This document shows, piece after piece, positions 1-50,940 of a stretch of DNA of 50,940 nucleotides. Under the pieces are notes generated by a model that worked only from the letters and a program-made list of their open reading frames with translations, had not been told where the DNA came from and did no database searches. The stretch is taken from contig CAZXBG010000006.1 of the NCBI GenBank assembly GCA_964638865.1, positions 1-50,940 on the forward strand, given 5' to 3'. Origin of the DNA: an uncultured Chitinophagales bacterium (GTDB taxonomy: Bacteria > Bacteroidota > Bacteroidia > Chitinophagales > BACL12). Position numbers and translations under genes: made by a program. Within the stretch, counting starts at the first letter, position 1. Each line of letters starts with the position of its first letter.

Positions 1-77
1 TGTGTGTTTATAATGCGTATCTCATTTTATTTTTATTTGCATGGTTATGTTTAAATTACAATTTACATTATATTTTT

Positions 78-95
78 CTTTGCGCCTTTGCGTGA
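78..95 (+). repeat. Short octamer tandem (CTTTGCGC-CTTTGCGT-GA) downstream of the Omp85-like gene
   Basis: ctttgcgcctttgcgtga in AT-rich intergenic DNA. It resembles one arm of a small dispersed repeat, but no partner arm is visible in the window. Confidence 0.3.
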
Positions 96-139
96 CATTA
101 TTTTTTTTCGCGTTCTTGCCGAATTTCCGGCTACCAATT

Positions 140-3100
140 TTAAAAATCAAGACTCAAAGAAAAATACCACTTAGGGTCTCCCAAACTATAAGACTCGATT
201 GCCTGAGCGCGGTCAACACGAATAAAATATCCGAAGAGAGTGGTTCTTATTCCTAGTCCGGTTCCCATCACAACAGGGTCGCGGAAATAATTTACATCTA
301 CTGTAATTGGTGGTTGAGATATTATAACATTATTATATGGATTATCTTCCTCAAAAGGAGATAAACCCTGCCATGCAGATCCGATATCATAAAATCCAAT
401 GATCTCAAAATTTTTCAAAAATTCTGTTTTGATCGGTTTGTTAAAAATATAGGAGAAAATTGGGAATCGCAATTCCGAATTAAATACAGCATAACTATTT
501 CCGTTACGTGTATTTTGATCGTAACCACGCAAGTTGGTTGCAAGCGTTTGAAAAGCATATCCTGCATTCTGATCAATTTCAATATTCTGATTAAATACCG
601 GTGCAATCCAACTGTCGACACCTCCCAAATAATAAATTAATTTTTGTGTTCCAAAGGAAGTTCCGCCCGCTAAACGATTGGCCCAAATAATTTGACGATG
701 CACTTTTTGATAATGACGGAAATCAAATCCTATAACGCCTAAATATCCATCAAACAAACTCACTTTCAACCCCTGCGAAGTATTTACTTCAAATTGTTTA
801 TGCATTTCAAACCAAACTTTATAACGCAAACCATTTAAAATATTTGTCATAATTGGATAGGTATTATCATGCACATATTCCAATTTTAAAGAAAGCCAGT
901 CCTCTTTATAATTTGGTAAATTAAGACTGAAAGTATCGTTTCCTAAAAATATTATTTTTTCTCCGCGATAGGATAAACTTCCGCGAACTGATCTTATCAC
1001 ATCAAAAGGCCATTTAAGAGAACCTTCCACTATATTTGATTTTATCCCCGCATCAACCAAAGGATACCATTGTGGTTGGAAGGTATATTGTGCTTCTTCG
1101 GTTTGATAATACCAGGTAACTTTTTTGTCGAGTCTTCTTTTCAGATCCGCATACGATAAATAATATTCACCACCGGAAAAGGAAGTTGGAAAACGTATTC
1201 CGCCTGTAAAACGATAATCTTCAAACAGATCGCTAATGCTAACAGTAAATAATGCACTTAAGTTAGGAGTGGAATAAACTCCACCGGTTGTATTAAAACT
1301 TTCGTATTTATTTACAAATAAACTATTGTCGAGCTGGCTGGTAACATATTCGCTGGAGAATTTAATTCGGTAAGGAATAATTCTGGAGGACCGGAATTTG
1401 GTTCCGGTATTAATATTTTGTTGATCAGGATTATCTGATTGCCCGAGTGAAACAGCATTTGTAATTTCTCCGTCAACTGCATATTCCGGTTCGGGGAAAT
1501 CACTTTGAAAATACATGCCTTCGTCAATTTCCTTTTTAACAGTATCGGTGCTTGTAATAATGGTCTCTGTTTTTACTTGTGTGTTGCTGTCTACAACACT
1601 TATTTTGGTAATAACATCATCATCCTTCTTTTTTAAATTAATAAAGTTGCGGAAAGTGGTATTTTTTAATGTGTTGTTTTTTACTTCACTCATGTCAGTA
1701 GGAGCATTGGTGAGATAAAACATGTTATTTTTTCCGCGTTGAAAAACATCCACTACCTTTCCTGTTTTCCATAAAACATCGTGTTCTATAATATTACTTG
1801 CAAAATTGGTGACAGGAAATATATAGGCTGTATCTCTGTAAATATCTGCAAGCGTTACAGAATCGTATTTAATAAATGTGGTAAAATCGTTGTAGTCGTA
1901 AATGGGATTAGTTGTAATGGAATCACGGTAATGCACCAATGTGTCTGTGTGGTCATACAAGCTGTCGAGATAACCTGCAAATCTGTTTACAATACCATTT
2001 TGATCACTTAGATAAGCGAAATGTTTTTCATCGAATTGGAGAGGATCTTTTTCACTTATTTTTTTGGAATGCGTAATTTTTACGAGGTCTTTTGATTTGT
2101 GATTATAATCGTAATAATAAAGATCCATGTTGCCAACCGGTAAAATGGAGTCGATAGATTTTGTGGTAAAGATGGTGTCCTTGTCGCGGTTAGAGGCAAA
2201 AATAATCCCTTCATATCCATTGTTGAGTTGCACGTAACAAGGATTTAGGTCATCGTAATAATCGTTGGTGAGCTGCTCTACCCGATCGTTGGTGAGATGA
2301 TACATGTAAATGTCGCTCTGACCATTGTTCATCACACTCATCACCAATCTGTTACTCATTTTTGCAAAGGATACATCCAGAATTTTTTGAAAACGTGTTA
2401 ATTCTTTAGTTTCTTTTTTCTTATCCTCAACATTATAAGTAGTTACATAATTTTTATAACGTTTTTCATAAACAATGGCTAATTTTTTCCCGTCGGGACT
2501 CCAGCTTATTAATGGATTGCTTAAATCGGTAGCAAGGGTTCTTGTTTTTAATCCGCCGCGTTTTACTTTATGTGCTTCTTTTGAATCGATTTCCTGAATG
2601 TATACTTTAAATTTTCCAAAATCATCTACCGCATAGGCAATATGTTTTCCATCAGGACTTATCGACAACTGATGATAATTAACATGTTTTTTTGTTTTGC
2701 GCGGTATAAGATTTTCGTCGGTAAGCTGATTTTTTTCCAGAGCTTCCTTTTGATATTTACTTAAAAAATAACTGTACCAATCATCAATGGTGCTATTCAC
2801 ACCTTCCCCCAAAACAAATAAAAACCCATTTTCGAGCGAACGGTTTATTCTTATGAGATATAATAAATTCGGAATTGTTGCTTCGCCATAATTTTCTGCA
2901 ATATAATACCACAGTGCATGGCCTGCAAAACGCGCATCTTCCCCGGTAAGTTTATTAAATTTTTTATACTTACCACTTAATATTCCTTCGCGCAATTGAT
3001 TGTCGAGTTCTGAATTCCATTCTTCACCAATATAGGAAACCAAACCTTCGGTGAACCATTCCGGTAAATTAAGTAACACGGCATTTTGTACGATCTCCTG

Positions 3101-3583
3101 CAAATTACCACCGAATATCATGGAGTTGATCAATACTTTTCCAACGCCTTCGCGAATTTGTTTTCTGAGATGTTGGTGATTGCCATCAAAATATACAAAT
3201 ATTTTATTGCCTATAATCTTTGTTTCTCCCCCAATATTATATTGTTCTTCTTTTCCAACTGCAAAATTGCTTTGGTTGTAGTCGGAAATATTATTGTAGA
3301 TGATGATCTCCGGTTTGCCATTGAGTTTATAATCTAGCAGATCTTCAATTTCTATCAGATCAGCTTCGGCAATTTGCGCTGCAAATTTTCCGAGATTAAG
3401 TCCACCCTGATTAAAATAAACCAAAAAGTGCTCGCCTTCATAAAACTGCCAGGTAAATAATTTGTATTGCACACGATTTTGCCCGAACTGAATTTGAGTA
3501 CCCTGTCCGAAAGACACAGCTCCGCAAAGCAGCAATGCGGCAAATAGTAATGTTTTTAATCTTTTTAACGCGTAAACTTTCAT
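140..3583 (-). CDS. Omp85/BamA-superfamily outer-membrane protein with an N-terminal gluzincin-like domain and a TolB/PD40 beta-propeller
   Basis: A signal peptide follows ATG 3583 (MKVYALKRLKTLLFAALLLCGAVSFG). Other motifs: FGQNRVQY; LPEWFTEGL; PD40-type SISPDGKHIAY and SWSPDGKKLA; a C-terminal barrel with LRGY, FYDIGSAW and terminal FSLSLDF. The ORF track start at 3625 is probably too long. Confidence 0.75.
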   Translation of the reverse strand: MKVYALKRLKTLLFAALLLCGAVSFGQGTQIQFGQNRVQYKLFTWQFYEGEHFLVYFNQGGLNLGKFAAQIAEADLIEIEDLLDYKLNGKPEIIIYNNISDYNQSNFAVGKEEQYNIGGETKIIGNKIFVYFDGNHQHLRKQIREGVGKVLINSMIFGGNLQEIVQNAVLLNLPEWFTEGLVSYIGEEWNSELDNQLREGILSGKYKKFNKLTGEDARFAGHALWYYIAENYGEATIPNLLYLIRINRSLENGFLFVLGEGVNSTIDDWYSYFLSKYQKEALEKNQLTDENLIPRKTKKHVNYHQLSISPDGKHIAYAVDDFGKFKVYIQEIDSKEAHKVKRGGLKTRTLATDLSNPLISWSPDGKKLAIVYEKRYKNYVTTYNVEDKKKETKELTRFQKILDVSFAKMSNRLVMSVMNNGQSDIYMYHLTNDRVEQLTNDYYDDLNPCYVQLNNGYEGIIFASNRDKDTIFTTKSIDSILPVGNMDLYYYDYNHKSKDLVKITHSKKISEKDPLQFDEKHFAYLSDQNGIVNRFAGYLDSLYDHTDTLVHYRDSITTNPIYDYNDFTTFIKYDSVTLADIYRDTAYIFPVTNFASNIIEHDVLWKTGKVVDVFQRGKNNMFYLTNAPTDMSEVKNNTLKNTTFRNFINLKKKDDDVITKISVVDSNTQVKTETIITSTDTVKKEIDEGMYFQSDFPEPEYAVDGEITNAVSLGQSDNPDQQNINTGTKFRSSRIIPYRIKFSSEYVTSQLDNSLFVNKYESFNTTGGVYSTPNLSALFTVSISDLFEDYRFTGGIRFPTSFSGGEYYLSYADLKRRLDKKVTWYYQTEEAQYTFQPQWYPLVDAGIKSNIVEGSLKWPFDVIRSVRGSLSYRGEKIIFLGNDTFSLNLPNYKEDWLSLKLEYVHDNTYPIMTNILNGLRYKVWFEMHKQFEVNTSQGLKVSLFDGYLGVIGFDFRHYQKVHRQIIWANRLAGGTSFGTQKLIYYLGGVDSWIAPVFNQNIEIDQNAGYAFQTLATNLRGYDQNTRNGNSYAVFNSELRFPIFSYIFNKPIKTEFLKNFEIIGFYDIGSAWQGLSPFEEDNPYNNVIISQPPITVDVNYFRDPVVMGTGLGIRTTLFGYFIRVDRAQAIESYSLGDPKWYFSLSLDF

Positions 3584-3614
3584 CCTTCTGTCCTCTTCAC
3601 CCTTGCAAAATACG

Positions 3615-3622
3615 TAGTTTTG
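3615..3622 (+). promoter_or_regulatory. Bacteroidota -7 promoter element for the MBL-fold gene
   Basis: TAGTTTTG matches TAnnTTTG, about 50 nt upstream of ATG 3672. Confidence 0.45.
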
Positions 3623-3671
3623 CAATAAAGTTCAAGGTTTCCTTTAAATTTTACAAAATAACGATATTCTC

Positions 3672-4319
3672 ATGGCTCAAATTGTTTCTTTCACTTTTAA
3701 TCCATTTTACGAAAATACCTATATTATATACGACGAAACTGGTGAATGTGTTGTGATTGATCCCGGATGTTACACAAAAAAGGAGCAGTTGGCACTCAGC
3801 ACCTTTATTTCGGAAAACAAGCTCACGCCGGTTTTTCTCCTCAATACACATTGCCATATCGACCATGTTTTAGGTAACAAATATGTTGCCGAGACTTATA
3901 ATTTGCCATTTTTAATGCCTGAAGGCGAACAAATTGTGCTGGATGAGGTGGTAAATTACGCTCCATCGATGGGTATGAACTACCAAAAGTCGCCTGATCC
4001 TGAAACTTTTGTGGTGGAAGGCGTAGATATAACCTTTGGAAATACTGTTTTGAAAGTAATTTCTGCCCCGGGCCATTCTCCCGATAGTGTATGTTTTTAT
4101 TGCGAAAAGGATAAGTTCATATCCAGTGGGGATGTTCTTTTTTATGATTCAATAGGTAGAACCGATCTTCCCGGAGGCAATTACCAAACCCTGATGGAAT
4201 CCATCAAAAATAAACTGATGGTTTTACCGGATGATGTAAAGGTATATGCCGGGCACATGCAATCGACAACAATAGGAAGGGAGCGGAAATTGAATCCGTT
4301 TTTGAATGAAAAGTACTAA
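3672..4319 (+). CDS. MBL-fold metallo-hydrolase (glyoxalase II/YcbL-like)
   Basis: THCHIDH (HxHxDH), PGHSPD, SGDVLF, GRTDLPGG and C-terminal ERKLNPFL. Confidence 0.9.
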   Translation: MAQIVSFTFNPFYENTYIIYDETGECVVIDPGCYTKKEQLALSTFISENKLTPVFLLNTHCHIDHVLGNKYVAETYNLPFLMPEGEQIVLDEVVNYAPSMGMNYQKSPDPETFVVEGVDITFGNTVLKVISAPGHSPDSVCFYCEKDKFISSGDVLFYDSIGRTDLPGGNYQTLMESIKNKLMVLPDDVKVYAGHMQSTTIGRERKLNPFLNEKY

Positions 4320-4340
4320 TTGAATTACATGACTGGAACA

Positions 4341-4378
4341 GTCATTGCGAGAAATTACGAAGTAATTTCGAAGCAATC
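4341..4378. repeat. REP-like palindromic element (GTCATTGCGAG...CGAAGCAATC type) between convergent genes
   Basis: gtcattgcga-gaaattac-gaa-gtaatttc-gaagcaatc: an inner 8-bp stem plus outer ATTGC/GCAAT arms. Confidence 0.6.
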
Positions 4379-4409
4379 ACCACAATGTTACCTGCACCAT
4401 CAATATAAA

Positions 4410-5327
4410 CTACAACTTAACGATTTTTTGAGAAAAACACCCTTTTGGAGTTGTTAGTTGAATAAAATAATTTCCTGCAGCAATATCTCTAATATCTAAA
4501 TTTATAAAATCAGAACCAACTATATCCTTAATTTTTCTTCCATCAATATTAAACAAGGAGAGACTGCAGTCTCTATTATAGTTATTAATTTTTATGTTTA
4601 ATTGATCTACTACAGGATTTGGGAAAGTAGAAATTGGAGAAATATCGCCGGTATTTTCTGAAATACCTGTAACTACAACAGGGTCATAAACAAATGAATT
4701 TGTATTTGCAGGAGTTATCCAATACACAAATAAACTTCTGTAAGTTAACGGTGACATTATATGATAATATTCCTGGGTAACAGTTGCATCAGTAGTTTCT
4801 TTAACATGTATCAATGTCATATCAGTATAATTGCCATCATCTGTTATTAAAGTTCCATATCCGAGATATTCCCGAAGTGAAACAGATTCCGGATATCCAA
4901 CATATTGATATGTATCAGTTTTGGAATTTAAATAATCAAATGGAAGATCATAATAAGTGGAAGGGTTGCTCAATACTGTGGATGTGCCACCTGAATTCCT
5001 TCCAAGGAATGTATATTCGTCGTCATTAAATATATAATAATTTATAAATGTTTCAGACAGTTTTAATTTGAGGGTTGCATCGGGAAAATCTGCATCAAAA
5101 TCTGTAGTTTCCGCAACTTCAAAATATATCGGACCAGATTCTATAAAACTAAAGGTGGAATAATCCCAGATTTTATTTTCACCAGACTCGGGCAAGGGTA
5201 TGACCTCATCAAAATCGTATTTGGTCAAATTTACCGGAGATTCAAAATCGGAAACAAATTCCAATTGAGGCTGACTCTTAACGGAAATTGAAATCATAAG
5301 TAGAATGAGAATGGAAATTATTTTCAT
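4410..5327 (-). CDS. Secreted protein with a T9SS type A C-terminal sorting domain
   Basis: Signal peptide; C-terminal ISTFPNPVVDQLNI...LFNIDGRKI...AAGNYFIQL...KIVKL. Confidence 0.85.
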   Translation of the reverse strand: MKIISILILLMISISVKSQPQLEFVSDFESPVNLTKYDFDEVIPLPESGENKIWDYSTFSFIESGPIYFEVAETTDFDADFPDATLKLKLSETFINYYIFNDDEYTFLGRNSGGTSTVLSNPSTYYDLPFDYLNSKTDTYQYVGYPESVSLREYLGYGTLITDDGNYTDMTLIHVKETTDATVTQEYYHIMSPLTYRSLFVYWITPANTNSFVYDPVVVTGISENTGDISPISTFPNPVVDQLNIKINNYNRDCSLSLFNIDGRKIKDIVGSDFINLDIRDIAAGNYFIQLTTPKGCFSQKIVKL

Positions 5328-5361
5328 AAATATGTATTTTAGGGTTAATAATTAATCAAAA

Positions 5362-6855
5362 TTAAAGATTAATATTTAATTCTTTAATAAAAAGGATACT
5401 TTTCGCAATATCCTCATGCAAATACCGGTCAAAATCATTAAAAGAAATTACCTTTCTATATTCAGAAAAGAGATTTTCAATAGTTGGAGATGATTTTGCA
5501 GGCCGCCTGAACTCAAATGCCTGTGCGGCTGTGAGCAATTCGATAGCCAGAATTTTTTCCAGATTTTCTGCTACACGCAAACATTTTGTTGCTGCATTAG
5601 CGCCCATGCTTACGTGATCTTCCTGTTCGTTGCAACTGGAAATAGAATCTACACTTGCCGGTGTGCACAATTGTTTGTTTTGTGAAACAATACTCGCTGC
5701 AACATATTGTGGAATCATTAATCCGGAGTTTAATCCGGGATTAGGCGTGAGAAATTCGGGTAATTTTCTTGCGCCGGATAACATTCGGTAAATTCTTCTT
5801 TCTGAAATATTTCCTAATTCACTTAATGCGATCGCCAAAAAATCTAAACTAAGTGCAAGCGGTTCACCGTGAAAATTACCTCCGCTTAAAATTGCATCAT
5901 CTTCTGCAAATACATTGGGATTGTCGGTAACTCCGTTTATTTCTCTTGTAACAATTTCTTTTACATATTCGATTACGTCCTTACATGCTCCATGTACTTG
6001 CGGTATACATCTGAATGAATAGGGATCCTGCACTTGTTCTTTTTGTGCAAAAAAAGTTTCACTTCCTTTTAATATTTCCAGAATATTTTCCGTAGTTTTT
6101 ATTTGCCCTTTTTGATTTCTTATTTTGTGAATACGTACATCAAAGGGTTCTGCTTTGCAATCCCACGATTCTAAACTTAAACAGGCGATTAAATCAGATA
6201 ATTTTGAAATGCGATCGGCCATCATTAAACATTTAACCGCATGTGCACTCATAAATTGAGTGCCGTTCAATAAGGCAAGTCCTTCTTTGGAACCTAATCG
6301 TATTGGAGCTAAATTAAAATCGTCTAAAACAGTTTTTGCAGATTTAACTTCCCCAGCCTGTTTCATTTCCCCTTCACCAATTAATGCCATACTCATGTGC
6401 GATAAAGGACAAAGATCTCCGCTTGCACCGAGTGAACCCTGTTCGTAAATAACAGGTAAAATATCCATATTAAAAAAATCGATCAAACGCCAAACAGTAT
6501 CAACACTCACTCCTGAATTTCCATAACTGAGGGATTGAACTTTTAATAATAATAATATTTTATTTACTTCATCATCAATCACATCTCCAACACCACATGC
6601 ATGACTTCTAATGAGATTATATTGAAGTTGTTCAATATCCTCATCCGAAATTTTTACTTTACACAATGAGCCGAAACCGGTATTTACCCCATAAACAGGT
6701 TCTTCGCGCTCCTGTAATTTTTTATCGAGGTAGGTTCTGCATTTTTGAATGGCATTTCTAACATCATCCGTTAAGGCCAATTTTGTTTTTTGGCGGAGGA
6801 TGTTGTTGATGGTTTCAATAGTTAATGGTTCAGACCCGATATGATAAGTATCCAT
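5362..6855 (-). CDS. hutH: Histidine ammonia-lyase
   Basis: MIO-forming GSLGASGDL, VYGVNTGFG, NLIRSHACG (HAL-type SH), QDPYSFRC, GGNFHG and QEDHVSMG. ATG 6855 is the likely start. Confidence 0.95.
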   Translation of the reverse strand: MDTYHIGSEPLTIETINNILRQKTKLALTDDVRNAIQKCRTYLDKKLQEREEPVYGVNTGFGSLCKVKISDEDIEQLQYNLIRSHACGVGDVIDDEVNKILLLLKVQSLSYGNSGVSVDTVWRLIDFFNMDILPVIYEQGSLGASGDLCPLSHMSMALIGEGEMKQAGEVKSAKTVLDDFNLAPIRLGSKEGLALLNGTQFMSAHAVKCLMMADRISKLSDLIACLSLESWDCKAEPFDVRIHKIRNQKGQIKTTENILEILKGSETFFAQKEQVQDPYSFRCIPQVHGACKDVIEYVKEIVTREINGVTDNPNVFAEDDAILSGGNFHGEPLALSLDFLAIALSELGNISERRIYRMLSGARKLPEFLTPNPGLNSGLMIPQYVAASIVSQNKQLCTPASVDSISSCNEQEDHVSMGANAATKCLRVAENLEKILAIELLTAAQAFEFRRPAKSSPTIENLFSEYRKVISFNDFDRYLHEDIAKSILFIKELNINL

Positions 6856-6873
6856 AATTATTTGTTTCAGCGA

Positions 6874-6893
6874 CAAATTTAAATTTAAATTTG
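6874..6893. promoter_or_regulatory. Back-to-back divergent -7 elements (hutH and ABC operon) forming a perfect 20-bp palindrome
   Basis: CAAATTTAAATTTAAATTTG gives TAAATTTG on the - strand (6874-6881) and on the + strand (6886-6893). Confidence 0.6.
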
Positions 6894-6897
6894 CAAG

Positions 6898-7806
6898 ATG
6901 CAGGATATAATGACCTTTAAAGGGATAAACAAAAGTTTTGGGGAAGTACAGGCTTTAAAGGATATTACTTTTTCTATACCTGCGAATTCCATTTTTGGGT
7001 TGTTGGGACCAAATGGAGCAGGAAAAACCACACTGATACGCATTATTACTAAAATATTTGCTGCTGATTCAGGACAAATTCAATTTGCAGGGGAAAATAT
7101 GAAGAGCAGTGATTATTCTCAAATTGGGTATATGCCGGAGGAAAAGGGCATGTATAAAAAGATGAAGGTTGGCGAGCACCTCATTTATTTGGGGCGATTA
7201 AAGGGATTGACGAAAGTTAAAGCCAAGGAAAGGTCCGAGTATTGGCTCCACAAACTCAATGCTTCCGATTGGTGGAATAAAAAACTGGAAGACCTTTCGA
7301 AGGGAATGCAACAAAAAACACAATTTATTGCTACGGTTTTGCATGACCCGAAATTATTGATACTGGATGAACCCTTTTCAGGTTTGGATCCTTTGAATGC
7401 AGAATTGATCAAAAATGAAATTTATAATCTGCATAAACAGGGAGTGACTATTATTTTTTCAACACACAGAATGGAACAGGTTGAAGAAATATGTAAAAAT
7501 ATTGTTTTGATAAATAAAGGAAATAAAGTGATTGACGGAGAGGTTGCAAACATCAAAAACCGATTTAAAGAAAATAAATATAAAATAGAATTTACCGGAG
7601 TTCCGGTATTAATAGCAAATGAAGCTTTTGACATTTTGGAGCAGAACGAAAATAGCATGACGGTTAAATTAAATGGAGATACTTCGAGAAATAGTTTATT
7701 GCAAAACTTTATTCAGCAAAATGTGGAGATCAATTTATTTCAGGAGATATTGCCTTCCCTTAACGAAATATTTATTCATCTTGTAAATGATGCTAATCAT
7801 GCATAA
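6898..7806 (+). CDS. ABC-2-type exporter ATP-binding subunit (NatA/YhaQ-like)
   Basis: Walker A GPNGAGKTT, signature LSKGMQQK, Walker B LLILDEPFSGLDP and H-loop STH. Confidence 0.92.
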   Translation: MQDIMTFKGINKSFGEVQALKDITFSIPANSIFGLLGPNGAGKTTLIRIITKIFAADSGQIQFAGENMKSSDYSQIGYMPEEKGMYKKMKVGEHLIYLGRLKGLTKVKAKERSEYWLHKLNASDWWNKKLEDLSKGMQQKTQFIATVLHDPKLLILDEPFSGLDPLNAELIKNEIYNLHKQGVTIIFSTHRMEQVEEICKNIVLINKGNKVIDGEVANIKNRFKENKYKIEFTGVPVLIANEAFDILEQNENSMTVKLNGDTSRNSLLQNFIQQNVEINLFQEILPSLNEIFIHLVNDANHA

Positions 7807-9100
7807 AACCTGGCTGATCATTAGTCGTGAATATATCACACGAGTTCGCAAAAAGTCATTTATTATTTTTACCTTATTAGGGCCATTGCTTTTTCTTGGC
7901 ATCAGTATTTTGCCAATAATTATTGCAACTGCAAATAAGGGATCTCAAAATATATTAGTGAAGGATGATTCCGGTTTAATTACAGCATTGCCCGATACAG
8001 CCGGATTATATTTTAACTTTAAATATAATACCCAGCCACTTGAAGAGTTAAAAACAAAATTTAATTCGTTGGATGACGGATATGATGCCCTGCTTTATAT
8101 TCCGATGATGTTACCTGATGCACCTTACGGCATTGAAATTTACAGCAGCGATCAAATGAGTTTAACTACTCGATTGTATATTGAGAGTATAATTGCAGAT
8201 AAACTGGAAGAAATTAATTTAAAAAATCAGAATCTAAACAAACAACAAATATTAAAATTGCGACCTAAGGTTACCATTGATGATAAGGTTACCTCAGGTG
8301 AGATTCAAAAGGAAGGAGATGCTGTGGTGGCGAGTTTTTTCGGATATGCAATGGGATTTATTATTTATATTGTTTTGTTGATATACGGCACTATGGTGAT
8401 GCGCGGAGTAATGGAAGAAAAAACCTCGCGTATTATAGAAGTTATAATTAGTAGTGTAAAACCCTTCCAACTAATGATGGGAAAAATATTGGGAATTGGA
8501 TTGGTAGGATTGACTCAATTTGTTGCCTGGGGATTTTTGATAACGATTTTAAATATTATTTTGGGAGGAGTTTTCGGAAGTCAATTGGCAGAAATGCAGA
8601 ATGTTTCTGCTGCTCAGGGTGGAGATGCCGATATGTTAGTGATAACACAAGCCTATGAAAGTTTAAGCGCACATCCGATTTATTATTATTTATTAATATT
8701 TCTTACTTATTTTTTAGGAGGATATTTTATTTATGCCGCCCTGTTTGCAGCAATCGGTTCACTTGCAGGGGATGATGATACTGATGTGCAGATGTACGCC
8801 ATGCCGGTTACTTTATTAATTCTCGCCTCTATTTTTATTATGATGAGTGTGGTGCAACAACCGCATACGCCTCTTGCATTTTGGGCGTCTATTATACCAT
8901 TTACTTCGCCGGTTGTAATGCCTGCATTGGTGCCATTTGGTGTGCCAACCTGGCAAATAATTTTAAGTATAGGTATGTTGATTGGAGGATTTATTTTCAC
9001 CACCTTTATTGCATCCAGAATTTACCGAACCGGAATATTGATGTATGGAAAAAAGATAAAATTCAGGGAGGTTATTAAGTGGATGTTTTATAAGGGATAA
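7799..9100 (+). CDS. ABC-2-type exporter permease (NatB/YhaP-like)
   Basis: REYITRVRKKSF, GVMEEKTSRIIE, LMMGKILG and RIYRTGILMYGK; multiple TM segments; overlaps the ATPase stop codon. Confidence 0.9.
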   Translation: MHKTWLIISREYITRVRKKSFIIFTLLGPLLFLGISILPIIIATANKGSQNILVKDDSGLITALPDTAGLYFNFKYNTQPLEELKTKFNSLDDGYDALLYIPMMLPDAPYGIEIYSSDQMSLTTRLYIESIIADKLEEINLKNQNLNKQQILKLRPKVTIDDKVTSGEIQKEGDAVVASFFGYAMGFIIYIVLLIYGTMVMRGVMEEKTSRIIEVIISSVKPFQLMMGKILGIGLVGLTQFVAWGFLITILNIILGGVFGSQLAEMQNVSAAQGGDADMLVITQAYESLSAHPIYYYLLIFLTYFLGGYFIYAALFAAIGSLAGDDDTDVQMYAMPVTLLILASIFIMMSVVQQPHTPLAFWASIIPFTSPVVMPALVPFGVPTWQIILSIGMLIGGFIFTTFIASRIYRTGILMYGKKIKFREVIKWMFYKG

Positions 9101-9106
9101 TAAAAA

Positions 9107-9134
9107 AATAAAAGCCCCCGTAGGAGCTTTTATT
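9107..9134. terminator. Probable bidirectional intrinsic terminator
   Basis: aataaaagc-ccccgtagga-gcttttatt hairpin with A/T tracts between convergent genes. Confidence 0.65.
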
Positions 9135-9183
9135 ATATATATCTAGAATAATAAAATGTATTGAATTGTAAACAACAGTTTAA

Positions 9184-9471
9184 TTATTTCTTATTATCAT
9201 CCTTCACTTCTAAATCAATTTTATTATCACCATCTTCCACTTTAATACTACCGCCTTTTTTGTTCAGGTCAATTTCAACATTGGATCCTTCTTTTGATTC
9301 AACTTCTACTTTGCCTTTATTACCGTCTTCAATTATAATGGTAGTGCCATTATCATCAGCATTTGGTGTTGTTTGTACTTCAGTTTCAACCGGTTCATCG
9401 GCTTTGTTTCCGCAAGCAGAAAATGTTAAAAGAGCTATTGCAAAAACAAGAATTCGGAAATTGGAAAACAT
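9184..9471 (-). CDS. Small acidic lipoprotein of unknown function
   Basis: Lipobox FSAC after a hydrophobic stretch; low-complexity D/E/K-rich mature region. Confidence 0.75.
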   Translation of the reverse strand: MFSNFRILVFAIALLTFSACGNKADEPVETEVQTTPNADDNGTTIIIEDGNKGKVEVESKEGSNVEIDLNKKGGSIKVEDGDNKIDLEVKDDNKK

Positions 9472-9654
9472 TATTATTTTATTTGGTTAGATCTATATAG
9501 TTCAAATTTCATGCGCAAAAACTAATTTGACAGAAATGCACTATTTAATGAGGTCTGAGACGATTGGCAATAGTTGGTTTTGGAAATGGAATCTAGAAAT
9601 AATATAAAAGTGGTAACAAATTGGGAAAGGTTTTCCCCAGATGTAGCAACTTCG

Positions 9655-11085
9655 CTACCTAAGAATCAACAATCTATCCGCATCCAATCTCAACATAATA
9701 AATATCAAAATAGAAAATGCCAATACAGAAGAGCCGCCATAGGATATAAAAGGAAGTGGAATTCCAATTACGGGAATCAATCCTATCGTCATGCCCACAT
9801 TGATCATAATCTGTAAAAAGAAGAAACTTGCAACACAATATGCATATACACGAGAGAAAGGAGAACGCTGTCGCTCCGCAATAAATATTATTCTTAAAAT
9901 AAATACAAGATAAACGATCAGGAACATAAATGTTCCAATGAAACCAAATTCTTCTCCTATGGTACAAAAAATAAAATCAGTACTTTGTTCCGGTACTTGT
10001 TCCGATTGTGTAAGCGTTCCTTCCAGATAACCTTTACCGGCAATTCCACCGGAACCTATGGTCATTTTACTTTGAGTAATATTGAAGGTGAGGTCACTGT
10101 CATCGTCAATTACACCTACTGTTACTAAAACACGTTCAGCCTGATACCCTTTTAAACCTTTGGTCATGATATAATCGGAGCCATAGGTTACAAATGCACC
10201 TATTAAAAGATATATTATAATACCAGGCCAAACGGGGTGATTTTTTTGTTTGCGCACTATCATATACGAAAAAATCAAAATCAATAAACCAATTATACTT
10301 CCAATTAATCTAAATTCCATATTTTGTAAGGCAATTACCAATACAACAACAGCAGTAATAAATAAACTCATAAATAAAATGCCTTTTGGTTTGTCTCTTC
10401 TGATAAGCCGCATGGAATTAGACAGAACATACCCAATAATTAAAATGGACAATACATAAATAATAATTAAGTGATCATAAAGTAAGGAGAATACAAAAGC
10501 GAGCATAATTGCAACTACTAAAATTACTTCATTTATTTTAAATCCCTCACGGTAAACCACAATAACAAGACTTGCATAAACTAAAGCAGAACCGAGATCA
10601 CTCTGAAGAATAATAATTCCCATTGGCACTCCCAGAATTAAATAAGCAATAATTTTATTTTTAAAATTTCGGGGTTGCCCTACTATCATGCTCAGAAATT
10701 TTGCGAGCATGAGTGCAGTTGTTGTTTTGCCAAATTCTGCCGGTTGAAATTGAAAGGAACCCACCTGTAACCAGCTTCTCGCACCATTTATATCCTTTGC
10801 AACAAAGTAGGTTAATACAAGTATTGCGAGCGTTATTCCATAAAAAATAAAAGCGAATTTTGTAAAAAAAGTACTGTCAAAGGTGAGTATGCTAAATCCA
10901 ACAATTAAGGAAATACCCATCCATATCATTTGTTTGCCATGTGCTTGCGAAAAGTTAAAAAAGCGGCTTACTTCAGAATCATAACTTACTGCAAAAACTG
11001 TCAATAAACCAAAAACCAATAATGCAAAGTAAAGCCCGAGTGCGAGCTTATCTACATTCTGCATTATCGAATTCTTCTCTCTCAT
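9655..11085 (-). CDS. rodA: Rod shape-determining SEDS glycosyltransferase RodA
   Basis: GARSWL, FQPAEFGK, QSDLGSA, PEQSTDFIF and PLPFISYGGSS; lies directly after mrdA. Confidence 0.95.
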   Translation of the reverse strand: MREKNSIMQNVDKLALGLYFALLVFGLLTVFAVSYDSEVSRFFNFSQAHGKQMIWMGISLIVGFSILTFDSTFFTKFAFIFYGITLAILVLTYFVAKDINGARSWLQVGSFQFQPAEFGKTTTALMLAKFLSMIVGQPRNFKNKIIAYLILGVPMGIIILQSDLGSALVYASLVIVVYREGFKINEVILVVAIMLAFVFSLLYDHLIIIYVLSILIIGYVLSNSMRLIRRDKPKGILFMSLFITAVVVLVIALQNMEFRLIGSIIGLLILIFSYMIVRKQKNHPVWPGIIIYLLIGAFVTYGSDYIMTKGLKGYQAERVLVTVGVIDDDSDLTFNITQSKMTIGSGGIAGKGYLEGTLTQSEQVPEQSTDFIFCTIGEEFGFIGTFMFLIVYLVFILRIIFIAERQRSPFSRVYAYCVASFFFLQIMINVGMTIGLIPVIGIPLPFISYGGSSVLAFSILIFIMLRLDADRLLILR

Positions 11086-12989
11086 TTCTTAGTAGGCAAA
11101 ACTGCAGCCTGAATTAAATTTTTAGTTTTTGCAGAATCAGCCGGAGTTTCTGTTTCAGGTTTTGGTTTTTGAATAAGGTCGGCATCGAACATTCTCTGTT
11201 CTAAATATTTTCTTTTTTCGCTTATTTCTCCTTTGAGATATTTTTCAATTACAAGACTTGCAATTGGTGCAGCATAACTTGCTCCCCAACCGCCATTTTC
11301 TACAATAATTGCAACTGTTATTTTCGGATTTTCCTGCGGGGCATAACAACTGAACCAACTGTGACTTTTTCCATGTGGGTTTTCCGCTGTTCCTGTTTTT
11401 CCGCAAACTTGAATAGAATCAATATGTGCAATTCTTGCTGTGCCATAATTTACAGCTCCTGCCATTCCTCTTTGTATATAAGGAAATATAGAATCATTAA
11501 TTCCGGTTTCATGTTTTACTTTAAATTCTTGAAGTATAGAATCTACATCTTCCGCATATTTTAATACGTGCGGGGTATAAAAAAATCCGCTATTTGCAAT
11601 TACAGCCATGGAATTTGAAGATTGTAACGGAGTAACAATAAGTTGATCCTGACCAATTCCCAGGGTTACACAATTGGAAGCCTTCCAACTTCCTTTACCA
11701 TAAATTTTATCATAATCCTCTGGATCAGGAACGTTTCCATTTCTTTCATTTGGCAGATCAATTCCGGTTCGTGTTCCAATTCCCCATAAAGCAAGATGTT
11801 CATTAAAATCGCGCAAGCCATCTGTTGGAGTTGCGTGATTGTGTTCCATAAAATATTTGAAGGTGTAACAGAAATAGGTATTACAAGAATGTCCGATTCC
11901 CAGTTCCACATTTCCGGCGTAAGGATGATTGTGACAGTCAACAGTATGTCCACCCATTGCATAACCACCGTTACAACCATAACCATCACCGGAAGAAAGA
12001 CTGCCTATATCCATTGAAATTGCTGCCATAACAGGTTTGAAAGTAGAGCCCGGAGGATAATATCCGCTTAAGGCGCGATTATTCAATGGACGTTCTTCAT
12101 CCATTACCAGTTTTGCAAAATTTTTAGTGCGCAAACTTCCCACTAAAAGATTGGGATCGTAGTTCGGTGAACTCACTATTGCGAGAATTTCGCCTGTTGA
12201 AGGTTCAATTGCAACTAAGGCGCCTCTTTTATTAACCAATAATTGTTCAGCATATGCCTGAAGTTCTATATCTATAGTAAGCGTGAGGTTTTTACCGGCA
12301 ACAGGGGCAATATCTTCACTTCCGTCGTTTAAAGGACCAACTTCACGTCCAAAACGATCAATAACAATATTTTTAAATCCTTTTTGTCCCCGCAAAAGAT
12401 TTTCATAACTTTTTTCCACGCCACTTTTTCCAATCACATCTGCATTTCGATAATATCCACCTGATTTTTTTATATCATTAGAATCCACTTCTGCAACATA
12501 TCCCAATAAGTGCGCTGCTGCCGGATAAGCATATTTTCTCACCGGACTAATTGCAGTATAAAATCCTTTGAATTCATATAAATATTCCTCTATCCTTCCA
12601 AATTCATCTGCAGATATTTGTGATAAAAAAACACTTTCGCGCATACGGGAAAATGATTTAGCTTCTGTCAATTTTTTTATAAAAAAAGCCTTATCCACTC
12701 CAACAATATCACAAAAACGATTGGTATCTATATCTTTCACCTGCGAAGGAACCACCATGAGTTTATAGCTGGGTTCGTTGTACACAATGAGTTTCCCGTT
12801 GCGGTCGAAAATTTGCCCGCGGTCGGGGTCTACCTGTTCTTTGCGAATACCACGATCATCGGCAATTTGTTTATAGGTGTCGTCGATGATCTGCAAATAA
12901 AACAATCGAATGAAAAAAATGATGAAAATGGCCACTATCAATGCCTGAATGATATAACTGCGCGGTTTTAAATTTTCAATGACTGCCAT
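11082..12989 (-). CDS. mrdA: Penicillin-binding protein 2
   Basis: RGQIFDRNG; transpeptidase motifs STFK, SCN and KTG; mre operon context. Confidence 0.95.
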   Translation of the reverse strand: MAVIENLKPRSYIIQALIVAIFIIFFIRLFYLQIIDDTYKQIADDRGIRKEQVDPDRGQIFDRNGKLIVYNEPSYKLMVVPSQVKDIDTNRFCDIVGVDKAFFIKKLTEAKSFSRMRESVFLSQISADEFGRIEEYLYEFKGFYTAISPVRKYAYPAAAHLLGYVAEVDSNDIKKSGGYYRNADVIGKSGVEKSYENLLRGQKGFKNIVIDRFGREVGPLNDGSEDIAPVAGKNLTLTIDIELQAYAEQLLVNKRGALVAIEPSTGEILAIVSSPNYDPNLLVGSLRTKNFAKLVMDEERPLNNRALSGYYPPGSTFKPVMAAISMDIGSLSSGDGYGCNGGYAMGGHTVDCHNHPYAGNVELGIGHSCNTYFCYTFKYFMEHNHATPTDGLRDFNEHLALWGIGTRTGIDLPNERNGNVPDPEDYDKIYGKGSWKASNCVTLGIGQDQLIVTPLQSSNSMAVIANSGFFYTPHVLKYAEDVDSILQEFKVKHETGINDSIFPYIQRGMAGAVNYGTARIAHIDSIQVCGKTGTAENPHGKSHSWFSCYAPQENPKITVAIIVENGGWGASYAAPIASLVIEKYLKGEISEKRKYLEQRMFDADLIQKPKPETETPADSAKTKNLIQAAVLPTKK

Positions 12990-13081
12990 TTGTGTAACCT
13001 GAAAAAATGAAGAATATTATAGACTGCAAATTTCGAAAATGTTTTGCAATTAAATACGGTTTGAAGTAATTAACGAAATAA

Positions 13082-13603
13082 TTATTTTCTGACTTTTCTT
13101 TTAGAAAAAAGAAAGGCAAAAATGATAATGAGTAAAGTAGAAATTATTGTGCTTAAAATAATTTTTAGTAACAGATATCCTATATCATTCATCCAAAATA
13201 CCTGCAATAAAAAATAAATGCTGTGGTGTATAAAAATAATAGTGAGTGCAAAGAGCGAAAACCACACCACACCTAGTTCGGAGAGGGAAGGAGCGTTAAC
13301 ATTTTCATATCCTGTTATCGGAGTATAAAATTTTATAAGTGAAGGTCTTATGAATGCGATAAATACACAAGCAGCGGCGTGCATACCGCCTGTTACCATA
13401 AAAAGATCAATAGATAATCCCGCAAAAAATGCCAGAGGTAATAACAACCATTTTGGCGTTTCAAAGGGCAGTAAAATAATGAACATGGGATAAATGTAAG
13501 GATGAATATAAGTGCTCACATTCAGCTTATTGAGTACCAATACCTGAAACAGTATCAGGAAAGCCAATCCGAGAAAACGCAATATCCAATTAATTATCTG
13601 CAT
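13082..13603 (-). CDS. mreD: Rod shape-determining protein MreD
   Basis: Hydrophobic 173-aa protein between mreC and mrdA; PYIYPMFIILLP...GLSIDLF...GMHAAA. Confidence 0.85.
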   Translation of the reverse strand: MQIINWILRFLGLAFLILFQVLVLNKLNVSTYIHPYIYPMFIILLPFETPKWLLLPLAFFAGLSIDLFMVTGGMHAAACVFIAFIRPSLIKFYTPITGYENVNAPSLSELGVVWFSLFALTIIFIHHSIYFLLQVFWMNDIGYLLLKIILSTIISTLLIIIFAFLFSKRKVRK

Positions 13604-14441
13604 TTATTACCTCATTTTCAATGGTTTGCCTTTCCTCACGAAATATTTCATTTACAACGTACACATATTTTAAAGCGTTAAAATTTGTGGAAAGTTTTAC
13701 ATCTAATCTATAATAGTTGGAACCTGGATCCTTGCCGAATTCTTCCAAAATGCCAACCATGATGTTTGGAGGAAAGGAGCCTTGCCTAACAGCACTAGAG
13801 CCTTCTACAGTAATTATAGAATCTCCTTTCTGTAACTGACCCGGTTCTGAAACCTCTACAATGCTGATCATTGTAGGTGATTTTCCTTCCCACATCAGTC
13901 TGCCGGTTGCATTATTTTTTTTCACCGCCACCCTGCTTCGGAACTGACTGTGTAAAACACTCATTACAACACTGTAATTTGGCGATACCTTTACTACTCT
14001 GCCAACTATACCACTGGAGGTTATAACGCCCATTTCCTGTTTTATTCCGTGGTTTGATCCTTTGTTGAGGGTGATAAAGTTGTTCGGTTCCGTTATGGAA
14101 TTGCCAATCACTCCCGCAGGAATATAGGAATAGAGTTGTATTCCTAATGAATCTTTTATTGAATAGACAGAGGAAGTATCTGTTTTGTTGGATTCTGCCA
14201 TTTGCGCCCTCAATCTGCTGTTTTCTATCAACAAACTGTCGTTTACCTCACGCAGAGCAAAATAATCCTGAAAATTACCATAGGTATTCAGCACATTGCC
14301 CGTTAAACCGTTTGCGGAATTGATAAAAAAGGTGCGATGGTAATTATTGTAGGTGAAAACAAAATACAAGGAAATGAACTCCAGCAGTAAAAATAAAAAT
14401 ACTGTATTGTATCGTATGATGAATAAAAAGAAGCTACGCAT
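13590..14441 (-). CDS. mreC: Rod shape-determining protein MreC
   Basis: N-terminal TM, coiled coil ENSRLRA, ITLNKGSNHGI...GIVGRV and FPPNIMVG. Confidence 0.93.
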   Translation of the reverse strand: MRSFFLFIIRYNTVFLFLLLEFISLYFVFTYNNYHRTFFINSANGLTGNVLNTYGNFQDYFALREVNDSLLIENSRLRAQMAESNKTDTSSVYSIKDSLGIQLYSYIPAGVIGNSITEPNNFITLNKGSNHGIKQEMGVITSSGIVGRVVKVSPNYSVVMSVLHSQFRSRVAVKKNNATGRLMWEGKSPTMISIVEVSEPGQLQKGDSIITVEGSSAVRQGSFPPNIMVGILEEFGKDPGSNYYRLDVKLSTNFNALKYVYVVNEIFREERQTIENEVINADN

Positions 14442-14456
14442 TATTCATCCTTGGAA

Positions 14457-15482
14457 TTAGTTCATGAGTAAAGCTGCATATTGTTCGCGGTTCTTCAATG
14501 CGATGCCGGTGCCGCGCACAACTGCCTTTAAAGGATCGTCGGCAACATGCACTGCGAGTTTGGTTTTTAAACTGATACGTTTATCCAACCCTCTTAATAA
14601 TGCACCACCACCGGTTAAATAAATTCCGTTGCGCTGAATATCACTCGCCAATTCGGGAGGAGTGGTTTCCAGTGCTTTTAAAATGGCCTCTTCAATTTTA
14701 GAGATGGATTTATCTAAGGAATGAGATATTTCAGAGTAGGTTACAACCAGTTGTTTCGGTATTCCCGTCATAAGGTCGCGACCACTCACCTGATAATCCT
14801 CCGGCGCTTCATCCAATTCCGGGAGAGCTGAACCCACATTTATTTTTATAGCTTCTGCTGTGCGTTCTCCAATTAAAAGATTGTGTTGACGGCGCATATA
14901 ATCTACGATATCAGCTGTAAACTCATCTCCGGCAACGCGAATAGACTGGTCGCAAACGATTCCCGAAAGTGCAACAACTGCAATTTCAGTGGTTCCACCC
15001 CCAATATCGATGATCATGTTTCCTATCGGTTCCTGAACATCTAATCCAATTCCCAATGCCGCTGCCATTGGCTCGTGTATTAACCAGGCTTCGCGTGCAC
15101 CGGCTTGTTCGGCGCTGTCTTTTACTGCGCGTTTTTCCACTTCCGTAATTCCGGAAGGGATACAAATCACCATGATAAGTGATGGTTTAAACAATCTGTT
15201 TTTCGGAAAAATCATGCTTATCATGCCGCGAATCATCGCTTCAGCAGCCTGAAAGTCAGCAATAACGCCATCCCGCAGCGGTCGGATCGTTTTTATATTA
15301 TCATGGGTCTTCTCATGCATTTGCATCGCACGTTTGCCTACTGCGATTACTTTTTCTGTTTTACGGTCAATCGCCACGATAGACGGCTCATCCACCATTA
15401 TCTTATCATGTGCGATAATAAGTGTGTTTGCTGTGCCGAGATCGATTGCAATTTCCTGAGTGAGAAAGTTGAATATACCCAT
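14457..15482 (-). CDS. mreB: Actin-like rod shape-determining protein MreB
   Basis: AIDLGTANT, EPMAAALG, DIGGGTTE and LTGGGALL. Confidence 0.97.
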   Translation of the reverse strand: MGIFNFLTQEIAIDLGTANTLIIAHDKIMVDEPSIVAIDRKTEKVIAVGKRAMQMHEKTHDNIKTIRPLRDGVIADFQAAEAMIRGMISMIFPKNRLFKPSLIMVICIPSGITEVEKRAVKDSAEQAGAREAWLIHEPMAAALGIGLDVQEPIGNMIIDIGGGTTEIAVVALSGIVCDQSIRVAGDEFTADIVDYMRRQHNLLIGERTAEAIKINVGSALPELDEAPEDYQVSGRDLMTGIPKQLVVTYSEISHSLDKSISKIEEAILKALETTPPELASDIQRNGIYLTGGGALLRGLDKRISLKTKLAVHVADDPLKAVVRGTGIALKNREQYAALLMN

Positions 15483-15511
15483 GTTCGTTTCTTAAAATAT
15501 CTATAAAGATG

Positions 15512-15519
15512 CAAAATTA
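15512..15519 (-). promoter_or_regulatory. -7 promoter element for mreB
   Basis: The reverse complement TAATTTTG lies about 30 nt upstream of the mreB ATG. Confidence 0.5.
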
Positions 15520-15837
15520 AAGTTTGTTATTTACTTGAGAGGATATAAAACAACGATTTATATAAATAAATGAAAAATAATTTTTTGGTGGGAGAAATCT
15601 ATAAATGTATACTCTAAACAAAAGGTAAAAATTAAAAATTTTAATGATGAAATAACGGTAGAAATCTAAATCAGCAATATCGTTTTTTTATAAGTGCCTA
15701 AAGTTGAGAACAGCATCTATGAGCATCCCATAAACAACTTTGTGCGTAAAGTAATAAGATAATTTGGTATGTATAAAAAAGAGTAATGAATGATCGAATT
15801 TTAGTAACTGTAATGATATAATTTTTCGATTTAGTAA

Positions 15838-17367
15838 TCAATGTTTAAAATGCCTCAACCCATTTAAAACCATAGCTAATCCATTTGCATTACAATAGTC
15901 AATCGAGCCCTGGTCGCGGATGCTTCCACCCGGCTGAATAACGGCTGTAATGCCCGCCTCATGGGCAATTTGGACACAATCGGGGAACGGGAAGAAGGCC
16001 TCACTTGCCATTGCGGCACCACTAATATCGAATCCATTTTTTTTTGCTTTATCAATAGCCTGATTAAGAGAGTCAACCCTAGAAGTTTGCCCTGTTCCAC
16101 ACCCAATTAATTGATTGTTTTTAACAAGCGCAATTCCGTTAGATTTTAAATGTTTAACTGCTTTTTCTGCAAACAGCAAATCGTTAATTTGTTGAGTGTT
16201 AGGTTTTAATTCAGTTACGTATTGTAATTCTTCGGTTACTTTCTTATTTCTATCCTGAACTAAAATGCCATTCAGCATACTTTTATATTGTAGTTCAGGG
16301 AAGGAGAATATTTTTTGAAGTAAGAGTATGCGGTTCTTTTTAGTTTGTAAAACAACTAATGCTTCGGGTTCATAATTGGGAGCAATAAGCACTTCAAAAA
16401 ATAATTGATTGATCTTATAAGCAGTAGCCAGATCAATTTTCGAATTGCATATTAAAACACCTCCAAAGGCCGAAACAGGATCTGCTTCCAGAGCCATATC
16501 CCAGGCCGTCTCCAAAGTGGCGGTAGTAGCCAGGCCGCAGGGATTGGTATGCTTTATGATGGCAAAGGTGCTAAAACCGCGGTTTTTAACCTCTTCAAAT
16601 TCTTCCATTAAATAGATACAGCTTTCGATATCCACCAGATTGTTATACGAAATTTCTTTGCCGTGTAATTTGTCGAATACCTCCGTTAACTTGCCATAAA
16701 ATGCAGCTTGCTGATGTGGATTCTCTCCATAACGCATAGGAACCTTCGGCGAAAAACGCATCCCGAAATTCTCCTCGTGATTAAAATAGGTGTAAATAGC
16801 ATTATCGTATTTGGAAGTTATTTCAAATGCTTTTTTCGCAAAATGTTTGCGTTGACCTAATTCAGTTAATCCCTTTTGTTCGGTTAAAATTTCTAAACAA
16901 TCGGCATAATCATCTTTAGAAGCAATAATCATTACATCCCTAAAGTTTTTTGCTGCTGCGCGGATAAGGGAAACGCCGCCAATATCAATTTTTTCTATGA
17001 TCTCCGATTCCTCATCACTTTTCTTCAATGTTTCTTCAAAAGGATAGAGATCAACAATCACAAGGTCAATTGTTGGAATATCGTATTTGGCAAGTTGTTG
17101 AAGATGTTCTTCCTCCTCACGCCGAGCCAAAATGCCCCCAAATACCTTTGGATGCAGGGTTTTTACTCTGCCTCCTAATATACTTGGATATTCCGTTAAG
17201 TCTTCAACAGCTTTTACAGGTATACCCATTTCTTCTATAAATGACCTGGTTCCGCCGGTAGAGTAAATAGTAACACCAAGTTCGTTGAGTTTTTTAACGA
17301 GGATGTCCAACTTATCTTTGTAATAAACAGAAATTAAAGCGGATTTGATCTGAACGGGAAATTGCAT
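15838..17367 (-). CDS. purH: Bifunctional AICAR transformylase/IMP cyclohydrolase
   Basis: ALISVYYK, STGGT, GRVKTLHP, IDIGG, RYGENPHQ, KHTNPCG, QPGGSIRD and RHFKH. ATG 17367 is the likely start. Confidence 0.97.
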   Translation of the reverse strand: MQFPVQIKSALISVYYKDKLDILVKKLNELGVTIYSTGGTRSFIEEMGIPVKAVEDLTEYPSILGGRVKTLHPKVFGGILARREEEEHLQQLAKYDIPTIDLVIVDLYPFEETLKKSDEESEIIEKIDIGGVSLIRAAAKNFRDVMIIASKDDYADCLEILTEQKGLTELGQRKHFAKKAFEITSKYDNAIYTYFNHEENFGMRFSPKVPMRYGENPHQQAAFYGKLTEVFDKLHGKEISYNNLVDIESCIYLMEEFEEVKNRGFSTFAIIKHTNPCGLATTATLETAWDMALEADPVSAFGGVLICNSKIDLATAYKINQLFFEVLIAPNYEPEALVVLQTKKNRILLLQKIFSFPELQYKSMLNGILVQDRNKKVTEELQYVTELKPNTQQINDLLFAEKAVKHLKSNGIALVKNNQLIGCGTGQTSRVDSLNQAIDKAKKNGFDISGAAMASEAFFPFPDCVQIAHEAGITAVIQPGGSIRDQGSIDYCNANGLAMVLNGLRHFKH

Positions 17368-17391
17368 ATTAGAATTTTGGAAACGAAAAGG

Positions 17392-17399
17392 CAAAGTTA
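17392..17399 (-). promoter_or_regulatory. -7 promoter element for purH
   Basis: The reverse complement TAACTTTG lies 24 nt upstream of ATG 17367. Confidence 0.55.
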
Positions 17400-17456
17400 C
17401 CAGCTTGAAGGCAAATTTTGACCGTTTGGCAGAGTTATACGAATTTGAAGCGGGAG

Positions 17457-18062
17457 TTACTTTTTACTTAACAACAATTTTTCCACCACGCGAGGCAAAT
17501 GATAATACTCCAGTTTGCGCACTTTTTGTTGGATAGAACTTATAGTATCCTCTTTAGAAATGGGCACACTTTGCTGAAAAATAATTTTGCCGTTATCGTA
17601 AATTTCATCTACTTGATGAATGGTTATTCCGGTCTCTTTTTCACCTTGTTCTAAAACTGTTTTATGGATGTTTTTTCCATACATTCCTTTACCACCGAAT
17701 TTTGGCAATAATGCAGGATGAATATTGATCATTTTATGTAGAAATGCCTGAATTAATTCTTTTGGAATCAGCGCTAAATATCCTGCAAGCAGAATTAAGT
17801 CGATGTTATAATGTTGTAGTTCCAGAATAATATTTTTAACATCCTCCCAATCTTTTTTTTCATAAATTTTATAGGGGATATTATTTTTTTCTGCAATGGA
17901 AATTACCCCTGCTTCTTTTTTGTTTGTTACTATTAATTGTACTTTAATATTTGAATTGTTTTTAAAATATTGAATGCAATTTTCGGCATTGGTACCTGCA
18001 CCGGAAGCAAAAATTGCAATATTTTTAATTTTAATATCCTGTTGTTCAGAGTCCGAATTCAT
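17457..18062 (-). CDS. purN: Phosphoribosylglycinamide formyltransferase
   Basis: IAIFASGAGTN, LAGY, NIHPALLPKFGG and GITIHQVD...YDNG. Confidence 0.95.
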   Translation of the reverse strand: MNSDSEQQDIKIKNIAIFASGAGTNAENCIQYFKNNSNIKVQLIVTNKKEAGVISIAEKNNIPYKIYEKKDWEDVKNIILELQHYNIDLILLAGYLALIPKELIQAFLHKMINIHPALLPKFGGKGMYGKNIHKTVLEQGEKETGITIHQVDEIYDNGKIIFQQSVPISKEDTISSIQQKVRKLEYYHLPRVVEKLLLSKK

Positions 18063-19524
18063 CTACTAATATTTTTTGAAAAAGATCCTGTACATTTAAT
18101 AATCCATCCAACTTATTTAATTCAAGTGTAGAAATCACAAAATTGGTATTTCCTGCAAAGTCTGATTTTTTCGCGATTACAATGGACGCTCCTGTCCAAG
18201 GGGTTAATGATAAAGTAATATTATCTTTTGCAGTGAGTTCAGCTTCATACAATGGTGTTGCGCCAATTTGTAAAATAATAGGTTTTACAATCCCCACAAT
18301 CGCGGTACCCTGAAGGGTTGGATAATCAACATCAAGGGGAATTAATTGTGCTCCAAGATCCAATATCAGCGAGGTGTCTGTGGGATTTACCAATTCGGCA
18401 ATTGGTGTAAAATCAAGAAAATTACTGAGTGGATCAAAGGAGGAAGAAATATAAACACTCATCAACATTTTTCCACCCGAATTAAAAAATGCTTCTGTTG
18501 TTTTTTGTGCTAAGGAAAAAGAATTGTCTGCGCTGTTGCTGAACCAAATTATTACATCGAATAGGGCAAATACTTTTCCTTGCGTAATATTATCTGCAGA
18601 CTGTTGTGTATAATTTCCTGCAATTTGTTCAAATATTTGTGTGGTATCAAAAACAGTAATTCCATTCGCAATTAAGTTGGATGCATAAAAATTTTCATTT
18701 GTGGTAGTTGTGTATCCATTTACCATTAAAACATTGCTATTCACCTTTTTTACAAAAACAGAATCGGAAACAACAAAAACACTTTTAGCCTCGCTCTGAT
18801 CTACTGCTCTGATATAAAATTTATTCCAGGAATTTGTTTTTAATCCGTTTATAGAAATTGCGTTGGGTGATGTTGCTGCGTTTTGATAAACATCACAAAT
18901 AAGATCGGTTATCATTGGGTCTTGCGCTTCGAAAATTGCACTGCTAACCGTTTTATCTAAAATATAAGGTTCATTTAAGGTATCGTTAAAATACACTTCA
19001 TATTGCAACAAATTATCCGCTCCGTCAGGATCGTTTCCTTCCCAATAAAATTTTAAAACAGGGAACGTTTTAATAGGTGTATTTATACCTTTTATAATAA
19101 TTACTGTTGGGGGTGAATTTTTTACCGGAATGGTCAATTTTGCCGGTGTTGGGTCTTTTTCTCCTGTATTGTCTATTGCACGCACATGAAACACATAATC
19201 TGCAGAATCGGCACCTGCGGGAGGAGCAAGTATAAAGGTGCTGTCCTGACTTTCTGTGTAGATCCAAATGGTTGACGGTGTTATTATGGGCTCAAAAGTA
19301 AACTCATAACCGGTTACAAACCCATCACCATCATCTCCCCACCAACGAAGTTCCACTTCACTTTCGAGTCTGTCCTCCCCAAAACGGATGATGGTATCAG
19401 CAACAGTATGGGTTTCGGGTGCTTGATTTGCATTAATAATTCCCTCTAGTTCTCTGTTGCAGGAAACCCAAAACAGGGCGACCAAAACAAGCGGGAAAAA
19501 GAATATTTTATTACTGCGAGGCAT
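18046..19524 (-). CDS. Uncharacterised lipoprotein with probable Ig/FN3-like beta domains
   Basis: Lipobox WVSC; beta-rich modules (LRWWGDDGDG...FHVRAIDNTG and FYWEGNDPDG...FYIRAVDQ); overlaps the purN start. ATG 19524 is the likely start. Confidence 0.75.
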   Translation of the reverse strand: MPRSNKIFFFPLVLVALFWVSCNRELEGIINANQAPETHTVADTIIRFGEDRLESEVELRWWGDDGDGFVTGYEFTFEPIITPSTIWIYTESQDSTFILAPPAGADSADYVFHVRAIDNTGEKDPTPAKLTIPVKNSPPTVIIIKGINTPIKTFPVLKFYWEGNDPDGADNLLQYEVYFNDTLNEPYILDKTVSSAIFEAQDPMITDLICDVYQNAATSPNAISINGLKTNSWNKFYIRAVDQSEAKSVFVVSDSVFVKKVNSNVLMVNGYTTTTNENFYASNLIANGITVFDTTQIFEQIAGNYTQQSADNITQGKVFALFDVIIWFSNSADNSFSLAQKTTEAFFNSGGKMLMSVYISSSFDPLSNFLDFTPIAELVNPTDTSLILDLGAQLIPLDVDYPTLQGTAIVGIVKPIILQIGATPLYEAELTAKDNITLSLTPWTGASIVIAKKSDFAGNTNFVISTLELNKLDGLLNVQDLFQKILVDEFGL

Positions 19525-19559
19525 ATTGTCGGCGAAGATAAGGCTTCTGGTCAAACACT

Positions 19560-19567
19560 TATATTTG
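19560..19567 (+). promoter_or_regulatory. -7 promoter element for the sugar-modification/upxY operon
   Basis: TATATTTG lies 16 nt upstream of ATG 19584. Confidence 0.55.
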
Positions 19568-19583
19568 CAGAATATAAATTAAT

Positions 19584-20162
19584 ATGCCAAAAAAGAGTTA
19601 CTTCATACACGAAACGGCAGTTGTTGATAATGGTGCCAGAATTGGAAACGGAACCAAAGTTTGGCATTTTTCCCATTTGATGCCGAACTGCATCATTGGA
19701 GAAAATTGTTCTTTGGGACAAAATGTATATATCGCATCACATGTTTCGCTTGGAAATAATGTGAAGGTGCAGAATAATGTATCCATATATGAAGGAGTTG
19801 TTTGTGAGGATGAGGTTTTTCTCGGACCGTCTATGGTTTTTACCAATGTTATTAATCCGCGAAGTGCTGTTATCCGAAAAAATGAATATAAAAAAACGCT
19901 CGTAAAAAAGGGTGTTACTATTGGTGCAAATGCAACTATTTTATGTGGCATAGAAATAGGCGCGTATGCATTTATTGGTGCCGGCGCTGTGGTTACAAAA
20001 AATATTAATGCTTATGCTTTGGTAACCGGAAACCCTGCAAAACAAACAGGTTGGATGAGCGAGGCGGGACAAAAACTGGAATTTAATTCTGCAGGAATTG
20101 CCATTTGTATGGAATCAAAAGAACAGTATAAATTGGAAGCCGGATCAGTGACAAAAATTTAA
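19584..20162 (+). CDS. Hexapeptide-repeat N-acetyltransferase, WbpD/WlbB-like
   Basis: [45 protein letters not shown] and GNPAKQTGW. Confidence 0.85.
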
Positions 20163-20171
20163 AGGTAAGAG

Positions 20172-21203
20172 ATGAGTAAAGTAAAATTTGCTGTAGTAGG
20201 TTGCGGTCATATTGGTAAAAGACATATTGAAATGATTTTGCACAATCCTGAAGCAGAATTGATAGCTGTGTGCGATATTTTACCAAAAGAGCAATTAGGT
20301 ATTTCTTCATTAAATATTCCTTTTTTTCAAACTTTAGCTGAATTATTAGAAAGTAATAATGATTTAGATATTATAAATATTTGTACTCCCAACGGATTTC
20401 ATGCTCAACAAGCTAAAGAAGTTTTGTTACACGATAAACATGTCGTGATTGAAAAACCAATGGCATTAAATAAAAAAGATTGCCTGGATGTAATGGAAAT
20501 TGCCGCGCAAAAACAAAAACAAATTTTTTGCGTAATGCAAAACAGATTTTCTCCGCCCTCGGTGTGGATCAAAAATATTGTGGTAAATAAATTATTGGGA
20601 AAGATATTCCTGGTTCAGGTAAATTGTTTTTGGAATCGTGACGAACGATATTATTATCCAAATACCTGGCATGGAAAAGCAGATCTGGATGGAGGAACAT
20701 TATTTACGCAGTTCTCACATTTTGTAGATACTATGGCTTGGCTCTTTGGTGATATAAAAAATATTCAAGCAAAGTTTGCAGATTTTAATCATCAGAAACT
20801 GACAGCATTTGAAGATTCCGGTTTGATACAATTTGATTTTTGTAGCGGCGGTATAGGCACAATAAATTATTCGTCCAGTGTGTATGATTCTAATTATGAA
20901 AGCAGTATTCGAATTATTGGAGAATTCGGGACTGTGGAGATCGGTGGGCAATATATGAATGAGGTAAAATATTGTAATATCAGGGACTATATTATACCAG
21001 AGTTAGAAAAAACAGGGGAAGCAAATAATTATGGCTCCTATTCCGGTTCTGCATCAAATCATCACCACATTATTCAAAATATTATTGATGTATTAAATCA
21101 CAGCGGCAAAATTGCAACTACGGCAGAAGAAGGAATGCTGGTGGTTGATATTATTGAACGAATATATCATCTCCGACCTATGGGGCTTTGGAATAAAAAA
21201 TAA
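20172..21203 (+). CDS. Gfo/Idh/MocA oxidoreductase, WbpB/WlbA-like nucleotide-sugar 3-dehydrogenase
   Basis: GCGHIG Rossmann motif, ICTPNGFH, EKPMA, QNRF and GGTLFTQFSHFVD. Confidence 0.85.
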   Translation: MSKVKFAVVGCGHIGKRHIEMILHNPEAELIAVCDILPKEQLGISSLNIPFFQTLAELLESNNDLDIINICTPNGFHAQQAKEVLLHDKHVVIEKPMALNKKDCLDVMEIAAQKQKQIFCVMQNRFSPPSVWIKNIVVNKLLGKIFLVQVNCFWNRDERYYYPNTWHGKADLDGGTLFTQFSHFVDTMAWLFGDIKNIQAKFADFNHQKLTAFEDSGLIQFDFCSGGIGTINYSSSVYDSNYESSIRIIGEFGTVEIGGQYMNEVKYCNIRDYIIPELEKTGEANNYGSYSGSASNHHHIIQNIIDVLNHSGKIATTAEEGMLVVDIIERIYHLRPMGLWNKK

Positions 21204-21212
21204 CACTATTCT

Positions 21213-21752
21213 ATGACAAAATCTTCGATTTCAATTGTAGAGATAAAATATGATCCAGAACCGCGCTGGTATATTTTATATGTAAGATCGAGATCTGAAA
21301 AGAGAGTGATGGAGCGCATGCAAAAACTTAATTTCACCGTTTTTTTACCACTTATTAAAACGATGCGTCAATGGAGCGACAGGAAAAAACAAGTGCAAGT
21401 TCCTTTGTTTACCGGGTATCTTTTTATAAAAGTGGATCCTACTCAATTTACATCCGTGCGATTGATAGAAGGTGTGGTAAATTTCGTGCAACAAGAAAAA
21501 AAATACGCAATGATCGCAGAAGATAAAATTCTTTCCATTAAACAATTTATAGAAACCGGATTGCATATTGAGGCCAGCTCCGAAAATTTTGCAGCAGGTG
21601 AAAAGGTAAAGATAAACTTCGGTCCTTTGCAAAACTGCGAGGGAGAATTAATAGATATCAAAAACGAAAAACAATTTATTGTGCGATTGGGAATGATCAA
21701 TCAGGTTTTGATCGTGAATGTTCCGGCTTCCTATCTGGAGAAAATAAATTAG
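21213..21752 (+). CDS. upxY: UpxY-family (NusG paralogue) transcription antiterminator
   Basis: WYILYVRSRSEKRV, FLPL...RQWSDRKKQVQVPLFTGYLFI and a KOW motif GEKVKINFGPL. Confidence 0.88.
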   Translation: MTKSSISIVEIKYDPEPRWYILYVRSRSEKRVMERMQKLNFTVFLPLIKTMRQWSDRKKQVQVPLFTGYLFIKVDPTQFTSVRLIEGVVNFVQQEKKYAMIAEDKILSIKQFIETGLHIEASSENFAAGEKVKINFGPLQNCEGELIDIKNEKQFIVRLGMINQVLIVNVPASYLEKIN

Positions 21753-22219
21753 CCTTTTATTTTTTTTACATCAAGCGCATCAACATAGTTAAATTCAAAT
21801 GTTTTTCTGAAGAAAATAAATTTTTGTACTGTTATACTTCCAGTTAGTCCAACCGGAATTTCTTTGTCTGATATAAAAGAAGTTAATCCGAAGGATAAAA
21901 CACCACCGAGCTGATTTAAGGATGTGTTGAATTCAATTGGCAAAACAAAATCCGATTTCTTTTTAATTCTTACCTTATCTGAAAATCCAACTACGCCAAT
22001 TTCCTTATTATCCACTGATAATGCGATTTCCATTTCTCTGATAGTTGCCCCTATTTTATTTGGATTATACAAGGTAATGTCGGCATTAATTTTTGGCTTC
22101 GACATAATATCAGATACTTTAAAATTATCGTAACCCTTAAATTGAAGCGATTCTGTAACGGTGCAAGAACTCAGTAAAAAAACTGTGATCAACAGCGGTA
22201 GTTTATTTGATAATTTCAT
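21749..22219 (-). CDS. LEA type 2 (WHy) domain lipoprotein
   Basis: Lipobox LSSC; motif ITLYNPNKIGATI; 4-nt convergent overlap with upxY. Confidence 0.75.
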   Translation of the reverse strand: MKLSNKLPLLITVFLLSSCTVTESLQFKGYDNFKVSDIMSKPKINADITLYNPNKIGATIREMEIALSVDNKEIGVVGFSDKVRIKKKSDFVLPIEFNTSLNQLGGVLSFGLTSFISDKEIPVGLTGSITVQKFIFFRKTFEFNYVDALDVKKIKG

Positions 22220-22323
22220 TGATGTAGTTTATTGTTTTACTTTTTTATTGCTGAACCTATTACCATATCCGGTTAGGCGAACTGTATTTACCCTCAAAGC
22301 AATTTTTATTCCATACTTAAATT

Positions 22324-24135
22324 TCAGGCCTTTGTAAGGATTGGCAAGGTAAATTTAAAATCACTTCCTTCCTTTTCATTTTGCTCCACCCAGATTTTTC
22401 CGCCGGCTTGCTCTACAATTTTTTTGCAAATAGCGAGACCTATTCCTGTTCCGGAATACTCATTTCTGGAATGTAAACGTTGAAATATCATAAATATTTT
22501 TTCTCTGAATTCCTCTGAGATGCCTATTCCATTATCAGAAATGATGAATTGATAATTTTTTCCGATAATAGAGAATAACAGGGTTATCTCCGGTTGATTA
22601 TGCACATTATATTTAATGGCATTGGAAAAGAGATTTTGAAAAAGTTGTATCATTTGAGTTTCGTCAGCAGTTATAGTTGGTAAATTAGGACAATTTATAA
22701 TCACATTTTTTTCATTAATCTGCGTATAAAGATTTGATATTACGGTATTTAATACGGAATTAAAATCAACAATTTCTTTTGGACGAACAAAATTTATTTC
22801 TGAAAGCGTAAGAAGATCACTGATCAAATTATGCATGGTTTGAGTGCCATTTGTGATAAAATCCATAAAATCAATCTCATCACTGCCCAACTTTTCTTTC
22901 AGACTTCTTTTTAACAAAGTAACATATGATGTTATCATACGGAGTGGCTCCCTTAAATCATGACTTGCAACATGCGCAAATTGTCTTAATTCGTCGTTTG
23001 AAATTTCAAGTTGATGCGCATATTTTTCAATTTGTTCATTTTTTTGCCGAAGCAATTGAGCTTCCCTTTCTTTTTTCTCTAACTCAAATTCATTTCTTGC
23101 TTTTGCGATTACAAAAGTTTTTTCATCGTTAAACACATCCTTTAATGTTTGCGCATATTTTTGTTTATATATAAAAGCATTTTTATAATCTTCAACAGCT
23201 GAATAAGCTTCTGATATTTGCTCATAAACATTCGATAATGACCTTGTTACGCCGAGTTGTAAGAATAATTCTTCTGCAGCAACAAAATATTTTATGGCTT
23301 CTTTAGGTTTGCCCATTATGGCATATGCCTCACCCATTTGGTTGCTGGTATGAGCGCGATTATAAATGCTGTTTATTTGTTCATCATATTCCTGTGCGCG
23401 ACTAAAGTATTTCAAGGCTATATCAAAATCATTAAGTTTTGTATAAACCAAACCCAGGTTCGCGCAATAGATGGAAAGAAAGGAAATAGAATTTTCTTTT
23501 TCGGCAAGTTCAAGTGCTTTTAATAAATAATTAAGTGCATTTTTATATTCACCTAACCTGAAATAAAAAACTGCATAAGAATTGTAACAATTCGCTACTC
23601 CGGAAAAATCCTCGATTTGTTCATATAAGCTTAATGCTTTGTTTAAATATTCTTCCTGCGCAAATCCGGTATCGGTAAAATTAAAGAGTATGAATACATT
23701 ATAATAAGCGTGCGCTATCCACTTTTTTTCGTAGTAATTTTTTTCAAGTTTTAATTCTAGTAATTTGATACACTCCAGATAATGTTTTTGAGATAAAACA
23801 TTATCGCCGGTAAAGTGATAATTTCTTCCCAGGTTCAAATGGTAATAAGGAGCATAATTTTTTTTGAATTCACCCTTTAAATATCCAAATGCAACATCAC
23901 AAAGTTTTATAGAATCGTAATAATTATTGTTTACCAAACATTCAAAAAGCGCTTTTTCCATCAATGCAAGTCCCTGATAATTACTGCTATTTATGCTTTT
24001 TGCCAGTTCAAGTGCTTGTCCGGAGAGGTCACCAATTTCTGAATTGCGTTTGGAAACCAGATCCCAAGAGGTATGCAGGAGCGTCTCTATCTTTTTTTCA
24101 ATTTCCCTCTTATGTTTGGTTTTATTTTCCGGCAT
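22324..24135 (-). CDS. Soluble TPR-repeat sensor histidine kinase
   Basis: TPR-like helices in the N-terminal region; H-box FAHVASHDLREPL; N-box QNLFSNAIKY; DNGIGI; FQRLH; GTGIGLAIC; no obvious TM segment. Confidence 0.9.
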   Translation of the reverse strand: MPENKTKHKREIEKKIETLLHTSWDLVSKRNSEIGDLSGQALELAKSINSSNYQGLALMEKALFECLVNNNYYDSIKLCDVAFGYLKGEFKKNYAPYYHLNLGRNYHFTGDNVLSQKHYLECIKLLELKLEKNYYEKKWIAHAYYNVFILFNFTDTGFAQEEYLNKALSLYEQIEDFSGVANCYNSYAVFYFRLGEYKNALNYLLKALELAEKENSISFLSIYCANLGLVYTKLNDFDIALKYFSRAQEYDEQINSIYNRAHTSNQMGEAYAIMGKPKEAIKYFVAAEELFLQLGVTRSLSNVYEQISEAYSAVEDYKNAFIYKQKYAQTLKDVFNDEKTFVIAKARNEFELEKKEREAQLLRQKNEQIEKYAHQLEISNDELRQFAHVASHDLREPLRMITSYVTLLKRSLKEKLGSDEIDFMDFITNGTQTMHNLISDLLTLSEINFVRPKEIVDFNSVLNTVISNLYTQINEKNVIINCPNLPTITADETQMIQLFQNLFSNAIKYNVHNQPEITLLFSIIGKNYQFIISDNGIGISEEFREKIFMIFQRLHSRNEYSGTGIGLAICKKIVEQAGGKIWVEQNEKEGSDFKFTLPILTKA

Positions 24136-24160
24136 TCCTTGATTTCTGAAGTATGGGTTA

Positions 24161-24168
24161 CAAAGTTA
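24161..24168 (-). promoter_or_regulatory. -7 promoter element for the TPR kinase
   Basis: The reverse complement TAACTTTG lies 25 nt upstream of ATG 24135. Confidence 0.5.
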
Positions 24169-24227
24169 CCCAATTTTGCCTTTGCTGAATTTGAATTACT
24201 AACGACAATTTGTCAGCAACTATGACG

Positions 24228-24242
24228 TGGCATATCGTTTGA
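24228..24242 (+). promoter_or_regulatory. Possible sigma-54-type -24/-12 promoter of htpG
   Basis: TGGCATATCGTTTGA has GG-N10-GA spacing, versus the consensus TGGCAC-N5-TTGC. Confidence 0.4.
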
Positions 24243-24269
24243 AAGTTGGCCTTTTGCTAAATTAGCTAT

Positions 24270-26162
24270 ATGACTAAAGAAAAAGGAACCATTGCTGTTC
24301 AGACGGAAAATATCTTCCCTATTATTAAAAAGTTTTTATACAGTGATCATGAGATCTTTTTGCGCGAGTTAATCTCGAATGCAGTTGACGCCACTCAGAA
24401 ACTTAAAAAACTCAGCTCACTGGGGGAGGTAAGCGGTGAGATTGGCAGTACGATAATCGAAATTAAAATCGACAAGGAACAAAAAACCATTACCATTTCT
24501 GATAAAGGTATTGGAATGACTGCCGATGAGGTGAAAAAATATATCAATCAGATTGCCTTTTCTAGCGCCAGTGAATTTCTTGAAAAATATAATGGAGTAG
24601 AGGAGGGAAAAAGTATAATCGGCCATTTTGGACTCGGCTTTTACAGTGCATTCATGGTTGCCGATAAAGTGCAATTGCTGACAAGATCGGCAAAAGCTGA
24701 TGCGCAGGCAGTGCTTTGGGAATGTGATGGCAGCACCGAATTTACTTTGGAGGAATTCGAAAAGGAAGGCCGTGGAACGGATGTTATTCTATTTATCAAT
24801 GATGAAAATGAATCTTTTTTAGAAGAAAGTAAAATTGCAGGCCTACTGAATAAATATTGCAAATTTTTACCTGTTCCTATTCAATTTGGAGAAAAAGAAG
24901 AAACCATTACTGCAGAAGTGGAAACTGATACTGAAGATGCTGCAAAAACCACCGAAACAATAAAGGTTCCGAATATTATTAATAACACTGAACCTGCCTG
25001 GACCAAAAAACCGGCTGATCTTACAGATGAAGATTATAAAAAATTCTACGGTGAATTATATCCATATACCGAAGCGCCTTTATTCTGGATACATTTAAAT
25101 GTAGATTATCCTTTTAATCTTACAGGAATACTTTATTTCCCAAGAATTAAAAAGAGTTACGAGATACAAAAAAATAAAATTCAACTATATAGTAATCAGG
25201 TATTTGTTACTGATGAAGTAAAAGAAATTGTACCGGAATGGTTGACGTTATTGCACGGGGTAATTGATTCACCAGATATTCCGTTAAATGTATCGAGAAG
25301 TTATTTGCAGAGCGATCTGAATGTTAAAAAGATAAATGCTTATATCACAAAAAAGGTAGCCGATAAATTGGAAGAATTGTTTAAACAAGACAGAGCACAA
25401 TTTGAGGAGAAATGGGAAAATATCAATGTGATTATTAAATACGGAATGTTAAGTGATGAAAAATTCAGTGCACGTGCCGAGAAATTCTGTTTGCTGCAAA
25501 ATACGGAAAAGAAATATTTTACTTTTGATGAATACAGTGCGCATATCGAAGCAGGTCAAACTGATAAAAATGGTCAGAAAATTGCTTTGTATACAAATAA
25601 TACCATCGATCATAACGTATATGTTGATGCGGCAAAAAACAGAGGATACGATGTTTTGGAAGTAGATAATGTGATTGACAATCACTTTATTTCTCTCCTG
25701 GAACAAAAAATTGCTGGAGTTCAATTTAAACGGGTGGATGCCGATACCATTGATAAACTAATTGACAAGGATGAAAAGGTGGAATCTGTATTGTCGGAGG
25801 ATGAACAAAACGGTATCAAAGAATTGTTTGAAAAGGTAATAGATGCAAATGCCGGAACGGTTGTTATTAATCCACAATCGCCGAATGATAGCCCAGTTTC
25901 CATAACAAAACCCGAATTTATGCGCCGCATGAAAGAGATGAGCCATATGAACGGGATGGATTTTGCATCCATGATGCCTGATCAATACAACCTTGTAGTG
26001 AATACAAATCATCCTATCATCAATAAAATATTGAAGATGGAGGAAACGCAGCAACAAAATTCTGTTAAACAATTACACGATCTTGCCTTGTTATCGCAGG
26101 GTATTTTAAAGGGAAATGAATTAACAGAATTTGTAAAACGCAGTGTTGGTTTGATGGCTTAA
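24270..26162 (+). CDS. htpG: Molecular chaperone HtpG (Hsp90)
   Basis: LYSDHEIFLRELISNAVDA, DKGIGMT, IGHFGLGFYSAFMVA and DIPLNVSRSYLQ. Confidence 0.97.
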   Translation: MTKEKGTIAVQTENIFPIIKKFLYSDHEIFLRELISNAVDATQKLKKLSSLGEVSGEIGSTIIEIKIDKEQKTITISDKGIGMTADEVKKYINQIAFSSASEFLEKYNGVEEGKSIIGHFGLGFYSAFMVADKVQLLTRSAKADAQAVLWECDGSTEFTLEEFEKEGRGTDVILFINDENESFLEESKIAGLLNKYCKFLPVPIQFGEKEETITAEVETDTEDAAKTTETIKVPNIINNTEPAWTKKPADLTDEDYKKFYGELYPYTEAPLFWIHLNVDYPFNLTGILYFPRIKKSYEIQKNKIQLYSNQVFVTDEVKEIVPEWLTLLHGVIDSPDIPLNVSRSYLQSDLNVKKINAYITKKVADKLEELFKQDRAQFEEKWENINVIIKYGMLSDEKFSARAEKFCLLQNTEKKYFTFDEYSAHIEAGQTDKNGQKIALYTNNTIDHNVYVDAAKNRGYDVLEVDNVIDNHFISLLEQKIAGVQFKRVDADTIDKLIDKDEKVESVLSEDEQNGIKELFEKVIDANAGTVVINPQSPNDSPVSITKPEFMRRMKEMSHMNGMDFASMMPDQYNLVVNTNHPIINKILKMEETQQQNSVKQLHDLALLSQGILKGNELTEFVKRSVGLMA

Positions 26163-26193
26163 TTTGTATCTTGAGTTAAGTTGTCTATATTTG
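26163..26193 (+). promoter_or_regulatory. Full Bacteroidota housekeeping promoter (-33/-7) upstream of the lysA leader
   Basis: TTTG (26163-26166), a 19-nt spacer, then TATATTTG (26186-26193). Confidence 0.7.
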
Positions 26194-26203
26194 CATCAAC
26201 AAA

Positions 26204-26260
26204 ATGAACAACTGTAAACATAAATCTTCCAAACATTACCCACTTTTTGGTGAGTCGTGA
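26204..26260 (+). CDS. Putative lysA leader peptide MNNCKHKSSKHYPLFGES
   Basis: ATG after AAA just downstream of the promoter; Lys codons at positions 5, 7 and 10; TGA at 26258-26260; overlaps the alternative hairpins. Confidence 0.55.
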   Translation: MNNCKHKSSKHYPLFGES

Positions 26261-26284
26261 AGATTTTGTTGTAAAATAAATCCG

Positions 26285-26315
26285 AAGGCTTACCGTAAAT
26301 GGTAGGCTTTTTTTT
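26285..26315 (+). terminator. Intrinsic terminator in the lysA 5' leader (attenuator)
   Basis: aaggcttacc-gtaaat-ggtaggc running into T8, lying between the promoter and the lysA start. Confidence 0.75.
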
Positions 26316-26333
26316 ATGGCAAAAATGCAAATT

Positions 26334-27587
26334 ATGATTTTGAAAAACAATGACTACTATTCCGGTGATGTTCGTTTACTCGACATTACTGAAGAACACG
26401 GCACTCCGGTTTATGTGTATGACGCACAAATTATGACCTCACAATTCAATCGCCTGAAAAAGGCATTTGATAAGGTTGATATGAAAATTAAATACGCCTG
26501 TAAAGCATTAACAAATATTGCAGTTTTAAAACATTTCAAAACTCTGGGGTCCGATTTAGATGCAGTTTCTATTGAAGAAGTACAGCTCGGTTTGCATGCG
26601 GGATTTTCACCGGAACAAATTTTATTTACACCAAATTGTGTTTCTATTGAAGAAATAAAACTTGCAGTTGAATTAGGCGTAACAATTAATATTGATAATA
26701 TTTCTGTGTTGGAACAGTTTGGACATCTCTACGGAAATACTGTTCCGTGTTGCATCAGAATAAATCCGCATATTGAAGCAGGTGGACATCAGCATATTCA
26801 AACAGGACATATTGATAGTAAATTCGGAATTTCCGTTTATCAGATGCGACATGTACATCGGGTTGTTACTGCAAATAAAATGTTAATTATAGGATTGCAC
26901 ATGCATACCGGTTCAGATATTTTAGACAGCAATGTTTTTTTGCAGGGAGCTGAATTATTATTTGATGCTGCACAACAATTTCCTGATCTGCAATTTCTTG
27001 ATTTTGGAAGCGGATTTAAAGTGGGTTATAAAGACGAGGATGTTACTACTGATATTGAAGAATTGGGAAACACATTGTGCTCTCGATTTAATGCGTTTTG
27101 TGAAGAATATGATCGCAAACTGGAACTTTGGTTTGAACCCGGAAAATTTTTGGTAAGTGAAGCCGGGATACTATTGGTGAGGGTGAATGTTATTAAACCA
27201 ACAATGGCAACTGTTTTTGCCGGCGTTGACAGCGGACAAAATCATTTGATAAGACCGATGTTTTATGATGCATATCACGGCATAATAAATATTTCAAATC
27301 CAACAGGAACACAGAGAATTTACACTGTTGTAGGATATATTTGCGAAACGGATACACTAGCCCGCGACAGAAAAATAACGGAGGTTCATGAAGGCGATAT
27401 TCTCGCAATTAAAAATGCAGGTGCTTATGGATTTACTATGAGTAATAATTACAACAGCAGAATGCGGCCGCCGGAAGTGTTTATTTTAAATGGCAAAGCA
27501 CATCTTATCAGAAAAAGAGAAACGTTGGAAGATCTTTTAAAAAATCAGGTGGAAATAGAAACTGAAATTTCAGTCGGTATAAATTAA
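26334..27587 (+). CDS. lysA: Diaminopimelate decarboxylase
   Basis: GTPVYVYD, PLP lysine in YACKA, SKFG, HMHTGS, EPGKFLV, GYICETD and GAYGF...YNSRMRPPEV. Alternative in-frame ATGs at 26316 and 26325. Confidence 0.95.
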   Translation: MILKNNDYYSGDVRLLDITEEHGTPVYVYDAQIMTSQFNRLKKAFDKVDMKIKYACKALTNIAVLKHFKTLGSDLDAVSIEEVQLGLHAGFSPEQILFTPNCVSIEEIKLAVELGVTINIDNISVLEQFGHLYGNTVPCCIRINPHIEAGGHQHIQTGHIDSKFGISVYQMRHVHRVVTANKMLIIGLHMHTGSDILDSNVFLQGAELLFDAAQQFPDLQFLDFGSGFKVGYKDEDVTTDIEELGNTLCSRFNAFCEEYDRKLELWFEPGKFLVSEAGILLVRVNVIKPTMATVFAGVDSGQNHLIRPMFYDAYHGIINISNPTGTQRIYTVVGYICETDTLARDRKITEVHEGDILAIKNAGAYGFTMSNNYNSRMRPPEVFILNGKAHLIRKRETLEDLLKNQVEIETEISVGIN

Positions 27588-27617
27588 AATTTGCAATTAA
27601 AATATTTGGTTTTGCAG

Positions 27618-27648
27618 TTCTTGTTTCCGCCTTTAAAGGGAACAGGAA
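27618..27648. terminator. Hairpin between convergent lysA and aspS
   Basis: ttcttgtttcc-N9-gggaacaggaa forms an 11-bp stem with G-U pairs. Confidence 0.45.
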
Positions 27649-27675
27649 TGGCAATTCCCAATTAAATAATTATTA

Positions 27676-29445
27676 TCACAGCAACTTTAACCCAACAATC
27701 TTCAGTTGTTCATTATCCACTTCTGCAGGGGCATCCATCATGAGATCTCTTCCTGCATTATTTTTTGGAAAAGGAATTACATCGCGAATGGTTTCTCCTC
27801 CGCACATCAACATTACCCAGCGGTCGAAACCGAATGCGCATCCACCATGGGGAGGTGCTCCATATTGAAATGCGTTAACCATAAAACCGAAACGTTTTTC
27901 TTTTTCCTCTTCCGTAAAGCCGAGAATTTTAAATATTTTTTCCTGAAGATTTTTATCGTGTACGCGAATACTTCCGCTTAATATTTCATTTCCATTCATC
28001 ACAAGATCGTAACTCTGTGCGCGTACACGAAGCGGATCGCTATCCATATATTGAAAATCATCAGGATGTGGAGAACAAAATGGATGATGGGCAAAAATTG
28101 GTTCACCGGTATTTTCATCAGGCTCAAATAATGGCATATCAACAACCCAAAAAACACTCCAACTATTTTCAGTTATCCATTTTTCTCTTTTTGCCATTTC
28201 TAAACGCAATTCCCCTAAAACTTTTCTAGTTTTATTTGTTTTATCTCCCACAATTAAAATAAGATCTCCCTTTTCCGCATTCGTTTCACTTCCTATCGCA
28301 ATTAATTGTTCCGAAGAATAAAATTTATCTACCGACGATTTAATACTTCCATCCAGATTAAATCGGATATAAATTAATCCGCCGGCGCCGCGTTGCGGTG
28401 CTTTTACAAATTCGGTTAATTCGTCTATCTGTTTGCGTGTAAATTCGCTGCAACCTTTTGCATTTATACCTGCAACCAAACCTCCGGAATTAATTACGGT
28501 ATTGAAAACAGAAAAATCCGTTCCTCCCACTACACTATTCAGGTCCTGAATTTTACAACCAAAACGAAGATCCGGTTTATCGGAACCATAATATTTAATT
28601 GCATCCAAATAGGGCAATCTCTGAAAATCGGGTAAATCAATATTTTTTGTTTTTTTAAATACATGTTTCACCATTCCTTCAAACATAAACCATACATCTT
28701 CCTGATTCACAAAACTCATTTCACAGTCTATTTGCGTGAATTCCGGTTGACGGTCTCCCCGAAGATCCTCATCCCGAAAACACTTTGCAATCTGATAATA
28801 TCTGTCCATGCCCGCAACCATCAATAGCTGTTTTAAAATTTGCGGAGATTGTGGCAACGCATAAAATAAACCGGCTTGCATTCTACTCGGTACTAAAAAA
28901 TCTCTCGCACCTTCCGGCGTTGATTTAATTAAATTCGGAGTTTCAATTTCAACAAAACCTTCCGTATCCAAATATTCGCGCACTGCTCTCAGCATATTTG
29001 CACGCAGCATTAATCTTTTTTGCATTTGTGGACGGCGAAGGTCGAGATAACGGTATTTCATACGCAATTCTTCTCCGCCATCTGTATCATCATCCATAGT
29101 AAAAGGAGGAATTTCAGAGGCATTTAAAATGGTTAATGCATCTACGATAATTTCAATTTCGCCCGTTGGAATTTTCGAATTCTTATTGGAACGTTCTGCA
29201 ACTTTTCCGCTTATTTGTATCACCCATTCTCTGCCCAGTGTTCTCGCAGTATCGCACAAAGCCTCATCTATTTTCACCATGAAAACCAATTGAGTCAATC
29301 CATGACGGTCGCGCAGGTCGATAAATACCATCTCACCTAGATCTCTCTTAATATTTACCCAGCCGGCTAGTGTTACCGTTTTTCCGATGTCTGCTTTGTT
29401 TAATTCACCACAAGTGTTTGAGCGATAATAAGTTGAACTATGCAT
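27676..29445 (-). CDS. aspS: Aspartate--tRNA ligase
   Basis: FIDLRD, RYLDLRR, TPEGARDF, ALPQSPQ, CFRDED...RQPEFTQIDCE and GAPPHGG...GFDR. Confidence 0.97.
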   Translation of the reverse strand: MHSSTYYRSNTCGELNKADIGKTVTLAGWVNIKRDLGEMVFIDLRDRHGLTQLVFMVKIDEALCDTARTLGREWVIQISGKVAERSNKNSKIPTGEIEIIVDALTILNASEIPPFTMDDDTDGGEELRMKYRYLDLRRPQMQKRLMLRANMLRAVREYLDTEGFVEIETPNLIKSTPEGARDFLVPSRMQAGLFYALPQSPQILKQLLMVAGMDRYYQIAKCFRDEDLRGDRQPEFTQIDCEMSFVNQEDVWFMFEGMVKHVFKKTKNIDLPDFQRLPYLDAIKYYGSDKPDLRFGCKIQDLNSVVGGTDFSVFNTVINSGGLVAGINAKGCSEFTRKQIDELTEFVKAPQRGAGGLIYIRFNLDGSIKSSVDKFYSSEQLIAIGSETNAEKGDLILIVGDKTNKTRKVLGELRLEMAKREKWITENSWSVFWVVDMPLFEPDENTGEPIFAHHPFCSPHPDDFQYMDSDPLRVRAQSYDLVMNGNEILSGSIRVHDKNLQEKIFKILGFTEEEKEKRFGFMVNAFQYGAPPHGGCAFGFDRWVMLMCGGETIRDVIPFPKNNAGRDLMMDAPAEVDNEQLKIVGLKLL

Positions 29446-29463
29446 TTTGTATTAATTTCAGCA

Positions 29464-29541
29464 CAAAAATACAGGTTATGCACTTTGTTTTTTTTGTTTT
29501 TTAAAGATGATTTATTAATTAAAGATTTTTAATTACTTTTG
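29464..29541. promoter_or_regulatory. Divergent -7 elements for aspS and the T9SS cargo gene
   Basis: TATTTTTG on the - strand (29464-29471) and TACTTTTG on the + strand (29534-29541). Confidence 0.5.
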
Positions 29542-29555
29542 ATCAAAATGCATGT

Positions 29556-30449
29556 ATGAAAACATTTTTAACATTTGCCTATATCAGTTTGGTATGCTTC
29601 TTTCAACTGGAAGCGCAAACTACCATTGTTTTGCAGCCACATTATGCCGATGGCAGTAACACTTATGTCAGAAGTAATTTTCCGGAAATTCCTGTTATTG
29701 GTTCTACTGACCTTACTGCTTATGCATGGACCTGTGATGGTGACCTTTGCACAGGGAGGGCGTTTTTTAAAATTGGTTTAGAGGAAATACCCTCAGGCGC
29801 TCTAATAAATTCTGCAAATTTGCACCTTTTTGCTAATACTTCTACCGTTATTGGTTTTGGTGGATCAGAACCGCAGACCGGAAATAATGATGCCTATGTT
29901 TATCGTGTAATTGAAGATTGGGATCATGAAACAGTAACATGGGCTATTCAACCTGAAGTAACTACTGAAAATGCATTAGTATTAGCAGAAAGTACTGATC
30001 CAATTCAGGATTATGTTTTAGATGCAACTTTAATGATACAAGATATGGTTGATAATCCGGCGACCTCTTTTGGATTTACAATTCGATTGGAGGAGGAAGC
30101 CGATTATTACAGTAGTTTAATATTTGCATCTTCCTACCATTTTAATGAGGAGTTGCATCCAAAACTGGTTGTAAATTATACTATTCTTGATGCAATAGAA
30201 ACTGTTAAAGTTCCTTCATTTAATATTTTTCCAAATCCTGCAAATAATAATTGCACAATTGTATTTAATGATATAACTACAAATATTTCAGAAATTAGAA
30301 TTTGCGATATCGTTGGAAATGAAATAATGAAAGTTGAGGTTCCTGCAGGTGTAACACATTATAATTGTGAATTTGAAAATTTATCGACGGGAATGTACTT
30401 TGTGTATTCAGACAACATGGCTGCAAGTAAATTGCAGATCATTCGATAA
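29556..30449 (+). CDS. Secreted DNRLRE/CBM96-like domain protein with a T9SS type A sorting domain
   Basis: Signal peptide; TTIVLQP...RAFFKI...IPSGALINSANLHLF...EDWDHETVTW...HPKLVVNY; C-terminal domain FNIFPNPA...LSTGMYFV. Confidence 0.78.
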   Translation: MKTFLTFAYISLVCFFQLEAQTTIVLQPHYADGSNTYVRSNFPEIPVIGSTDLTAYAWTCDGDLCTGRAFFKIGLEEIPSGALINSANLHLFANTSTVIGFGGSEPQTGNNDAYVYRVIEDWDHETVTWAIQPEVTTENALVLAESTDPIQDYVLDATLMIQDMVDNPATSFGFTIRLEEEADYYSSLIFASSYHFNEELHPKLVVNYTILDAIETVKVPSFNIFPNPANNNCTIVFNDITTNISEIRICDIVGNEIMKVEVPAGVTHYNCEFENLSTGMYFVYSDNMAASKLQIIR

Positions 30450-30456
30450 TGAATTA

Positions 30457-32178
30457 TTACCAACCTGTTGCAACATCATCACCCCTTGTATCTGCGCCAC
30501 CCTCCAAGGTGTTATTTTCATAAATTAATATTGCATCCACTCTTCCCATTACATCGCGAGAAACTATTTTATAGCCTTGTGCAGTTAATGCATCAGCAAT
30601 TCTTTTATCAAAATCCCATTCTAATTTAATTTCATCCGGTATCCATTGATGATGAAAACGCGGAGCATTTATACTCTCTTGCATGGTCATATCAAATTCG
30701 ATCACGTTAATAATATTTTGAAATACACTTGTAATTATCGTGGAACCACCGGGGGTTCCAACTACCATAAAAAGTTTATTGTCCTTTAACAGAATAGTTG
30801 GTGTCATGTTGCTTAGCATTCTTTTATTAGGTTCAATTGCATTTGCTTCGCCACCAATTAATCCATATAAATTCGGCTCTCCCGGTTTTGCACTGAAGTC
30901 ATCCATTTCATTATTTAAAATAAATCCGCATCCGGAAACCACAATTCTGGAACCATAACTATCATTTAAAGTAGTAGTAATTGCCACGGCATTTCCAAAT
31001 TGATCAACAATACTAAAATGCGTTGTTTCTTCGCTTTCATAATCGGGAAAATTACCCGCTGCAATTTTTTCAGAGGGTATAATATTAATAGTATCAACAT
31101 TAAACATTCTTTCGGATGTATATTTTTTTGATATTAACTGTTGCACCGGAACTTTTGTAAAATCTGGATCTCCCAACCATGTTGCCCTATCGGCATAAAC
31201 TCTTTTTTCTGCTTCCACCATTATGTGAATAGCATTTAACGAATGAAATCCCCATCGTTTTAAAGGATAATTTTCCATCATATTTAACAATTGAATTAAT
31301 GCAACTCCTCCGGCCGAAGGTGGTGGCATGCTAATCACTTTAAAGTTTTTATAAGTTCCGGAAACAGGAGTTCTCCAAATACTGTGATAATTTATCAAAT
31401 CATTTGAGGTAATAATACCATTTTGCGTTTTCATTTCCTGTACTATCTTTTCTGCAACTTCACCACTATAAAATCCATCTCTTCCTTTATCGCGAATTGT
31501 TATTAAAGTTTTTTCGAGATCTTTTTGAATTAAAGTATCTCCTCCAACCCATTTTGTTTTAATGAAATAATTCTTTCCCTTATTTAATTCTTTTAATTCA
31601 TTTTGTAATCCATTAAGTTCATCCGCCTGATTCTCTAAAAGTGGAAATCCTTTACCGGCGAGTTCAACAGAGGGCTGCACTAATTTATCCCACGACATAG
31701 ACCCATATTTTTGATGAGCAGTCCACATACCATCCACACTTCCGGGAACACCCGAAGCAAGGTGGGAGGTTTCAATTATTTTTCTATCTACCTCTCCGCT
31801 GGCTTTATCTATAAACATATCTTTCGAAGCTGCGGAAGGAGCTTTTTCTCTGAAATCGAGGGCATTCGTTTCTCCGGTATTTAAACGCAGCAGCATAAAA
31901 CCACCTCCACCCAAATTTCCTGCATTAGGATATACAACTGCAAGTGCAAATTGAACTGCTATAGCAGCATCAATAGCATTACCACCCTCTTTTAAAATAT
32001 TTATTCCAACTTCTGCTGCCTCAGGATGGGCACAAACAACCATTGCGGAGTCCGATAAAACGCCATGAATGCGGTTCTGTAAAAAATGATCAGACGGAGT
32101 TTGTTGTTGTTGGGCAGTTTGGTTCGAAGACGATGAACAACTGAGGAGGAATACAAATGCAATAATAAATAAACGCAT
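30457..32178 (-). CDS. ggt: Gamma-glutamyltransferase (lipoprotein)
   Basis: Lipobox LLSC; GGNAIDAA; DFREKAP; autoprocessing site E-TTHFSIVD; LNNEMDDF; GTPGG. ATG 32178 is the likely start. Confidence 0.95.
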   Translation of the reverse strand: MRLFIIAFVFLLSCSSSSNQTAQQQQTPSDHFLQNRIHGVLSDSAMVVCAHPEAAEVGINILKEGGNAIDAAIAVQFALAVVYPNAGNLGGGGFMLLRLNTGETNALDFREKAPSAASKDMFIDKASGEVDRKIIETSHLASGVPGSVDGMWTAHQKYGSMSWDKLVQPSVELAGKGFPLLENQADELNGLQNELKELNKGKNYFIKTKWVGGDTLIQKDLEKTLITIRDKGRDGFYSGEVAEKIVQEMKTQNGIITSNDLINYHSIWRTPVSGTYKNFKVISMPPPSAGGVALIQLLNMMENYPLKRWGFHSLNAIHIMVEAEKRVYADRATWLGDPDFTKVPVQQLISKKYTSERMFNVDTINIIPSEKIAAGNFPDYESEETTHFSIVDQFGNAVAITTTLNDSYGSRIVVSGCGFILNNEMDDFSAKPGEPNLYGLIGGEANAIEPNKRMLSNMTPTILLKDNKLFMVVGTPGGSTIITSVFQNIINVIEFDMTMQESINAPRFHHQWIPDEIKLEWDFDKRIADALTAQGYKIVSRDVMGRVDAILIYENNTLEGGADTRGDDVATGW

Positions 32179-32244
32179 GGTGTGAAGATAAGGGTTATTT
32201 GAAATGGATAAAAACTTCATACCGAAAAAACGCCAACAGATGCT

Positions 32245-32252
32245 TATTTTTG
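32245..32252 (+). promoter_or_regulatory. -7 promoter element for the putative ether-lipid operon
   Basis: TATTTTTG lies 32 nt upstream of ATG 32285. Confidence 0.5.
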
Positions 32253-32284
32253 AGCATAAAATTTATGGAGATCTTTGTCCCGAT

Positions 32285-33538
32285 ATGCCTGAAGCCGTAA
32301 ACTATATCATTTATTCCATTCCTGTTTTTTTTCTGTTAATCGGAATAGAATTGTTATTCGATAAGCTTAACAAAACCGGTTATTACAGGTTGAATGATGC
32401 TTTAACAAATATTAATGCAGGAATAACGGAACAAGTTACCGGTGCATTTTTAAAGGCCTTTGTTGTTGGAATTTATGCCTGGATGTTTGACCATTATAAA
32501 TTGTTTACAGTACCAAATACGATTTTAACCTGGGTGTTTTTATTTATCGCAATTGATTTTTTTTATTATTGGTTTCATCGCCTCGCGCATGAAGTGAATG
32601 TTTTGTGGGGAGGACATGTGGTGCATCATCAAAGTGAGGAATACAACTTAAGTGTTGCATTGCGCCAGGGTGCTTTCCAAAAATTCGGATCCTTTCTTTT
32701 TTATTTGCCACTTGCTTTTTTGGGGTTTAATCCTGTGTTATTTATTGTAATAAGTCAGTTTCAAACATTGTATCAGTTTTGGATTCACACAAAAACGATA
32801 AAATTATTACCGGCACCTTTTGAATATATTTTTAATACGCCTTCACACCACCGGGTGCATCACGGAAGAAATCCGAAATATATAGATAAAAATCACGGTG
32901 GCACATTAATTATCTGGGATAGATTATTTGGAACTTTTCAAAAGGAAGAGGAAGAAGTAATTTACGGTATTACCAAACCATTAAACACCTGGAATCCGCT
33001 AAGGGCGCAGTTGGATTTTTGGAAAGATCTGGCTATTGATCTGAGGCATACCCATAAGTTCAGCGATAAATTAAAGCTGTTGTTTCTCCCTCCGGGATGG
33101 CTGCCGTCTGAACTTGGAGGCCCAAAATTTGCACCGGAAATTACACCTGAAACAGCGGTAAAATACGATACCAGAATACCGGTCGGTTTAAATTATTATG
33201 TATTAATACAATTTGTATTTATACTGACATTTACCTCTTATTTTTTATTCTCCTTCGACAATTTTAATATTCTTACCAATGTACTTTTTATGCTGTTGAT
33301 ATTGTTATCAGTTACTGCGGCAGGGCTCATTCTTGAAGCAAATAGAAATGCATTTTTTGTCGAAATATTTCGACTGATAATAACCATTTTTTTCTATAAT
33401 TATTTATTGCAAAACAATATTATAACCAATTTTTCGGGATTTGATCTGTTTGTATTAATGGCCATTAATCTTATTTCACTGGTTATTTTTACTCCGTTTA
33501 AAAATGTTTTTTCAAAAAAGGTACATGAAAATAAATAA
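32285..33538 (+). CDS. Alkylglycerol monooxygenase-like membrane di-iron enzyme (sterol desaturase/fatty acid hydroxylase superfamily)
   Basis: His boxes YYWFHRLAHE, HVVHHQSEEYNLSVALRQ, YQFWIHT and NTPSHHRVHHGRN; IWDRLFGTF; YGITKP; PPGW; AGMO-type hydrophobic C-terminal extension ending EIFR. Confidence 0.85.
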   Translation: MPEAVNYIIYSIPVFFLLIGIELLFDKLNKTGYYRLNDALTNINAGITEQVTGAFLKAFVVGIYAWMFDHYKLFTVPNTILTWVFLFIAIDFFYYWFHRLAHEVNVLWGGHVVHHQSEEYNLSVALRQGAFQKFGSFLFYLPLAFLGFNPVLFIVISQFQTLYQFWIHTKTIKLLPAPFEYIFNTPSHHRVHHGRNPKYIDKNHGGTLIIWDRLFGTFQKEEEEVIYGITKPLNTWNPLRAQLDFWKDLAIDLRHTHKFSDKLKLLFLPPGWLPSELGGPKFAPEITPETAVKYDTRIPVGLNYYVLIQFVFILTFTSYFLFSFDNFNILTNVLFMLLILLSVTAAGLILEANRNAFFVEIFRLIITIFFYNYLLQNNIITNFSGFDLFVLMAINLISLVIFTPFKNVFSKKVHENK

Positions 33539-34214
33539 TCAGCTATTTCTTAATTTGTATATGGTTGTTGCCATAATACATATTTATACCCTGATTTCAG
33601 ATAATGAACATTACATCCTAATCTCCAAATATTTGTTGATTCCTATGTTAATGCTGCATGTTATTGTTAATTGCAGAAAAGCTTTAAAGAATGCACTTCC
33701 ATTAATAGTTGGTTTATTTTTTTGTTGGGTGGGTGATGTAATACTCATCTATTCGGATGTTTATGAAAGTTTTTTTATGTATGGCCTTGCTGCCTTTTTC
33801 ATCGGACATATCTTTTACATTTTAAGTTTTAGAAAATATGCACATAAAACAACTTCATTGCTTAAGCGTAAACCATGGATTTTGATATTTCCGTTTTTAT
33901 ACACTATAACATTATTGACAATTGTATTTTCAAACCTGGGTGATATGAAAATTCCCGTGATCATTTATGCATTTGCCATAACAGCGATGTGTATTGCATC
34001 CATTAACAGATCAGGCAGAACGAATCAATATAGTTTTTTGTTTGTATTTGCCGGCGCTTTGTTTTTTATTGCTTCCGATTCGATGATAGCAATAAATAGA
34101 TTTTACAGTGAAATAGCATCCGGCTCTTTATTAATTATGAGCACCTATATTATTGCACAATACCTGATCACGACGGGACTTTTATTGCATATAAACGACC
34201 CTGAAAATTCTTAA
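33525..34214 (+). CDS. YhhN/TMEM86-family lysoplasmalogenase
   Basis: SKYLLIP, GLFFCWVGDVIL, GLAAFFIGHIFY, GALFFIASDSMIA and TYIIAQYLI; multiple TM segments; 14-nt overlap with the upstream gene. Confidence 0.88.
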   Translation: MKINNQLFLNLYMVVAIIHIYTLISDNEHYILISKYLLIPMLMLHVIVNCRKALKNALPLIVGLFFCWVGDVILIYSDVYESFFMYGLAAFFIGHIFYILSFRKYAHKTTSLLKRKPWILIFPFLYTITLLTIVFSNLGDMKIPVIIYAFAITAMCIASINRSGRTNQYSFLFVFAGALFFIASDSMIAINRFYSEIASGSLLIMSTYIIAQYLITTGLLLHINDPENS

Positions 34215-34223
34215 ACCGACTGA

Positions 34224-35069
34224 GTGAAAAGTTATATATTTATATTTCTGATACTATGTTTGACAACAGTAACGGGATGCAAAAATAAAAGTGAATCCGA
34301 ATTGAATTCACCTTTAAAAATTATAGGTCACGGGGGTTCGGGATTTGAAACTTTTTTCAGTCAGCTTCCTGCTAATACACTTGCAAGTTTTGAAAAAGCA
34401 TTAATGGACGATGAAGCTGACGGCATAGAAATGGACATACAATTATCTAAAGATGACGTAGTAGTTGTTTTTCACGATAAATTATTAGACAATAAAACAG
34501 ATCTAGCCGGCCCTGTTCGCGATCAGCTTTTTGCCGAACTGATTAAATGTGATTTTCATGGAGATTTTACAATGTTTTCTAAAGGAAAACACTCTATTTC
34601 CTCACTGGAGCAAATACTCACACAATTTAATGACCAATTACAATCCAAATATTTTTATTTCAATATCAAAGTAGGCGTGCACCCTGATAAGGAAAAGTAT
34701 AAATTGGTAATGAGCGAACAATTAGTAAGAATTATTAATGAATTTGATATACAAAAAAAGGCAATTATTGAAACTTCTGATATCAGCGTTTTGAAACAGA
34801 TTCAATTATTAGACAGTTCGATAATTGTGATGCAAGATATTGGGGATTTTGAAAATGATTTTAAATATGTTTTGGAAAACAACTTCGCGGGTTTGGTGGT
34901 AGAAAATAACAATATCTCTGCTGAGCAGGTAATGTTGGCTCAAAAGTCAGGAAAACGGGTTGTTATTTATGGGGAAAAAACACGCGGTGGAATTAGGGAA
35001 GTATTACATAAAAATCCCGATGTAATTCAAACTGATAAAATTAATCTGACGAAAAGATTAGCAGATTAG
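34224..35069 (+). CDS. Glycerophosphodiester phosphodiesterase-family lipoprotein
   Basis: GTG start; lipobox VTGC; IIGHGG, ANTLASF, GIEMDIQLSKDDVVVVFHD and C-terminal DVIQTD. Confidence 0.85.
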   Translation: MKSYIFIFLILCLTTVTGCKNKSESELNSPLKIIGHGGSGFETFFSQLPANTLASFEKALMDDEADGIEMDIQLSKDDVVVVFHDKLLDNKTDLAGPVRDQLFAELIKCDFHGDFTMFSKGKHSISSLEQILTQFNDQLQSKYFYFNIKVGVHPDKEKYKLVMSEQLVRIINEFDIQKKAIIETSDISVLKQIQLLDSSIIVMQDIGDFENDFKYVLENNFAGLVVENNNISAEQVMLAQKSGKRVVIYGEKTRGGIREVLHKNPDVIQTDKINLTKRLAD

Positions 35070-36052
35070 GTTAATCCATGTTTCCTGTTTCTGATCACAT
35101 TTTCTAAATTCCATTCTATTTTATGATCAAACTCCGCCATACGCACCAAACAATCTGTTTTGAGACAAATTTTGCACATTTCAGGAGGAACACAAGCATC
35201 AATATGCACAAACCATTCGTCAGAAGTTTCATGGTGTTTGTGAATTATAGATTCTACTTTTTCTAATTCGTCGTGTGCTTCTTTAACGGTGAAATAATAG
35301 GGAACGGTTAAATGACTGTCGAAATGCAAATTAGCTCCATATTTAATAACACGCAAATTATGAATGTCGATCCAATTCGCTTCTCTGTTTTTATTTAGTG
35401 TATTAATAATGGAATCCAAAAGTTCTGAATCAGCCTCATCCATAATCCCTGCAACTGACCTTCTCACTATTTTATATCCCTCATAACAAATATAACTTCC
35501 GAATAATATTGCAACTGCACTGTCAATCCATTCATATTGAAAAATATATAGTAATGTTAAACCAACTAGTAGTCCTCCGGTACTCCAACCATCACTTTGT
35601 AAATGTTTCCCTCCGGCAATCAGAGTAAGTGAATGTGCTTTTTTCCCTCTGTTTTCCATGATAAGCCCTAATATAAAATTTACTGCACCCGCGAAGGAGA
35701 TTAAAATAATACCATAACCAATATGTTGTATGGTTTGCGGATAAAATAAATTGAATACAGATTTTCCAACAATTATAATTCCGGCAACTAAAATCATACT
35801 GCCTTCAATACTGGCAGAAATAAATTCAATTTTCCCATGTCCATAAGGATGATCCAGGTCACGTGGTTTTGAAGCAAGTATCAAGCTGTATAAACCAAAT
35901 AATCCTGCAACTACATTTACTATAGATTCAATGGCATCTGTTAAAATAGCATTGGAATGTGTTAGGATATAGGCTGTAAATTTTACAAGCAATAACAAAA
36001 TCGCAACACTGACAACAATTTTTTGAAGATTTACATTTTCTACTTTTCTCAT
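35066..36052 (-). CDS. Cation diffusion facilitator transporter
   Basis: SNAILTDAIES, DHPYGHGKIE, HLQSD, IDIHNLR and a Cys-rich C-terminal tail. Confidence 0.9.
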   Translation of the reverse strand: MRKVENVNLQKIVVSVAILLLLVKFTAYILTHSNAILTDAIESIVNVVAGLFGLYSLILASKPRDLDHPYGHGKIEFISASIEGSMILVAGIIIVGKSVFNLFYPQTIQHIGYGIILISFAGAVNFILGLIMENRGKKAHSLTLIAGGKHLQSDGWSTGGLLVGLTLLYIFQYEWIDSAVAILFGSYICYEGYKIVRRSVAGIMDEADSELLDSIINTLNKNREANWIDIHNLRVIKYGANLHFDSHLTVPYYFTVKEAHDELEKVESIIHKHHETSDEWFVHIDACVPPEMCKICLKTDCLVRMAEFDHKIEWNLENVIRNRKHGLT

Positions 36053-36074
36053 CAGATAACCTCATGTATATTTA

Positions 36075-38888
36075 TTAATGTGCTTGCAGCCAATTGTCTC
36101 CAACACCAACTTCTGCTTCAATAGGAACATTTATCGTTATTGCATTTACCATATTGTCGACAACTAATTTTTTTAATTCCTCTATTTCCTTTTCATGTAC
36201 ATCAAACACTAATTCATCATGCACTTGTAGCAACATAGTTGATTTTAGTTTTTCTTTTTTAATTGCGTGATGAATTTTTATCATCGCAACCTTTATCATG
36301 TCAGCAGCAGAACCCTGAATTGGCGAATTCACGGCAATACGTTCAGCCTGTGAACGAACCGTGTTATTTTGTGAATTAATATCCTTTATATATCGTTTTC
36401 TTCCCAACATGGTTTTTGTATATCCATGCGAGCGTGCAAATTCAATATTGCTTTCCATTAGTGATTTTACGCCTGGAAATTGCATATTATAATTATCAAT
36501 AATCTCCTTTGCTTCGGTTCTGGTAATATTTAAATTTTGTGAAAGTCCAAAAGCAGTTTGACCATAAGCAATTCCGAAATTCACCGCTTTTGCTCTTCCG
36601 CGCATTTCTCTCGTTACTTCATTTAAGGGAACATTAAATACTCTTGCGGCTGTTGCACTGTGAATATCCATTCCCTTTTTAAATGCATCTATCATTCCCT
36701 CATCATTGCTCAATGCAGCAATAATTCTTAACTCGATCTGTGAATAATCTGCACTTAAAATTTTATATTCTTTACTGCGTGGAATAAATGCTTTTCTTAC
36801 CTGTTGCCCGCGTTCGGTCCTTATCGGAATATTTTGCAAATTCGGATTGTTGGAGCTTAATCTGCCGCTGGAAGCTACTGCCTGTGCAAAGGTGGTGTGT
36901 AACCTGTTGGTTTTTGGGTTGATGAGCAGTGGAAGTGAATCAACATAAGTTGATTTTAATTTTTGCAATTCCCTGTAATTCAATAATAAACTTGCAATGG
37001 GATATTTATGTTCGAGTCTTGACAATATATCTTCTCCGGTGGAAAGTTGACCGGTTTTGGTTTTTTGTCCTTCATAAGGAATTTTAAGTTTTAAAAATAA
37101 AACCTCCCCTAATTGTTTTGGTGAGTCAATATTAAATCGAACCCCTGCAATTTCATAGATCTTATTTGCTGATTCTGCAATATCCGTTTCCAGCAACTTT
37201 GAATATTCCTTTAAAAAAGGAACATCTAAATTAATTCCCTCAAACTCCATATCTGCCAATACTTCTATTAACGGAATTTCAACTTCATTATATAAAGTAT
37301 TTAATTCTTCCTTGACAAGCATTGGCTGAAAAAGATGATGTAATTGTAAAGTAATGTCCGCATCTTCTGCCGAATATTCCTTTACTTTTTGTACATCTGC
37401 GTCACGCATACTCAATTGACCTTTTCCTTTTTTGCCGATCAATGTTTCAATGCTCACTGGTGAATATCCAAGATAGTTTTCTGCGAGGTAATCCATTCCG
37501 TGACGAAGTTCAGGCTCTAATAAATAATGTGCAATCATGCTATCCTGAAAAGGACCTGCAACATTTACATGATACCATTTTAATGCTAAATAGTCATATT
37601 TTAAATTTTGAGCAACCTTGGTTTTTGTATTGTCCTCTAAAATCGATTTAAATTCATCCACAATTTTTTGTGCCTCTTTCTGATCTGTCGGAATTGGAAC
37701 ATAATAACCTTCGTGTTCTTTCCAACTGAATGCAAGGCCAACTAATTCGGCAACATTTGCATCAATTCCGGTTGTTTCCGTATCGAAACAAAATATTGTT
37801 TGTTTTTGGAGTTGATTTAACAGGTCTTTTCGTTGTTCCGGAGTGGAAACTAAAATGTAATTGTGTTCAACATTGGTTATATTTTTTCCGGCAACAACTT
37901 CTTCTCTTTCACTTTGAATTTCACTTTTGTTTCCGGTTGATTTTACTGGCTGACCAAAAAGATCTAATTGCTCCGGTTTTTGTTCTGCATTTACGCTATA
38001 TCCTTCTCCTAAAATATCTTTTCCCAGTTTACGGAATTCCAGCTCCTGAAAAATAGCCGCAAGTTTTTCGCGATCGGGTTCTTCGATAATTAATTTATCT
38101 TCTTCAAAATCAACAGGTACATCCAACATAATGGTAGCGAGATGTTTACTCATTAAAGCCTGGTCTTTAAAATTCACCACATTTTCCTGCAGTTTACCTT
38201 TTAATTTATCGGTGTTCTCATACAATCCTTCCACGCTGCCATATTCCTGAATTAATTTTTTGGCAGTTTTTTCACCCACACCCGGAACTCCCGGAATATT
38301 ATCTACACTATCTCCCATCAATCCCAAAATATCAATTACCTGCAGTGGATTTTCTATTTCCCATTTTTTAAGAATATCTTCCAGTGTTACAGTGTCAAAT
38401 CCATTTCCTGTAAAACTGGGTTTGAACATATAAATTCCATCTTCCACTAATTGTCCGTAATCTTTATCCATGGTAACCATGTAAACATCATAACCGGCAG
38501 ATTTTGCTTTTTTTGCAAGCGTGCCGATGATGTCATCAGCTTCATAACCCGGTTTTTCTATCAATGGAATATTAAATGCTCGCACAATTGCTTTGATATA
38601 AGGAATTGCAAATTTGATATCTTCCGGCGTTTCCGCGCGATTCGCTTTATAGTCAGCAAACACTTCCTCTCGCTGCGTTATTTCAATGGAATCGAAACAT
38701 ACTGCAATATGTGTCGAGTTTGTTTTTTTCATCAATAAATTTAGTGTATTAACGAATCCAAGAATTGCAGAGGTGTTTTGTCCCTTCGAATTTATTATAG
38801 GATTTTTTGCAAACGCAAAGTAAGATCTGAATATCAACGCGAATGCATCGAGGAGATATAATTTTTTTTCGTCGGTATTGTTTGACAT
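36075..38888 (-). CDS. polA: DNA polymerase I
   Basis: 5'-3' exonuclease (LLDAFAL, YEADD, GDSVDNIPGVPGVGEKTA); 3'-5' exonuclease FDTETT; ADYSQIELR, AKAVNFGIAYG and LQVHDELVF. Confidence 0.98.
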   Translation of the reverse strand: MSNNTDEKKLYLLDAFALIFRSYFAFAKNPIINSKGQNTSAILGFVNTLNLLMKKTNSTHIAVCFDSIEITQREEVFADYKANRAETPEDIKFAIPYIKAIVRAFNIPLIEKPGYEADDIIGTLAKKAKSAGYDVYMVTMDKDYGQLVEDGIYMFKPSFTGNGFDTVTLEDILKKWEIENPLQVIDILGLMGDSVDNIPGVPGVGEKTAKKLIQEYGSVEGLYENTDKLKGKLQENVVNFKDQALMSKHLATIMLDVPVDFEEDKLIIEEPDREKLAAIFQELEFRKLGKDILGEGYSVNAEQKPEQLDLFGQPVKSTGNKSEIQSEREEVVAGKNITNVEHNYILVSTPEQRKDLLNQLQKQTIFCFDTETTGIDANVAELVGLAFSWKEHEGYYVPIPTDQKEAQKIVDEFKSILEDNTKTKVAQNLKYDYLALKWYHVNVAGPFQDSMIAHYLLEPELRHGMDYLAENYLGYSPVSIETLIGKKGKGQLSMRDADVQKVKEYSAEDADITLQLHHLFQPMLVKEELNTLYNEVEIPLIEVLADMEFEGINLDVPFLKEYSKLLETDIAESANKIYEIAGVRFNIDSPKQLGEVLFLKLKIPYEGQKTKTGQLSTGEDILSRLEHKYPIASLLLNYRELQKLKSTYVDSLPLLINPKTNRLHTTFAQAVASSGRLSSNNPNLQNIPIRTERGQQVRKAFIPRSKEYKILSADYSQIELRIIAALSNDEGMIDAFKKGMDIHSATAARVFNVPLNEVTREMRGRAKAVNFGIAYGQTAFGLSQNLNITRTEAKEIIDNYNMQFPGVKSLMESNIEFARSHGYTKTMLGRKRYIKDINSQNNTVRSQAERIAVNSPIQGSAADMIKVAMIKIHHAIKKEKLKSTMLLQVHDELVFDVHEKEIEELKKLVVDNMVNAITINVPIEAEVGVGDNWLQAH

Positions 38889-38898
38889 TGGTTTTTTA

Positions 38899-38906
38899 CA
38901 AATATA
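38899..38906 (-). promoter_or_regulatory. -7 promoter element for polA
   Basis: The reverse complement TATATTTG lies 10 nt upstream of the polA ATG. Confidence 0.55.
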
Positions 38907-38953
38907 GTTAATTATTAATTAGAATTAAACTTCTTATTCAAAGTCGATATTTT

Positions 38954-38974
38954 AGTCGCAGTCACAGTCACAGT
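38954..38974 (+). repeat. CAGTCR hexamer array, downstream flank of the four-helix-bundle cassette
   Basis: agtcgc-agtcac-agtcac-agt. Confidence 0.8.
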
Positions 38975-39053
38975 TTGTAAATTGTAAGTTTTGAGAATTC
39001 ATTTATAACTTATGAATTAAAAAATAGTTGAGAATGCGAGTATGAAAGTAATA

Positions 39054-39425
39054 TTATTTTTGGAGCATGAATATTTCGGATTTGTTAATCATATAATCTA
39101 ATAACTTTCCAATTTCAAATGATTTTAAAACCAATTCATTAAAAGTCATTTCATCAATATACTTACATGAAAATGCGAAATTTATTCAAACTTGAGTTTC
39201 TGAATTTTCGGCATTGCTATCTGATAGTTTTGAAATGAAATGGTTTTTATATCTTCTCTTTCTATATGCTTCCGCCAAATTAGCACAAACACTTCTTAAA
39301 CTTCTCCTAATTTGATCAGTTAGTGAGTATTTTTCCTTTTTTGGAAAATTCTTAGATAATTCAAAAATACGCATTGATAATTCAAATGCATTTTTATAGG
39401 CTTACAATTGATAAAAATCTGAGAT
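39054..39425 (-). pseudogene. Four-helix-bundle protein (23S rRNA intervening-sequence protein family) pseudogene
   Basis: One frame reads ISDFYQL*AYKNAFELSMRIFELSKNFPKKEKYSLTDQIRRSLRSVCANLAEAYRKRRYKNHFISKLSDSNAENSETQV*INFAFSCKYID...EIGKLLDYMINKSEIFMLQK*. It has in-frame TAA (39402-39404) and TGA (39186-39188), and ATC at the expected start. Confidence 0.85.
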
Positions 39426-39492
39426 GAAATTAATTATTTAAGGTTTAAACAATAAATTAAAATATAAAAAATTAAATATTCTTCAATTACAT

Positions 39493-39528
39493 CTGCGACT
39501 GCAACTGCGACTGTGAGTGCGACTGCAA
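39493..39528 (-). repeat. CAGTCR hexamer array (inverted), upstream flank of the four-helix-bundle cassette
   Basis: ctgcga-ctgcaa-ctgcga-ctgtga-gtgcga-ctgcaa. Positions 39504-39524 match the reverse complement of 38954-38974 at 19/21. Confidence 0.8.
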
Positions 39529-39538
39529 CCACCCACTA

Positions 39539-39886
39539 CTAACCCCTTCCCCCCAACTCCTCCCAAAATTCCGCCCCCCTTCGTGTATGAGGTATCACGA
39601 TGGTTCCGCCAACTATATTTGCAACAGCAAAAATCTCGTAAATCTCCTCCGTAGTTACACCTAATTCATGGCATTTTCCAAGATGATATTTTATACAATC
39701 ATCACATCTTAACACCATACTTGCCACTAGTCCCAACATTTCTTTCGTTTTTATGGAAAGGGCACCTTCGGCGTAGGTATTGGTATCTAGATTAAAAAGG
39801 CGGTTTATCACTTTATTTTGTTTGCCGAGGATTACATCGTTCATTTTGGAACGGTAGGCGTTAAATTCGTTTACAAGTTCGCTCAT
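39539..39886 (-). CDS. Carboxymuconolactone decarboxylase/AhpD-like protein
   Basis: GALSIKTKEMLGLVASMVLRCDDCIKYH (CxxC...H). Confidence 0.88.
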   Translation of the reverse strand: MSELVNEFNAYRSKMNDVILGKQNKVINRLFNLDTNTYAEGALSIKTKEMLGLVASMVLRCDDCIKYHLGKCHELGVTTEEIYEIFAVANIVGGTIVIPHTRRGAEFWEELGGRG

Positions 39887-40018
39887 AACAGTATTTTGGT
39901 CAAATTTCGGGTTTGCGGGAGGAAGAACAAAATTGATTTAAAATAATTTGGACAAAACTGCGTCATATCCAATGTTTTAACAATTCATTCTATCTTTACA
40001 GATTCTAAAAACTAAAAT

Positions 40019-40654
40019 ATGGCAACTACAACACCAGCATCAACTACAACTAAATCGAATCCGCGCATGGGGCGTTGGATAGGCATCGGCGTTCTTGTTT
40101 TAATTATTTTCTACGTTGCAGGCGCATACAACAAAATGGTTAAGGCCGATGAGGTCGTTAATCAGAAATGGGGAGATGTAGAATCTACCTACAAACGCCG
40201 CATGGACCTTATCGACAATTTGGTAAATACGGTTAAAGGAGCTGCTGATTTTGAAAAAAGTACTTTTACAGAAGTTACTGAAGCCAGAGCTAAAGCAACA
40301 AGCATCAATATTGACCCTTCCACAGCAACGCCTGAACAATTGGCAGCTTTTAATCAGGCACAAGGAGCAGTGAGCTCCTCTTTAAGCCGTTTATTACTTG
40401 TAGTGGAAAATTATCCGACATTAACAGCAACACAAAATTTTAAGGAATTGCAATCTCAGTTGGAAGGAACCGAAAATCGTATCAACGTTGCTCGTATAGA
40501 CTACAATGCTGCCGTAAAGGATTTTAACACCAGAGTAAGATCATTCCCGGGTAATTTGATAGCAGGCATATTCGGCATGGAAAAACGCAACACTTTTGAT
40601 GCTCCGGAAGAAGCAGAAACAGCTCCAAAAGTTGATTTCAGCGATAACAAATAA
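40019..40654 (+). CDS. lemA: LemA family protein
   Basis: Single N-terminal TM; YKRRMDLIDNLV, ENYPTL, LEGTENRINVAR and FPGNLIAG. Confidence 0.95.
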   Translation: MATTTPASTTTKSNPRMGRWIGIGVLVLIIFYVAGAYNKMVKADEVVNQKWGDVESTYKRRMDLIDNLVNTVKGAADFEKSTFTEVTEARAKATSINIDPSTATPEQLAAFNQAQGAVSSSLSRLLLVVENYPTLTATQNFKELQSQLEGTENRINVARIDYNAAVKDFNTRVRSFPGNLIAGIFGMEKRNTFDAPEEAETAPKVDFSDNK

Positions 40655-40657
40655 ATA

Positions 40658-41101
40658 ATGCCGAACGCAAAATTATTTTTCTCGGAAGAAGATAAATCGA
40701 AGATCATGGAGGCAATTGCGAAAGCAGAAGTTGCAACTTCGGGTGAAATTCGTGTGCATTTAGAAGAAAAATGTGGGGAAGATGTAATTAAACGCGCCAC
40801 ACAAGTTTTCGCTAAATTAAGTATGCACAAAACAGAATTGAAAAATGGTGTTTTGATATACCTTGCCGTGAAAGATAAAAAATTTGCAATTATTGGCGAT
40901 GAAGGAATAAATAATAGTGTCCCGGAAAATTTCTGGGACACTATTAAAAATAATATGCAAACCGCATTTTCCGAAAGCAGGTTTGCAGATGGAATTATCG
41001 GGGCAATTCATGAAAGCGGAGAGCAACTTCAACATTTTTTTCCTTTCCATAATGCCGACGTTAATGAAGTAAGTGATGAAATATCTTTCAAAGATGATTA
41101 A
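40658..41101 (+). CDS. TPM domain protein (short form)
   Basis: AEVATSGEIRVH, NGVLIYLA...FAIIGDEGI and NEVSDEIS; lemA operon context. Confidence 0.9.
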   Translation: MPNAKLFFSEEDKSKIMEAIAKAEVATSGEIRVHLEEKCGEDVIKRATQVFAKLSMHKTELKNGVLIYLAVKDKKFAIIGDEGINNSVPENFWDTIKNNMQTAFSESRFADGIIGAIHESGEQLQHFFPFHNADVNEVSDEISFKDD

Positions 41102-41864
41102 ACACAGATCTGCAGGTATTTTTATTATCGGAATTTTATCGCTGATAAACATTTCCTTATTCGCACAAAATGATGATCAACTCCCCAACAGGCCAGTACC
41201 ACCGCATTTGGTGAACGACCTTGCGGATATTATTCCAGCAGGCGAAGAGGCAAACCTTGAAAATAAACTTACTACTTACAACGATTCTACTTCAACACAA
41301 ATTGCCGTAATTATTGTAAAAACAATTGATGGATTTGAAATTTCTGACTATGCATATAAAATAGGCAGAAAATGGGGAGTGGGACAAAAAGACCTCAACA
41401 ACGGTATCGTTTTATTAGTTGCTGTTGATGATAGAAAAATGTTTATCGCGACAGGATATGGAACAGAATCTTATATTACCGATGCACGTGCAAGCAGAAT
41501 TTATCGCGAAATATTAACGCCTGCATTTCAGCAAAATAATTATTATGGTGGTATAGATGCGGCAACTACCGAAATGATAAAATATTTATCCGGAGCATAC
41601 GATGGAGAAGCAATGGGAAATCCTGAAGACAAACCGAATATTTTTGGTGTAATTATTTTAATTTTTGTCATTTTATTTATACTCTCCAAATTTTTCCGCG
41701 GTGGAAATGGCGGAACAACTTTCAGTGGTCGTGGCCCAACGTATTGGGGTGGAGGAGGGTTTGGCGGAGGTGGTTTTGGAGGCAGCGGCGGCGGCGGTGG
41801 AGGTGGCTTCGGCGGATTTGGTGGCGGCGGATTTGGTGGGGGAGGTGCAGGAGGGAGTTGGTAG
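41094..41864 (+). CDS. TPM domain membrane protein with a Gly-rich tail (YgcG-like)
   Basis: VNDLADII, WGVGQKDLNNGIVLLVA, IATGYG, a TM segment and the GGGGFGGG...GAGGSW tail. Confidence 0.92.
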   Translation: MIKHRSAGIFIIGILSLINISLFAQNDDQLPNRPVPPHLVNDLADIIPAGEEANLENKLTTYNDSTSTQIAVIIVKTIDGFEISDYAYKIGRKWGVGQKDLNNGIVLLVAVDDRKMFIATGYGTESYITDARASRIYREILTPAFQQNNYYGGIDAATTEMIKYLSGAYDGEAMGNPEDKPNIFGVIILIFVILFILSKFFRGGNGGTTFSGRGPTYWGGGGFGGGGFGGSGGGGGGGFGGFGGGGFGGGGAGGSW

Positions 41865-41875
41865 GAGGTAGTTGG

Positions 41876-41904
41876 CGGTCGCAGTCACAGTTGGCAGTCG
41901 CAGA
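41876..41904 (+). repeat. CAGTCR hexamer array directly after the stop codon
   Basis: cggtcg-cagtca-cagttg-g-cagtcg-caga, 11 nt after TAG 41864. Confidence 0.7.
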
Positions 41905-41910
41905 GATTCA

Positions 41911-41976
41911 ATTTTTAATTGGTTTTTTTGTAGCCGTACAAAATTTTGTGCAGCTACAAAAAAACCAATTAAAAAT
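41911..41976. repeat. 66-bp near-perfect palindrome with a 28-nt GTAG...CTAC REP-like core; likely bidirectional terminator
   Basis: 24-bp perfect arms at 41911-41934 and 41953-41976; core GTAGCCGTACAAAATTTTGTGCAGCTAC; lies between convergent genes. Confidence 0.85.
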
Positions 41977-42000
41977 CAACGATAATATTACTGTATGAAT

Positions 42001-42363
42001 TTATCCCCTCATTTCTAAATCCTCTAACTCCAAAGCAGGATCCCAAAAAAATTTTTTAAAATCCACCACCTGATCATTTTTTATTTTTATTTTTTCTTTT
42101 TCCAACATTAATTGCATTTTTTCAGGAGGAACAAAATGCAATTTTCCGGTGAGCAATCCATTTCTATTTACAACCCGATGTGCAGGAACTTTAGGTTTTG
42201 CATGATGACAAGCATTCATTGCCCAGCCAACCATACGGGCACTTAATCCTGTGCCGAGATATTTGGCAATAGCCCCGTAACTGGTTACTCTTCCTTTTGG
42301 CACCAATCGCACAACCTGCCAAACCAAATCGAAAAAATTTTCTTTATTAGAATATTCCACCAT
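42001..42363 (-). CDS. Alkyltransferase-like (ATL, MGMT family) DNA-binding protein
   Basis: VPKGRVTSYGAIA, ARMVGWAM and PAHRVV (Ala in place of the acceptor Cys). A -7 element TATTTTTG lies at 42377-42384. Confidence 0.9.
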   Translation of the reverse strand: MVEYSNKENFFDLVWQVVRLVPKGRVTSYGAIAKYLGTGLSARMVGWAMNACHHAKPKVPAHRVVNRNGLLTGKLHFVPPEKMQLMLEKEKIKIKNDQVVDFKKFFWDPALELEDLEMRG

Positions 42364-42428
42364 AAAATTTGTTTATCAAAAATAGGTTTTGCTCCTTTGT
42401 TATTCAAATCAAATAATTACCAATCTGT

Positions 42429-42992
42429 ATGTCCTTAATAATACCCTTTAAAGCCGGATCCATCACAAATCTTACCGATGCACGTTTTTTTGCTGCTTAC
42501 GAAGTGGATTATATCGGATTTTGTTTCGATCCGCAATCACCTAATTATATATCACCGCAAAATGCCCTCGCAATAAAAGGCTGGATACACGGACCTAAAA
42601 TTGTCGCAGAATTCGCAAATCAAGATTTGGACAATGTCCTAAATATCATCAATTTTTTCGAACCCGATGTTTTGGAAATTGGTGATGAATATTTTGAAGG
42701 AAATAATTTATTAATTAAAACTGATCTGCCAATTATTTTTAAAACATCCGTTGGAAGATTAACATCTATTTCGGAAGTGAATATCTTATTTATTTTGACA
42801 GCACATAATAATTCATTTGATTTGCCAAAGTATCCATTTCCTATAATGTTAGCTATTACTAATGAGGAATTTGATATCACTACATTTATGTATGATGCAA
42901 TTCAAATTAAAGGTGCTGCAGAAACGGAAGTTGGAGTGAGGGATTATGATACATTAGGGGAATTGATGGAGAGGTTGTTAAAAATTGAGTAA
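42429..42992 (+). CDS. Divergent phosphoribosylanthranilate isomerase (TrpF)-like protein
   Basis: KAGSITNLTDARF...DYIGFCFDPQSPNYIS resembles the TrpF N-terminus but lacks the KICG Cys. Confidence 0.65.
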   Translation: MSLIIPFKAGSITNLTDARFFAAYEVDYIGFCFDPQSPNYISPQNALAIKGWIHGPKIVAEFANQDLDNVLNIINFFEPDVLEIGDEYFEGNNLLIKTDLPIIFKTSVGRLTSISEVNILFILTAHNNSFDLPKYPFPIMLAITNEEFDITTFMYDAIQIKGAAETEVGVRDYDTLGELMERLLKIE

Positions 42993-43050
42993 TTTATTTG
43001 TAGAGACGCAATGCATTACGTCTCTACAAATAAATTACTCAATTTTTAAC
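42977..43050. repeat. 74-bp near-perfect palindrome with a 28-nt GTAG...CTAC REP-like core
   Basis: 32-bp perfect arms at 42977-43008 and 43019-43050; core GTAGAGACGCAATGCATTACGTCTCTAC; the left arm overlaps the last 16 nt of the upstream CDS. Confidence 0.9.
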
Positions 43051-43100
43051 TTAGAACGCATTTGGTGAGCGATGAGTAAGCTCCAACTGTGAAACTATCC

Positions 43101-43251
43101 CAGAACTCAGAACCAGTCTCAGTCGCAGTGGGCAGTTCGACAAAGTGGAGCTATTTCCTACGTAATAAACTCCTTCAACCCCTTTCAACCCTTTAAAAAA
43201 AGTCGCAGTCACAGTAACAGTGGGCAGAGGTCAGAACTCGGAACTCAGAAC
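43101..43251 (+). repeat. Mosaic of short tandem arrays (CAGTCR hexamers, TCAGAAC heptamers, CCTTTCAACC-like units)
   Basis: cagaactcagaaccagtctcagtcgcagtgggcagt (43101-43136); agtcgcagtcacagtaacagt (43201-43221); tcagaac-tcggaac-tcagaac (43231-43251) abutting the trmB stop. Confidence 0.75.
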
Positions 43252-43937
43252 TAACAAACCTCAAACGCCACATACTTAATCGCCTTCTTCTCTGCTAAAT
43301 GCAATCCTTCATAATACGTTTTAATTTCTAAAAAAGGATGTGGCAATGGTTTTGAATAAATATCGTTGCTGGAATAAATTAATTTTAATTTCAGCTGGTC
43401 AATCGTATCTAATGTAAATTGATATAAAGTAGGATCATCGGTTTTTAAATGAATTATTCCACCGAGTTTTAATATTTTTTTATAATAATTAATAAACCGT
43501 TCGCTCGTCAATCTCTTTTGATCCTTTCCTTTTTTTAAATGCGGATCTGGAAATGTGATCCAAATCTCGCTTACTTCCTCTTTTTCAAAAAATGTAGAAA
43601 TGATATTAATGTCTGTTCTTAAAAAGAATGCATTTGTAATTTTCTCTTCCAATGCTCTCTTCGCACCGCGGTGCATTCTGTTACCTTTTACATCTACTCC
43701 AATATAATTTTTCGATTTATCGGCAATTGCCATCTCACAGGTATATTCTCCTTTTCCACAGGCAAGTTCTAAAACGAGTGGATTGTTATTTTTAAAAATT
43801 AGAGAATTCCATTTACCTCTTGGATCTACTAGTTGTTTTTCGTGATCAAGAAGAACAGCGTCGAGAAAATCATTGTTTTGTAACACATTTTCAAAAGTAT
43901 CCAATTCGGCAAAACGCTTTAATTTGCTTTTTCGCAT
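43251..43937 (-). CDS. trmB: tRNA (guanine-N7)-methyltransferase
   Basis: LELACGKGEY, IGVDVKGNRM, ITFPDP, RLT, HLKTD and KTYYE. ATG 43937 (MRKSKLKRF) is the likely start. Confidence 0.95.
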   Translation of the reverse strand: MRKSKLKRFAELDTFENVLQNNDFLDAVLLDHEKQLVDPRGKWNSLIFKNNNPLVLELACGKGEYTCEMAIADKSKNYIGVDVKGNRMHRGAKRALEEKITNAFFLRTDINIISTFFEKEEVSEIWITFPDPHLKKGKDQKRLTSERFINYYKKILKLGGIIHLKTDDPTLYQFTLDTIDQLKLKLIYSSNDIYSKPLPHPFLEIKTYYEGLHLAEKKAIKYVAFEVC

Positions 43938-44065
43938 GTTGCAAAAATAATTATTAAATATGCTGCGAAACAAACATGTAGAATTAGGATTGGGAACGAC
44001 ACCTTTTTTTTTAAGTCTCGCCGATTTGAAAACTTCCCCATTAATCTATACATTTAAGCCCACAT

Positions 44066-45736
44066 ATGAACCAATTATTCAGAAAAAAGTCCATCTCCTC
44101 GGTTCTGCAAAACCTGGATGTTGCCGACGATATTAACAAGAGTTCCGGATTACACCGCACCTTATCTGTCCGCGACCTTACCTTTTTCGGAATTGCAGCC
44201 ATAATTGGTGCCGGAAGTTTCAGCAGCATGGGATCAGCCTGCGCAAGTGGTGGTCCTGCAGTTATCATCCTTTTTGTGATTTGTGGAATAGCCTGTGGAT
44301 TCACCGCTATGTGTTATGCAGAGTTTGCTTCCCGTATACCCGTTGCCGGTTCTGCTTATACCTATGCCTATACTTCTTTTGGCGAGATCGTAGCCTGGAT
44401 AATTGGATGGGCGCTCTTGATGGAATATTCCATTGGCAATATATATGTAGCTTTTGCCTGGAGCGATTATTTTGAAAATTTGTTGAATGTGATCGGTATT
44501 GATATACCGGCCTGGCTTACTTCTAACTACAGAAGTGCACATGCCGAATTGGGTGCAGCGTGGAATACAAGTCCTATAATTGGCGGTTTGCATATCATAT
44601 TCGACCTTCCGGCATTAATGATCAATATTTTAATAACATGGTTAGTTTATGTTGGTGTTCGCGAAAGCAGAAATATTACAAATATTATGGTGGTAATAAA
44701 ATTATCTATCATCGTATTAATTATTCTGGTCGGAATATTTTATTTGGATATTGATAATTGGACTCCAATAAATGATGCCGGCGTAAAAAGTTTTATGCCC
44801 GAAGGATTTAAAGGCGTGATGGCCGGAGTAGCTGCCGTGTTTTTTGCTTATATAGGATTTGATGCCGTGAGTACCATGGCAGAAGAAAGTAAAAATCCGC
44901 AACGCGATCTGCCGAGAGGAATGATTTATTCTTTAGTGATTTGTACTTCTATATATATAGTATTGGCATTGGTGCTTACAGGTATGGCATATTATAAAGA
45001 CCTTGCAGTTGGCGACCCACTTGCAGAAGTATTCAGGCTTAACGATGTTGGTTGGATGGAAACACTGATCTCCGTTTGTGCAGTAGCAGCCATGACGAGC
45101 GTAATTCTTGTTTTTCAAATGGGCCAACCACGCATCTGGATGAGCATGAGCCGCGATGGATTATTGCCAAAAAAATTCGAAAAAATTCATCCCAAATATA
45201 AAACACCATCTTTTGCAACTATCGTTACAGGTTTAGTGGTAGGAATTCCAATTTTATTTACCGATGAAACTTTTGTGCTCGATTTTACCAGTATTGCAAC
45301 CTTATTTGCATTCGTATTGGTGTGCGGTGGAATTTTATTAATTCCGAGAAGGGAAAAAGAAAAAGGAAGATTTCACATGCCATATTTTAATTCAAAACTT
45401 GTATATCCCGCAATCATTTTCGGGGCAATCGTAATTCTTGTCATAGCGGCAAAAAATTATTTCCCCGATCTTTTTAATATAAAATTGGGAGCAGATGATA
45501 TCACTTACAAAATAAGCACTTTAATTTTCTGGGCAATTTGTATAGTGTTATCCATTTTTGCATTTGTAAAAAACTGGTCATTAATTCCATTGCTGGGTGT
45601 AACATCCTGTTTGTATTTGTTAACAGGTATGACAGCCAAAAACTGGCTCTGGTTTTTCATTTGGTTCGGCTTGGGTTTGGTGGTTTATTTTCTATACAGT
45701 AGAAAAAACAGTAAACTCAACACACAAAAGGCATGA
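44066..45736 (+). CDS. APC-superfamily amino acid permease (cationic amino acid transporter-like)
   Basis: LFRKKSI, GIAAIIGAG, CYAEFASRIPVAGSAYTY, FFAYIGFDAVST and MSRDGLLP. Confidence 0.93.
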   Translation: MNQLFRKKSISSVLQNLDVADDINKSSGLHRTLSVRDLTFFGIAAIIGAGSFSSMGSACASGGPAVIILFVICGIACGFTAMCYAEFASRIPVAGSAYTYAYTSFGEIVAWIIGWALLMEYSIGNIYVAFAWSDYFENLLNVIGIDIPAWLTSNYRSAHAELGAAWNTSPIIGGLHIIFDLPALMINILITWLVYVGVRESRNITNIMVVIKLSIIVLIILVGIFYLDIDNWTPINDAGVKSFMPEGFKGVMAGVAAVFFAYIGFDAVSTMAEESKNPQRDLPRGMIYSLVICTSIYIVLALVLTGMAYYKDLAVGDPLAEVFRLNDVGWMETLISVCAVAAMTSVILVFQMGQPRIWMSMSRDGLLPKKFEKIHPKYKTPSFATIVTGLVVGIPILFTDETFVLDFTSIATLFAFVLVCGGILLIPRREKEKGRFHMPYFNSKLVYPAIIFGAIVILVIAAKNYFPDLFNIKLGADDITYKISTLIFWAICIVLSIFAFVKNWSLIPLLGVTSCLYLLTGMTAKNWLWFFIWFGLGLVVYFLYSRKNSKLNTQKA

Positions 45737-45828
45737 TTTTAGGTTGCCGGTAACATAGGATTATAGCAGTAAAGCTTTTCCCTTTCAAAAACATTTTTAT
45801 CTTTAGCCACCAATAAAACAGGATACTT

Positions 45829-47565
45829 ATGAGTCAACCCAGATCACCATTACATCCAAAAGGGCTTTATGTGCTCTTTTTCACCGAAATGTGGGAGCGT
45901 TTCGGATTTTATTTAATGATTGGAATTTTTGCCTTGTACATGAAAGATGCATGGGAAAACGGTGGCATGGGCTTTATAGATGCAAAAAAATCTGATGTTT
46001 ATGGTACTTATATAGGATTAGTTTATTTAACGCCATTTATCGGTGGATTGCTGGCCGATAGAATATTAGGATACAGAAAGGCAATATTTATCGGGGGCGC
46101 ATTGATGGCCATTGGGTATTTCGGATTGAGTATACATAACGAGACCGCATTTTACATTTCTCTTCTTTTCATCATTTTAGGCAATGGTTTCTTTAAACCA
46201 AATATTTCAACTATGGTGGGAAATTTATATAATGATGAAAAATATAAGGCAAACAAAGACAGTGGGTATAATATTTTTTACATGGGAATTAATATCGGAG
46301 CCTTTGTCTGCAATTTTGTAGCAGCCTATTTGAGAATTGAATACGGATGGAGTTGGGCATTTGCTGCTGCTGGATTTGGAATGATTATTTGTCTTATTAT
46401 TTTTTATGCTGGAACCAAACATATAAAGTCAGCAGATGTTTTAAAACCTTCTCAGCCCGGCGACATGAGCGTAGGGAAAATATTTGCTGTGGTATTATTA
46501 CCTATGATCCTTTTTGGTGTGATCGGATATTTTTTAAAGGGGGTAACGGGACCAGGTAATGAAGAAGGAAATATTTTTGGAACAGATACAAATGATGCAT
46601 TTTTATTCGGATGTATTCCGGTTATCACTTTTTTTGTAATGCTTATGTTGCGGGCAAATAAAGAGGATAAGCGGCCAATAGCAGCATTATTGTCCGTATA
46701 TGCCTGTCTCGTAATTTTCTGGGCTGTTTTTCATCAAAATGGAGATGCGCTTACAACCTGGGCAGAAAAATATTCAAATAGAAAAGTACCTACGGCTTTA
46801 GAAGGAACGGCAACTACGCTTAAACTTGCACAAACATTTACCTACGATAAAACAATAGACCTCCCCGAAGCGCAATTTAAATTATATACTGATAGTTTAA
46901 GAGCAGAAAGGCAAAAATTTACTGATTCCGGAAATAAAGATGCGGAAAAAGAAATGAATGATCTGATTTCCAACAGAGAAAAAACACGCGAATATTTTCA
47001 AACTTTACCTGCAGAAAAAAGACCTCCTAAAGGTGGAGATTATCTTGCCTATTCCGCAAATATTTATCAATCGGTAAATCCATTTTGGGTAATCTTGTTA
47101 ACTCCGGTTGTTGTTGGAATATTCGGATTTTTAAAACGAAGAGGTAAAGAACCAACCACACCGACAAAAATTGCGATCGGACTTTTAATTACAGGTTTAT
47201 CAGCATGGGTAATGGTTGCAGCAGTAAATGCTACTGACCTCGAATCAGATAAAGCGAGTATTTATTGGTTGTACGGAACATATTGTGTAATTACTTTTGG
47301 TGAATTGTGCCTATCTCCAATGGGATTATCTCTCGTAAGCAAATTAGCGCCTCAGCGCTTAACTGCACTTATGATGGGTGGATTTTTTCTTTCCACTTCC
47401 GTTGGAAATAAACTTGCGGGTATTTTATCCAGCAATTTTGAAAAAATTGATAATAAAGCTGATTTTTTTATGACTAACGTATTACTGGCTGTTGCTGCAG
47501 CTACAATGATGTTTATTTTATTACGCTTTTTAAACAGAGTAATGAAAGAAAAAAATGTTGATTGA
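45829..47565 (+). CDS. POT/PTR-family proton-coupled oligopeptide transporter 1
   Basis: EMWERFGFY, GGLLADRILG, GNGFFKPNIST, FYMGINIG, QSVNP and GELCLSP. Confidence 0.95.
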   Translation: MSQPRSPLHPKGLYVLFFTEMWERFGFYLMIGIFALYMKDAWENGGMGFIDAKKSDVYGTYIGLVYLTPFIGGLLADRILGYRKAIFIGGALMAIGYFGLSIHNETAFYISLLFIILGNGFFKPNISTMVGNLYNDEKYKANKDSGYNIFYMGINIGAFVCNFVAAYLRIEYGWSWAFAAAGFGMIICLIIFYAGTKHIKSADVLKPSQPGDMSVGKIFAVVLLPMILFGVIGYFLKGVTGPGNEEGNIFGTDTNDAFLFGCIPVITFFVMLMLRANKEDKRPIAALLSVYACLVIFWAVFHQNGDALTTWAEKYSNRKVPTALEGTATTLKLAQTFTYDKTIDLPEAQFKLYTDSLRAERQKFTDSGNKDAEKEMNDLISNREKTREYFQTLPAEKRPPKGGDYLAYSANIYQSVNPFWVILLTPVVVGIFGFLKRRGKEPTTPTKIAIGLLITGLSAWVMVAAVNATDLESDKASIYWLYGTYCVITFGELCLSPMGLSLVSKLAPQRLTALMMGGFFLSTSVGNKLAGILSSNFEKIDNKADFFMTNVLLAVAAATMMFILLRFLNRVMKEKNVD

Positions 47566-47608
47566 TCGTATTTACAATAAATGAAATTTAAACCTTTAAA
47601 TATAAAAT

Positions 47609-49252
47609 ATGTCGCAACTCACACAAAAACATCCTAAAGGATTGTACGTATTGTTCTTCACAGAAATGTGGGAACGCTTCGGGTATTATTTAATGGTTGG
47701 AATTTTCTTTTTGTATTTAAAAGATACAGAAGGAAAGGGAATGGATACCAGAACAGCAATCGACATTGTAGGAACTTATATTGCTTTGGTTTATTTAGCG
47801 CCATTCATTGGAGGAATGATAGCCGATCGGTATATAGGATATTTAAAAGCAATTTTTATTGGCGGGGGTTTAATGGCATTGGGATATTTTGGACTCGCAA
47901 TTAACGGAAGCGATAACATCATGTATCTATCCCTGTTATCCATTATTGTTGGAAACGGATTTTTCAAACCGAATATTTCCACGCTTCTTGGTATTATGTA
48001 TTCCAAGGATGAACTAAAACCGAAAAAAGATTCCGCATATAATATTTTTTATATGGGTATTAATATCGGTGCATTCTTCTGCAATTTCGTTGCGGCGTAT
48101 TTAAGAAATGCGTATGGTTGGGGATATGCTTTTGCTGCTGCAGGTGTGGGAATGTTGATTGGTATTCTGATCCTTGCCTCCTTTGTACGACACGTAAGAG
48201 ATTCAGATATTAAAAAACCAATTTCATCTGATGATCTTCCGTTTTCTAAAATTGCATTGTATGTTTTTCTCCCTGCAATTATTTTCGGAATTATTGGCTG
48301 GATGATAAAAGGAACCATTTTCGGAACAGATTCCTCCGATGCATTTATGTTTGCATGTATTCCCATTGTTACTTTTTATGTATCGCTTTGGGTGCGTGCT
48401 AAAAAAGAAGAAAAATCGAGTATTGCGGCAATTTTAGTGGTGTACGCAATTGCACTTGTTTTTTGGGTGATATATAATCAAAATTCAACTGCTCAAACAA
48501 TTTGGGCTGATACCTATACCGACAGATCAATTTCCCCTGCACTGCAACCCGTTGCAGATAAAATTGGAATGTTGCAAACCATTGATGCTTCCCCTACCGA
48601 TACAATTCCGGTATTAAATGAAAATTTTGTGGCGCAGTTGGATGCAAATGGAGAAGTAATAACCACAGTTGGAGTAAACACCTATTTTCAAAATCTTCCA
48701 AAAGAAGAATGGCCTGCAGATGGGGAAAGTGTGCAGGTTATATCCCCTGAATTATTTCAATCCATAAATCCATTTTTTATTGTTTTATTTACTCCCCTGA
48801 TAATTGGATTATTTGCATGGCTCGCTAAACGAAAACGTGAACCAAGTACACCTTGGAAAATTGTACTGGGAGTTTTGTTCTCCGGATTAAGTATGCTATT
48901 AATGGCATTTGCGGCTATGTCCACAAATATCGCTATAGACAAAACTGCTGCTGCATGGTTAATTTCTAGTTATGCAGTATTTACAATAGGAGAATTATTT
49001 TTAAGTCCCATAGGATTATCATTCATTTCAAAAATTTCGCCTCCCCGATTAACTGCCCTAATGATGGGGGGTTGGTTCTTAATTACTTCCATAGGAGGTA
49101 AATTAGCGGGAACACTTGCAAGTTCCTGGGATATTTTTACAAATAAAACAGCGTTTTTTATGATCATGTTCGTTGCGGCAACTGTAGTTTCTGTTGCAGT
49201 ATTGTTTATCATAAAATGGTTAAACAGAATTGTAAAAGAAAGAGGAGCCTGA
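47609..49252 (+). CDS. POT/PTR-family proton-coupled oligopeptide transporter 2
   Basis: EMWERFGYY, GNGFFKPNIST, FYMGINIG, QSINP and GELFLSP. Confidence 0.95.
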   Translation: MSQLTQKHPKGLYVLFFTEMWERFGYYLMVGIFFLYLKDTEGKGMDTRTAIDIVGTYIALVYLAPFIGGMIADRYIGYLKAIFIGGGLMALGYFGLAINGSDNIMYLSLLSIIVGNGFFKPNISTLLGIMYSKDELKPKKDSAYNIFYMGINIGAFFCNFVAAYLRNAYGWGYAFAAAGVGMLIGILILASFVRHVRDSDIKKPISSDDLPFSKIALYVFLPAIIFGIIGWMIKGTIFGTDSSDAFMFACIPIVTFYVSLWVRAKKEEKSSIAAILVVYAIALVFWVIYNQNSTAQTIWADTYTDRSISPALQPVADKIGMLQTIDASPTDTIPVLNENFVAQLDANGEVITTVGVNTYFQNLPKEEWPADGESVQVISPELFQSINPFFIVLFTPLIIGLFAWLAKRKREPSTPWKIVLGVLFSGLSMLLMAFAAMSTNIAIDKTAAAWLISSYAVFTIGELFLSPIGLSFISKISPPRLTALMMGGWFLITSIGGKLAGTLASSWDIFTNKTAFFMIMFVAATVVSVAVLFIIKWLNRIVKERGA

Positions 49253-49291
49253 TAATTAATTTTTTTATCACCATTAAATAAATACAAGAAA

Positions 49292-50818
49292 ATGAGCGAA
49301 CCAATTGATGAAATAATTATTGAGAAAAATCCAAATCCTACTGATCCGGAATTGGAAAAAATCCAGTCGTTCACAGGAAAATATCCTAAACAACTTTGGT
49401 ATTTGTTTACTGTGGAAATGTGGGAACGCTTCTGTTTTTATGGGATGAGAGGAATGTTGACGGTATTTATGGTTAGCCAGTTAACTTTAACTGATAGGGA
49501 TGCAAGTCTTCAATATGGTGCCATTCAGGCATTTATTTATGCATTTACTTTTATTGGTGGGTTATTTGCGGATAAAATACTAGGATTTAGAAAATCTTTA
49601 TTTTGGGGCGCAATAATGATGATTGCCGGTGGAGTTATAATTGCTGTTTCACCTCAGGATCTATTTTATATTGGTATATGTTTTTCTATTGTTGGAACAG
49701 GTTTTTTCAAACCTAATATTTCTACAATGGTCGGTCAATTATATAAAGAGGGTGATTCCAGAAGAGATGCGGGATTTAGTCTGTTTTATGCGGGAATTAA
49801 TCTGGGTGCAACATTGGGTGGATTGTTGATGGTATTGGTAGGTTTATATGTTTCATGGAATCTCGCTTTCGCATTAGTTGGTGTTGTAATGTTTATTAGT
49901 ATAATTACTTTTTGGTTTACGCAAAAATCATTAGGACCAATCGGGTTGTCACCATTAAGTAAAGACATGCCGGCGTCTAAAAAAAGAACATATGAACTTG
50001 CAACATACATTGGATCCCTGATCGCAATTCCACTCATATTAATATTGGTAAAAAATACCAATTATACTGATATGGTAATGTATATAGTTGGGCCTGCAGC
50101 ATTAATTTATGTTTTTTATGAAATGACAAAATATAAAAGAGACGCCGTTAAGAAATTATTTGCAGCCTTGGTTTTTATTATTTTTTCCATTTTTTTCTGG
50201 GCTTTTTTCGAACAAAGCGGAGGATCTCTTGCTTTATTCGCTTATAATAATGTGCAGCATTCTATGTTTGGAATTAATATGGATCCGAACGTAGTGAACA
50301 ATATTTCAAATTCTATATTTGTAATAATTTTCGCTGCACCTATAGGTTTAATATGGATTTGGTTGTCAAAAAAGAAAAAAGAACCAAACTCTGTAATTAA
50401 ATTTGGCTTGGGATTTTTATTTCTTTCTCTGGCATTCTATGTTTTTTATTCCATGGTGCATTTTGCTACTGCTGCCGGGTTAACCTCTTTGGAAATTTTC
50501 GCTTTGGCATATCTGATAATCACCTTTGGAGAAATATGTTTATCTCCAATTGGTTTGTCGTTGATGACCAAATTGTCACCGCAGCCCATGCAGGGATTGA
50601 TGATGGGAATGTGGTTTTTGGCTAGTGCTTATGGACAATATGTTGCAGGATTGTTAGGCGCAGGAATGACAACTGCCGATAATAATGCTCCCGCTTATGA
50701 AAAGTTAATTTCTTACACAAATGGATATCAACAACTCGCAATTTATGCTGTTATTCTTGGTATCGTTTTAATAGTTATATCACCATTGGTGAGGAAATTA
50801 ATGGGTAATGTGAAATAA
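49292..50818 (+). CDS. POT/PTR-family proton-coupled oligopeptide transporter 3
   Basis: EMWERFCFYG, GTGFFKPNIST, FYAGINLG, FEQSG and GEICLSP. Confidence 0.95.
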   Translation: MSEPIDEIIIEKNPNPTDPELEKIQSFTGKYPKQLWYLFTVEMWERFCFYGMRGMLTVFMVSQLTLTDRDASLQYGAIQAFIYAFTFIGGLFADKILGFRKSLFWGAIMMIAGGVIIAVSPQDLFYIGICFSIVGTGFFKPNISTMVGQLYKEGDSRRDAGFSLFYAGINLGATLGGLLMVLVGLYVSWNLAFALVGVVMFISIITFWFTQKSLGPIGLSPLSKDMPASKKRTYELATYIGSLIAIPLILILVKNTNYTDMVMYIVGPAALIYVFYEMTKYKRDAVKKLFAALVFIIFSIFFWAFFEQSGGSLALFAYNNVQHSMFGINMDPNVVNNISNSIFVIIFAAPIGLIWIWLSKKKKEPNSVIKFGLGFLFLSLAFYVFYSMVHFATAAGLTSLEIFALAYLIITFGEICLSPIGLSLMTKLSPQPMQGLMMGMWFLASAYGQYVAGLLGAGMTTADNNAPAYEKLISYTNGYQQLAIYAVILGIVLIVISPLVRKLMGNVK

Positions 50819-50847
50819 GCTGCTTAGTAGTTTTTCAATAAAATTCT

Positions 50848-50890
50848 AACACATGGTAACAAAGGTCACAATTCTTTGTTAACATGTGTT
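50848..50890 (+). terminator. Long hairpin after the POT cluster
   Basis: aacacatg-g-taacaaag-N9-ctttgtta-a-catgtgtt forms a 16-bp stem with one mismatch. Confidence 0.5.
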
Positions 50891-50891
50891 T

Positions 50892-50899
50892 TATCTTTG
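50892..50899 (+). promoter_or_regulatory. -7 promoter element for a gene probably starting at ATG 50919 (truncated by the window edge)
   Basis: TATCTTTG followed by an ATG 19 nt downstream. Confidence 0.45.
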
Positions 50900-50940
50900 C
50901 AGCAAAATCTGATTTATTATGGAAATTTTTTGTAATAACT

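Follow-up and report, generated by a model that had tools for sequence, protein, structure and literature searches.

A candidate ribosome-mediated lysine attenuator in the conserved leader of a Chitinophagales lysA lineage

Results

Organisation of the lysA leader

The window analysed here is a 50,940-nucleotide stretch of DNA from an uncultured Chitinophagales bacterium (contig CAZXBG010000006.1 of GenBank assembly GCA_964638865.1). Within it, the interval between htpG and lysA carries a compact set of elements, which are listed below together with the two flanking genes.

26160-26162: stop codon of htpG, the upstream neighbour in the window
26163-26166, + strand: -33 promoter element TTTG, with a 19-nt spacer to the -7 box
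26186-26193, + strand: -7 promoter element TATATTTG, of the Bacteroidota type TAnnTTTG
26204-26260, + strand: leader uORF MNNCKHKSSKHYPLFGES, 18 codons plus TGA (ATG at 26204, TGA at 26258-26260)
26216-26233, + strand: uORF core K-H-K-S-S-K, with AAA Lys codons at 26216-26218, 26222-26224 and 26231-26233
26222-26244, + strand: segment 1, the 5' strand of helix P1, consisting of AAAUCUUC (26222-26229) and an inner strand
26249-26266, + strand: segment 2, consisting of GGUGAGUC (26249-26256, antiterminator 5' strand) and GAAGAUUU (26259-26266)
26284-26294, + strand: segment 3, the terminator 5' arm GAAGGCUUACC, which pairs with segment 2 or segment 4
26301-26311, + strand: segment 4, the terminator 3' arm, which runs into a T run at 26308-26315
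26334-27587, + strand: lysA, diaminopimelate decarboxylase (Pfam Orn_Arg_deC_N and Orn_DAP_Arg_deC)

The -33/-7 promoter, the 18-codon uORF with three AAA Lys codons and the terminator before lysA, all of which had been claimed in the original prediction, were found exactly where it had placed them. The uORF stop codon falls within segment 2. The terminator stem (26284-26294 with 26301-26311) comprises 12 pairs followed by the T run (26308-26315), which ends 18 nt short of lysA, and the terminator lies 120 nt after htpG. The lysA product matches the NCBIfam lysA equivalog TIGR01048 at 395 bits (cut-off 297.9), and homologues align to the lysA start at 26334; relatives do not share the ATGs that lie in frame at 26316 and 26325.

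Conservation of the lysine-rich uORF

A Lys-rich uORF of the kind predicted was sought in the lysA leaders of relatives and was present, in frame, in 12/12. All 12 leaders carry a -7 box of the form TAnnTTT(G/A), in which columns T1, A2, T5, T6 and T7 are invariant, and 8 of the 12 related leaders have a TTG at 18-20 nt from it. An ATG uORF of 16-19 codons starts 5-10 nt after the -7 box in every case, while the remaining two frames are interrupted by stops in 10/12 and 11/12 leaders. The distance from the ATG to the lysine core is 4 or 5 codons, and differences in length amount to whole codons. The core itself, K-x-K-x-x-K-(K)-R, is kept in 11/12 leaders with 3-4 Lys within 8 codons; the remaining leader, L008, has 2.

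The Lys codons of the uORFs exchange synonymously, with 31 AAA versus 11 AAG overall. In leaders from the family of the window genome (f1) the core Lys codons are AAA except for two, whereas AAG accounts for 7/8 of them in the f5-type leaders L101 and L136, and the sequence around the core Lys codons differs between these two groups. Almost the only features common to f1 and f5-type leaders are the codons of the Lys core, the GG in segment 2 and the general layout. Neither of the two His codons interleaved with the Lys codons, raised earlier as a reason for caution, is conserved: the second is Arg in 10/12 leaders and Gln in one, and the first is R, N or Q in 4/12.

Conservation also extends to residues other than Lys. 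Immediately after the last Lys, 10/12 leaders have an Arg CGN codon (CGC, CGT, CGA and CGG all occur) and none has AGA, although AGA is the Arg codon used most often in four neighbouring genes (30/82). This pattern implies an additional constraint on peptide or RNA that a simple attenuation model does not need. Ser or Ala precedes the last Lys or Lys pair in 12/12 leaders. Beyond the core, which is 7-8 residues long, the peptide tail shows no conservation.

The earlier caution that AAA codons are common in AT-rich DNA was upheld. A scan of the whole genome found 536 short ORFs ahead of terminator-like hairpins, 41 of them with at least three Lys in 8 codons, and the Lys cluster of this one sequence is not beyond chance. 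It is the conservation across relatives, and not the Lys cluster of one sequence, that exceeds chance.

Alternative pairings of the leader RNA

The minimum free energy (MFE) fold of 26198-26330 consists of the protector hairpin 1:2 and the terminator (-31.1 kcal/mol, z = -3.21), and 1/200 shuffles folded as well as the native sequence. Folding of the alternative structures thus recovered the two hairpins as the MFE state. The coordinates likewise bear out the proposal of mutually exclusive pairings, since 26249-26256 is shared by 1:2 and 2:3, and 26287-26294 by 2:3 and 3:4. Computed piecewise, the energies are similar (P1, -14.1; terminator, -13.5; antiterminator state, -14.2 kcal/mol).

Compensatory changes, sought in the stems of the related leaders, were present, and the stems are kept. 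Among 10 sequences, helices 1 and 2 of P1 are 91% and 80% paired, and helix 3, the terminator, is 86% paired. For P1 and terminator together, 85.9% of cells are paired, compared with 36-56% when the partners are slid, and seven pairs are altered on both sides, with a covariation of 0.241 versus 0.161 (0/500 shuffles). L136 departs from this pattern, with the long P1 absent and a weak fold (z = -1.96), and its T run, like that of L007, is interrupted.

When the leaders are folded with a stalled ribosome masking the RNA up to 13 nt past the final core Lys codon, and before segment 4 has been transcribed, 12/12 are predicted to form a 2:3 helix, 7-15 pairs long; a separate run gave 11/11. Of 11 leaders, 9 have a 2:3 duplex that outscores at least 95% of shuffles, and the duplex is no better than shuffles in L009 (0.106) and L101 (0.134). 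The antiterminator strand has changed along with the terminator arm in L007 and L136, and less clearly in L101. For segment 2 of L007, pairing with its own arm scores -13.8, against -5.7 for most of the other f1 arms and no better than -9.0 for any of them; for segment 2 of L136 the scores are -10.2 (own arm) and about -5 (most f1 arms); and segment 2 of L001-L005 gives -8.2 to -11.2 with their own arms and -2.5 to -5.4 with those of L101 and L136. Segment 2 of L101 pairs well with f1 arms too. Within f1, where the terminator arm is nearly invariant, covariation of the 2:3 helix is consequently modest: three pairs are altered on both sides, a number matched by 220/500 shuffles, and the covariation score is reached by 21/500. 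The 2:3 covariation is clearer in L007 and between f1 and L136. In the full-length RNA with a stalled ribosome the terminator is still the MFE state in 9/11 leaders, and antitermination would therefore have to be kinetic.

The spacing of these parts was compared with a ribosome footprint whose size was assumed from general knowledge. The last core Lys codon lies 13-18 nt from the antiterminator strand (13 nt is the minimum that the mask allows), and the uORF stop lies between 10 nt inside and 1 nt beyond the end of that strand in 12/12 leaders.

Linkage of the leader to lysA

The gene upstream of the leader is htpG at 5 loci, a divergent DUF7948 gene at 2, and a PNPOx-like gene, a divergent pyrG and a divergent unknown gene at 1 each, and the leader stays with lysA whatever the upstream gene. 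Given this variation, the hairpin is not simply the htpG terminator; the case named beforehand as refuting, a hairpin that only terminates htpG, is contradicted by at least four loci with a divergent upstream gene.

The spacer between terminator and lysA measures 17-25 nt in 9/12 loci and 72-131 nt in 3/12. The short spacers are too short for a -33/-7 promoter, and lysA at those 9 loci therefore needs read-through. A start of lysA from another promoter, likewise considered beforehand, thus has no room in 9/12 loci, and the three long spacers contain no -7 box. In L004 a -7-like box lies inside the terminator-lysA spacer.

Distribution of the leader

The leader is present in 12/107 distinct lysA upstream regions, from two Chitinophagales families, and absent from the other 95. 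Model R1 matches it at E ≤ 5.6e-15 in 10/28 f1 genomes, and these 10 are the carriers of the leader-linked lysA lineage; the eleventh lysA-bearing f1 genome, G043, has a lysA that is 52% identical and lacks the leader. Diverged leaders stand before lysA in L101, on a metagenome contig, and in L136, from genome G251 of the second family. The covariance model was built without these two, whose 3' halves MAFFT misaligns. No leader was found at the 6 other lysA genes of f5 or at the best 11 lysA loci from other orders of the class. The metagenome scan with lysA lists 80 of 567 relatives, and the leader-bearing organisms are known from metagenome-assembled genomes only. A search for RNA evidence listed 21 sequencing runs, none of them an RNA run. 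Script hits before lysA in L062, L095, L096, L111 and L158 were read as C-terminal ends of upstream genes and were not counted.

Mapped onto a tree of 116 lysA proteins, the presence or absence of the leader requires 2 changes, compared with a mean of 11.6 for shuffled labels (0/500 as low), and the smallest clade that holds all 12 leader-bearing lysA has 13 tips. The leaders are thus essentially confined to one lysA clade.

Searches for known elements and further copies

An Rfam search of 25900-26600 (E ≤ 10) gave a best score of 20 bits against a threshold of 51.4, and all 9 matches listed were far below threshold; no T-box or amino-acid leader family reached its gathering threshold on the leader. 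The lysine riboswitch (RF00168) had no match on the leader or in the whole genome, with matches in 4 control genomes, and Bacteroid-trp (RF01692) had none in the genome, with a match in the control Bacteroides thetaiotaomicron.

No second copy of the leader was found in the genome: the covariance model gave one strong match, followed by E = 0.12 and 0.28, and nhmmer one match at 6.7e-34, followed by E = 2. A pattern scan of genome contigs returned 14 matches, six of which are known leaders. The other 8 have no R1 match at E ≤ 1 and no terminator hairpin, and 7 of them lie in long open frames. A K-rich 'uORF' at C115:11719 precedes a 426-residue gene, possibly murF-like judging by its N-terminus, but this frame falls within the 3' end of the upstream 511-residue gene. 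A strict scan for other amino-acid leader peptides in the genome, which requires perfect stems and can miss some, yielded nothing convincing; with Bacteroid-trp also absent, there is no in-genome precedent for leader-peptide control. On the opposite strand of the leader, a 63-residue ORF (26159-26350, TTG start) was considered as a gene, but its stop-free stretch shrinks to 22-33 residues in L008-L010, so this antisense ORF is not conserved.

Proposed mechanism and alternative explanations

These observations show the anatomy of the leader, its conservation, its geometry and its mutually exclusive pairings. On the strength of the comparisons and the modelled folds, the element is probably a ribosome-mediated leader-peptide transcription attenuator that ties lysA to charged tRNA-Lys. 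This reading, the one first proposed, is supported by the conserved uORF, the stems with compensatory changes, the linkage to lysA and the short spacers. Transcription would start a few bases after the -7 box, giving a uORF with little or no 5' leader that is presumably translated. When lysine is plentiful, the ribosome would reach the uORF stop, in or beside segment 2, and cover that segment; the 3:4 terminator would then form and transcription would stop at the T run. When lysine is scarce, a ribosome would be expected to stall within the K-x-K-x-x-K-(K)-R core, at its Lys codons, and mask segment 1, leaving segment 2, which lies 13-18 nt downstream, free to pair with the terminator 5' arm before the 3' arm exists, and polymerase would enter lysA. 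Were the uORF not translated, P1 (1:2) would sequester segment 2 and the terminator would form. With this arrangement, lysA expression would respond to lysine.

The uORF might instead control the terminator in response to a signal other than tRNA-Lys charging, as an arrest peptide or as a gauge of general translation capacity. The structural evidence for a translation-coupled switch applies equally to such a signal, and the non-Lys residues kept through synonymous change (Arg CGN in 10/12 leaders, Ser or Ala in 12/12) speak for it. We nevertheless consider it unlikely: the C after the last Lys codon and the Ser codons sit in paired P1, where a constraint on the RNA can account for them, the core spans no more than 7-8 residues and the tail is unconserved, no residue type but Lys is kept at several positions in both families, and lysine is what the regulated gene makes. 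In the arrest-peptide version, a short basic K-H-K-x-S/A-K-(K)-R would sense free lysine, diaminopimelate or another small molecule. That the core K-H-K-x-(S/A)-K-(K)-R, translated leaderless, would be a very short arrest peptide sensing free lysine or diaminopimelate directly, and in this way setting termination ahead of lysA, is hinted at because Arg is kept through all four CGN codons and never as AGA, and Ser or Ala always precedes the last Lys or Lys pair; we judge this specific form decidedly unlikely.

Explanations that make the uORF incidental, or sever it from lysA, fare worse against the same data. A metabolite (as in a small riboswitch) or a regulatory protein might bind the leader and stabilise P1 or the antiterminator; RNA-level control of termination is common for lysine genes, and P1 and the terminator are well conserved within f1. 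Such direct binding is very doubtful, however, as neither the lysine riboswitch nor any Rfam family matches, L136 lacks the long P1, and the open frame with its start and stop positions is kept in 12/12 leaders; conservation across families that is nearly limited to the Lys codons, the GG of segment 2 and the architecture indicates a coding constraint and not a ligand pocket. The element could also be a stand-alone small gene, encoding an sRNA or the 18-residue basic peptide from its own promoter and terminator, with lysA expressed by leakage or from elsewhere and without lysine control. Its full promoter and terminator, and the 72-131 nt that separate terminator and lysA at 3/12 loci, would suit such a gene, and trans-acting attenuator RNAs and leader peptides are described for Sinorhizobium trpL. 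This we hold to be highly improbable, since the element occurs solely before this lysA lineage, with no other copy in the genome; a lysA promoter would not fit in 9/12 loci, and none of the three long spacers shows a -7 box; the tail of the peptide is free to vary; and a plain terminator would have no use for the conserved 2:3 pairing. Finally, the position of the terminator 120 nt after htpG in the window, and the frequency of Lys-rich short ORFs in this genome, would be compatible with an htpG terminator preceded by a chance ORF in an AT-rich spacer. With the upstream gene divergent in at least four loci and different in others while the leader still stands at lysA, and with the uORF and its Lys codons conserved in 12/12 leaders, that account is extremely improbable.

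Discussion

Leader-peptide attenuation is the textbook case of the ribosome as a metabolite sensor and is known for Trp, His, Phe, Leu, Thr and the branched-chain amino acids, with enteric examples in trpL, hisL, thrL, leuL, pheL and the ilv leaders. The lysA leader shares with the enteric attenuators a uORF with codons for the end product, exclusive 1:2, 2:3 and 3:4 pairings, a terminator just before the biosynthetic gene and a stop codon placed such that a finishing ribosome would cover segment 2. It differs from them in its amino acid, lysine, in Lys codons that are interspersed (K-x-K-x-x-K) and not in a run, in a uORF that is apparently leaderless or nearly so and without a Shine-Dalgarno sequence, and in its Bacteroidota -7 box. 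There is no sequence similarity to enteric leaders; of the Rfam leader families, only Phe_leader was among the matches listed (18.3 bits against a threshold of 55), via the terminator alone. Bacteroid-trp (RF01692) is a predicted Trp leader-peptide and terminator element of a Bacteroidetes amino-acid operon; it is alike in phylum and in the predicted type of control, and differs in amino acid and sequence.

The control described for lysine genes is exerted by the L-box riboswitch or by regulatory proteins. The L-box (RF00168), an aptamer of ~180 nt, binds lysine directly and needs no translation; like the lysA leader, it serves lysine genes (in some bacteria also lysA), often by premature termination in the 5' leader. 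TnaC and SpeFL combine a specific nascent peptide with a free ligand and act on Rho-dependent termination. They resemble the lysA leader in that a short leader peptide governs downstream termination, whereas the lysA leader has an intrinsic terminator with an alternative hairpin and only its Lys codons are conserved across both families. No lysine leader-peptide attenuator was found described in the full-text literature searched, a corpus drawn largely from outside the subscription journals, and in the part of PMC4833913 covered by a term search lysine is not mentioned. In mycobacteria, according to a preprint, leaderless polycysteine uORFs stand before biosynthetic genes and are proposed to sense cysteine via stalling (bioRxiv 10.1101/834739); these are likewise leaderless and rich in a single amino acid, and differ in belonging to Actinobacteria and in the amino acid, cysteine.

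A conserved version that reads lysine would extend leader-peptide attenuation to a further amino acid and would show the mechanism working in Chitinophagales, whose mRNAs lack Shine-Dalgarno sequences. Since the uORF seemingly starts almost at the 5' end, transcription and translation would have to be tightly coupled from the first codon. Such an attenuator would also give a compact lysine-responsive part of about 115 nt. If the arrest-peptide reading were true, the leader would represent a TnaC- or SpeFL-like element for lysine in Bacteroidota.

A charged-tRNA-Lys attenuator before lysA would also fit the local biology: where bacteria require diaminopimelate for their cell wall, lysA is the one step specific to lysine, the gene is patchy (present in 11/28 genomes of f1 and 7/28 of f5), and the leader is limited to one lysA lineage. 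That lineage may have moved between families together with its regulator.

The covariance model also gave five weak matches (26-36 bits) among relatives and in the window's own genome, namely L028 and L038-L041. Four of these are ordinary gene-end terminators, which we rejected as candidates. The fifth, L041, is a different uORF leader.

Anatomy of the lysA leader

Sequence comparisons identify the leader as a real, conserved cis-regulatory element of lysA, which probably acts as a ribosome-mediated lysine attenuator and would be a variant of a known mechanism. The htpG-lysA spacer (171 nt) contains every element of the original prediction, with promoter, uORF and terminator all found where it had placed them.

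Features of the leader and flanking genes (forward-strand coordinates)
24270-26162: htpG, upstream of the leader (Pfam HSP90)
26163-26166: -33 element, TTTG
26186-26193: -7 element, TATATTTG, 19-nt spacer from the -33 element
26204-26260: uORF, MNNCKHKSSKHYPLFGES, AAA Lys codons at 26216, 26222 and 26231
26284-26294 with 26301-26311: terminator stem; eight-T run at 26308-26315
26334-27587: lysA, downstream of the leader

By its TIGR01048 equivalog match (395 bits versus a cut-off of 297.9), the lysA product is a true diaminopimelate decarboxylase; the gene starts at ATG 26334, the one aligning with homologues. Two earlier in-frame ATGs (26316 and 26325), which make the mechanically called ORF six codons longer, overlap the terminator T run and are absent from homologues. 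Both neighbours lie on the minus strand: a TPR-containing histidine kinase gene (22324-24135) upstream of htpG, and aspS (27676-29445), which is convergent with lysA, so that lysA is monocistronic. An antisense ORF (26159-26350, minus strand, TTG start, 63 residues) covers the entire leader; its frame is stop-free in the closest relatives and interrupted in three more (L008-L010), and it is therefore probably a by-product of composition.

The leader accompanies one lysA lineage

Of the 28 genomes in the window's family (f1), 10 carry this lysA lineage, and one further genome (G043) has a 52%-identical lysA. A covariance model built from the 10 leaders matched precisely these 10 genomes (E <= 5.6e-15), with no comparable match in the other 18 and a single copy in the window's genome. 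Among 80 metagenomic lysA loci (80 of 567 relatives), one, L101, carried a strongly diverged leader, and a further leader (L136) was found in the closest genomic relative of L101, a member of a second family (f5). No leader was found upstream of that family's other six lysA genes or of the best 11 lysA matches from other orders of the class. A script applied to the 122 lysA loci that had 150 nt or more of upstream sequence (107 distinct) put the number with a leader at 12, excluding five other matches that resembled the C-terminal ends of preceding genes. The range is thus narrow, comprising four genera in two families and one metagenome contig.

On a FastTree phylogeny of 116 distinct lysA proteins, the leader label changed twice, versus a mean of 11.6 after shuffling (0/500 shuffles as low), and the 12 leader-bearing proteins fell within a 13-tip clade whose remaining member is the long-branched L127. 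Because of this clustering, a single origin is plausible, and the presence of the lineage in both families suggests that lysA moved between them together with its regulator. The gene itself is patchy (11/28 genomes in f1, 7/28 in f5), and since many of these genomes are >95% complete, lysine auxotrophy may be common among these Chitinophagales. Other Chitinophagales lysA lineages (L011/L155, L060, L147, L118) have no leader and carry short tandem repeats upstream, with units of CATTCAAC in L011 and of CAAGCC type in L060.

The hairpin could in principle serve merely to terminate htpG. This reading is contradicted by the variety of upstream genes: htpG precedes only five leaders, and other loci have a divergent DUF7948 gene (two loci), a divergent pyrG, a divergent unknown gene or a co-directional PNPOx-like gene. 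At 9/12 loci the terminator lies 17-25 nt from lysA, so that lysA can be expressed there only by terminator read-through; the three longer spacers (72-131 nt) contain no -7 box. The latter reflect insertions between terminator and lysA (L005, L006, L008), and the L005 insert contains a pair of small, almost identical palindromes (CCGGATG...CATCCGG) that may be a small repeat element. No lysine riboswitch matched the leader or the genome, and no Rfam family matched the leader.

A conserved Lys-rich uORF

The anticipated Lys-rich uORF was present in all 12 leaders, as an ATG-initiated frame of 16-19 codons beginning 5-10 nt past the -7 box. The ATG lies four or five codons from the Lys core, so length differences are whole codons, and the alternative frames contain stops in 10/12 and 11/12 leaders; by these measures the uORF appears to behave as coding sequence. 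Only the core (K-x-K-x-x-K-(K)-R) is common to the peptides, the tails varying in sequence and length. It reads KHKSSK[R/H/Q] in most of f1 and KNKQASKR, KHKSAKKR, KQKNSKKR or KHKNAKKR in diverged members. Neither of the two interleaved His residues that had raised concern is conserved. Taken by itself, a Lys cluster in a single genome is unremarkable: at least three Lys within eight codons were seen in 41 of 536 short ORFs before terminator-like hairpins genome-wide. Core Lys codons are AAA in all but two cases in f1 and AAG in 7/8 in L101 and L136.

The residue following the last Lys is Arg in 10/12 leaders, encoded by CGC, CGT, CGA or CGG and never by AGA, the commonest Arg codon nearby. 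This conservation is superfluous to a simple attenuator model and, with that of the other non-Lys core residues, leaves room for a peptide-level sensor instead of plain Lys-codon sensing.

Mutually exclusive RNA structures

The predicted fold of the free RNA recovered the proposed protector hairpin P1 (segments 1:2) and terminator (3:4), at -31.1 kcal/mol (z = -3.2). Energies of P1, terminator and antiterminator (2:3) state are similar (-14.1, -13.5 and -14.2 kcal/mol). When 10 leaders were aligned to the model, pairing across P1 and terminator was 85.9%, versus 36-56% with slid partners; seven pairs were altered on both sides, the compensatory changes looked for, and the covariation score exceeded 500/500 shuffles. 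In L136, a small hairpin directly after the Lys codons replaces the long P1 and sequesters the same strand, and is predicted to keep the switch logic, not the shape.

The antiterminator (GGUGAGUC with GGCUUACC) was 83.3% paired versus 26-63% when slid, in an alignment with two rows (L009, L010) displaced by one column. Within f1, three pairs were altered on both sides (equalled by 220/500 shuffles) and the covariation score was reached by 21/500; covariation here is modest because the terminator arm is nearly invariant. Loci with an altered arm are a more telling test. In L007, the arm GGCUUGCC faces GGCAGGG in segment 2 (-13.8 kcal/mol, versus -5.7 with most other f1 arms), and the GC-rich arm of L136 (GGCCCGC) has a matching segment 2 (-10.2 versus about -5 with most f1 arms). 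In L101 the arm is also new (GCCCCGC) and is complemented by GGCGGG in segment 2, but this segment 2 pairs equally well with f1 arms. For L001-L005, segment 2 gave -8.2 to -11.2 when paired with the arm of the same leader and only -2.5 to -5.4 with L101/L136 arms.

The final Lys codon of the core lies 13-18 nt before the antiterminator strand, and the uORF stop is located anywhere from 10 nt within that strand to 1 nt past it (12/12 leaders). With the generally known ribosome footprint, these positions would place a ribosome completing the uORF over segment 2 and one stalled at the Lys codons over segment 1, leaving segment 2 free. When stalling was modelled by masking all sequence up to 13 nt beyond the first base of the final core Lys codon, with the 3' terminator arm absent, the proposed 2:3 helix formed in 12/12 leaders (7-15 pairs), whereas in full-length RNA the terminator remained the minimum-energy state in 9/11, so antitermination would have to act kinetically, as it does in classical leader-peptide attenuators. 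In 9/11 leaders, the 2:3 duplex outscored 95% or more of its dinucleotide-shuffled versions; those of L009 and L101 fell below.

Comparison with known attenuators

The leader shares the architecture and logic of classical leader-peptide attenuators and has every sequence-level defining feature tested. It differs in the amino acid (lysine), in its interspersed regulatory codons and in a uORF only a few bases from the likely transcription start, behind a Bacteroidota promoter. This near-start position recalls the leaderless Cys-rich uORFs proposed for mycobacteria, as outlined in a preprint (bioRxiv 10.1101/834739). No lysine leader-peptide attenuator was found described in the full-text literature searched, which does not cover older subscription-journal comparative surveys.

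A strict scan requiring perfect stems detected no other attenuators in this genome. Another conserved promoter-proximal uORF, not Lys-rich, lies at C105:8937 (+) (MRNGLTKQIAFNYIR), with a congener counterpart, MRKSATKQIAFNNIR, at L041 (G007:C75:2233-2357, minus strand). Its start lies 7 nt past a TAnnTTTG box; a terminator-like hairpin comes next, and then a conserved gene of ~166 residues with the N-terminus MKRIIGLILKIIIY...

Follow-up and report, generated by a model that had tools for sequence, protein, structure and literature searches.

Alkylglycerol monooxygenase (AGMO, also TMEM195; EC 1.14.16.5) gives its name to a family that forms a third class of tetrahydrobiopterin-dependent enzymes. 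In animals, the aldehyde product shared by the ether-cutting enzymes is taken by a fatty aldehyde dehydrogenase, as the human enzyme illustrates, and ether lipids themselves are chemically stable, serving as biomarkers in mats and sediments. The accounts consulted describe AGMO as a labile enzyme without a solved structure that has been studied in animals only (PMC3304488, PMC7911779), a 2013 review likewise lists it for animals only (PMC3617469), and a 2026 paper states that no functional AGMO is known from bacteria (PMC13543475). Animal AGMOs are reported to share the consensus H-E-[ILV]-N-I-[FILM]-W-A-[AG]-H, in which the glutamate adjoining the second histidine is human Glu137 and is described as missing from other fatty acid hydroxylase branches (PMC3304488). 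A bacterial enzyme from the AGMO-like branch, PRUB680 of Pseudoalteromonas rubra, is described as a prodigiosin cyclase (PMC6667630), so membership in the AGMO-like family does not fix the substrate.

The second family of interest, YhhN/TMEM86, includes TMEM86A and TMEM86B as well as YhhN proteins from Legionella and Mycobacterium tuberculosis, and eight conserved residues (K, G, D, H, G, S, D, and Y) have been put forward as its active site (PMC11994398). The characterized bacterial members come from intracellular pathogens and have been read as a defense against host lysolipids. The third family comprises the classical GDPDs (GlpQ/UgpQ and the T. tengcongensis GDPD, 2pz0) and the lysoplasmalogen-specific phospholipase D of Thermocrispum. 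Here, we describe a tight string of genes that contains bacterial relatives of both animal ether-cutting enzymes and that points to a putative bacterial route of ether-lipid breakdown. Our literature search turned up no account of a bacterial AGMO-like/YhhN module of this kind, in line with the first-pass annotation, to which no characterized bacterial operon of this composition was known.

Organization of the locus

The window, which is the whole stretch of DNA analyzed (50,940 nt), derives from a mat-dwelling, free-living Chitinophagales bacterium. The open reading frame (ORF) listing of the window bears out the three co-oriented, coupled genes described at first reading, with an overlap of 14 nt between genes 1 and 2 and a gap of 9 nt between genes 2 and 3. 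The divergent and convergent genes said to bound them are also present, and encode a gamma-glutamyltransferase (GGT), separated from gene 1 by 64 nt of intergenic space, and a CDF transporter. The features are as follows:

30457-32220, minus strand: gamma-glutamyltransferase (GGT) gene, divergent from gene 1
32245-32252, plus strand: TATTTTTG, candidate Bacteroidota -7 promoter element from a TAnnTTTG pattern scan, 33 nt upstream of the gene 1 start
32285-33538, plus strand: gene 1, predicted AGMO-family di-iron membrane monooxygenase, 417 aa (Pfam, alignment, tree)
33525-34214, plus strand: gene 2, YhhN/TMEM86-family membrane protein, putative lysoplasmalogenase, 229 aa (Pfam)
34224-35069, plus strand: gene 3, divergent GDPD-fold lipoprotein, putative phosphodiesterase, 281 aa, GTG start (Pfam, model)
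35066-36052, minus strand: CDF transporter gene, convergent, overlapping the end of gene 3 by 4 nt

The 14-nt overlap and the 9-nt gap speak for a putative co-transcription of the three genes. The -7 element proposed for gene 1 does have a TAnnTTTG match, TATTTTTG, within the divergent intergenic region, but the 50.9-kb window has 29 such matches on its plus strand, so that the site is a plausible rather than a proven promoter element, its function being suggested by the pattern. A scan for sigma-70 promoters and terminators, which is ill suited to Bacteroidota, returned fewer promoter-like sites than were found in shuffles and, downstream of gene 3, no terminator that was convincing.

Gene 1 is a member of the AGMO family

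The longest frame of gene 1 spans 32204-33538, and the start at 32285 (MPEAVNY...) agrees with the N termini of 15 aligned homologs. On the evidence of its sequence, the protein is an AGMO-family member. It matches Pfam FA_hydroxylase (E 1.4e-29, 103 bits) and contains both the eight-histidine motif and the HRxAHE glutamate initially ascribed to it, in the layout HxxxH / HxxHH / HxxHH (H98, H102, H111, H114, H115, H189, H192, and H193), with HRLAHE at residues 98-103. The alignments with animal AGMO-like proteins run end to end (E 4e-88 and 8e-86), at 38% identity over 413 aa for Clytia and 36% over 420 aa for Macrobrachium, and extend to residue 400-417. The decapeptide that holds the glutamate, HEVNVLWGGH, departs from the animal consensus at two positions, both conservative (Val for Ile and Gly for Ala), and gene 1 alone among the six FA_hydroxylase genes of the genome has a glutamate after the second histidine.

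The residues essential in human AGMO (Gln162, His201, Asp233, Asn235, Tyr236, Trp243, and Asp244) were mapped onto gene 1 by motif context, through animal homologs rather than the human sequence. On this mapping, six of these positions would correspond to Q128, H168, D201, N203, W211, and D212, whereas the Tyr236 position is occupied by a histidine, H204, as it is in 78 of 80 bacterial homologs. The length class matches that of animal AGMO, and four further hydrophobic segments, predicted to form a block of C-terminal helices, lie beyond residue 298. The AGMO-typical length first claimed for gene 1 is present and the C-terminal membrane extension is predicted. The Pfam AGMP_C match is weak, at 25.4-25.6 bits against a cut-off of 28.3; AGMP_C is matched at E <= 0.01 in 11 of 16 aligned homologs of gene 1.

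A phylogeny had been suggested as a means of separating AGMO from sterol desaturases. In a tree of 67 rows, in which four long-branched paralogs from the same genome served as the sole outgroup, without eukaryotic sterol desaturases, gene 1 clusters with its bacterial homologs and the animal AGMOs, apart from its own FA_hydroxylase paralogs (SH-aLRT 97). Structural comparison was less informative: a sequence search against solved structures returned nothing below E 0.19, and the AlphaFold model, of mediocre quality (pLDDT 72.8), had no Foldseek match at E <= 0.001. Gene 1 differs from animal AGMO in being bacterial and putatively operon-encoded.

Gene 2 is a full-length YhhN protein

Gene 2 covers positions 4-181 of the 182-position Pfam YhhN profile (E 3.8e-42), and its eight hydropathy peaks accord with the eight predicted helices of the described TMEM86 and YhhN proteins (PMC11994398, PMC9052158). 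Its conserved residues K35, G70, D71, H95, G177, S184, D185, and Y208 follow the order of TMEM86B K53, G87, D88, H108, G175, S182, D183, and Y206 at equal or near-equal spacing, as matched by that spacing without a TMEM86 alignment. We conclude from the sequence that gene 2, the only YhhN gene in the host genome, is a full-length family member with the YhhN/TMEM86 motifs noted at first reading. An alternative ATG at 33504 would lengthen the overlap with gene 1 to 35 nt. Unlike the YhhN proteins of pathogens, gene 2 belongs to a free-living mat bacterium and appears translationally coupled to an AGMO-like gene.

Gene 3 is a divergent GDPD-fold lipoprotein

The GTG start of gene 3 is backed by aligned homologs. 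The protein matches Pfam GDPD (E 5.8e-25, 89.3 bits) and carries a signal peptide whose lipobox, VTGC, supplies a cysteine (Cys19) shared without exception by the aligned relatives (10 of 10). Its model (pLDDT 86.9) resembles the TIM-barrel fold of the classical GDPDs and the Thermocrispum enzyme (TM 0.72-0.92), most closely GDPD 2pz0 (TM 0.76-0.92, Foldseek E 6e-19), and its sequence matches 2pz0 at 1.1e-11 and the lysoplasmalogen-specific phospholipase D (PDB 7ym0) at 3.9e-8. H36, E69, D71, H84, and K149 are invariant among the aligned relatives, so that the two catalytic histidines and the Glu/Asp pair are kept. In contrast to the known enzymes, however, the protein is predicted to be anchored as a lipoprotein, GHGG replaces HRG and PANT replaces PENT, with loss of the Arg and the Glu, and N147-x-K149 stands in place of Glu-x-Lys once a two-residue shift of the alignment is assumed. 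These altered motifs are conserved across a tiny subfamily, with only 11 relatives sharing at least 46% identity in 5.8 billion proteins.

Gene 3 is, by its sequence, a member of the GDPD superfamily but not a canonical GlpQ/UgpQ. Its original description as a GDPD-family lipoprotein holds for fold and lipobox; because the HRG Arg and the PENT Glu are absent, diesterase action on glycerophosphocholine or glycerophosphoethanolamine is putative at most. We also considered whether the fold would indicate a lysoplasmalogen-specific substrate, but classical GDPDs rank above the phospholipase D and all scores are close, a ranking that does not discriminate between substrates. Gene 3 could be a new lyso-ether-lipid phospholipase D.

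The AGMO-like/YhhN pair is conserved without gene 3

Among 80 related loci that were fetched, 74 had at least 900 nt of downstream room. A YhhN gene lies directly downstream of the AGMO-like gene on the same strand in 34 of these 74 and is not adjacent in the other 40. YhhN is by far the commonest neighbor, its cluster occurring in 33 loci versus 20 for the next. The pair is kept across several Bacteroidota orders; no YhhN was found near the AGMO-like gene in four Acidobacteriota loci. In a sample of 251 Bacteroidota genomes, YhhN is present in 35 of the 43 with a full-length AGMO-like gene, versus 24 of the 208 without one, although the sampled genomes are akin to one another and these counts overstate independence; the two genes adjoin in 9 of the 43.

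The GDPD gene does not share in this conservation. It comes next after the pair in just 1 of the 80 loci, and the nearest syntenic relatives (L008-L010) have the order GGT, AGMO-like, YhhN, CDF, PolA, with the same flanks and no GDPD gene. The other 250 phylum genomes contain no close ortholog of gene 3; the best matches are 26-34% identical, and none lies beside the pair. Of the three genes read earlier as one operon, the AGMO-like/YhhN pair alone is therefore co-conserved.

Further neighbors include an ALDH3-type gene, which follows the pair or the AGMO-like gene in five of the 80 loci and whose top hit among solved structures is human fatty aldehyde dehydrogenase (4qgk, E 1.7e-119), and a 3-hydroxyacyl-CoA dehydrogenase gene, which follows in 12. 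Asparaginase, deaminases, M23 peptidase, ParC/ParE, PBP1, and alpha-2-macroglobulin, all seemingly unrelated to lipids, also occur near related loci. In some proteins, AGMO-like domains are fused to phospholipase/carboxylesterase-type or alpha/beta hydrolases or to a START-like lipid-binding domain. The AGMO-YhhN fusions for which a search had been proposed were not found: no protein above 402 aa matched gene 2 (weak evidence), all YhhN open frames in the 251 genomes were of at most 273 aa, the longer AGMO-like family representatives carried hydrolase or START-like domains in place of YhhN, the named Atlas clusters nearest to gene 2, 30 in all, were YhhN only, and a 653-aa open frame in an Acidobacteriota genome had no YhhN part.

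Pterin and aldehyde genes

The genome was also searched for pterin and aldehyde dehydrogenase genes, as had been recommended, and it contains one Biopterin_H hydroxylase gene, one Pterin_4a (pterin carbinolamine dehydratase) gene, and, away from this locus, an ALDH3-type gene (41% identity). Pterin_4a occurs in 198 of 251 Bacteroidota genomes, including 36 of the 43 with an AGMO-like gene, without enrichment; being near-universal in the phylum, it is uninformative as a phylogenetic profile. A Biopterin_H match is absent from 17 of the 43. The pterin-linked glutamate is present in 77 of 150 AGMO-like family representatives, and, in a further departure from animal AGMO, is replaced by Gln or Val in 22 of the 34 YhhN-adjacent homologs.

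A proposed route and its alternatives

From family membership, gene order, and co-conservation of the pair, we develop a model in which substrates, reductant, topology, co-transcription, and a role for gene 3 are proposed. On balance, we lean slightly toward genes 1 and 2 being a conserved two-gene module that cuts the sn-1 ether bond of acquired glycerol ether lipids. The surroundings would supply such lipids, with eukaryotes, anaerobes, and further mat organisms that make ether lipids as possible sources. The gene 1 product would act as an inner-membrane di-iron monooxygenase that hydroxylates the O-alkyl chain at C1' in alkylglycerols or lyso-alkyl phospholipids, possibly with a tetrahydropterin as reductant, and the resulting hemiacetal would yield a fatty aldehyde together with either glycerol or the glycerophospho head group. 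From lysoplasmalogens, gene 2 would give the same kinds of product by vinyl-ether hydrolysis. The aldehyde would then be oxidized, for entry into beta-oxidation, by an ALDH3-type fatty aldehyde dehydrogenase, whose gene sits at another place in this genome and immediately downstream in certain relatives. Gene 3 would be a recent, lineage-restricted insertion between the pair and the next gene, and its periplasmic or surface lipoprotein may split the released glycerophosphodiester or remove the head group from lyso-ether phospholipids in the manner of a lysophospholipase D. The earlier notion of one operon for both ether-bond types and the head group fits the pair and its ALDH3 linkage, but finds no support in the GDPD gene, which is non-canonical and not co-conserved.

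The pair might instead remodel or maintain the bacterium's own membrane lipids, with gene 1 hydroxylating or desaturating an aminolipid, sphingolipid, or sulfonolipid, YhhN acting on an endogenous lysolipid, and no foreign ether lipids involved. The fatty acid hydroxylase superfamily is rich in lipid hydroxylases, the host genome has five other FA_hydroxylase paralogs, and most bacteria with YhhN are described as making no plasmalogens, the natural substrate being debated (PMC9052158). Among NCBIfam models, gene 1 scores highest with that of the ornithine lipid hydroxylase OlsE, but it reaches just 65 bits against a cut-off of 475, and gene 1 is much nearer to animal AGMO over its whole length, including the C-terminal domain. 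Linkage to a fatty-aldehyde-dehydrogenase-type ALDH and a beta-oxidation gene also suits aldehyde-releasing cleavage better than hydroxylation within the membrane. The genome has no match to a PEDS1/CarF-type desaturase, a weak sign given that the control search was also empty. We regard this account as unlikely, and it is highly improbable that gene 1 tailors a secondary metabolite or other hydrophobic small molecule by C-H activation. PRUB680, the only bacterial AGMO-like enzyme of known reaction in the source consulted and compared here by description only, does act on a pigment (PMC6667630), and the family, with 12347 representatives at E <= 0.001, is large and diverse. PRUB680 is not linked to YhhN. 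Against this, an ORF and Pfam survey of the window found no biosynthetic genes near gene 1, and the conserved neighbors are YhhN, ALDH3, a beta-oxidation gene, and lipid hydrolase fusions.

Gene 3 poses a separate question. It may be unrelated to the pair, a general periplasmic glycerophosphodiester or phospholipid head-group phosphodiesterase for phosphate or carbon scavenging that landed between YhhN and CDF, and we take this to be a real possibility, if short of an even chance. It is the sole GDPD-family gene in the genome, it is missing from the syntenic loci and nearly all others, and a second TAnnTTTG copy, at 34255, lies just within its 5' end. The 9-nt gap, however, is too short for an intergenic promoter of its own, and the gene 3 type again follows the pair in L007, one of the few relatives. 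The gene 3 relative P0338 and the gene 1 homolog P0004 both have a longest contig of 5750 nt, which suggests that the arrangement may recur. The altered motifs of the subfamily are maintained under conservation, and an enzyme of the GDPD fold with specificity toward lysoplasmalogen and lyso-PAF has been described (PMC8016129), which bears on the 7ym0 match of gene 3.

Implications

Returning to cleavage of acquired ether lipids as the preferred reading of the pair, a broader proposal is that AGMO-like and YhhN proteins, with ALDH3 in some lineages, constitute a widespread bacterial pathway for cleaving alkyl and vinyl ethers. We advance this tentatively, as a possibility that falls short of probable. 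Its AGMO-like members would be the first prokaryotic alkyl-ether monooxygenases, using a bacterial tetrahydropterin, or another reductant in the Gln/Val variants, and the animal enzymes would be one offshoot of a far larger bacterial radiation. Our literature search found no description of ether-lipid consumption by aerobic bacteria. A conserved operon joining two ether-bond-cutting families would amount to evidence from genomes, separate from the animal studies, for both serving one shared pathway. If gene 1 does prove to be a working bacterial AGMO ortholog, it would offer a tractable model for the structure, the mechanism, and the pterin question of this family.

Organization of the locus

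The first-pass annotation had proposed a three-gene ether-lipid catabolic operon in this region, and an ORF listing of the window places the three co-oriented forward-strand genes where it had described them.

30457–32220, divergent from gene 1: gamma-glutamyltransferase (GGT) gene, the upstream flank
32245–32252 (+): TATTTTTG, candidate promoter element in the 64-nt gap between the GGT gene and gene 1
32285–33538 (+): gene 1, AGMO-like; ATG start at 32285 (MPEAVNY), where 15 aligned homologs also begin; 417 residues
33525–34214 (+): gene 2, YhhN; overlaps gene 1 by 14 nt
34224–35069 (+): gene 3, GDPD-fold lipoprotein; GTG start after a 9-nt gap, the residue from which homologs align
Downstream flank, convergent: CDF cation-efflux gene, overlapping the gene 3 stop by 4 nt

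The longest open frame of gene 1 starts upstream, at 32204, and an alternative upstream ATG for gene 2 at 33504 would make the overlap with gene 1 longer. Because the TAnnTTTG pattern is common in the window (29 occurrences on the forward strand, one within gene 3), we regard TATTTTTG only as a candidate. The element within gene 3 (34255–34262, +) lies 31 nt into the gene and may be a chance occurrence or an internal promoter.

The protein encoded at 29556–30449 (+) is secreted and combines a DNRLRE/CBM96 domain with a T9SS sorting domain at its C-terminus, which fits a Bacteroidota origin; homolog names point to the Chitinophagales. The 4.09-Mb assembly consists of 286 contigs, with a completeness of 98.8%. 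Sequencing runs that contain the window DNA are mostly labeled microbial mat metagenome: with two possible source runs excluded, runs X3–X11, from nine studies of one year, contain 0.83–0.97 of the sampled words, and a freshwater run reaches 0.69 and a sediment run 0.51.

Gene 1 as a member of the AGMO family

Judged by its sequence, gene 1 is a member of the alkylglycerol monooxygenase (AGMO) family, an identity proposed at first pass and now backed by a domain match, animal alignments, a residue signature, and a tree. The protein matches the Pfam family FA_hydroxylase (E about 1e-29). Its score for AGMP_C, the AGMO C-terminal domain, is 25.4–25.6 bits, slightly below the 28.3 cut-off, and 11 of 16 aligned homologs match this domain at E ≤ 0.01. 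When 1.84 billion representatives were searched exhaustively, 12347 relatives reached E ≤ 0.001. By cluster look-up, the top 150 representatives include proteins from three groups of animals: the cnidarian Clytia (an AGMO-like protein), Macrobrachium prawns (AGMO-like proteins), and the mite Oppiella nova (a two-domain protein, P0210, 747 aa). BLASTP aligns gene 1 with the Clytia protein over 413 residues at 38% identity (E 4e-88) and with the Macrobrachium protein over 420 residues at 36% (E 8e-86); both alignments reach the C-terminal helices. A eukaryotic AGMO cluster also appears among the language-model search results (score 0.92). The two AGMO-like domains of the mite protein share an identical 38-residue motif stretch and may reflect a tandem duplication or a join made during assembly or annotation.

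Around the tetrahydrobiopterin-linked Glu137, animal AGMO follows the consensus H-E-[ILV]-N-I-[FILM]-W-A-[AG]-H, and an acidic residue at this position is described as absent from every other family branch (PMC3304488). The corresponding stretch of gene 1, HEVNVLWGGH, keeps the glutamate and has two conservative departures from the animal consensus; at the glutamate position, the genome's five other FA_hydroxylase genes carry L, K, R, K, or G. By motif context, gene 1 also appears to retain six of seven further essential AGMO residues, with histidine in place of a tyrosine. A maximum-likelihood tree of 67 rows separates gene 1, its bacterial homologs, and the animal proteins from four paralogs of the same genome (SH-aLRT 97), a result that counts as support rather than proof because these paralogs, on very long branches, are the only outgroup and eukaryotic sterol desaturases are not included. 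The animal proteins fall among bacterial lineages on a backbone without resolution.

The family shows further architectures. P0161 (647 aa), P0162 (838 aa), and P0170 (535 aa) are fusions of AGMO-like domains; the partners comprise a phospholipase/carboxylesterase-type hydrolase, an alpha/beta hydrolase whose C-terminus is TAP-like, and a START-like domain that binds lipid (Polyketide_cyc2). Three loci carry, immediately behind the full-length gene, a tandem AGMO-like paralog of about 310–330 aa that lacks the C-terminal domain (L014, 7334–8146; L054, 2374–3216; L071, 4801–5622), and these short forms make up their own clade in the tree.

Gene 2 and conservation of the pair

Gene 2 encodes a typical YhhN protein, in line with the YhhN/TMEM86 motifs noted at first pass, and the genome has no second YhhN gene; the Pfam match is full-length (E 3.8e-42), and the protein has eight hydropathy peaks. 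Mutation of eight residues affected the activity of TMEM86A/B (PMC11994398), and gene 2 has Lys, Gly-Asp, His, Gly, Ser-Asp, and Tyr in the same order and at nearly the same spacing.

We scanned one genome per species, which yielded at least 579 confirmed gene 1 relatives, and fetched the best 80 loci. YhhN is by far the commonest neighbor in this set, lying immediately downstream in the same orientation in 34 of the 80 loci. In 74 of the 80 there are at least 900 nt for a neighbor, and all 34 are among these; one of the 34, L039, is a partial match only. By name, the carriers include Chitinophagales, Pedobacter, Daejeonella, Hanamia, Flavihumibacter, and a Cytophagales genome, and they occupy at least three separate clades of the tree. 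Conservation holds for the AGMO-like/YhhN pair but not for the GDPD gene, which follows the pair in a single locus (L007) among these best 80. The closest syntenic loci in the set, L008–L010, have the window's order of GGT, AGMO-like, YhhN, CDF, and PolA without a GDPD gene, which makes gene 3 either a local insertion or a case of patchy loss.

Across 251 evenly sampled Bacteroidota genomes, 43 have a full-length AGMO-like gene. YhhN is present in 35 of these 43 versus 24 of the 208 others, counts that are not independent trials because the genomes are kin. The two genes are adjacent in nine sampled genomes and at most 6–8 kb apart in three more. No AGMO–YhhN fusion protein turned up among the YhhN open frames of these genomes or among the longer AGMO-like family representatives. 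In Acidobacteriota, none of the four loci examined has YhhN near the AGMO-like gene, and YhhN is absent altogether from the Holophagae genome of L084.

Other neighbors, also counted among the best 80 loci, include an aldehyde dehydrogenase (ALDH) downstream in five loci, in three of these behind YhhN, and a 3-hydroxyacyl-CoA dehydrogenase downstream in 12 Cytophagales-type loci. Among solved structures, this ALDH matches human fatty aldehyde dehydrogenase best (E 1.7e-119), and an ALDH3-type gene of the window's own genome (G000:C128:262-1488, L099) is 41% identical to the ALDH behind the pair in relatives. This gene sits close to a contig end. Together with the hydrolase and START-like fusions, the two dehydrogenase neighbors fit a role in lipid catabolism.

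Cytophagales-type loci (L029, L045, L046, L049, L056, L075, L076, L080, L081, and others) share a different conserved AGMO-like neighborhood, at about 5500–9000 in each. A 144-aa multi-helix membrane protein is encoded divergently upstream (16 loci) and a 124-aa lipoprotein without a Pfam family directly downstream (16 loci), often followed by a 3-hydroxyacyl-CoA dehydrogenase.

Gene 3, an atypical GDPD

Gene 3, the only GDPD-family gene of the genome, has a GDPD fold but is atypical. It scores 89 bits against Pfam GDPD, and its structure model (pLDDT 86.9) superposes on classical GDPDs with TM 0.76–0.92; against the lysoplasmalogen-specific phospholipase D, TM is 0.72 by query length and 0.67–0.68 by target length. 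Where solved GDPDs have HRG and PENT, gene 3 aligns GHGG and PANT. Both variants are kept among its relatives, as are His36, Glu69, Asp71, His84, Lys149, and the lipobox Cys. Among 5.8 billion proteins, just 11 relatives reach at least 46% identity. In the remaining 250 Bacteroidota genomes, the best match shows 26–34% identity and no match adjoins an AGMO-like or YhhN gene; none of 21 same-order genomes has a match at E ≤ 1e-8. A soluble glycerophosphodiester or a lyso-ether phospholipid would be the candidate substrate.

The cofactor

The genome has single genes for a pterin-dependent aromatic amino acid hydroxylase, a pterin-4a-carbinolamine dehydratase, and a PTPS/QueD-family protein, a gene content that makes a reduced pterin pool plausible in the organism. 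The dehydratase says little as a profile for AGMO-like genes: 198 of the 251 genomes have it, among them 36 of the 43 AGMO-like carriers. Biopterin_H matches occur in 26 of those 43 genomes versus 50 of the 208 others, and in eight of the nine with an adjacent pair, an association that phylogeny may explain. Gln or Val replaces the pterin-linked glutamate in 22 of the 34 YhhN-adjacent homologs, and the glutamate that gene 1 retains is found in only 77 of 150 family representatives; this variation speaks against a universal pterin mechanism. Many of the sampled Bacteroidota genomes also encode proteins of about 585–620 aa (e.g., G122:C1:1941254-1942075) with two separate weak Biopterin_H matches of about 50–59 bits each; these proteins look like a long, divergent variant of the pterin-dependent hydroxylase domain.

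A putative ether-lipid module

Our search of one limited literature collection returned no paper on a bacterial AGMO–YhhN cluster or on a characterized bacterial alkyl-ether monooxygenase. A 2013 review lists the AGMO gene for animals only (PMC3617469), a 2026 metagenomic paper states that AGMO is not known to function in bacteria though 239 MAGs encode it (PMC13543475), and the sole characterized bacterial AGMO-like enzyme is one that cyclizes prodigiosin (PMC6667630). Lysoplasmalogenase activity has been shown for YhhN proteins of Legionella and Mycobacterium tuberculosis (PMC9052158, PMC11994398), and a GDPD-fold enzyme from Thermocrispum is specific for lysoplasmalogen and also acts on lyso-PAF (PMC8016129).

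The interpretation offered at first pass stands for the core pair and is weak for gene 3. We infer the substrates, the reductant, and the transcription of the three-gene string. On balance, we lean toward a putative, conserved bacterial module in which the pair would cleave scavenged glycerol ether lipids at alkyl as well as vinyl ether bonds, the resulting aldehyde would pass through ALDH3 to beta-oxidation, and the window's lineage would have added a divergent GDPD-fold lipoprotein.
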